This document shows positions 1 to 64,000 of a DNA stretch of 64,000 bases, in pieces; the first letter of the stretch is position 1, and each line of letters starts with the position of its first letter. A program made the position numbers and the translations under genes. Source of the DNA: Octopus bimaculoides. Lineage: Eukaryota. The DNA lies in the NCBI RefSeq assembly GCF_001194135.2, contig NC_068990.1, positions 37,587,417-37,651,416 on the forward strand. Direction: 5' to 3'. Under the pieces are notes generated by a model, which was not told the origin of the DNA, did not search any database, and saw only the letters and a list, made by a program, of their open reading frames with translations.

Positions 1-1129
1 GAAGAGAGAATACTAATTATTTTTGAAGCATTTAAATGTTGAGTAAAGAAATTAGCACCACAGGATTTGTAAGAAAGGTGTCAGTAACAATGTCAGAAAG
101 ACGTGATGAATCATTGAAGTATTAAGGTAAAAGCTGTATGGTGCCAGAAGAATTCAGTATAAGATCAAAAGTGAATTTGGAAACAAAACACACTGTATGA
201 CAAGTTATTGTTTAACTGCATATCACTACTGATTGAATAGACTCAGTGTTAAAAATGTTACAATATATGCCATCCTGCATTTGATAACCAATGTGCTCCT
301 CTTTTTTTGTTGAGATGCTGGAGTATATTTTGAGTGTGATGTCATAATAGCTATTTCTAACAGGTTAGATGACCATGTAGAAGTTCCTTTTATTTGTTCA
401 GAGAGATGGCTGGAAATGTTAAGATTTTAAAATTACAATCAGTCTTAACAGAATCCTTTTAGAGGCTAAATCAGAGAACAAATGCTATTAGCTATGATTT
501 TTCGCAGAAAATCTGAAATTAATGGGAAGCAGGAAGTCATAATCAAACTGCAGGCCTGACCTGAACACCTGTAATGGTGGGAACGTCACTAAAGTACCCA
601 AGGACAAATTAGTGGGGTTGAACTAATGGCAGATTAATTCTACTCAAACTATGTGATTCCAGGCAGTTTTTTTTCTCTACCCACTCTCACAAGTAAAATT
701 TGGTTTTGTCTAGGACTGTAGTGTAAGGAACTTATTCAGTGTGTCACAGAACAGAAGGAAGATTGAGATTACTACCAAGTGATTGTAAATCAAATTTCTT
801 AACAACACAGCCATACCTCATTTTGGCACATATATTTCAAACACAGAAAGATGAACCAACAAGAGCACCTCTATATCGTTGATCATTCAGTTTGCAATCC
901 TACTATCTTAAAAAAGTAAGTTAGAAGGTACCATACAAGTTCTCTCCACACAAGGAAAAGACAGAATGGTAACAGCTAGAAAATCTTTGACCATAAATTT
1001 GCCCTCATCAGAGCTGACCTGGGGTTAGGCAATAACAAACAACGACAATACTTGAAGAGTTTAAAAAGAAAATTACTGCAGAATTCTGAAGTTTCAGAAA
1101 TACATATTGTAGCTGACTAACTTTCAATT

Positions 1130-1685
1130 ATACTCTGAATCACTTAAGGTGTCTAGGCAGCAAGTTGCCTATAAGGATAAATTCAGCTACCTATGCTTCT
1201 ATGTTATCAGATGTTTTAGAACCATCAATTGCTAAATTGCATCCAGGAGTGTCAAAAAAACAGTGTTATCTTTCAACAGGACAACATTCCATGTCATAGG
1301 CAAAGAATACTCATCAATGTTCGAGACACAAGGTATTGTTCCCACGGACTGTCCAGCTCAAAGTCCCAATATAAATCTAATTGAACACCTATGGGGAACT
1401 CTTGGTGAAGCTATCAGGAACACAACAATTGAAAATAAAGAACGTTTGTACCAAATGTTAAGAGAGGAATGGAGTAAAATTGCACCTAGCACCCGCAAGA
1501 AACTAGTTGATTCAATGCCTAACCGTATAAAAGCTGTATTTGATGCTAAAGGAGGGTCAGCCACATATTAAAACTAATCTATATTGCGACATATACCATA
1601 ATCTACCATGTGCACAAGTTTCATTAACATTGAAATAGCAGAACCCCAAAATATTGGGGTGGCCTAATACTTTTGGCCAAGGCTG
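1130..1685 (+). mobile_element. Tc1-family (DD34E-type) DNA transposon, 3' remnant with frameshifted transposase and right TIR
   Basis: Translation gives ...VIFQQDNIPCH (frameshift) ...CPAQSPNINLIEHLWGTL...LREEWSKI...LVDSMPNRIKAVFDAKGG, matching the Tc1 FQQDNAPCH / SPDLNPIENLW / SMP.R..AVI.AKGG motifs. It ends in GGGGTGGCCTAATACTTTTGGCCAAGGCTG followed by TA (1686-1687). No left end was seen. Confidence 0.88.
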
Positions 1686-2767
1686 TACACCTATCATTTT
1701 TAAGCATTCTTTGAACTAGCAATGACAAATTTTATAGTAAGACTTTTTTTCTCATAAAATTCTGCTATTGCCAGATTTTTAACCAAACTTCTTAGAATAC
1801 TGTAGAAGTAATTCATCCGTATTTGATTGGTACCTTGTTTTGCCACGTTTTCTGTTATAAACCTTCTGCATTAATGATTACATATTTTTAGTTATATATG
1901 TATGTATTTGATCCCTCCTGCAAAGTACTTTCGCAACCAATACAAACATATATTATACAGCCTTTAGGTTCTTCAAATGGAATTTCTTATATCTCCTCTC
2001 CAATCTAGCATGGATTCTGTTACATGGTATAATATTTAATTGTTCTGAGATTCTTCTCAAGATGCACAGTTTAATAATTTTTCCTAATTTTTTTCTTCCC
2101 AGGATCTCTAACAAAGATTCTGCTATGCCAAGGTTTAGTTTACATTGGTTAGCATAAAGCATATTAAAACTTTTGGTTTATTTCTTATTCGATTTCGGTA
2201 TTAGCTGCATCATATAGAATAAAACAATTTCCTTATTATATATGTTCTTTTGAATTCTCAGAAGAATCAGTTTTGCTTCATAAAAGACATCCTGTTGGGT
2301 TGTTCTCTGTTGGAATTTTTGGGGATAATGAACCTCTGCTTGAATAGTTCTACTGTCATAAGGAAAGTTTTGCTAATCAAATTATATTTTCATCTGAGGG
2401 TCAACTTTTTGACCATGCCACACCACACCATGTCATGCCATACCAGCAACATCAGAAACCACCATTGTCATCATATTTTCAACAGTTTTATGTAAGTTTA
2501 TTAATGCACCATTAGGTGTCCATCCCTGTTCCTAAGATGTGTAACCGCATTATTATTTAGGGATGTAGAAATGTGTTTGTATGCTACATTAATTTTTGCT
2601 TTGTTATGGGCGTTTCTTTTGTTTTTGCTTATTCTAGTATTTTGTTTGTTGTACATATGTAATGAGAGTTATTTTATATTGCAAGGTAACAACTGGGCAG
2701 AGTACAAGTTATGTTTCAATCGTTGCATTCAGAGCAATGGGTGTCAATTATGTAATAGTACACATTA

Positions 2768-2872
2768 AGGCAGTGAACTAGCAGAGTTATTAGAGCTTTG
2801 GATAGACTACCATATGCTATTTGTTCCAGTTCTCTGCATTCTGAGTTCAAATCTCACTGAGGTCAACATTGG
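2768..2872 (+). mobile_element. Degenerate SINE (family C) 5' part
   Basis: aaggcagtgaactagcagag...ttctgagttcaaatctcactgaggtcaac resembles the head and B-box of the young family C copy at 35213-35451. Confidence 0.6.
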
Positions 2873-2986
2873 CTTACATCTTTCCTAGTTCTATTTCAAT
2901 AAAAACTAACATCTTACATCTTTCCTAGTTCTAGTTCAATAAAAACTTACACCTTAAATCTTTCCTAGTTCTAGTTCAATAAAAAC
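2873..2986 (+). repeat. 40-bp tandem repeat, about 3 copies
   Basis: Unit CTTACATCTTTCCTAGTTCTA(T/G)TTCAATAAAAAC(TAACAT) starts at 2873, 2913 and 2953. Confidence 0.9.
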
Positions 2987-3245
2987 AGTTCCAGTTCAAA
3001 GCAGTTCTAATCCAAAGCAGTGGATTGGTAGAAACATCAGAGCATTGGACAAGATGCATTGCAAGTTCAAATCCCATTCTGTCATTAAAAAAATGATGAT
3101 ACAGCTGTCAAGAGTTGTGGCTGACAGATAATATTAGCAATTTCAAAAATCAATGTATATTTTTGGGGTTTCAGATGGATAATTTTACTGCTGCACATTT
3201 TGTGTTATTTTACTGTGCTGATTGGGTAGAGTATGTGCTGTGCAT

Positions 3246-3518
3246 GAAGGCATGTGGCCTAATGGTTAGGCTGCTACATTCACAATCATTAGATCATGGG
3301 TTCAGTTCCCTGACAGGGCAGCATATTGTGTTCTTGAGAAAAACACTTCATTTCACATTGCTCCAATCCCTCTTTCGATCAGGGTGGAATGTTGGCCTGC
3401 TCTCCAAGCCAGCGGGGTGGTGTTATTTGAAGGCTAAAACAATGCAAAAATGCACTGTGACCAGCAATATGTAACAGCATTTGATAGTCTGGTTGGTCAC
3501 ATGATCACGTCATGTGAT
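3246..3518 (+). mobile_element. tRNA-derived SINE, family B (tail type 1, ending in ggtcacgtgat-like repeats)
   Basis: A-box-like tggcctaatgg, B-box-like gggttcagttcc, a central ttgtgttcttgagaaaaacacttcatttcacattgctcc block, and a tail shared with 18750-19018 and 4368-4615. Confidence 0.8.
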
Positions 3519-3824
3519 ATGTCGTGCTATGTTACTTTGTGTTGAGTCCATAGAATATGTAATGTGTGACTTGTGTTATTTTATTGAGTTCCTACTGCAC
3601 AAAGCGTACAATGTGATTTATGGCATTGAATTAATAATGTCTTGTGTTGGATGTCGGCCATTTCAACTTGTGTAAGGTTGGTAACCCTTTTAAGGTGTTT
3701 TAAAAATACTTTTGTTCATCTTCTTTATTGTTTTTAATACTCCACTTCTTTTTAGTACAGATTATACTTTCATACCTAACATCGTTTTTATTTCAATTTT
3801 AAGATTGCTATACTTAGACAATAT

Positions 3825-4095
3825 GGAGGCACGTGGCTTAGTGGTTAGGGTGTCATGATGGTAAGTGGTTAGGGTGTCATGATGGTAAGATTGTTGTTTC
3901 AATTCCTGGACCAGGCGATGCATTGTGTTCTTGAGCAAAACATTTCATTTCACGTTGCTCCAGTCCACTCAGCTGGCAAAAATGAATAATGCTGCGATGG
4001 ACTGGCATCCCGTCCAGCTGGGGAACACATACACCATTGAAACTGGGAAACCGGGCCCATGAGCCTGGTTAGGCTTTAAAAAGGGTGCATTTATT
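3825..4095 (+). mobile_element. tRNA-derived SINE, family B (tail type 2) with an internal 24-bp duplication
   Basis: Head ggaggcacgtggcttagtggttaggg and the same central block as other B copies, but a different tail (...aaaaagggtgcatttattt). AGTGGTTAGGGTGTCATGATGGTA is duplicated at 3840 and 3864. Confidence 0.8.
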
Positions 4096-4367
4096 TCATT
4101 TATATTATATCTAGACAATATCTTCACTGCCCTTTGGGTGATATTTTGATCAGAGAGGATCACAATAGCTATCATCATTATCATCATGATGATCGGTGTT
4201 AGAATCATTATCATTCTTATCAAGTATCAACATCACCATCACATCATCACTCCCATAACCACCACCACCATTATGAGCATTAACAGCAGCAACAGCATTA
4301 CTCATCACCAAACCATCATCAACATTAATACTATAATTAACCATTACAGGGTTCTATTGTAACTACA

Positions 4368-4615
4368 TGGTCACATGATGACATGATCACATGATCACAG
4401 ACAATCAGATGTTGCTACACATTGTTGGTTACAATGCGCTTTGCACCATTTTAGCCTTCAAACAATGTTACTCCACTGGCTAGGAAAACAGACTAACATT
4501 CTCCCTTGATTGAAAGGGGACTGGAGCAAAAACGAAGTGCCTTGCTCAAGAACACAATGTCCTACTTGGTCAGATCTACCACTTGTAAGTGTAACTTTCA
4601 AACTATTAGGCAAAA
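4368..4615 (-). mobile_element. SINE family B (tail type 1), reverse orientation, degenerate
   Basis: Reverse complement of the 3246-3518 tail and core (tcacatgatcac...attttagccttcaaac...cttgctcaagaacacaatg). Confidence 0.7.
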
Positions 4616-4852
4616 CTATCAGTTACATGGTCCTGTAACTAAATGACACATTTTTAACTAATCGAAACTGAGTGATTGAGAACCTGAAAAAGAAATCCTG
4701 AACATCTACTATAATAATACGCTTGTGTTTTTCTCCATCACAATATATGAATGAGAAAGGAAGGGGTGATGGCAAACTGGTAGTGGGAGCATTTCAACTC
4801 TGTGTGAGTATATGTGTGTGTATGTAAAAGGGAGGTATGTGAGTGTGTGTGT

Positions 4853-4895
<43 letters not shown>

Positions 4896-5375
4896 ATGGA
4901 AGTGGGATGGTGAACATTCAACGCTGAAAAGAAAAATCAAACTGCATTTCAACTCTATGTGAGTATATATGTATATGTGTGTGCATGTACAAGGAAAGTA
5001 TGTAAAAGTATGTCTGAACCAGCATTCTTTCAGTAACAAATGATGATCGATGTCACATCTGAAAAGACAACCACTAGATAACATTGACAAGTGTACTAAT
5101 TTGATTTACCATCCATATTTATATATAAAATATACAATTAGCCATCATTTTTGATGGCACAGGGCCAGCTAGTAATATAATAGAATTTAACCTTTGGATT
5201 GTTTTAGTGTAGTCCACTCTGCTGCAAGCATTGTCATCAATTATTTGTTCTTTTTGTTCTCTTACCTGCAGCAACAACCCAATAGTTGACAAACTAACGA
5301 GGAAGTTTTATATCTTTATTGGATCAAACATAATACCAAACAAAATACCAGACAAAAATTCCTCTACTCTCTTAG

Positions 5376-5451
5376 NNNNNNNNNNNNNNNNNNNNNNNNN
5401 NNNNNNNNNNNNNNNNNNNNNNNNNNNNNNNNNNNNNNNNNNNNNNNNNNN
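5376..5451. other. Assembly gap (first of 11). Others: 7122-7204, 7557-7566, 21909-22201, 23860-23869, 28732-28965, 30165-30851, 36873-36882, 41384-41694, 43337-43548, 48474-49002
   Basis: Runs of N, nearly all abutting microsatellites or SINE-internal repeats. Confidence 0.99.
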
Positions 5452-5548
<97 letters not shown>

Positions 5549-5570
5549 GAAAGAGAGAGAGAGAGAGAGA
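5452..5570 (+). repeat. (AG)n microsatellite
   Basis: Direct reading; source of the ERERER/SLSLSL pseudo-ORFs. Confidence 0.97.
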
Positions 5571-5659
5571 AAATGGTGATAAAGATGCACTGGGGTGCTG
5601 CAAAACACCTGTTTCTGTCCTTTTTATCAGTCGTTAACCTTGCATCAGCCAGCAAGGCT

Positions 5660-5919
5660 TACATCCCTCAGTACGACTCTTCACTAAGTTGAAGAGTCTT
5701 GACTCGCAAGTTACTTGGTGACTTCACTGATGCTAATTCCACAAAAACACCCAGCATATTCTGTGTTGTGTTTGGCTGCTTTCAAGAAGGGCATCCAGCG
5801 ATAGCAAGCATGCTAAAGCAGAATATGGAGCTTCATGCATTCTTCTAGCTCACCAGCACCTGGCAAACTATCCAACCCATGCCAGCAAGGAAAGCAGACA
5901 TTAAATGAGGATGATGATA
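5660..5919 (+). mobile_element. Retroposon family D (RTE-like 3' end or SINE tail), degenerate
   Basis: gaagggcatccagc...ccaacccatgccagca.ggaaagcagacattaaatga(tga)n, shared with the other D copies. Confidence 0.65.
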
Positions 5920-6163
5920 TGTCATGCGTGAAACAAAGACAACCTTGATTTGGCTTAAAATCTTTGATTATAGGTTCTGCCGATAAGGGAGGAACTGAAA
6001 TGCAATAACAGTCACCCACAAAACCAATCAAAAATAATGTAGACTCACCCTCTAAGTCTTTACTCTCTCTGTGATAGGTCATTGGGTGCTTCCACTTTGC
6101 ATCTAAGTTGACAATTAAAACATAAAACTAATTCTTCAATAATGAAGCCTTGTGTAAATATAA

Positions 6164-6194
<31 letters not shown>

Positions 6195-6426
6195 TTTGTA
6201 CACTGATTACAGCTATAAATTTTCAATTAATAAAAGTCACTGATTCCTGTGTAAGTAGCAAGTACTATCTAACACTTCAGACAAAATTGGCAAAATCCTT
6301 TATTAAAAGGATAGATAATTACTAATTATTTTGGTATGAAATAAAAAAACATGTGCCACATTATGGGAATGAAAAGATATACGAAATTTCTCCATGAGAT
6401 TTAATATAAATGCGTATATGTATGTG

Positions 6427-6468
<42 letters not shown>

Positions 6469-6869
6469 TTCATAAATATATCTCTCTCTCACTCTCTCTC
6501 TTTCCTTCTGTCTGTATATATATTTATATATAAACATATGTATATACATATATATATATATATACACACACACATGCACACACACATATATCTATATACT
6601 ATATACATAAATTTATAGATATATATGTGTATGTATCTGTGTGTGTATATGCATAATCTATGAATACATATTTCTGTTGAATAAATATTTTACATACTTT
6701 TCACTTTCTTCACTTCACATATGTAGACTCATAAGCTTCCATCTTTTATTGTCTTTACATGTATACACCCACGCAAATATAATACATACATAATTATATA
6801 CATATGTACATAAATATACATATGCGCATGTATATAGCTATAAACATTTATATGTATGTATGTATCTCT

Positions 6870-6909
<40 letters not shown>

Positions 6910-7566
6910 GTATATATATATCAGGGAGATGGGTGGAGTTGTGTTGTCAAGAGAAATTATTTTTTATTTAATTGTTTCCTAACTTCAAAAAGCAAGGGTG
7001 AACATCTTTTAATTACACTGTGTGAGTTAATTTACCTATCCCCCTCCCTACCACCTCATTCATAAATGCACATGTATTGCTGAACTCACATGCACACATG
7101 TATGCAGATACATATGAATCCNNNNNNNNNNNNNNNNNNNNNNNNNNNNNNNNNNNNNNNNNNNNNNNNNNNNNNNNNNNNNNNNNNNNNNNNNNNNNNN
7201 NNNNATATATATATGTATGTATATGTAAGTATATATTTGTATATATATATATATAAGTATATATTTGTATAAATATATATGTATATGTATGTATGTATAT
7301 TTGTATATACATACATATATATATACATACATATATATATGTGTGTGTGTGTGTGTATGTATATATGTATATGTTTAGGAATATGCACATGCACATATAT
7401 ATGTGCACACCCATATCTATCTATATCTATGTGTGTGTGCATGTGTTTTTGTATTACTATATATTAGAATCTTTTCCTGTTTTGTTATTTGATATATGTA
7501 TGTGTATATATATATATATATATATACACACTATACATATATATTTATGTATACACNNNNNNNNNN

Positions 7567-7604
<38 letters not shown>

Positions 7605-7769
7605 GCATACTTACTTATTTCATTGGTATTTATCTCATTCTTTTAACAATAAATAACATCAAATGAGACATGAAATCTGTGAAATGGTTTTCTCTAAGAA
7701 ATAATACACATAGTTTTGTTGGTTGTTTTTCGTTCTGTATTTGATATAACAAGTCACTTTCTATTGATG

Positions 7770-7892
7770 TTGTTCTTGTTATTAATATTATCATCATCAT
7801 TATTTTAATCATTATCATTTTCATTACTATTATTATTATTATTATCATTATTATTATCACTATCATTATTATTATTATTATCATTATCACTA

Positions 7893-7935
<43 letters not shown>
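7770..7935 (+). repeat. (ATT)/(ATC) compound microsatellite
   Basis: Direct reading. Confidence 0.95.
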
Positions 7936-8348
7936 CTGATAATATAACATTTTCTCTCAACATATTTTTGCTTCATGATATTACTTAATTTTGCATGTGT
8001 GTGTATGTGTATGTGTATGGTATATGTGTGTGTGTTTTGTATGTAATGACATACACACACACGTATGCACACTATATACACATACACATGTAGGCATGCG
8101 TATACAGATATAAGTTTTTACAACATGCATCTTTTTAATCACACGTATCTTTTTACTTTTTTCCTTTTGTCTTATCTTTCATTCATCGTCTTTTCATAGT
8201 TTTTTTGTTATATTTATTTAATTAAATCTTTATTCTTTATTGCAGTAAAAATCAAACAGAAATCCACTAACAGAACAAAACACAAATACACACATGCATA
8301 CATATATATATATATGTGTGTGTATATATATATATGTATGCAAGTATT

Positions 8349-8406
<58 letters not shown>

Positions 8407-8973
8407 TATTTATATGTGCACATGTGTGTGCATGTATGTAAACACATACACATGTGTGTGTATGCAAATACATGAGTATGTTCTATACCATCTGTGTAAT
8501 TACAGACTCAATTGTTTCACATGTGGGCTTAATTAATTTAACAAACTAATTAAGCTGAGCTTTTGTTGACGACTAAAAATTTTCGAAAGAATTAATATTG
8601 CAGTATTTTCTGTCGCTTTTTTTTTTGTATTTGTATGTGCATGTGTGTATCATATGTGTCTATATGCTTTTGTGTGTGTGTGTTTGTATGTGTGTGTTTC
8701 TGCCATTACATTTTCATTCTAATTCCCAGTCTGCCCCACCTCTTCTTTTTATTTATTGTTTTTAATATTTATCAACGTTTTTATTTATTTATTTATTTGG
8801 TTTTTGTTCTTCGTCAAGTTCATCAAAATGACTCTAACAGTAAACTCAATCAATAGCTAACAGTTAATGATTACACTTAATTAACAAACACTGATCAATT
8901 TTCTATCTGAAACAACAAAAGAATTAAAATAAACATAGACATACACACACACATCTATAGACAGACACATCAC

Positions 8974-9011
<38 letters not shown>

Positions 9012-9967
9012 AAACAATGTACATATCTCTATCTCTGCTTCTGTTTTCATTCCTACATTGTCTCTTTATGTATGTATGTATGCATGCAAGTGTGCTTGTA
9101 TGTATGTATGTGTATGTGTGTGTGTATATATATATATATATGTATATATTTATATACATGCACACATACATATATACTCATACCTACACGTACACAATTA
9201 TGCATACACATATATACGCACATATACATATATTTAAATACATAAATATATAAATACATATATGTATGTAAATCTGTCTCCCTCCCCTTGTCTGTGTGTA
9301 TGTATATATGCACACAGATGCACGTATATATGTATGAACATGTATATACATGCATGTGTACAACACACACAAATGCACACAAGTCTAAATAAAATTTGCT
9401 TTAATACAGAAATCAAAGGAACCACAAAAGAAAAAGCAAGACAAAACAAAAGCAAGAAATGTGAGAAATGATGGAAAATGATGCGAAAGATGAAATAAGA
9501 ATTTATAGAAGCAAGAAAATGAGGAAGACAAAGACAGTTACATCAATAATTTACAAACACAACTGTGAATTAAAGAAATAAAACTTTCAGAATCAAAGAG
9601 AAATGGTGGAGTAGTTGTGTCTTCATCTTCTATTATAGTTCCACTTACATCTAAGATACTTTATATAAATTTGTACACAGAAACTCATATATGACTGGTA
9701 CTTTATTTTAATACCACAAACAAATTCTCTGGCTGGTGCTGTATCAATCTGGCCAGTTTTCTGGCATCCATGGTGAGTCTATTTTAGCATATAATAATAA
9801 TAATAATAATGGTTCTATTTTATACTATACTTAGATACAGTATATGTTGACAGAATTGAGATAACTGTTGTTGTTTCCCCCTCAGAGAACCCTGACCATG
9901 TTGACCAATGAATAAAAATATTTCAGTCTTGTCTATACTGTCTTTTATTCAGATGTAGTGTTTTTAA

Positions 9968-10181
9968 CCCTTTTGATACCAACCCAGCTCAGACCACCAT
10001 TGGTTCTATGATACAAACTTACATTTGCGGTGATCTCACAGAAAACCTTCCATCAAAATTTCAAGTTATGTTCCAAATACCAGATTAATTATGACAGTTA
10101 TTTTTACTAAATTGTTCATTAGTTTTAAAATTAATTGAAGCAAAGGATCTATATCCAGACAGAGGTTTGGAACTGAAAGGG
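9968..10181. mobile_element. piggyBac-type MITE (copy 1)
   Basis: TTAA|CCCTTTTGATACCA ... TGGAACTGAAAGGG|TTAA, with TTAA at 9964-9967 and 10182-10185. Internal sequence is homologous to 33241-33457. Confidence 0.85.
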
Positions 10182-10506
10182 TTAAAACTGCCAGACAATA
10201 TAACTTGGTCTTTTCGACTATATGATGCCTTGAAGATCAGACAAAAATATTATTACTGCATTTCATATGAAAGAAAAAAATTTATGAGATTCCTTACATG
10301 GAGAGATCAAAAATTAACAGTGCACTTCACTTAGAAAGTTTATAAAATGCTATGTTTTAAAGTTAAAAATTTGAAAAAAATATATAACGAAAAATATATA
10401 AAACTATTGTTTACATTGTTAATTAATTACACTTGTATATAATAAAATAATAAAACATTTCACAAAATACTCAGGCAGTAGATTAGATTTTCTAAAACCC
10501 TATATT

Positions 10507-10713
10507 GTGGCTGTTGCCAGTACCGCCTGACTGGCACATAAAAGCACCCACTACACTCTCTGAGTGTTTGGCATTAGGAAGGGAATCCAGCTGTAGAAAC
10601 TCTGCCAAATCAGATTGGAGCCTGGTGTAGCCATCTGGTTTCACCAGCCCTCAGTCAAATCGTCCAACCCATGCTAGCATGGAAAGCGGACGTTAAATGA
10701 TGACGATGACGAT
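10507..10713 (+). mobile_element. Retroposon family D
   Basis: aaagcacccactacactctc.gagtg.ttggcattaggaaggg.atccagctgtagaaac...ccaacccatgctagcatggaaagcggacgttaaatgatgacgatg. Confidence 0.85.
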
Positions 10714-10872
10714 TGTCTTTTAAAATTGTGTGGCCTTCTAACTCATGAAACCATACCTTTTATAAGCCATTGATATGGGATGATTTCTGTTATGTAGGAG
10801 TATTGTCATGACTATGTAGGAGATCTGTTGGTTTGTCAGATGACAGAATTACTTTAAGCAGGTTCAGCAGCA

Positions 10873-11070
10873 GCATCATCATTTAATGTTCACTCTCCAT
10901 GCTGGCATGGGTTAGACAGTTTGACTGGAGCTGACGAGCCAGAGAGCTGAACCAGGTTCCAGTTCCATTTGGCAAGGTTGCTACGACTAGATGCCCTTCC
11001 TGATGCAAACCACTCCAGGAGTGTAATGGGTGCTTTTATGTGCCATCTGCAAGGGTGCCATTTACATCTG
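10873..11070 (-). mobile_element. Retroposon family D, reverse orientation
   Basis: catcatcatttaatgtt...ccatgctggcatgggtt...gatgcccttcc...gtgtaatgggtgcttttatgtgcc is the reverse complement of the D consensus. Confidence 0.8.
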
Positions 11071-12663
11071 TGCCTATTCATTTTGCCTCTTTTTCCATAG
11101 AGAAGAACTATGTTGAGGTGGCATTCATGGTTTCTGAAGAACTGAACATAGGAGAGGCCAGGTGATATGGTGTTGGCATAAAGTAGGCATAGAGAGATCG
11201 ACATAATGATGCTTTGACATAATGATAGAGTTCTTAGAGCGTTGGGGGAAATGTTGTGTAATATTTATTCTAACTTCTCCCATTGTGAGTTCAAATCTCA
11301 CTGATACCAACCCTGCCTTTCATCCTTTTGGGGTCAATAAATAAAGTACAAGTCTAGGCCAGTAGACTAAGGGAATCGTTACAGTATCAAATGGAAAGCC
11401 TTGTAACATTTGCTACAGTTCATTGCATTCTTGGTTCAGATCCTACTATTACATATTGATACATGGATGAGTGACATAATCTGTTACCTCTTTTATTTGA
11501 ACCTTAGATGTTTCAGCAGAACCCAGTCTATCACAAACATTCATGTTGGATCCTTCTACCAATCTTGGGGGCTTTGTAAAAGGTCATGGGAACAATCTTC
11601 CATCTGACTACACGATAAAAAAGCAAAAAAAAAAGCAAAAACAAATAGACCATGTGATCAACAGGGATTAGCCAGCCACGTGGAATCTACCCACTTAATA
11701 ACCTATATGCCATGCAATTTAGCCCTGATCACTGACCTGAGCATTATAGCATAAAGTACTCTGCTCACATAAATAATTAAACATCAGTTGTTAATTCGAA
11801 AGTAAAAAGTTATTGGACAGCAATTTCAAATCTGCAAACTATCTTTTATTATAAATGATACTACATGGTAAGAGGATAGTCATCAAATTTAAAGTGCTGT
11901 CATTATTGTTGTTTAACTTGAAGTCCGTCCTCACCAAGGAAATTTATTATAAAAGGAATTGTATAAGAGATCATTTCCAGCTTTTCTTTTAGACATAATG
12001 TACCCAAAACCTTCATTGTTCAAAGTGTTCATTAGTTTAAACTAGGGAAAACAACTTGATGCAAGTTGAGAAAAATTTGACTACTATTTCTAACAGAATG
12101 GTAACAGAATGGTGAGCCTCTTTTTGGTTAGCAACGATGATGATTCAGTCCCTTATTGCTTCAAATATTGTTTCCAATACATGGAATAATTTAAGAGATT
12201 CTAGCACGATGGCTTGTGTTAATGAAAGGTGTAGAGAGGAGTAAAAATCTATTTAGAATTTAAATGATGCACACTAATGTTGCTACTGGCCATGAACAAA
12301 CAAATCAGTGAGACATGAATATATGATATAAGTTCTTATAACATTCCAAATCATTTACTTTCAAAGGTCCAGAACACAACTGTAGTGTTCAAAGCTTTAA
12401 GCCATTGGGAGAGAAAGATATCCTCCTGGTTATGTGAAATAAGCCTATCAAATGTAGTTTTACTTCTGGAGGAAAGTACAACTTAATATTACGAGTCATC
12501 AAAACATGCTTGACACTTTGTCAGTTCTGCTTACTATTTATGGAAAATATTATTAGGAGTCTTTCATCTACATTGTTATCGTCGTTGTCGTCACTAACTA
12601 AAGGTAGCAATGAGGTCTTTCTTAAATTTACCAAGAGTAACTCATCACTACCTTTAGTCAATT

Positions 12664-13190
12664 AGGTTTCAAAACCACTGTCACTACCAGTCTGTCAAAA
12701 GATTTTTTTGTTTTAGATGTTTCCCTGGATCTAAACTTTCACTTTTATAAACCCTACCTAAGCCCAACAAGAAACATTCCTACAGGCAGTCCTGCCACCC
12801 ACCTATAGTGTTTAAAACTTGATAAGCTAACATTAGCAACAAGATATCCAACCTCTCTTCTTCTAAACAAATTTTTGATAAGGCAGACCCCAACAATAAG
12901 AATGTCCTAGCTAACAGTGGTTTCAAAGATAAATTATGCTACAACCCTTCTAATAATAATACAAATAATAAAAATTCAAGAACAGACCTGGGAAAAGCAT
13001 CTGGTTCACACCCCGCTTCCTTCTCCCTAAATGTTATAACTAACATAGGTAAAAGATTCCTGTCTCTATAAAATAAGCATTTCCCAGAGAATCACAAATA
13101 CAGAAAGATCTTTAAAAGATGCTCAGTTAAATTATTCTATAGCAGCTGCCCCAATATGAAGAGCATCATTATCGGCTAACACCACCAAGA
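12664..13190 (+). mobile_element. Penelope-like element (PLE) RT thumb/linker remnant, Naiad/Neptune-like, with stops and frameshifts
   Basis: Translation gives ..VLDVSLDL..YKPY...SCHPP...NISNKISNLSSSKQIFDKA...VLANSGFKDKLCYNP...IWFTPRF(frameshift)SLNVITNIGKRFLSL*NKHFPENHKYRKIFKRCSVKLFYSSCPNMKSII. This matches the PLE pattern FLDVTLDL / SNHPP / IWFNPPFS.NV.TNIGK.FL.L..KHFP. Confidence 0.85.
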
Positions 13191-13199
13191 TCCCACTCC

Positions 13200-13791
13200 C
13201 AATTGTAACTGTTGAAACCTTGAGCTTGTCCACTTGACAAGGAATGCATGATAAACTTCATTGTATACGATGCAGAAGTGTCAGGACTATTGCTATGGTA
13301 ATGAAGCTAAAGTATGCAAAGTGAGACTGCTTGGTACAGATTGACCTTGAATTCTGTTGTACATGCATGCTAACTTACAATGTTCTTGCTTATTTCTGTT
13401 GTTTAGAGCAGTGTTTGAAAGTAAAGTGTGTAGAGTGTGGTCATAAAATCCCCTTGATTACGTCAAAGAAGATGCAAACTTTTCAAAAAGGGTAGTAAAA
13501 GGTGACAGATCATGGATCTATGGTTATGACCCCAAAACTATGGCTCGAAAAGAATCTCATTTAAAAAGAACAACATTTCAAGACATCAAAGAAATCTAAG
13601 AGAATGCAACAAGGTAGCTGCTTGCTATCCCAATAAAGGAGTTCCAGGAATGCTTTCATGAATGGAAATGGCTCTGGATAAAGTATGTAGCTTCAAAGTG
13701 GGACCACTTCAAAGGAGATTATATGCCAAATTGATATCTGTTGTAATTTTCTTATTATAGCATTACTCTTAATACTTTTTATTAAACCTCA
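13200..13791 (+). mobile_element. mariner element, internally deleted and decayed
   Basis: KRVVKGDRSWIYGYDPKT (cf. ITGDETWVYGYDPET) is fused directly to C-terminal LKRTTFQDIKEI*...LLAIPIKEFQECFHEWKWLWIKYVASKWDHFKGD. It ends in the TIR-like TAATACTTTTTATTAAACCTCA followed by TA. Left boundary is approximate. Confidence 0.8.
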
Positions 13792-13803
13792 TATATGCAA
13801 ATA

Positions 13804-14029
13804 CAATAATCCCTTGACCATTGCAGGTGTTATGTTCCAAAACCTCCCACAGAAATAATTAAAATCTAAAAGAATATAATATCTACCGGCTGCAGAAATT
13901 CATGATATACTGAGGAGTTCACAAAATAAATTTACATATACTAGCTGGAAAAATCCTAAGTGTGTGATAGGTGAACCACGATGTACTGAGTGTGTGAGAG
14001 GTGAACTGTGATATGGCAAGGGATTACTG
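13804..14029. mobile_element. pogo/Tigger-type MITE
   Basis: TA|CAATAATCCCTTGACCA ... TGGCAAGGGATTACTG|TA; imperfect TIRs flanked by TA. Confidence 0.75.
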
Positions 14030-14159
14030 TACATATACATGTATGTATGTATGTATGTATGTATATACATACGTATATTGTTAGCAAATAATTATACATG
14101 CATATATATATATATATATATTATATGTACATATGTATGCATGCATGCATGTATGCAAG

Positions 14160-14290
14160 AATAATTATCTGCCTACGGTTTCCAGCTTTCATTTCTGCTC
14201 ACAAGGTATTGGTCATTCTGGGGTAATAGTGGAAACCATCTGTTCATGGTGCCATGTTGTCGGAATAAACTTGAAACAACATGGTGGTAA
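14160..14290 (-). mobile_element. SINE family A fragment, degenerate
   Basis: ctacggtttcc...ctcacaaggtattggtc...ggtaatagtggaaacca resembles the reverse complement of the A-family 5' half. Confidence 0.5.
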
Positions 14291-15420
14291 AGTGAATTCA
14301 TTAACGATACAGTTATGTTAACCATACAGTTATGTGTTATGATACTTACATGTATGTGTCTATGCATGTATACACATAAATACGCATAGTTGTGCACATT
14401 CACGCACATGTAAACATATAGATACCACACACAACACTTTGAAAAAGAAGGATAAATTAGAAAATTTAGTCCATTATATATAAAACATTAGGTGGTTACA
14501 GCTGGATAGCTTTTATTGTAGATTTCCCCACTTATGTCAGATCTAGCTCTAAGCAACAAAAAATAAATGTTTCCAGCCTGCTAGAAATTCTCTGTACTTC
14601 TAATTATTGACCTCCCCACTGTCAGTTTTATACTCATATGTATAGATATGGGTGTATGCACCCATAGAAAAATATTCATTGTATAAGGCCTATGTTACTG
14701 ATAAAACACTATCTTTAAGATAACATGTTAATGCTAATAAATATGTGTCTGAGACAGAGATGGAGACGGAGGTAAGAAAGGATTTTGTGGGTGGGTAGAC
14801 GTTTGTGAGATGTTGAAGGTGTAAAGTTTAAAATTCTTGTTTTTCTGGTAAAAGATTTACATGTAAATATTTTTCCAGTTTCTATAGCAAATAAAAGAAA
14901 AAACAAAGATGGCAAAACTGTAAATATATATTTCATTGAATTTTAATTTTAGTTACATTATTATGTGATATCTATAAGGATTGATTGCTTTGTTCTTGTT
15001 TTTGCTTGTTTTTTTGTTTTTGTTGTTGATGCTGATTTTTCACATTCCCTTGTAAATTTAAATATATTTTCCTTTAGAAATATTCATTGATACAAACTAT
15101 ATGATATTGATATACACTCACAAACAAATGTGTGTATAGTTATATGTGTGTTTTTGCCAATAAATTCATGCACACAAATACATACACTGATGCACATATA
15201 CACATACATAGATGCATGCATACACACACACACACACATCCATGGGTGCAGATAATCTTAGAGATAAAAACAAATCTGTTTGCTTCAGCGATGGTAAATT
15301 TTGTAAAGGTTAAATAAAAGACATTGTATGTGCATAGAGAGCAATAAAGAAATTAATACTTCTGTATCTACATCTATATTTACATTTATCTATCTATCAA
15401 TCTAACTACATAAATATATT

Positions 15421-15470
<50 letters not shown>

Positions 15471-18352
15471 TGTGTGTGTGTATACATACATACATACACA
15501 CATATACATATATATATATGCACCCACATATATATGCATATATGTATGATCACACACGTGTGTGTGTGTGTGTGTGTGTGAATATGTGTTCAGTTGCCAA
15601 CACCTGCTGTATTTACAAGTTTTCATGTTATTAGTGCATAAATTCACCACAACGATTATCGTTGTCAATATATCGTATCTTTTTATCATGTTTTTGTGAT
15701 GTTATTGTAATTTTTTTTTTTTTTTTGTAAAACAGTTTTTATGATGATATTGCTGTTCTTATTGTTGTTGTTCTTAAATTTGAACAAAATTAGAAGATAA
15801 TATAAAATTGAAAAACAAAAATTTCTTGAACAGAAATGTATACAATTTTTTTCTGAGCTATTTACTCAACATATTAATGAAATGAATTTTTTTCTTTAAT
15901 TCCAATTATTTTTCTAAGCTTTTTTTGTTCCAACCTTTTACAATTTCAGATAAATGATTCCTGGTCGAAATTCTGAAGAATTTCCCAATGAAAATGCCAA
16001 ATTTAAGAATAAAAAAAATAATCTAAATATCTTTATTGATATATCTTGTGAATTAAATCATCTTTAACTATGAAAATCTTCAGATATATATACGTATGTG
16101 AATACATTTTTTTAAATCCTTTCATTTATATTTGCAGACGTATACAACTCTATATAAGTATTTGTGAATGAATCGACACATATACACATACATTCACATA
16201 CACTCATTCGCATACATTCATTCGCATACATTCACACCCTTGGCACCTGCATATGCACAGTTTCCTGTATGGACGTTTGTAGACATACAATCAATTACAT
16301 TCTAACATACACAAATACTCACAAATATACACATTCTCACTCTTATGTATGCTCTGTGATATAGATTTATATTTATAGCAAAACACTCACACACATACAC
16401 ATCAAGAAACTGTTTCTGTTTTCTTGCACCTTTCTTCAACTTTCAAATTATTTAATAAATGTTGGAATATATATCTATATATATTTTTAAAATCTTTTGA
16501 GTCACTTTCCAAATTATAAATATATTTCTTAAAATAAAGCAATTAGTTTGTTTTTCTTAAATTGAAGATTACATCTGTACTGTTGTTGCTGCTGCTACTG
16601 CTACTAGTGACAGATCAATTTCTTGTGGTATTTGGTTACATATATTTGTGTTCTAAGTTCGAATATTGCCAATGGCTTCACTATTCCAGTCTTGAGGAAA
16701 TAAGTGCCAGTTAAATACATGGGTAGAGTCAATTGGCTGTGTCCTTTCATAAATTATTTCCTTTGAGTTTACAGGAAAAAAATCAAAGAAATCAAAATTA
16801 TATTCATTTTGATAGAGCATCATTTTTTTTGTACGAAGTATGGAAATTTGAGGGAAAAGGAGAAACAACAAAAAATAGAGTACCTCATATTCAATGAAAC
16901 TGAAGTAAAATGACAAATGATTCCCCAACTCACTTTCACTGAAAAAGGTTAGCACAGTTTCATTAACATTCATATTGCCAACATTGACAACTGTGCCAAT
17001 CTTACCATCATTAGCAACATCAAAAATAGCCATACTGAAGATGGTGGAAATTGATGACAAGAATTATTAGCCACAAACTTTGTGTCTTCATCGGATGGTG
17101 TCTTCATCAGATGGTGCCTTCAGAGCCATTATAGGTAATAGCAGCCACAGAAGCAGGAGTAGTAATATCAGTTGTGACACCAAATATACAAGCAATGATA
17201 ACATGTCAAGCAACACCGCTTCAAATTATGCCAACACCAACTAGTATAGAAAGAAATACAAGCCACTTGGGGTCCGTCTTCTGCTAACTGGTGAATAATA
17301 AGAATATACAAACACCTGCTGATAACAAAAGTAGCGCAAAAACAGCAAGAGTTGCTCTTAGAACAAGGGAAACAGCATTATCTCCATCAGCAATGACAAT
17401 AACAGTAACTATAGTAATGACGCCAACCACAGTAACAACAGTGTCATTATTGGTCAACTTCACCTTTCATTTTTTGGGGGCCAATCGATCAGATTGGCAC
17501 CCTATCCCAAATTTCAGGCCTTGTGCCTAGAAAGGATTATTGGTTAAAGTGATATTGAATTAACAATCCCTACTTCCCCACTTGAATTCATACAAACAAC
17601 TCTATTCCCAAAGCACTAACCATTCAGGCCCAAATGATATTAATAGAGATATTGTCCTTCTTCGTCTGTTTTTTACTTTGCATTCCTTCTGATGTTTCTT
17701 CAGATGAAGAACACAAGAAAGGACTATGGTGGCAGCAAAGAAGAAGGATGTAAAAACCTGAGTCAGTTGCACAATACTGATGGTTAGAAAGTTTGGGAAG
17801 ACATCTAAGAATCTGTCGACCACCCAACTAGCACCACTAGCGACAGTAACAAGCAGTAAACAAACCAACAAAACAAAATCAAGAATAGGGTAACCCATAA
17901 ACACAAGAACCACTGCATCAAAATAAACAACAGAACAATAATAACAACAATACCAACATTAACTAAGCATACATCAGTGACTTTCCATCGTCATCTTCAT
18001 AGTTGTATTCAGAAACCAATAGATTCTTTGAGTACATAATGCAACAACTGTGTATAAACAAAAGAGGAAGGCACCAGAAGAGTAATAGATTATAACAATA
18101 ATTTCTAACATTATTTACATTATTTACAATTGATAGATACTTGTCCTCATCTTGTTTGTTGTTAACATAAGGTTTCAGCTGATATACCTTCCAGCCTTAA
18201 TCAGGTGTCTTGGGGAAATATCGAACCTGGGTTCTCATTCCTAATATATTTTTCGATGTTATTATTATTATTATTCAGGTCACTGCCTGGAATCGAACTT
18301 GGAATCTTGGGGTTAGTAGCCTGTGCTCTTAACCACTAAGGATTACGTCCGT

Positions 18353-18423
18353 GGGCATATGACGTAGTGGTTAAGAGCGCAGGCTACTAACCCCATGATT
18401 CCGAGTTCGATTCCAGGCAGTGA

Positions 18424-18425
<2 letters not shown>
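18353..18425 (+). other. tRNA-like Pol III head of the palindromic element (mirror copy on the minus strand at 18278-18350)
   Basis: A-box TGACGTAGTGG (18360-18370), B-box GAGTTCGATTC (18403-18413) and a 7-nt anticodon-like loop CTACTAA. The acceptor stem is poor, so this is not a functional tRNA. Confidence 0.8.
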
Positions 18426-18462
<37 letters not shown>

Positions 18463-18511
18463 CATCGAAAAATACCTTAGGAATGTGAACCAAGGTTCAA
18501 AATTTCCCCAA

Positions 18512-18557
18512 GACCCCTGATGAAGGATGGAGGGTATATCAGCCTAAATGTTGTGTT
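18512..18557 (+). ncRNA. Minimal type I hammerhead ribozyme motif, degenerate (mirror copy on the minus strand at 18164-18209)
   Basis: gaccc-CTGATGA-a-ggatg-loop-cagcc-TAAAT-GTT-gtgtt. G12 and 15.2 are mutated relative to the family consensus gacac-CTGATGA-a-ggctg..cagcc-GAAAC-GTT-gtgtt. Confidence 0.6.
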
Positions 18558-18749
18558 AACAACAAACAAGATGAGGACAAATATCCGTCAATTGTAAATA
18601 ATGTAAATAATGTACATAATTCCTCATCTCTTAAATATAGAACAATAATTTCTAAGGTTGGCACAAGGCCACAAATTTGTTGGGGAGCTATGTAAGTGAT
18701 GAAATCAACTCCTAGTTTATAACTTGTCTATATGTATATGTGCATGTGT

Positions 18750-19018
18750 GAAGACGCATGGCCTAATGGTTAGGCTGTAGCACTCACAATCACTAGTTTG
18801 TGGGTTCAATTACTAGGCCAGGTGGCACATTGGGTTTTTTGAGTAAAATATTTCATATCACATTGCTCCAGGTCCCCTTTCAATCAGGGCAGAATGTTGG
18901 CACGCTCACCTAGCCATCAAGGTGTCATCATTCAAAAGCTAAAACGATGCAAAGCACACTGTGACCAGCGATGTGTAACAACGTCTGATAGCCTGGTCGG
19001 TCACGTGATCACATGATA
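18750..19018 (+). mobile_element. tRNA-derived SINE, family B (tail type 1)
   Basis: Colinear with 3246-3518 across head, core and ggtcacgtgatcacatgat tail. Confidence 0.82.
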
Positions 19019-19668
19019 TATGCATACAAGCAAGCATATATAGATGCATACATACACACAAATATGCAGAAATGTATAAACACTTTCAAACTTACACACA
19101 TATATACTTACATGCATACAAACACATATATTTCAATATAAATCAACATTAAAATTTATTTGAAATTCATTTATATATTTTCTTTGAACTTTTTCTGAAA
19201 CAAAACAAAAGCTCTATAAAAAGAAAGATTACAAAGGAAACATAAAAAATAATGGAAAGAAGGAAAGAAGATAAAGAGAAGGAATTCCATTAATCAATTC
19301 AAATATCTGAGTGTGATTAATGTCATAAAGCTGATTAGATTGGTCTAGACTTGGGTTAATCCATTGAATTAAAGGGGAAATCTTATAATATATGATAAAC
19401 ATGACAGGCTAAAGACTTGTAACATTTTAATTGTTATCTCTTGCTATGACTTATGGAGAATGTGTACGTGGAAGAGGTGTGATATGGGTGGAGAGGTATT
19501 CAGGGTTGGTGGGTGGGTTGTAACTAGGATTGACTAGGTGTCAGATATATGGTCAAATATATTTTGGAGAGACGATAAAAAAGATATAGAGAAAATGTAT
19601 ATTATATATGTGTATATATGTGTGTGTGTATGTGTGTGTGTGTAGATATATGTATATGATGGTTCTAA

Positions 19669-19720
19669 GGTGTAGATACAGGAGATGGTCAAACTCTGCA
19701 TACGGAGTAGACAACCACCA
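19669..19720 (+). mobile_element. Short 3' end of the C2H2-tailed LINE-like element, second copy
   Basis: ggtgtagatacaggagatggtcaaactctgcatacggagtagacaaccacca closely matches 43764-43815 and sits in TA/TG microsatellite. Confidence 0.7.
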
Positions 19721-20437
19721 TATATGTAGATATATATGCATGTGTAAGAATGTACATAACTCTATGTATATATGTATGTATGTATGCATATATGTATCTG
19801 TCTATCTATCTATCTATCTATCTATATGTATATATATATATATATACATATATATTTATATATGTATGTATGTATATAATCTTAAACTAAATAAGTAAGA
19901 AAGAAACAGAAAATTATGCAATAAATTTCATTAGCTTACAGCTGTTTCTGTTATGAGATGCTGTGTGCTCAGAGCTGTGTGCTTGTGCATCACCTTATAG
20001 CAGAAACAGCAGCAAGCTAATGAATTTGTTTGCACAATTTCCTGCTCCTTTGTCATTTAATTGATCTCATATTATGTTCTATACATTCGACTAACACTTT
20101 ATGATATACACTTTATTTGAAGCATATGCATGTTAAGTTCTAACATCAAGATATTGCTATGCTTTAGTGAAATACACATATACACACACACACAAATTAG
20201 TCTATTTCTCTTTATCTTCTTGTAACTCCGTACTAGAGATATTTGACCATATATCTAACACCGAGGGGGTATCTGGATGAAATCCAACCAATCATCGAAC
20301 CACCTGCCTTAAATACTATTCCACTCTCAGTTCACCTTTTTACATATGTCTCTTAAATCATACCAAGTGTATCTACCCTATATCAGTTCCTTTGAGTTAG
20401 TGATGCATGTATTTGAAGTAGTGCATTTAAGTTTATA

Positions 20438-20665
20438 TTGGGTTGTCCAGAAAGTTCATGCCAATTTATAGTAGCTTACCTTTCGACTTATTTGCCATGA
20501 AACCACCTCAATTCTGGGAAGAGGGCATTTTCAAGTTAAAGGAGAGATGGAGATGCATCGTGCAAGAAAATGGTTCATATTTGGTTGATTAAGATTGTAA
20601 TGGCAAGCATTTATTGACCTTTTCCTTTCCTTTAAAAATTGCCACGAACTTTCCAGACAACCCAG
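20438..20665. mobile_element. mariner-type MITE
   Basis: TA|TTGGGTTGTCCAGAAAGTTCATGCCAATTT ... AAATTGCCACGAACTTTCCAGACAACCCAG|TA, about 30-bp TIRs. Confidence 0.85.
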
Positions 20666-20834
20666 TATATCTACTCATCATGGAAATGAAGAGAAGTTAG
20701 TGATGTCTATTTGTTTATCACATTGGTTTTGTATGATTTTACGAATATGTTGTTATTGAATTTTCACTGTAAAATTCTTCTTTCTTTCTGAAAACAATTG
20801 GTGATTAGGGAAAATTTAACGTTGGGATCATTGA

Positions 20835-21050
20835 AGGCAGTGAGATGGCAGAATCATAAATGCTCCAGGCAAAATGCTTAGCAACATTTTGTCCGTCTTT
20901 ACATTCTAAGTTCAAATTCTGCTGAAGCTGACTTTGCCTTTATACTTCCAAAGTCAATAGCATAAGTACCAGCTGAACACTGGGGTCGATGAACTTGACT
21001 TATACCTCCTCTGAAATTGCTGGCCTTGTGCCAAAATTTGAAATCAATAT
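20835..21050 (+). mobile_element. SINE family C
   Basis: ggcagtgagatggcagaatc...ttctaagttcaaattc...gactttgccttt...taagtaccag...ggccttgtgccaaaatttgaaa. Confidence 0.8.
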
Positions 21051-21708
21051 TGTGATCATTTGGAATATGTTAGAGAAAATGACTCTCCAATGTCACCTTT
21101 TAATTAAATGTTTTGTTTTTTTGTAGAAAGTATTTCAGGGATAATTTCTTAGAAGAAATGGTAATATTGTAAAAAGACATTCATAAGCATAGTTTCTTCA
21201 TACTTTACAGATGTTGTTTGTCATTTCTTAAAAACAATGAAGAGATATGTAAGTTGTCATTGGCCAAGATAATAAACCTGCTGTCTCACTCTACCTAGAA
21301 GAACATAAATATAATCAAAAAAGAAATAGCTAATGCCATGAGAAACAAGTACTTCTGTATGAACCATCTTTGTGATTTGTTACTTTGTAGCGCTACTGGA
21401 ATCAGCTTTTTTCAGTTGTTGTTTAACTCCATGGCAATCATGACTAAGATCAATGATGAATGTCAGTTCAGCTGTGAGCATCCTACTTTTAAGTTTTCAA
21501 CATCTACGTTAGCAAATGTGTCCTTGTTTTAGGGTGGCAGGTGTGACTGGAGGGAAATTTGGTTACTACTTCTAGCAGAATAAATGAACACATGCAAGAC
21601 AACTACCTTAAGATATATATCAGCAACTAATGTACTCTGAGATGCATTCACTGGAATTGTACTTTGTGACTAATCAAGACAATCTTGCTGACTTTATCCA
21701 TATATATA

Positions 21709-21908
21709 GGCGCGGGAGTGGCTGTGTGGTAAGTAGCTTGCTTACCAACCACATGGTTCTGGGTTCAGTCCCACTGCGTGGCACCTTGGGCAAGTGTTTT
21801 CTACTATAGCCTCGGGCCGACCAAAGCCTTGTGAGTGGATTTGGTAGACGGAAACTGAAAGAAGCCCGTCGTATATATGTATATATATGTGTGTGTGTTT
21901 GTGTGTCT
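21709..21908 (+). mobile_element. tRNA-derived SINE family A, 5' half (runs into gap)
   Basis: ggcgcgggagtggctgtgtggtaagtagcttgc...gggttcagtcccactgcgtggcaccttgggcaagtg...gccttgtgagtggatttggtagacggaaactg. Confidence 0.9.
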
Positions 21909-22201
21909 NNNNNNNNNNNNNNNNNNNNNNNNNNNNNNNNNNNNNNNNNNNNNNNNNNNNNNNNNNNNNNNNNNNNNNNNNNNNNNNNNNNNNNNNNNNN
22001 NNNNNNNNNNNNNNNNNNNNNNNNNNNNNNNNNNNNNNNNNNNNNNNNNNNNNNNNNNNNNNNNNNNNNNNNNNNNNNNNNNNNNNNNNNNNNNNNNNNN
22101 NNNNNNNNNNNNNNNNNNNNNNNNNNNNNNNNNNNNNNNNNNNNNNNNNNNNNNNNNNNNNNNNNNNNNNNNNNNNNNNNNNNNNNNNNNNNNNNNNNNN
22201 N

Positions 22202-22570
22202 CTTGTTTCAGTCATTTGACTGCAGCCATGCTGGAGCACCACCTTTAGTCAAGCAAATCGACCCTGGGACTTATTCTTTGGAAGCCTAGTACTTATTCAA
22301 TCAGTCTCTTTTGCCGAACCGCTAAGTGACGGGGACATAAACACACCAGCATCAGTTGTCAAGCAATGCTAGGGGGACAAACACAGACACACATATATAT
22401 ATACATATACAACAGGCTTCTTTCAGTTTCTGTCTACCAAATCCACTCACAAGGCTTTGGTTGGCCCGAGGCTATAGTAGAAGACACTTGACCAAGATGC
22501 TATGCAGTGGGACTGAACCCGGAACCATGTGGTTGGTAAGCAAGCTACTTTCTACCTAGCCACTTCTGTG
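22202..22570 (-). mobile_element. SINE family A, near full length, reverse orientation
   Basis: Reverse complement of the 34406-34856 and 58280-58667 consensus. Confidence 0.9.
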
Positions 22571-23823
22571 CCTTGTGAAAATAGATACAATAAGTACAAA
22601 ATTGTTATTGCTGCAAAAAGCATAAACTACTGAGTGATTAGTCTCTTAGATGCTAGTACAGATGGAAAGTAATTAAGGATTTGTTGTTTATCCCTTAATC
22701 ATCCCTAAGCAGCAGACGTTTATAAAATGTTCCAGTCCTGAACGTTGAGTTTTCTGTGTATCAGGGACTACTCTTCCCAATATGTCCTCTTTTGCTTTAA
22801 AATTGGGAAGCTGCAGTTGGAGAAGTATTCAATTTTTATCTCTAATGATTGTGTAAAGGCTCCCTCATTGGTTTAGGATCAATAAGATAATATAAACAGT
22901 AAATTACCATTTACTGTGTTCTACGTTCTTGCATTAACATAGTGACATGGTTGTGTGTTCAAGAAGTTCACTTCACAACATTGTATTTGAAGTTTAATCT
23001 CACAGCTGGACTATGTGAAAGTGATATCTACTGCAGTAATGTATAGACTAATGCCTTGTGAAAGAAATTTGGTAGATGAAAATTGCAGAAAGCTCCATCA
23101 AAAAGATCAGTCATTGCTGTTGTTGGATGGTAGATTTTATTTTCTAGTTTAACATCACCAACTGGTTCTTGAGTTACTTTAGTAGACACCAATCTGTTGC
23201 AATAAATCTGACTAGCACTCTGGCTACTGGATATCTTCTTCACAGCTCTGAAGAAAGTCCAGTTGAGATCTTATTCCTCCGAATCATCCAGTAAAACACA
23301 GTCTAAGGTACAAACGAAGGAAAAGATAAAAGAAAAAATTCTGATGCAAGACATTTCTTTCTTTTATTTTCTTCTTAGGTAGGGTCAGAAATAGGGTATC
23401 ATTTCAATGAATCTTTAAATGATACTCACCTAAATTGGTATTCCAGTGTTCGATATCCAATAGCTCACTGAAGATATTGTCCATAAGTTTTATACTCAGT
23501 ACCATCATGATACTAATAATTAAGGGCATGAACAATCAACCTCAGTACAAGAGTGATGTTTTACTTATTGACCCTAAAAAGTTGAACAATAAAGCTGAGC
23601 TTGACAGGATTTGAGCTCAGAGAGCTGGAATAATTACCACTAAGCAATCTATCCACAATGCTCAAATGACTCTGCTAATCGACCATTTTATGTTAGTTTA
23701 TAAATAAGACAGGCACAGACATACATACATAGACATGTTGAAAAATGTTTTTATACATCCACTAATGTACACTGAAACATGAATATAAATCAATATGTAT
23801 GTTCGTATATACATACATAAACA

Positions 23824-23859
<36 letters not shown>

Positions 23860-23869
23860 NNNNNNNNNN

Positions 23870-24208
23870 GTGAAACTCCGAGTAACAGTCTTTTGTTATA
23901 TTTCTGCTGCTTTTAAATAAAGCATATTACTCTACCTCTGGTATTTGAGTACTCTTTTTTCCACCTTGTTGCACATTTTATGTGCTTACTCCAGTATAGA
24001 TATATGTACTACTTGATTGACCGTTGACTGAACACTATTCAATTTTTTTTCTCCGTGTTTTTCTCCTTGTCTCCGTATTCTTTCTGTTGAAGAGCGTAGC
24101 TCGAAACGTCAAAGACTTTCTGTATTCCCGAGCGTCATACTAATATATACTTTTGTTATTTACACCACCTGTCCTCGTCTGTTGTTATTATTTGTATATT
24201 CTCCCATA
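23870..24208 (+). mobile_element. Penelope-like pLTR fragment (second family) embedded in (TA)n
   Basis: Contains a hammerhead motif at 24079-24115, retains CpGs, ends ...gtatattctccc|(AT)n, and its 5' side abuts a gap after (TA)n. Confidence 0.65.
24079..24115 (+). ncRNA. Minimal type I hammerhead ribozyme motif (A6 mutated)
   Basis: tcttt-CTGTTGA-a-gagc-gta-gctc-GAAAC-GTC-aaaga: stem I tcttt/aaaga, stem II gagc/gctc, palindromic stem III ACGT and a GUC cleavage triplet. Confidence 0.7.
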
Positions 24209-24781
24209 TATATATATATATATACAAAGATGCAAATGCAAAATACAAAAAGATGCATAAATATTAATAATAAAGCAGATATCAATAAATCACAAACATG
24301 GACCTTGTGAATCATTTATAAATTGTTGCTTTAGCCTTGTTGTCAAGGTGGTTGCTACTATAACAACCACTATAATCACCCAATAATTTTATGAGAAGTA
24401 TAACTACCAAGAAAATCTGATATACGCTTTACATATGTACAATGTATTCCATAGATAGAATGGTTAAGCATTGGTTAAGCATTAGAACTTTAATACGTAC
24501 ATTTCTCAGGACATCATAGTGAGAGTGTGGGAAACTAGGTGAGATTCATTAGATTCTAGTTTTGATCCTCAAACAAGTAGTACATTGTGTTCTTCAGCAA
24601 AGCCCTTCATTTCACATGGCTCCAGATCACTTAGCTATGAATGAGTACTGGTTCGCAAAAAAGTTAATTGTGCAGTGGGCTTGAATACCGCTCAAAGGGG
24701 TAATGCCTTGAAAATGTCTTGAAAATTCATATAAGCTTTGGCTTTATTAGTCAGTAAGCTTGTAGACTTCTAAATATTTTT

Positions 24782-24978
24782 CAGACTGGCCTTCGTGCCA
24801 GTGGCACGTAAAAGCACCCACTACACTCTCAGAGTGGTTGGCGTTAGGAAGGGCATCCAGCTGTAGAAACTCTGTCAAATCAGATCGGAGCCTGGTGTAG
24901 CCATCTGGTTCACCAGTCCTTAGTCAAATCGTCCAACCCATGCTAGCATGAAAGTGGACGTTAAACGATGATGATGAT
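24782..24978 (+). mobile_element. Retroposon family D (well preserved)
   Basis: gtggcacgtaaaagcacccactacactctc...gttggcgttaggaagggcatccagctgtagaaac...ggacgttaaacgatgatgatg. Confidence 0.88.
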
Positions 24979-49884: not shown

Positions 49885-50201
49885 TAAGGGTTCTCAACCA
49901 TTTTTTTTTATCTGTGAACCCCGTTGACTACGATTTTATTCTGGTGGACCCCCGTAGCAATTCGATGTTTAAAAACTAGTTTTATTAAAATTCCTACTTT
50001 CTTTTTCACACATTAACTTGTGTAGGTTGAACTATGTAAAATATCCGAGAAAGAAACCTACCTGTTTCATCTAAAGCAAAAATTTTTCGGGGACTCTTAA
50101 AACACTATTGTGGATCCCAAATTTACTATTTTCTGATGCTGACCCCCAAAAGGCTTATGTGGACCCTCCGGGACCATATAAACCCCAGTTGAGAAACACT
50201 T
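49885..50201. mobile_element. hAT (Charlie-like) MITE
   Basis: Imperfect TIRs TAAGGGTTCTCAACC / CAGTTGAGAAACACTT. The 8-bp flanks CGTTAGAG / CTCTAGAG match 6 of 8 and resemble the NTCTAGAN target. Confidence 0.7.
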
Positions 50202-50382
50202 CTCTAGAGGAAGGGGTTATTCCATGACATTTGTATATATTCTCCAAGGGTGATGTGATCAATGCCAAATTGCATTCCGCTCCCACAGTAGCAATTTGAC
50301 AGTAGAAATAAAAATTGCAGCAGGACAGGATTCTAAGTGGTCAGCGTATTGAGAAAGAAGACAGAATCGCAGTTGATGGTTA

Positions 50383-50861
50383 TCGAGGAATTGCTGAAAA
50401 GTTCCTGGCTTTAAGGTATCGTGATAGGCCTGGTTGGAGGCCCAACCAGAATTCTTTTATAGAAACTGAAGAACCACTCTACAAACTGAAGAATGACTGC
50501 AATAAGTGAGAGGGGAATATGTTGAATAAAGTCATAATTTACATTATTTACATTATTTACATTTGACGGATATTTGTCCTCAACTTGTTTGTTGTTAACA
50601 CAACCTTTTGGCTGATATACCCTTCAGCCTTTATCAGGTGTCTTGGGAAATTTCGAACCTGGGTTCCAGCTAGAGCTGGACTTCTGATGAAACACTGTGT
50701 TAACAACAAGCAAGATGAGGACAAATATCCATCAAATGTAAATAATGTAAATAATGTACATAGTTCCTCATCTCTTAAATATAGAACTGTAAAGTCATAA
50801 TTAATTGGATCCTCCTGTATTCTCTTTAGCCCAAAGCCAGGAACTTTTCAGTACCCCATTG
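50383..50861. mobile_element. mariner-type MITE interrupted by palindromic element copy 2
   Basis: TA|..GAGGAATTGCTGAAAAGTTCCTGGCTTT ... AAAGCCAGGAACTTTTCAGTACCCCATTG|TA. The internal GAGAGGGGAATATGTTGAATAA reads RGEYVE*, like a mariner C-terminus. Confidence 0.8.
50540..50787 (+). mobile_element. Palindromic hammerhead retroelement, copy 2 (short, no tRNA head)
   Basis: Same arms as copy 1. The 13-bp direct repeat TAAAGTCATAATT lies at 50527-50539 and 50790-50802. The right arm ends CCTCATCTCTTAAATATAGAAC, and the left arm is about 29 nt shorter. Confidence 0.88.
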
Positions 50862-50977
50862 TAGAAGGGATCAATTGCAAGTGACAAAGGAGAGATGGCA
50901 TGGGATCAGTCAGCAGTAAGAAGCAAGAGCCATTGTAGTAGTAGTAAGGAAAAATCAGAGAAAGTGGAAAAATCATA

Positions 50978-51532
50978 CAGGGTGTCCCCCCACCATCAAA
51001 TTGACATCATTTTTGAGTTTAATAATATAGCCAATTCTTGCTCAAATGATCTCAAATTTTAGAAAAATGTGTAAAAACTAAGTTTGGATGAGGCATATCA
51101 GGGATAATGACAATGTGCTGTTGATATGGCCACCATATTCACCTGATTTCACACTTTGTGATTTTTTTTTATAGGGCTATGTGAAAGAACTGGTTTATAT
51201 CCCCACCTCTTCCCAACAAGCCTAGAAGAACTCAAGTAGAGAATCACGGAGGAGCTGGAGAATGTTATGCAAGACATACAACAGCATGTCTGGCTGGAGC
51301 TGGACTACTGACTTGATGTGTGTCGTGTCACAAGCAGTGCATATATTGAACGTTTGGGAAGCTTTGTGAAATCGGTTATAAAATCTACATCCCTCTGAAT
51401 CTGTTGTTCAAATTTGATAAATAAATCTTTTAATGTTCAACATGAAGCATGTACAATTTCGTATGCATAGGACGTGTAGCTACTCAGATATTCACATTTG
51501 AAATAATGTCAATTTTTAGGGAATACCCAGTG
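50978..51532 (+). mobile_element. Tc1/mariner-superfamily (maT/rosa-like) internally deleted element
   Basis: TA|CAGGGTGTCCCCCC..AAATTGACATCATTT with an imperfect right TIR. Translation gives FTLCDFFL*GYVKELVYIP.LPTSLEELK*RIT...VWLELDY*LDVCRVTSSAYIE (cf. LTPCDFFLWGYVKD.VY...LDYRIDVCRVT.GAHIE). Confidence 0.8.
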
Positions 51533-52262
51533 TTTGGGGCTCAGAGTTTGACATGTGCGTGTTATGATAACTTCATCCCAATCAGTCAGAATCAAGCATC
51601 AACTTCTCTTAGTTAATGGATCCAACTGATAAACTCATCTTTCACACACTCTTTACTTCTGATGTCATTCATCTGCCAGATACTGAACTAAATCTATTTT
51701 CTACCAATCCTTCTGGTGCCCACCAAAAACACCATTTTGTGTGTGTTCATTTTGTATTCCATTTGATGGATATTTGTCCTCATCCTCTGGTGCCCACCAA
51801 AAACACCAGTTTTTTTTTTCTCTCTCCACAAGTGTTTCTTGGAGACATTGATCTGAAGATGTTCAGTCTAAATATTAACTATATCAATCAGTCCAGTGGG
51901 GAACACAGAAATCAAGGGTAATCACCCCACCTCAAATTCTAGCAAATTAATTTAAACATTAAGCCACATTATTGTAATTCTCACCTTATTAAAATTAAAC
52001 AGTTGCTATATATATGCATACATACACACATGCAGATACACACATGTATACTCAGATATACACATGCATATGTACAAGGTTCCAAGACTTAAGCCAACAA
52101 AATGACCATCTGAGGGATTGGAAAACATTCATACTACAACATGCAACGGTGATAACAGCGCTTGTTCGTTGTTGTTGTTTTTTGGGGTGGGGTGGGGGTG
52201 GCAGCAGTGGTGATAGTAGCAGCAGTGGTGGTGGTGGTGGCAGTGGAGGTGGCAGCAGTGGT

Positions 52263-52367
52263 GAAGAAGAAGAAGAAGAAGAAGAAGAAGAAGAAGAAGA
52301 AGAAGAAGAAGAAGAAGAAGAAGAAGAAGAAGAAGAAGAAGAAGAAGAAGAAGAAGAAGAAGAAGAA
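52263..52367 (+). repeat. Perfect (GAA)35 microsatellite
   Basis: Direct reading; source of the poly-E/K/L pseudo-ORFs. Confidence 0.97.
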
Positions 52368-52632
52368 ATGATATCAAAAGCAACAAGACAAGAACATTAA
52401 CAAAAACTACACCAAAAGGAAAAGCAATAAGAATAACAACAACAACTGCCACAATGACAACAATACTAACAACAACAATGACAGCTTCACTATCAATAGG
52501 CAACATCATTTTAAGCATGTTTTATTGTGGAGAAGAAACAGATAATGTTTAACTAGTTATATGAATATTGATTGATTTTATCTGTTAGAATATACTATCA
52601 ATATTTTCAAACAAGAGTTATATACACACTGC

Positions 52633-52705
<73 letters not shown>

Positions 52706-53577
52706 GTGTGCTTATATATATGCATGTATATGTGTATACATATAAATATATATATGTATGTATGTATATTTATATGTACACACACACACTCTCTAACTCT
52801 ACAAAATACTCCATGTTCTTCATAGAAATCCACTCAGGTGAAACCATTCTTTGGGCTTTCATCAGTCCAAGATACGAGCTTTATGAAACCTAGAAATTGT
52901 AGGAAATGCGTAGAAATTTTATGAGTTTTTATCCAAATAGACATATACAAATATACAAAAATGTTTTTATCCATAAGAAAAACATACAAATATACAGCAT
53001 GAATGGTCTGTGTGGATGTCCATCCAACCAATGCACATATATACCCATGTTCATGCAAATGCACACACATGTAAACATACATAAAAAAATAGACACATGA
53101 AGAAACTTACTCAAACGCACAAATATATTTACATCCACATCCACACTCACATGCATAAATATTGATAAGATGCTAGTTTAGATCAAGATCAAAAGAATGT
53201 GAAGCATCTTTCTTGTGTTGCTGTTTTCTCAGTGAAAAACCATGAAAATCTAGAATAGCAGAAAAATGTATTAATAATCATGAATGCCACAGATAGATGA
53301 GGAACGAGGGTTCTAGCATAGTATTGAAATTGCTGTTGGTTTTTATAGATGAGGACCAAATTAATGTGTCATATCCAAGGTAAACATAACCGAAGATTTT
53401 TATTTTATTTTACTGAGAAGGTCAAATAATAGTAGAACATGGCAATTGTTGTCTCCCTACTTACCAAAGATCAGATTCACTGCCTGCTGCATGTTCATAT
53501 TTAATTTTTATGAATTTGGATTTTAGGTTTGTTTCTCTTCCATTTCATGCCTGCAATTAATCATTCACAAGATTGAC

Positions 53578-53721
53578 CATGTGGTTAAGAAGACCATTTT
53601 GCAACCATGTGGATTCAAGTTCAATCCAACAGCACAGCATTTTGGTGAATGCTTTCTGCAGCTAATAATGCATTTTGAGGAAATTTAATAGATGAAAACC
53701 TGGGTGTGTGTGTGTGTGTGT

Positions 53722-53781
<60 letters not shown>

Positions 53782-53930
53782 GTGTGTGTTTCATAAAAAG
53801 TGCTTGACAGAATAAGTACCAAATTGAAAATAAATAGTGGGGTTAATTTGACAGACTAAACCCTTCAAGACAGTGCCACAGCTTAGCTGCAGTTCAACAA
53901 CTAAATCAAGTAAAAAAGAATAAAGAAATA
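53578..53930 (+). mobile_element. Old SINE family A copy with expanded (TG)n
   Basis: gtggttaagaag...gcaaccatgtggattcaagttcaatcc...(TG)n...gacagaataagtacc...ggggttaatttg...aagacagtgccacagc...caagtaaaaaagaataaag. Confidence 0.65.
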
Positions 53931-55684
53931 AAATTGAATTCATTTTCATTAAAATTAATGACTTTTGCTCTTCATTAATTCAAGTGTAATTGTAATTAAT
54001 TAAGCATTTTTGATTGGCTAAGTTCAAGTATGTTAGCTTCCACTTAATAATAAATGGTCAAGTTCTTTGAAGAATCTCAGAAAGTCTTAGCATCAATTTA
54101 TTATAAAACTAGTTATTCTTTTTGGTGTTATATAGCTTCATGCTAACTATAATGAAGCAGAACTGTGCTCAAAGGGGTTCCAACCGTATCTAGTCATCTA
54201 TTTTAGGGATATCTTGGAATATATAATCCAGAGTGTATTCTTTTCCTCAATTTTTCATGACATTTGCATGAGTTTCAAAGAAATTTGGTTGCTATTTCTA
54301 GCAGTTTGATCACTATGAAGGCTCCCTCATTAGCTCATTCTTGTGATTTGTTTTGAGAGATTAATAATAAGATAATCCTTGAAGTTTTAACTAGAAGAGT
54401 TTAACATAAAAGTTAATTCTATAAAAACAATATGTCAGGGGGAAAAGAAAATGGAACAGTAAAGGGTGGTAGAATGATTAGGTGTTTGTGTCTAGACAGT
54501 TATATATAAAGATAGATAAACAGATGAGAGTGTGAATGTGTCTAAACAAATATGCATGTGTATATGTGTACGTATATGTCTGTTTGCATCTATCTCTCTT
54601 CCTTTCCATTTCTCTCTCTGCATATATAGATATATATTTGTTTGTGTGTATGTGTATGCATTATGTGTATGTGTGTGTGCATTATGTCTATGTGCTGATG
54701 GATAGATAAGCAAGGAGGTAGGAATGGAGGAGATGGATATTTTGTTGCTTACTGTTCTTTATTATAAAAGTAATTTCAATTATTTGTGAACGTGTTTGTC
54801 TCGTAATTTGCTAATTGGATTATGAATTGTGACTTTTGGATAGAATTTTCGAGATTTTCATTTAATTGGGCAAATTTTTCAGACAATTTTTTCACAGAAA
54901 TAAGCAAATTAAAGTTGTCAGTGATCAGTCATATTTTGGAGATGACCCAGTGGTTTTGCTTTCTTTTCCACTAAGTTGCAAGCCTGTTATATTTTTATTG
55001 GCAAATATAAGTAAATATTGGAGTCATACTATCTATTTTCTTAATTGATAGGTCTAGAGAAAGGGGCAATGCCCATATAACCACTGCAGGTCTTTTTAGA
55101 CTAGTGAGAAGGATACCAATCTCATCTATAATTGCAAAACAATATCGGAACAAAAGACATAAGCAAAGAGGGAATTTCAGAGAGCTGATATTCTGAACAG
55201 TCAATTGATCAAAGTGCTTTGAGTTGAAAAAAGGTCGAAACTGCTTCTTTAATTTTATTTTTTATTCATAATTTTACTCAGTCAAAAGAAGAAAAGCACA
55301 ATTCCAAGAATTCTGTACAGAAGCTTCAAGACAATTGGGAAGAAAGAAATTATCCTTTCACTGGAGACCTGATCTGAATGTTTGCAAGAGCACAGGCTCT
55401 GTTAAAAGCACTTAATATCCAGTTTTGTTGCTAACCCAGGTAACAGTTTAACACCAAAGAAAAAGAATGGTCTCACCAACATTTCCCAAATTTCACTTAC
55501 AGGATTTTGGTCAACACAATGTTTTCATGAATTTAAGGCTTTGGTCAACCCAAGGCCACGGCAGATGAAAGTTGTCCAGTTTATCAGGCAATAGGTTTGA
55601 GCCTGAATCCACAAAGTTGCAGGATGAACATTTTACCACACATCCATGCCTACATCATAGAAAAGTCTGAGAAACTATAATACA

Positions 55685-55864
55685 GTTCTATATTGAAGAG
55701 ATGAGGAATTATGTACATTATTTACATTATTTACATTTTGATGGATATTTGTCCTCATCTTGTTTGTTGTTAACACAACATTTCGGCTGATATACCCTCC
55801 AACCTTCATCAGGTGTCTTGGGGAAATTTCAAACCTGGATTCTCATTTCTAAGGTATTTTTCGA

Positions 55865-55919
<55 letters not shown>

Positions 55920-55934
55920 ATTATTATTATTCCC

Positions 55935-55969
<35 letters not shown>

Positions 55970-56127
55970 GTAACAATGAATATAATAACATCGCAAAATA
56001 CGGAGTGAGAACCCAGGTTCGAAATTTCCCCCAAGACACCTGTTGAAGGCTGGAGGATATATCAGCCGAAATGTTGTGTTAACAACAAACAAGATAAGGA
56101 CACATATTTGTCAAATGTAAATAATGT
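55685..56127 (-). mobile_element. Palindromic hammerhead retroelement, copy 3 (reverse orientation, tRNA head absent)
   Basis: The 13-bp TSD AAACTATAATACA lies at 55672-55684 and 56128-56140. The full-length arm is on the left (GTTCTATATTGAAGAGATGAGG...), the centre TTATTC-CC-GAATAA is at about 55926-55939, and the right arm is about 39 nt shorter. Confidence 0.9.
55772..55817 (-). ncRNA. Minimal type I hammerhead ribozyme motif, best-preserved copy (second copy with A6>U on the plus strand at 56035-56080)
   Basis: Minus strand: gacac-CTGATGA-a-ggttg-gagggtatat-cagcc-GAAAT-GTT-gtgtt. CUGAUGA and GAAA are intact, stem I is 5 bp, stem II is 5 bp, and stem III AATGTT probably derives from palindromic AACGTT by CpG decay. 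Confidence 0.75.
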
Positions 56128-56960
56128 AAACTATAATACATATTCCAATTTTAAAATTTTATGCCATTTATATCAATAAAATTTCATTGCCTATCCTTGC
56201 TATTAATTTTATTGTGGAAAAGACTAGTCCTCTCATGAGGACTAAAGGTTTTTATCTCCTTATATTATTCAGTTCTGAGATAAGATTTTTGCTATTCTAG
56301 ATGGGTAATTGTGATATGATTTACAGAATCCACATCTTGCTCATAAATTCCATTTTTAGATATATGATTTCTAGGGCTAGACACTCTTGCTATCACTTAA
56401 AAATAGACAGAGTGTACCCAATACACTGTACCATGTCAACAGTACTAGACATGTTGTCCCATGTGGGGGAAAATTACAAATTCATTCTACGCTTCTTAGT
56501 ACTTGTTTAAAGTAACTTCCCCCAACCAAATGCAGGAAGACCAGGATATGACTTGCATATTCCATGTTTTGCTCATACATTCCACATATACAAACAAACA
56601 CACACACATATTAAGATGGGTTCTGGGTAAATAATTATTTCAGTTTTTTTTTCTACCTTCTGTTCCATCACAGATTCTCACGTGTTTATAACATCACTGA
56701 GTTGGTGATTAATTATAATTTATATCCAATTATTTTGTAGTCACATGACATAATGGAATCATATTTCATTTCACATTCCCAGACCCCCTACATTTTAGAT
56801 TCCAATTATACTCTGGCTATTTCCTGTTATATTCTCTATTTACAATTTTACACACACATACATATATATATATATATACAGCCTTTCATATATACACACA
56901 AACAGTGAGTGGAAAAAGCACAACATAAATACAGTCAGATAAATAAGAATTATAAATATA

Positions 56961-57018
<58 letters not shown>

Positions 57019-57589
57019 TATATGTATATGTGTGTGTGTGTGTATGGATGTATGTATACACACAAGCATATATACGTGTGTTTAATCATTTATGGTTATA
57101 TCAATTATATTTGCATATTTGCTAAAGAATATGTATGGCTCGCAATTCTAACATATATGATTGTGAGCATGCATGTGCAGATTTTGTGTGTGGTTGATAA
57201 TAATTGTATTAACAGTGATATCAACTCTATCTTATCACATTTCAAACAAATACATAATCTTTTCTTTGTAAAAAAACCATAATGAAAAAAGTAAATAAAA
57301 TACAACTGTACAAAAATATGAGGATAATAAGTCGATAAATAAATAACATATATGAAGAAAAAAATACATAATTTTGATATATATGAAAATGAATTGCAAC
57401 AATATATGAAATACAATACCTACATGCACACACCACCTACAAACAATAACATACAAGCGTGCACACAATTACTCTCAGACAGTAATATACATTCACAAAT
57501 ACACACACATTTACAATCATGACCAATAATATTAAATCTAAAACAAAAAAAAATATCTCTGCCAGAATTATAGATATTATTATTATTAT

Positions 57590-57635
57590 TATCATTATTG
57601 TCTTGGGCCTTTGTGACCAATAAAAGAAAATCATT

Positions 57636-57670
<35 letters not shown>

Positions 57671-57687
57671 TATTATCATTATTATTA

Positions 57688-57729
<42 letters not shown>

Positions 57730-57805
57730 CATCATCATCATCATCATCATCATCATTATCATTATTATTATTATTTATTATTATTATTATTATCATCATC
57801 ATCAT

Positions 57806-57839
<34 letters not shown>

Positions 57840-57860
57840 GCTGCTGATGTTATTATCATC
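57590..57860 (+). repeat. Compound (ATC)/(ATT)/(GTT) microsatellite
   Basis: Direct reading. Confidence 0.95.
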
Positions 57861-57955
57861 AACAAGAATAGAGGGTTGCATTATAATAGTTCAGGATCAG
57901 TATCTGTTCATTAAAAACTAACAAGCCAGCATTCTTCAAATAATGCTGATCTTAC

Positions 57956-58096
57956 CTGCCATTTTTGTAATAATTGGCAACCTGAGATCTGTGTATTTTA
58001 TGCTATCCTCAAAGAATATACTAATTGCTGTTATAGACTTGATCAGTATTCGCACTTGATCATATGCCATCAGTTTAGACCCCCGTATTAGAAGAA
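57956..58096 (-). CDS. Candidate internal coding exon of an unidentified host gene (141 nt, phase 1-1)
   Basis: Minus strand: acceptor ttatgttccttctAG, open frame LLIRGSKLMAYDQVRILIKSITAISIFFEDSIKYTDLRLPIITKMA, and consensus donor CAG|GTAAG. Non-repetitive composition, but no recognisable domain. Confidence 0.3.
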
Positions 58097-58279
58097 CTAG
58101 AAGGAACATAAACTTGCCAATGTAGTAGAAAATAAAATCTCCACGGCTCTTTGGTCTGATCAAGCTATTTAGATTTTCAGAACAGATACTGTGGTGAAAG
58201 TCACATTCACGAAATATGTTTTCTCATCGTTATGTAAATTGTAGCAGACCATGGTACCTCTGTGAAAAAAAAAATATAT

Positions 58280-58667
58280 GGAGTGGCTGTGTGTAAGTAG
58301 CTTGTCTACCAGCCACATGGTTCTGGCTTAAGTTCCACTGCATGGCACCTTGGGCAAGTGTCTTCTACTATAGCCTCGGGCCGACCAAAGCCTTGTGATT
58401 GGATTTGGTAGACGGAAATTGAAAGAAGCCTGCCGTATATATGTACATATATATGTATTTATGAGTGTGTTTGTCCCCTCAACATCGCTTGACAACCGAT
58501 GCTGGTGTGTTTACGTCCCCGTAACTTAGCGGTTCGGCAAAAGAGAGACCGATAGAATAAGTACTAGGCTTACAAAAAATAAGTCCTGAGGTCGATTTGC
58601 TCGACTAAAGGCGGTGCTCCAGCATGGCTGCTGTCAAATGACTGAAACAAGTAAAAGATTAAAAGAG
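58280..58667 (+). mobile_element. SINE family A, near full length
   Basis: Colinear with 34406-34856. Confidence 0.9.
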
Positions 58668-58671
58668 TATG

Positions 58672-58868
58672 TACAATGATCTTGAAATAGAAGCGTCATA
58701 AATGAGGCATCTAAGAATAGCAACTGTACCAGTGATAACTTTGGGTTAACATCAAAAGGTACTCTTAAATACTATGGTGAAATACCTGAAAACTTAAAAG
58801 TATCAGTTCTACAAGAAAATGTTCTAATGGGTCCTGCCCACATCTTAAGTAAAACATTGTCAATCTGA
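58672..58868 (+). mobile_element. R4/Dong-clade (REL endonuclease) non-LTR retrotransposon, C-terminal remnant
   Basis: YNDLEIEAS*MRHLRIATVPVITLG(frameshift)LTSKGTLKYYGEIP...LQENVLMGPAHILSKTLSI* matches the R4/Dong pattern KY.DL.IEI.RMW.....IP.V.GALG.....IP...IQK..L.GTAHILRK.LS. Confidence 0.8.
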
Positions 58869-59739
58869 GAAAATCTGGATCTTGTTAACTCTTACAATTT
58901 TCCATGAATCTCAACAAACTTTTGACTTAATTTTAATTCAATGCTTTTTTTTTGCTTTTTTTTACTTGTTTCTCACTCTTCTCCAATCCTTACTCCCCAC
59001 TAAGCCAAAACAATAGGATAATGCTGTTGCTCACTGTATCTGACACTTCTGTTTTAGAGGAAGAAACTCTTTTGCTCCTCACCTACTGATTTTTATTTTC
59101 ATCTTTGGTCTTCATTTAAGGATGGATGGCTCTCATATAGTCTTTATTACAACACAGGAATAGTAACTGTACTTTTTTTATCCTGCTTTTCAAGTCCAGT
59201 TGCCCTCAAATCCATTCCCACTTAGAATGAGGAACAGCTCTGCTTGTCTGCTTTTTGGGAGGGAGTGGGGGATGTGGGATAAACGTGTCCACAGATATCC
59301 ATACGGATTCCACCTAATCACATATCATGGATCATCTTTATACTCCCCACATCTTTATATTGTTTTACAGTATATTATGAGTCACCAAGGGTTTACATCC
59401 ATGGTCTGGTATGATTCAAGTGTTTATAAGACCCGTATGCTCTGGCACAATACTGAGTGTGCATTTCAGCAGTACCAACTCTCTCCTTGTTTCGTTCTTG
59501 GTCTCAAAAACCAGATACCTGTATCTATGTGGTCTTCTAGTAATTGGATACATACCTTACCAAACATCAATCGAAGTTTTCTTAAACTTCTGTTTTGATA
59601 AAGTTTAAGCACTTTTGGTTCCTGCAGTTGGTAAAAGATCTTTAAACGCCTTGTTGTTTAGTGCTTGGTCAGCCCTGAGCAGACATATTATAGATTTTGG
59701 TGTTGGTGTTTAGCCCCATGACTACTAAGATTTACTGTA

Positions 59740-59940
59740 TTTACTAGTGCAGATGCCACTTAAAAAGGACCCAGTACATTCTGGCATCAGGAAGGGCATC
59801 CAATCATACAAAACCCAGCCAAAGCAGAGAATGGAGTTCAATGCAATCCTTCGATTTGTTGAATCCTGTTAAACCATCCTAAACATGCTTGCATGAATGG
59901 TAGATGTTAAATGACGACGATGATGATGATGATGATTACG
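59740..59940 (+). mobile_element. Retroposon family D, degenerate
   Basis: ggcatcaggaagggcatccaatc...gttaaaccatcc...atgttaaatgacgacgatgatg. Confidence 0.65.
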
Positions 59941-61059
59941 ATGTAACTGTATTATCTATTTGCACCTAATCATTTATTACAGCTATAGCAAATGATCTAC
60001 GTTAAATGATGGATATTTTTTTTCTTTGCAGAATTTCCATCTGTTATCATCAGAGTAATAAGAGCAGGGACCAGAGTAAGATTTGGTTGCTATTTCTAGC
60101 TGGTTATGTATCTAGGTAACAGCTTCCTCATTTGGCACTCACTATGCATGCGAGCATGTCCAAATATGTATGTGTATGTATGCATGAACGTATATTTGTA
60201 TGTGTGTATATACATACATATCATATCTATAATGCTATGTTATTAAGAAGTATTTGTATGGAATGTGTGTGTTTTGGCGAGAGGAGCTATTTTCGATGAA
60301 GTTAGGAAATTTGTCTTGATTTCCTCTTTTGTCTTACATAATGATATGATTTACTCATCGTTTTGTACAGTGATATCCCAGTGTAGTGTACATGTTGTAC
60401 CACTATTATTGTCAAATACAGATATTTGCTTACATATTTATACCACTTAATGTCTGTTCTGATTTCAGTGTGTTGAAATATAGCCAGATTGATACTAACA
60501 TTTACTAAGTAATGTCTTTGAATATATATTTCATCTTTTCACCACTACTTGGCAGTAAGAGCCAATATAATGGATAATTTATTGATGCTAACTGCATATT
60601 CTCTTATCGCTACCAGCCTCTTAATTTGTCAGTTTTGGTTATAGCTCTTTGAGGTCAAACATTCACACTCTGCAGTCAAAACTGAGTGTTAAATTTTACT
60701 GTTTCTCTGTTTTCTTGAGATTTGGTGAGAACAGAGCTGGAGAAGTATTCCTAGGAATTTTTCTTTTGGCATTCATATTGGCTTTTGTTTTCTGATTTCT
60801 CAGCGTTTGGTGAGAATGAAGCAGAAGTGTTTCTAAACCATTTCTTTTTTTTTTTAGCTTCTATAATATCTATTGTTTTCTCTTGATTAGATAAGAATAG
60901 AATTGACCTGCAGAAGAATTCCTCAGCGATATTTTTTTCTATAGTTTATTTTAACATATTTTTATTAGTTCTTTCTTTTATTCTTTCCATTCTCTTCCTC
61001 GTTTCAGACATTAAATCTTTGTCATGCTGGAGCACCATCTTAAGCATGGAAAACAAATA

Positions 61060-61130
61060 GATGATGGTGTTGACAATGATGGCGTTGACAATGATGGCGT
61101 TGACAATGATAGCGTTGACAATGATGGCGT

Positions 61131-61172
<42 letters not shown>
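61060..61172 (+). repeat. 15-bp tandem (GTTGACAATGATGGC) about x4, grading into (GAT)n
   Basis: Direct reading; source of the DNDGV/poly-D pseudo-ORF. Confidence 0.9.
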
Positions 61173-61174
<2 letters not shown>

Positions 61175-61367
61175 TTAGCACTAGGATTTTGATTGCTAGT
61201 TATTTTACTGACCTTATAAGTGGAGAGGGCAAAATCAACCATCACATGAAGGAACATAATAGGAACTGACAAAAATAACAGTCATTGCATTTATATATAA
61301 CATTTATACCAAGGATTGACTGGAAATGTTTTTCAAGAAACTAATAAAAAGGAAATACACACACAAA

Positions 61368-61773
61368 GGCGTAGGAGTGGCTGTGTGGTAACCACATGGT
61401 CCAGGGGTTCAGTCCCACTGTGTAGCACCTTGGGCAAATGTCTTCTTCTATAGCCTCGGGCTGACCAAAGCCTTGTGAGTGGATTTGGTAGATGGAAACT
61501 GGAAGAAGCTCATCATATATATGTATATATATATATATGTGTGTGTGTAAGTGTGTGTATATGTTTGTGTGTCTGTTTGTTACCCCAGCATCGTTTGAAA
61601 ATCGATGCTGGTGCGTTTGTGGCCCCCGTAACTTAGCGGTTCGGCAAAGAGACTGATAGAATAAGTACTAGGCTTACAAAGAATAAGCTCTGGGGTCGAT
61701 TTGCTCGACTATAAAGGCGGTGCTCCAGCATGGTCCCAGCCAAATGACTGAAACAAGTAAAAGAGGAAAAGAG
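61368..61773 (+). mobile_element. SINE family A, near full length
   Basis: ggcgtaggagtggctgtgtggtaa...gtgctccagcatgg...gaaacaagtaaaagaggaaaagag. Confidence 0.9.
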
Positions 61774-61904
61774 TACACACACACACACACATTATACCAA
61801 CAGCAACAAGTCAAACATCAAATGGCTGTTTATAAATACACAATACAGTTACAATAAGGTAGAGAATGTAGTAAAATATGCTGCGCTTCATGGAGGCAAG
61901 TGAC

Positions 61905-62226
61905 TAAGTTTCATTTGAGTGTTGGGCCTCACGGAGGCAATGACCAAGACCTTTGGTATTATGTTGTGCTTGAGAAGAAGACCCATCAAGCTGAGCAAAA
62001 TCACAGACATGTCAGATACTGGCTTCACACAAATGGCACCTCTGCTGGTGGCACGTAAAAGCACTCATTACACTCTCAGAGTGGTTGGTGTTAGGAAGGG
62101 CATCCAGCCGTAGAAAACCATCCCAAATCAGACTGGAGCCTGGCAAAGCCTTCCAGCGTGCCAACCCAGTCAAACCGTCCAACCCATGCCAGCATGGACA
62201 ACAGACGTTGAATGATGATGATGATG

Positions 62227-62228
<2 letters not shown>
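61905..62228 (+). mobile_element. Retroposon family D, long copy with a single GGTGGCACGTAAAAGCAC unit
   Basis: tttgagtgttgggcctcacggaggcaatgacc...gtgcttgagaag...ggtggcacgtaaaagcac...ccaacccatgccagcatgg...(tga)n. Confidence 0.85.
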
Positions 62229-62265
<37 letters not shown>

Positions 62266-62299
62266 TATGTGTATATGGATACATATATACATATATATA

Positions 62300-62344
<45 letters not shown>

Positions 62345-62673
62345 ATATATTAATCAAAGAGTACAATATTATATATCCATTATGGCTGATCTTACCCATT
62401 GGTTTCGCATTAGGGTTTCAACAAAATGTTAGGTAACAGTCTGATCTTGGAATCCTGCACTCATCAGAGGTAGCCATTATGGAAGGAACTATGGTGACTG
62501 TTCTCTATTGTTAGAGGTGCATAGACAAATCTGGCTTGTGGTTGCTGTGAAAAAGTTGATAAAACGAATGGAGAGGGGTTTCAGTTAAGAGTTTTGGTAC
62601 CAAAAATTCGTGTCTGGGGGCAGTTTTGTTGCAAGTTGGCATGAGTGTTCTCATAAAGAGTTTGTGGGAAATG

Positions 62674-62720
<47 letters not shown>

Positions 62721-63129
62721 TTTGAAAAACATTTTCCTAAATTGAAGATCATAGATGTACACAGATCTAACTGAAGGGAGATTTTTGCATCTTGGTATAA
62801 GTGATTCCACATTATTCAAAGACACATTGTAAAAAGTAATTACTGCTATATTGATAGCTTACAGTATGTGCTCCTGAACAGCTGAAGACGGTAAAAATCT
62901 TTTGCACAAAATCTTCTTTCCATCAGGTCTGTGTTGATTTGCTTTACTTAAAGATTGTTTTTATTTCATTAATGAGTTTCTAATTTATGAAAATCGTTTT
63001 TAGATATACATATGTGTATGTGTGTGTGTGTGCATACACACACATATAAGAACTGAAGAGCAGAGAGGGCGTGTTTAATTCTGTCTGGTTTAATAATACA
63101 TATGCACACACGCACACAGAGTATACCTG

Positions 63130-63236
<107 letters not shown>

Positions 63237-63617
63237 CTTTTGAAATTTTCCTCTGGTGATAAAGAAAAAATAATGATAACAGAGAGAAATAATTAACAAA
63301 AAAAAAATAAAGAAAGAAAGAAGCTAAACTGCCACACAGACAGAATGTTGTGTTATATAGTGAGTGTAATATGATTCCTTAATTATTCATTCCCAGTCTA
63401 TTGTCATCATTAGTAGTTACGATAGAGCATCAACTTCCACCAATCAGATTTTATATTTCATTCTCCTTTATCTTTAATTTGTGTTGCCATTTTTCATGCT
63501 CTTATCATTACTGGTGGTGGTAGGTGTTTGTTGTTGTTGTCATTATTGTTACTATTATTATCATTATTATTATTATTATTATTATTATTAATATCATCAT
63601 TATTATTATTATTGTTA

Positions 63618-63835
63618 AAGTAGCAAACTGGCAGAATTGGTAGCATATTGGACAAAGTGCTCAGTGGTATTTTGCCTGTCTTCAAGTTTCAAGTTCAAAT
63701 TCTGCCAAGGTTGGCTTTGCCTTTCAGGATCGATAAGTACCAGTCAAGTACTGGGGTTTAATGAAATTGATTAGCCCGTTACACCAAAATTTCAGATCTT
63801 TTATGCCTATAGTAGAAAGATTTATCATTATTATT
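63618..63835 (+). mobile_element. SINE family C, degenerate
   Basis: ctggcagaattggtagc...caagttcaaattctgccaaggttggctttgccttt...gataagtaccag...tgcctatagtagaaagatt(att)n. Confidence 0.75.
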
Positions 63836-64000
63836 ATTACTATTATTATTGTTGTTGTTGTTGTTGCTTCACTTCTCAGAGCTCATGATTTCAGTTACTT
63901 TAATTAATTCTGTAAGAGCTGACAACAACCTTTTGTCAAGGGCCTCACAGGCTCTCTTTCTACAATACTTAACACCCAAGCTCCAATCTCAAAATCCTTG

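What the first reader, a model, noticed from the sequence alone, without database searches (positions are those of the whole stretch)
18094..18655. Fold-back tRNA-headed retroposon with a Penelope-type hammerhead tail: a candidate PLE-mobilised SINE
Seen: a ~535-bp near-perfect palindrome flanked by a 15-bp TSD. Each half reads tRNA-like head (A and B boxes), (AAT)n, a ~180-bp tail with a hammerhead motif, and a fixed end ...CTTAAATATAGAAC. The symmetry centre sits exactly at the 5' end of the tRNA head. Two more copies with their own TSDs occur at 50.5 and 55.7 kb. Established: tRNA SINEs normally borrow the 3' end of a LINE partner; Penelope-like elements carry minimal hammerheads in their pLTRs and often insert with an inverted, truncated 5' pLTR; long variable TSDs indicate target-primed reverse transcription rather than cut-and-paste. 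Inference: one half-unit is a Pol III SINE whose tail is a PLE pLTR, copied by a PLE RT that folds back at the end of the template and synthesises an inverted duplicate. I do not know of a characterised SINE with this architecture, but I cannot search for one.
Basis: partly seen in the sequence, partly recalled or inferred. Interest (0 to 1): 0.9.

Follow-up and report, generated by a model that had tools for sequence, protein, structure and literature searches.

The report
Octopus tRNA-headed SINE with Penelope-type tail
The palindrome is a real insertion of a short non-coding octopus retroposon, with a tRNA-like promoter head and a tail carrying a minimal hammerhead ribozyme, and its insertion scars match those of Penelope-like retroelements, so it probably borrows their enzyme although no such enzyme gene was found.

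Summary
The window holds three head-to-head inverted copies of one family (18109-18643, 50540-50789, 55685-56127), each flanked by its own 13-15 bp target-site duplication.

Only one arm of each copy carries the terminal ~30 nt ending in TATAGAAC. The inverted arm stops short of it.

The tail holds a Penelope-type minimal hammerhead. My descriptor finds one intact copy in the window and none in 300 random 64-kb sequences. Rfam's hammerhead models do not match.

The head has A and B boxes at tRNA spacing, but ARAGORN and Rfam call no tRNA.

Related copies I recovered show that head-spacer-tail and the junction at the head's 5' end are family traits. These came from Logan assemblies of one unnamed species. 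A spurious Octopus bimaculoides protein also encodes the tail.

A homologous hammerhead tail, joined to an unrelated tRNA-like head, shows the same anatomy in an unidentified eukaryote.

All of this matches published Penelope-like element (PLE) insertion anatomy. The best reading is a PLE-mobilised SINE. It is not a MITE.

Two things remain unshown: no autonomous PLE sharing the tail was found, and fold-back synthesis itself is not demonstrated.

Precedents exist (Schistosoma Sm-alpha/Sj-alpha, animal retrozymes). I rate it a new variant of a known kind.

The parts
18094..18108 (.). Left target-site duplication of copy c1 (AACAATAATTTCTAA)
   Evidence: Exact 15-bp direct repeat with 18641-18655.
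18109..18341 (-). c1 inverted arm. Tail 18109-18258, (ATT)n 18259-18275, tRNA-like head 18276-18341. It lacks the last ~30 nt of the unit and the first ~12 nt of the head.
   Evidence: Alignment of the six arms, self-alignment, nhmmer.
18342..18352 (+). 11-nt leader/junction ATTACGTCCGT directly upstream of the head
   Evidence: An ATTAC motif sits 4-6 nt upstream of GGGCAT in c1, L006 and L009.
18353..18425 (+). tRNA-like head of the sense arm. A box TGACGTAGTGG at 18360, B box AGTTCGATTCC at 18404.
   Evidence: Only A+B box hit in the window, random expectation 0.025 per 64 kb. No tRNA by ARAGORN or Rfam.
18427..18462 (+). Internal (AAT)n(AAC)2 microsatellite spacer
   Evidence: Present in both arms of c1 and of c3, and in L008, L014 and L018.
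18461..18643 (+). c1 sense-arm tail of about 183 nt, ending ...CTTAAATATAGAAC
   Evidence: nhmmer E=4e-48. Alignment.
18512..18557 (+). Decayed minimal hammerhead in c1 (G12 to U, helix I and helix II mismatches)
   Evidence: The consensus form passes the descriptor.
18613..18643 (+). One-sided terminal extension (the PLE 'tail'), absent from the inverted arm
   Evidence: The same asymmetry is seen in c2, c3, L006 and L003-L005.
18641..18655 (.). Right target-site duplication of c1
50527..50539 (.). Left TSD of c2 (TAAAGTCATAATT)
   Evidence: Exact 13-bp repeat with 50790-50802.
50540..50789 (+). Copy c2. Inverted arm 50540 to about 50666, 7-bp palindrome TCCAGCT-AG-AGCTGGA at the junction, sense arm about 50681-50789 with internal deletions and the terminal extension 50759-50789. 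No head.
50790..50802 (.). Right TSD of c2
55672..55684 (.). Left TSD of c3 (AAACTATAATACA)
   Evidence: Exact 13-bp repeat with 56128-56140.
55685..55932 (-). c3 arm carrying the terminal extension (55685-55714), tail, and (AAC)n(AAT)n
55772..55817 (-). Intact minimal hammerhead: GACAC / CUGAUGA / A / GGUUGG...UCAGCC / GAAA / UG / UU^ / GUGUU
   Evidence: Only strict descriptor hit in the window, 0 hits in 300 random 64-kb sequences. The MFE fold of the consensus form gives helices I and II. Helix II covaries.
55933..56127 (+). c3 inverted partner arm. It ends at ...AATAATGT(AA) without the extension. The centre is ATTATTC-CC-GAATAAT.
56128..56140 (.). Right TSD of c3
51757..51786 (-). 30-nt fragment of the tail
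   Evidence: nhmmer E=3e-4, blastn.

Best explanation
The three loci are retroposed copies of a ~290-nt non-coding element from an octopus genome.

**The unit (shown)**
- It reads: short leader, 73-nt tRNA-derived head with A and B boxes, (AAT)n spacer, then a ~180-nt tail.
- The tail contains a Penelope-type minimal type I hammerhead and ends in ...TATAGAAC.

**Inferred life cycle**
1. RNA polymerase III starts at or just upstream of the head and reads through the unit, which has no TTTT on its sense strand.
2. The reverse transcriptase and GIY-YIG nickase of a Penelope-like element recognise the hammerhead-bearing tail and copy the RNA at a nicked target. Copying is often incomplete at the 5' end.
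3. A second, inverted copy is laid down head to head, as is usual for PLEs.
4. Resolution leaves the last ~30 nt at one end only, and a 9-15 bp target-site duplication.

**Status of each step**
- Shown: the anatomy, the hammerhead motif, the boxes, the TSDs, the one-sided extension, the family-level head-tail link, and the homology of the tail to tandem hammerhead repeats elsewhere.
- Inferred: Pol III transcription, use of a PLE enzyme, and how the inverted arm is made.
For: **In the window**
- There are three independent insertions with perfect 15, 13 and 13 bp TSDs in unique flanks.
- Each copy is head-to-head inverted, and only one arm reaches ...TATAGAAC.
- The centres differ: head 5' end, tail, microsatellite. 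That means variable 5' truncation.

**Match to published PLE anatomy**
- An inverted 5'-truncated copy at the 5' end, a 30-40 bp 'tail' at one end only, and variable TSDs are described for PLEs.
- A 31-bp tail, an inverted pLTR 37 bp shorter, action of the PLE enzyme in trans on anything bounded by pLTRs, junction palindromes, and (AAT)n/(AAC)n template jumps are also described.

**Hammerhead**
- There are 0 hits in 300 random windows.
- Helix II is 90.6% paired, with compensatory changes at 3 of 6 pairs.
- The head and the hammerhead are on the same strand.

**Head**
- A and B boxes sit at tRNA positions 8 and 52.
- The consensus A box TGGCGTAGTGG is a perfect match.
- No arm has TTTT on its sense strand.

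**Outside the window**
- Head-spacer-tail recurs in L009, L014, L018 and L019.
- L009 and L014 are head-to-head palindromes centred at the head's 5' end, like c1.
- L006 starts with GGGCATATGGCG, like c1.
- The tail translation hits Octopus bimaculoides proteins A0A0L8FV75 and XP_052825882.1.

**A second lineage**
- In ENA assembly ERZ21867824 a homologous hammerhead tail (nhmmer E down to 1e-12) follows an unrelated tRNA-like head.
- It shows the same anatomy: the inverted arm is 35-38 nt short, and TSDs are 12, 11 and 9 bp.
- Different heads on one tail is the classic sign that the tail is the module the enzyme recognises.
Against: - No RT or GIY-YIG ORF is present in the window or in any fetched locus. 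No autonomous PLE sharing the tail was found.
- Rfam's hammerhead and tRNA models and ARAGORN give no hit, even on the isolated segments.
- Five of the six arms in the window carry inactivating core changes or lack the hammerhead.
- Within the window the head occurs in only one copy.
- No tandem (pLTR) arrangement is seen in the octopus copies.
- One related copy, L001, has the terminal extension on both arms and no visible TSD.
- The species behind the Logan runs and the ENA assembly are unknown.
Confidence: 0.72

Rival explanations
1. An ordinary LINE-mobilised tRNA SINE (partner RTE, CR1, Dong or similar). The inverted arms would come from twin priming or later rearrangement, and the hammerhead-like motif would be incidental.
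For: LINEs and tRNA SINEs dominate octopus repeats. TSDs of 9-15 bp also fit LINE target-primed reverse transcription. A LINE-like C-terminal remnant lies at 47146-47738 by my reading, and an RTE-like LINE is present in L003.
Against: - Twin priming inverts a different, upstream part of the template. It does not duplicate the same region.
- Seven of eight copies whose 5' side is visible have an inverted duplicate arm.
- The one-sided ~30-nt extension is a named PLE trait.
- There is no poly(A) or 3' microsatellite at the end.
- The motif meets all PLE minimal hammerhead criteria and covaries.
- The tail has no similarity to the LINE remnant in the window.
Confidence: 0.1
2. The copies are 5'-truncated fragments (solo inverted pLTRs) of an autonomous PLE. 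The tRNA-like head would be captured sequence or a one-off chimera, not a SINE promoter.
For: c2 and c3 have no head. PLE enzymes mobilise unrelated sequence bounded by pLTRs, and they template-jump at (AAT)n/(AAC)n. Many dispersed minimal hammerheads are thought to be truncated PLEs.
Against: - The head lies upstream of the spacer and tail in c1, L009, L014, L018 and L019, and its first 12 nt in L006.
- In three palindromic copies both arms end at the head's 5' end.
- No coding sequence lies upstream of the tail in any copy.
- A second lineage pairs the homologous tail with another tRNA-like head.
Confidence: 0.08
3. A retrozyme-style element that spreads through hammerhead-cleaved, circularised RNA copied by rolling-circle reverse transcription. 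The Pol III head would be secondary.
For: The homologous elements in ERZ21867824 are tandem ~129-nt monomers, each with a hammerhead. This resembles animal non-LTR retrozymes, which are argued to derive from PLE pLTRs.
Against: Octopus copies are never tandem in the data at hand. They have a single hammerhead per arm with no helix III, so a monomer should not cleave. They also have defined 5' and 3' ends. This rival overlaps with the best explanation, since the enzyme would be the same.
Confidence: 0.07
4. A MITE or fold-back DNA transposon moved by cut-and-paste.
For: The overall structure is palindromic, and L001 has the terminal sequence at both ends.
Against: The termini are not inverted repeats of each other in c1-c3, L006 or L003-L005. 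TSD length varies from 9 to 15 bp. The centre moves from copy to copy. Single-arm copies exist, such as L019.
Confidence: 0.03

Closest known systems
Penelope-like element insertions (pLTR with inverted pLTR and one-sided 'tail')
   Same: An inverted 5'-truncated copy abuts the 5' end. A ~30-nt extension is present at one end only. TSDs vary in length. Small palindromes sit at the junction, and (AAT)n/(AAC)n tracts are associated. The repeat carries a minimal hammerhead.
   Different: There is no RT/GIY-YIG ORF and no tandem pLTR in the octopus copies. The unit is ~290 nt and starts with a tRNA-like Pol III head.
Minimal type I hammerheads of PLEs (Cervera and de la Pena 2014)
   Same: CUGAUGA core, an unpaired nucleotide before helix II, a G10.1-C11.1 pair, a 6-bp helix II, a 5-bp helix I, GAAA followed directly by two nucleotides and UH. 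Pairs of motifs occur on opposite strands 100-700 bp apart.
   Different: Positions 15.2/16.2 are U and G in octopus, not a strict palindrome. In the ERZ21867824 relatives they are C and G. Cleavage was not tested.
Schistosoma Sm-alpha / Sj-alpha SINE-like retroposons
   Same: They are short, high-copy and non-coding. They have a tRNA-related Pol III promoter plus a hammerhead ribozyme.
   Different: Those carry a canonical, self-cleaving type I hammerhead that Rfam-type searches find, and they are often tandem. Sequence relatedness to the octopus unit was not tested. The papers I read describe no PLE-type inverted arm or one-sided extension for them.
Animal non-LTR retrozymes
   Same: They are non-autonomous, hammerhead-bearing and proposed to depend on PLEs. 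The ERZ21867824 relatives of the octopus tail are tandem ~129-nt hammerhead monomers.
   Different: Retrozymes are defined by tandem units and circular RNA. No tRNA-like head is described for them. The octopus copies are not tandem.
Classical LINE-dependent tRNA SINEs, and L1 twin-priming inversions
   Same: They have a tRNA-derived head with A and B boxes, a modular build of head, body and tail, 5' truncation, and TSDs of 10-15 bp.
   Different: The tail is not LINE-like. There is no A-rich or microsatellite 3' end. The inverted arm duplicates the same region rather than inverting an upstream one.

Membership tests
PLE-type (Penelope-like) insertion / non-autonomous PLE derivative | Inverted 5'-truncated copy directly adjacent to the 5' end of the sense copy | tested here: met
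   Met in c1, c2, c3, L001, L006, L009, L014 and L003-L005. L019 is a single arm.
PLE-type (Penelope-like) insertion / non-autonomous PLE derivative | 30-40 bp terminal extension ('tail') present at only one end of the insertion | tested here: met
   The extension is 28-31 nt in c1-c3 and 35-38 nt in L003-L005. L006 is one-sided. L001 is the exception, with the extension on both ends.
PLE-type (Penelope-like) insertion / non-autonomous PLE derivative | Target-site duplication of variable length | tested here: met
   TSDs are 15, 13 and 13 bp in the window, 10 bp in L006, and 12, 11 and 9 bp in L003-L005.
PLE-type (Penelope-like) insertion / non-autonomous PLE derivative | Minimal type I hammerhead in the repeat | tested here: met
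   Descriptor hit at 55772-55817 and on the consensus, with 0 hits in 300 random windows. Helix II covaries. Rfam models are negative.
PLE-type (Penelope-like) insertion / non-autonomous PLE derivative | Partial tandem arrangement forming pseudo-LTRs | tested here: not met
   No tandem units in the three window copies or the Logan copies. Tandem units are present only in the ERZ21867824 relatives.
PLE-type (Penelope-like) insertion / non-autonomous PLE derivative | An autonomous RT + GIY-YIG element in the same genome sharing the 3' sequence | not testable with these tools
   No such ORF in the window or fetched loci. Octopus genome DNA could not be searched. Scans of other collections gave 0 hits.
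tRNA-derived SINE | Internal Pol III promoter: A and B boxes at tRNA-like positions | tested here: met
   A box at +8 and B box at +52. This is the only such pair in 64 kb, against 0.025 expected. The consensus A box is perfect.
tRNA-derived SINE | Head recognisable as a tRNA (cloverleaf) | tested here: not met
   ARAGORN finds none, even at 80% threshold on the consensus. Rfam tRNA gives no hit at E<=10 on the isolated head.
tRNA-derived SINE | Head, body and tail recur together as one unit in many copies | tested here: met
   Seen in c1, L009, L014, L018 and L019, and partly in L006. The sample is small.
tRNA-derived SINE | No Pol III terminator (TTTT) inside the unit on the sense strand | tested here: met
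   None in any of the six arms. The antisense strand has T5. This is weak evidence, since the chance of having none is about 0.17 by my estimate.
tRNA-derived SINE | Transcription by RNA polymerase III from the head | not testable with these tools
   No expression or 5'-end data are available.
MITE / fold-back DNA transposon | Terminal inverted repeats reaching both ends, and a TSD of fixed length | tested here: not met
   The ends are asymmetric and TSDs range from 9 to 15 bp.
Canonical hammerhead ribozyme (Rfam Hammerhead_1, _3, HH9, HH10, II) | Match to a curated covariance model, including helix III | tested here: not met
   No hit at gathering score or at E<=10. The motif has no helix III.
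Animal non-LTR retrozyme | Two or more tandem units, each with a type I hammerhead | tested here: not met
   Not met for the octopus copies. Met for the homologous repeats in L003-L005.
Sm-alpha / Sj-alpha family | Sequence homology to the Schistosoma elements | not tested
   No Sm-alpha sequence was available. The resemblance is architectural only.

The most novel reading that the evidence does not exclude
There may be a widespread, so far unnamed class of SINEs in aquatic invertebrates. In it, different tRNA-derived Pol III heads have been grafted onto one conserved hammerhead-bearing tail that Penelope-like reverse transcriptases recognise. If so, these would be the first SINEs shown to be driven by PLEs rather than LINEs. 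They would be abundant in octopus genomes. They would also offer a natural ~290-nt reporter, with a Pol III-defined 5' end, for working out how PLEs build inverted repeats and one-sided tails.
Probability: 0.35. Interest if true: 0.75.

Novelty: new variant of a known kind. Interest (0 to 1): 0.6.

Why it matters
- SINEs are textbook parasites of LINEs. A SINE family that uses a Penelope-like element would add a second class of driver.
- SINEs make up a large share of octopus genomes, so this would help explain part of that repeat load.
- The PLE insertion mechanism is still unknown, including the inverted copies, the one-sided tail and the role of the hammerhead.
- Short copies with a known RNA 5' end, a defined 3' end and clean TSDs expose each junction at base resolution. 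They could guide an in vitro or cell-based PLE assay.
- Two unrelated tRNA-like heads share a homologous hammerhead tail. This points to the tail as the cis element the enzyme reads.

Tried and rejected
**Searches that found nothing**
- Rfam at gathering score over the whole window, and at E<=10 on 18050-18700, on the head alone and on the intact hammerhead arm: no hammerhead or tRNA.
- ARAGORN on the window, the loci and the head consensus: no tRNA.
- ORF listing and Pfam on the window: no RT or GIY-YIG. The hits were a weak DDE_3 match below Pfam's curated cut-off at 1236-1568 and a weak HTH_5 match at 40254-40478.
- Exact-pattern scans of metagenome, viral and prokaryote genome collections for the tail: 0 hits.
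- A protein search with the antisense ORF spanning head and tail: no candidate.
- Full-text search for five 21-28-nt strings of the unit: no paper.

**Leads that ended**
- The look-up of A0A0L8FV75 found no contig. XP_052825882.1 lies in a 132-kb gene, so no DNA was returned.
- The 694-aa ORF near the L003 array is a LINE with an AP endonuclease, not a PLE. Searching with it gave only unnamed ENA proteins, so the host of ERZ21867824 stays unknown.
- P0081 (538 aa) and P0056 (1057 aa) looked bacterial-type and unrelated to the repeat, and I did not pursue them.

**Ideas rejected**
- MITE: the ends are asymmetric and TSD length varies.
- L1-style twin priming: the arms duplicate the same region.
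- A strictly symmetric snap-back: the arms are unequal in c2, L001 and L006.
- Arms from different templates, suggested by perfect TSDs beside 12-17% divergence between arms. The numbers are too small to decide.
Full report
**1. What is in the window**

Region 18094-18655 contains a 535-bp head-to-head inverted repeat (18109-18643). It is flanked by an exact 15-bp direct repeat, AACAATAATTTCTAA. The arms are 88% complementary over 528 aligned columns.

A blastn and nhmmer search of the window with one arm finds two more copies, at 50540-50789 and 55685-56127, plus a 30-nt fragment at 51757-51786. Each copy has its own exact 13-bp target-site duplication, TAAAGTCATAATT and AAACTATAATACA. Each sits in flanks that are unique within the window.

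The window is 33% G+C, has 2456 N and is full of microsatellites. It looks like a draft animal assembly.

**2. Anatomy of the copies**

Aligning the six arms gives this unit:
- a tRNA-like head of 73 nt;
- an (AAT)n/(AAC)n spacer;
- a ~183-nt tail ending ...GTACATAATTCCTCATCTCTTAAATATAGAAC.

- Only one arm of each copy reaches that end. The inverted arm stops at ...TGTAAATAATGT(A), 28-31 nt short, in all three copies.
- Only c1 has the head. The centre of c3 lies in the microsatellite (ATTATTC-CC-GAATAAT). The centre of c2 lies inside the tail, at a 7-bp palindrome (TCCAGCT-AG-AGCTGGA), and its arms are of unequal length.

Arms carrying the extension differ from the six-arm consensus by 2.7-3.9% in c1 and c3. 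Their partner arms differ by 6.2-7.4%. Arms of one copy share almost no derived changes.

**3. The hammerhead**

Rfam finds no hammerhead at gathering score or at E<=10, even when given only the best arm. That is expected if the motif is the PLE type, which lacks helix III.

Cervera and de la Pena (PMC4209133) define that type by:
- a 4-5 bp helix I;
- CUGAUGA;
- a G10.1-C11.1 pair;
- a long helix II;
- GAAA, followed at once by two nucleotides and UH.

The family consensus reads GACAC-CUGAUGA-A-GGCUGG(AGGGUAUA)UCAGCC-GAAA-UG-UU^GUGUU, and it fits all of these. A descriptor I wrote from those rules gives these results:

| Target | Strict hits |
|---|---|
| 64-kb window | 1 (55772-55817, minus strand, the c3 arm) |
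| Family consensus | 1 |
| 300 random 64-kb sequences of matching dinucleotide make-up | 0 |

RNAfold gives helices I and II as the minimum-energy fold of the consensus motif. Four other arms carry single core mutations, and the c2 sense arm has lost most of the motif to an internal deletion, as expected for decaying copies.

On an alignment of 16 motifs from the window and related loci, helix II is 90.6% paired. It shows compensatory changes at 3 of its 6 pairs. Only the inner three pairs of helix I are conserved across lineages.

**4. The head**

ARAGORN and Rfam call no tRNA. The claim therefore rests on promoter boxes.
- TGACGTAGTGG lies at unit position 8 and AGTTCGATTCC at position 52, the canonical tRNA positions.
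- Each is one mismatch from consensus.
- This pair is the only one in the window, against 0.025 expected by chance.
- The consensus of eight heads has a perfect A box, TGGCGTAGTGG.
- No arm has TTTT on the sense strand, while the antisense strand has T5.
- Head and hammerhead lie on the same strand.

**5. Relatives outside the window**

Translating the tail and searching protein collections worked as a back door.
- The consensus peptide hits A0A0L8FV75, an uncharacterised Octopus bimaculoides protein, at 83% identity.
- A profile-free scan gave 79 cluster representatives. One is a short exon in O. bimaculoides dystrobrevin beta isoform X1.

So the family lives in Octopus, and the window probably comes from this genus.

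Fetching the DNA behind other hits gave independent copies from Logan assemblies of runs SRR11869384-94, species unknown:

| Locus | Structure |
|---|---|
| L009 | tail, head, head, tail: a palindrome centred at the head's 5' end, like c1 |
| L014 | the same arrangement |
| L018 | head, spacer, tail |
| L019 | a single arm with part of the head and the terminal extension |
| L006 | a short arm with the extension, 18 nt of filler, then a sense arm starting GGGCATATGGCG (c1 starts GGGCATATGACG) and ending without the extension; 10-bp TSD |
| L001 | unequal arms that both carry the extension; no visible TSD |

Head-spacer-tail is thus a property of the family, and so is a junction at the head's 5' end.

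**6. A second lineage**

Most of the 79 protein hits are tandem repeats of one peptide. Their DNA comes from ENA assembly ERZ21867824 (loci L003-L005), and it consists of ~129-nt tandem monomers.
- Each monomer has a minimal hammerhead, ACAC-CUGAAGA-A-GGCCGG...UCGGCC-GAAA-CG-UU^GUGG.
- The monomers are homologous to the octopus tail (nhmmer E down to 1e-12).
- Each array is preceded by an inverted arm that stops at ...TTAATGAT, 35-38 nt short of the full end ...AAATTTAGACAAC.
- The arrays are flanked by TSDs of 12, 11 and 9 bp.
- In L004 and L005 the inverted arm is full length and starts with its own tRNA-like head. Its A box is TGGCGTAACGG and its B box GGTTCAATTCT. Its sequence is unrelated to the octopus head.

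The host is an unidentified eukaryote. Two different Pol III heads on one homologous tail is the pattern seen when SINEs recruit the recognition module of their driver.

**7. Comparison with what is known**

*PLE insertions.* Published descriptions read like a parts list of these copies.
- Craig and colleagues describe high 5' truncation, an inverted 5'-truncated copy at the 5' end, a 30-40 bp 'tail' at one end only, variable TSDs, and hammerheads in the repeats.
- Arkhipova 2013 describes a 31-bp tail, an inverted pLTR 37 bp shorter, junction palindromes, action in trans on sequence bounded by pLTRs, and jumps at (AAT)n/(AAC)n.
- Cervera and de la Pena noted paired minimal hammerheads on opposite strands 100-700 bp apart in Schistosoma.

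*Non-autonomous PLE relatives.* Several are already known:
- Chlamys MRC1;
- animal retrozymes;
- a 2026 preprint that places retrozymes next to PLE pLTRs.

*A Pol III head joined to a hammerhead.* This is known from Schistosoma Sm-alpha/Sj-alpha.

*What I did not find.* I found no description of a tRNA-headed element with PLE-type insertion scars, nor any link between octopus SINEs and PLEs. Octopus repeat papers list SINEs and Penelope separately. Repbase, Dfam and SINEBase could not be consulted.

**8. Mechanism**

The most likely reading is a SINE driven by a PLE.
1. Pol III makes an RNA from the head.
2. The PLE enzyme recognises the hammerhead-bearing tail and starts target-primed reverse transcription at its 3' end.
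3. A second, inverted copy is added head to head.
4. Resolution leaves the terminal ~30 nt on one side only.

How the second arm arises is open.
- Small palindromes at the centres of c2 and c3 fit self-priming, as Arkhipova proposed.
- Unequal arms in c2, L001 and L006, and filler at the junctions, fit two separately truncated cDNAs being joined.
- In c1, L009 and L014 one arm runs to the full 5' end and the other to about head position 9-13. This supports the head's start being the RNA's start.

An ATTAC motif 4-6 nt upstream of GGGCAT in three loci may mark the true transcription start.

**9. Limits**

- No RT/GIY-YIG gene was found in the window or in about 75 kb of related loci. No tool here can search an octopus genome by DNA.
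- The PLE link is therefore by signature, not by partner.
- Pol III transcription and ribozyme activity are untested.
- The external sample is about ten loci, reached through one reading frame of the tail, so it is biased.

**10. Verdict**

- The element is best filed as a new variant of a known kind: a tRNA-headed, hammerhead-tailed SINE with Penelope-type insertion anatomy.
- Interest is moderate to high for transposon biology.

Noticed in passing
window 18737-19012; also 3232-3508 and 4384-4529 (minus): A different SINE-like repeat of about 275 bp, starting with a tRNA-like GCATGGCCTAATGGTTAGG... head, lies 80 bp downstream of c1. It has two more copies in the window at 76-77% identity.
   Followed up: partly
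window 1236-1568 (+) and 40254-40478 (-): These look like Tc1/mariner-type transposase remnants. The first gives a weak DDE_3 match below Pfam's curated cut-off. The second reads like a mariner N-terminal helix-turn-helix.
   Followed up: partly
window 47146-47738 (-): Two stop-free pieces read like the C-terminal part of a LINE (RTE/CR1-like) protein. Pfam gives no hit. The region shares nothing with the SINE tail.
   Followed up: partly
protein P0012 = XP_052825882.1, Octopus bimaculoides: A predicted 94-aa 'dystrobrevin beta isoform X1' contains 25 residues that are a 92% match to the translated hammerhead region. This is a copy of the element annotated as coding exon.
   Followed up: partly
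window c1 and c3 arms (18109-18258 vs 18463-18643; 55985-56127 vs 55685-55871): The arm without the terminal extension is about twice as far from the family consensus as its partner (20/293 vs 12/361 differences). The TSDs are perfect. Possible causes are lower-fidelity synthesis of the inverted arm, a different template, or chance.
   Followed up: partly
window 18342-18346; L006 about 854; L009 about 212: The pentamer ATTAC lies 4-6 nt upstream of the head's GGGCAT in three independent loci. It could be an inherited 5' leader marking the Pol III start site.
   Followed up: no
window consensus tail, about 18489-18505 and equivalents: A B-box-like GGTTCGAAATT, overlapping the palindrome GAAATTTC, sits about 20 nt upstream of the hammerhead in the tail. 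Its meaning is unknown.
   Followed up: no
L003 10084-10520, L004 9732-10420, L005 9422-10260 (ENA ERZ21867824): These are tandem ~129-nt hammerhead monomers with an inverted, tRNA-headed arm and 9-12 bp TSDs, in an unidentified eukaryote. They form a retrozyme-like relative that also has a Pol III-type head. The same assembly carries thousands of copies of an AP-endonuclease LINE.
   Followed up: partly
L001 716-1007 (Logan SRR11869385): A related copy has the terminal ...TATAGAAC on both arms, unequal arm lengths (about 106 and 185 nt), and no recognisable TSD.
   Followed up: partly
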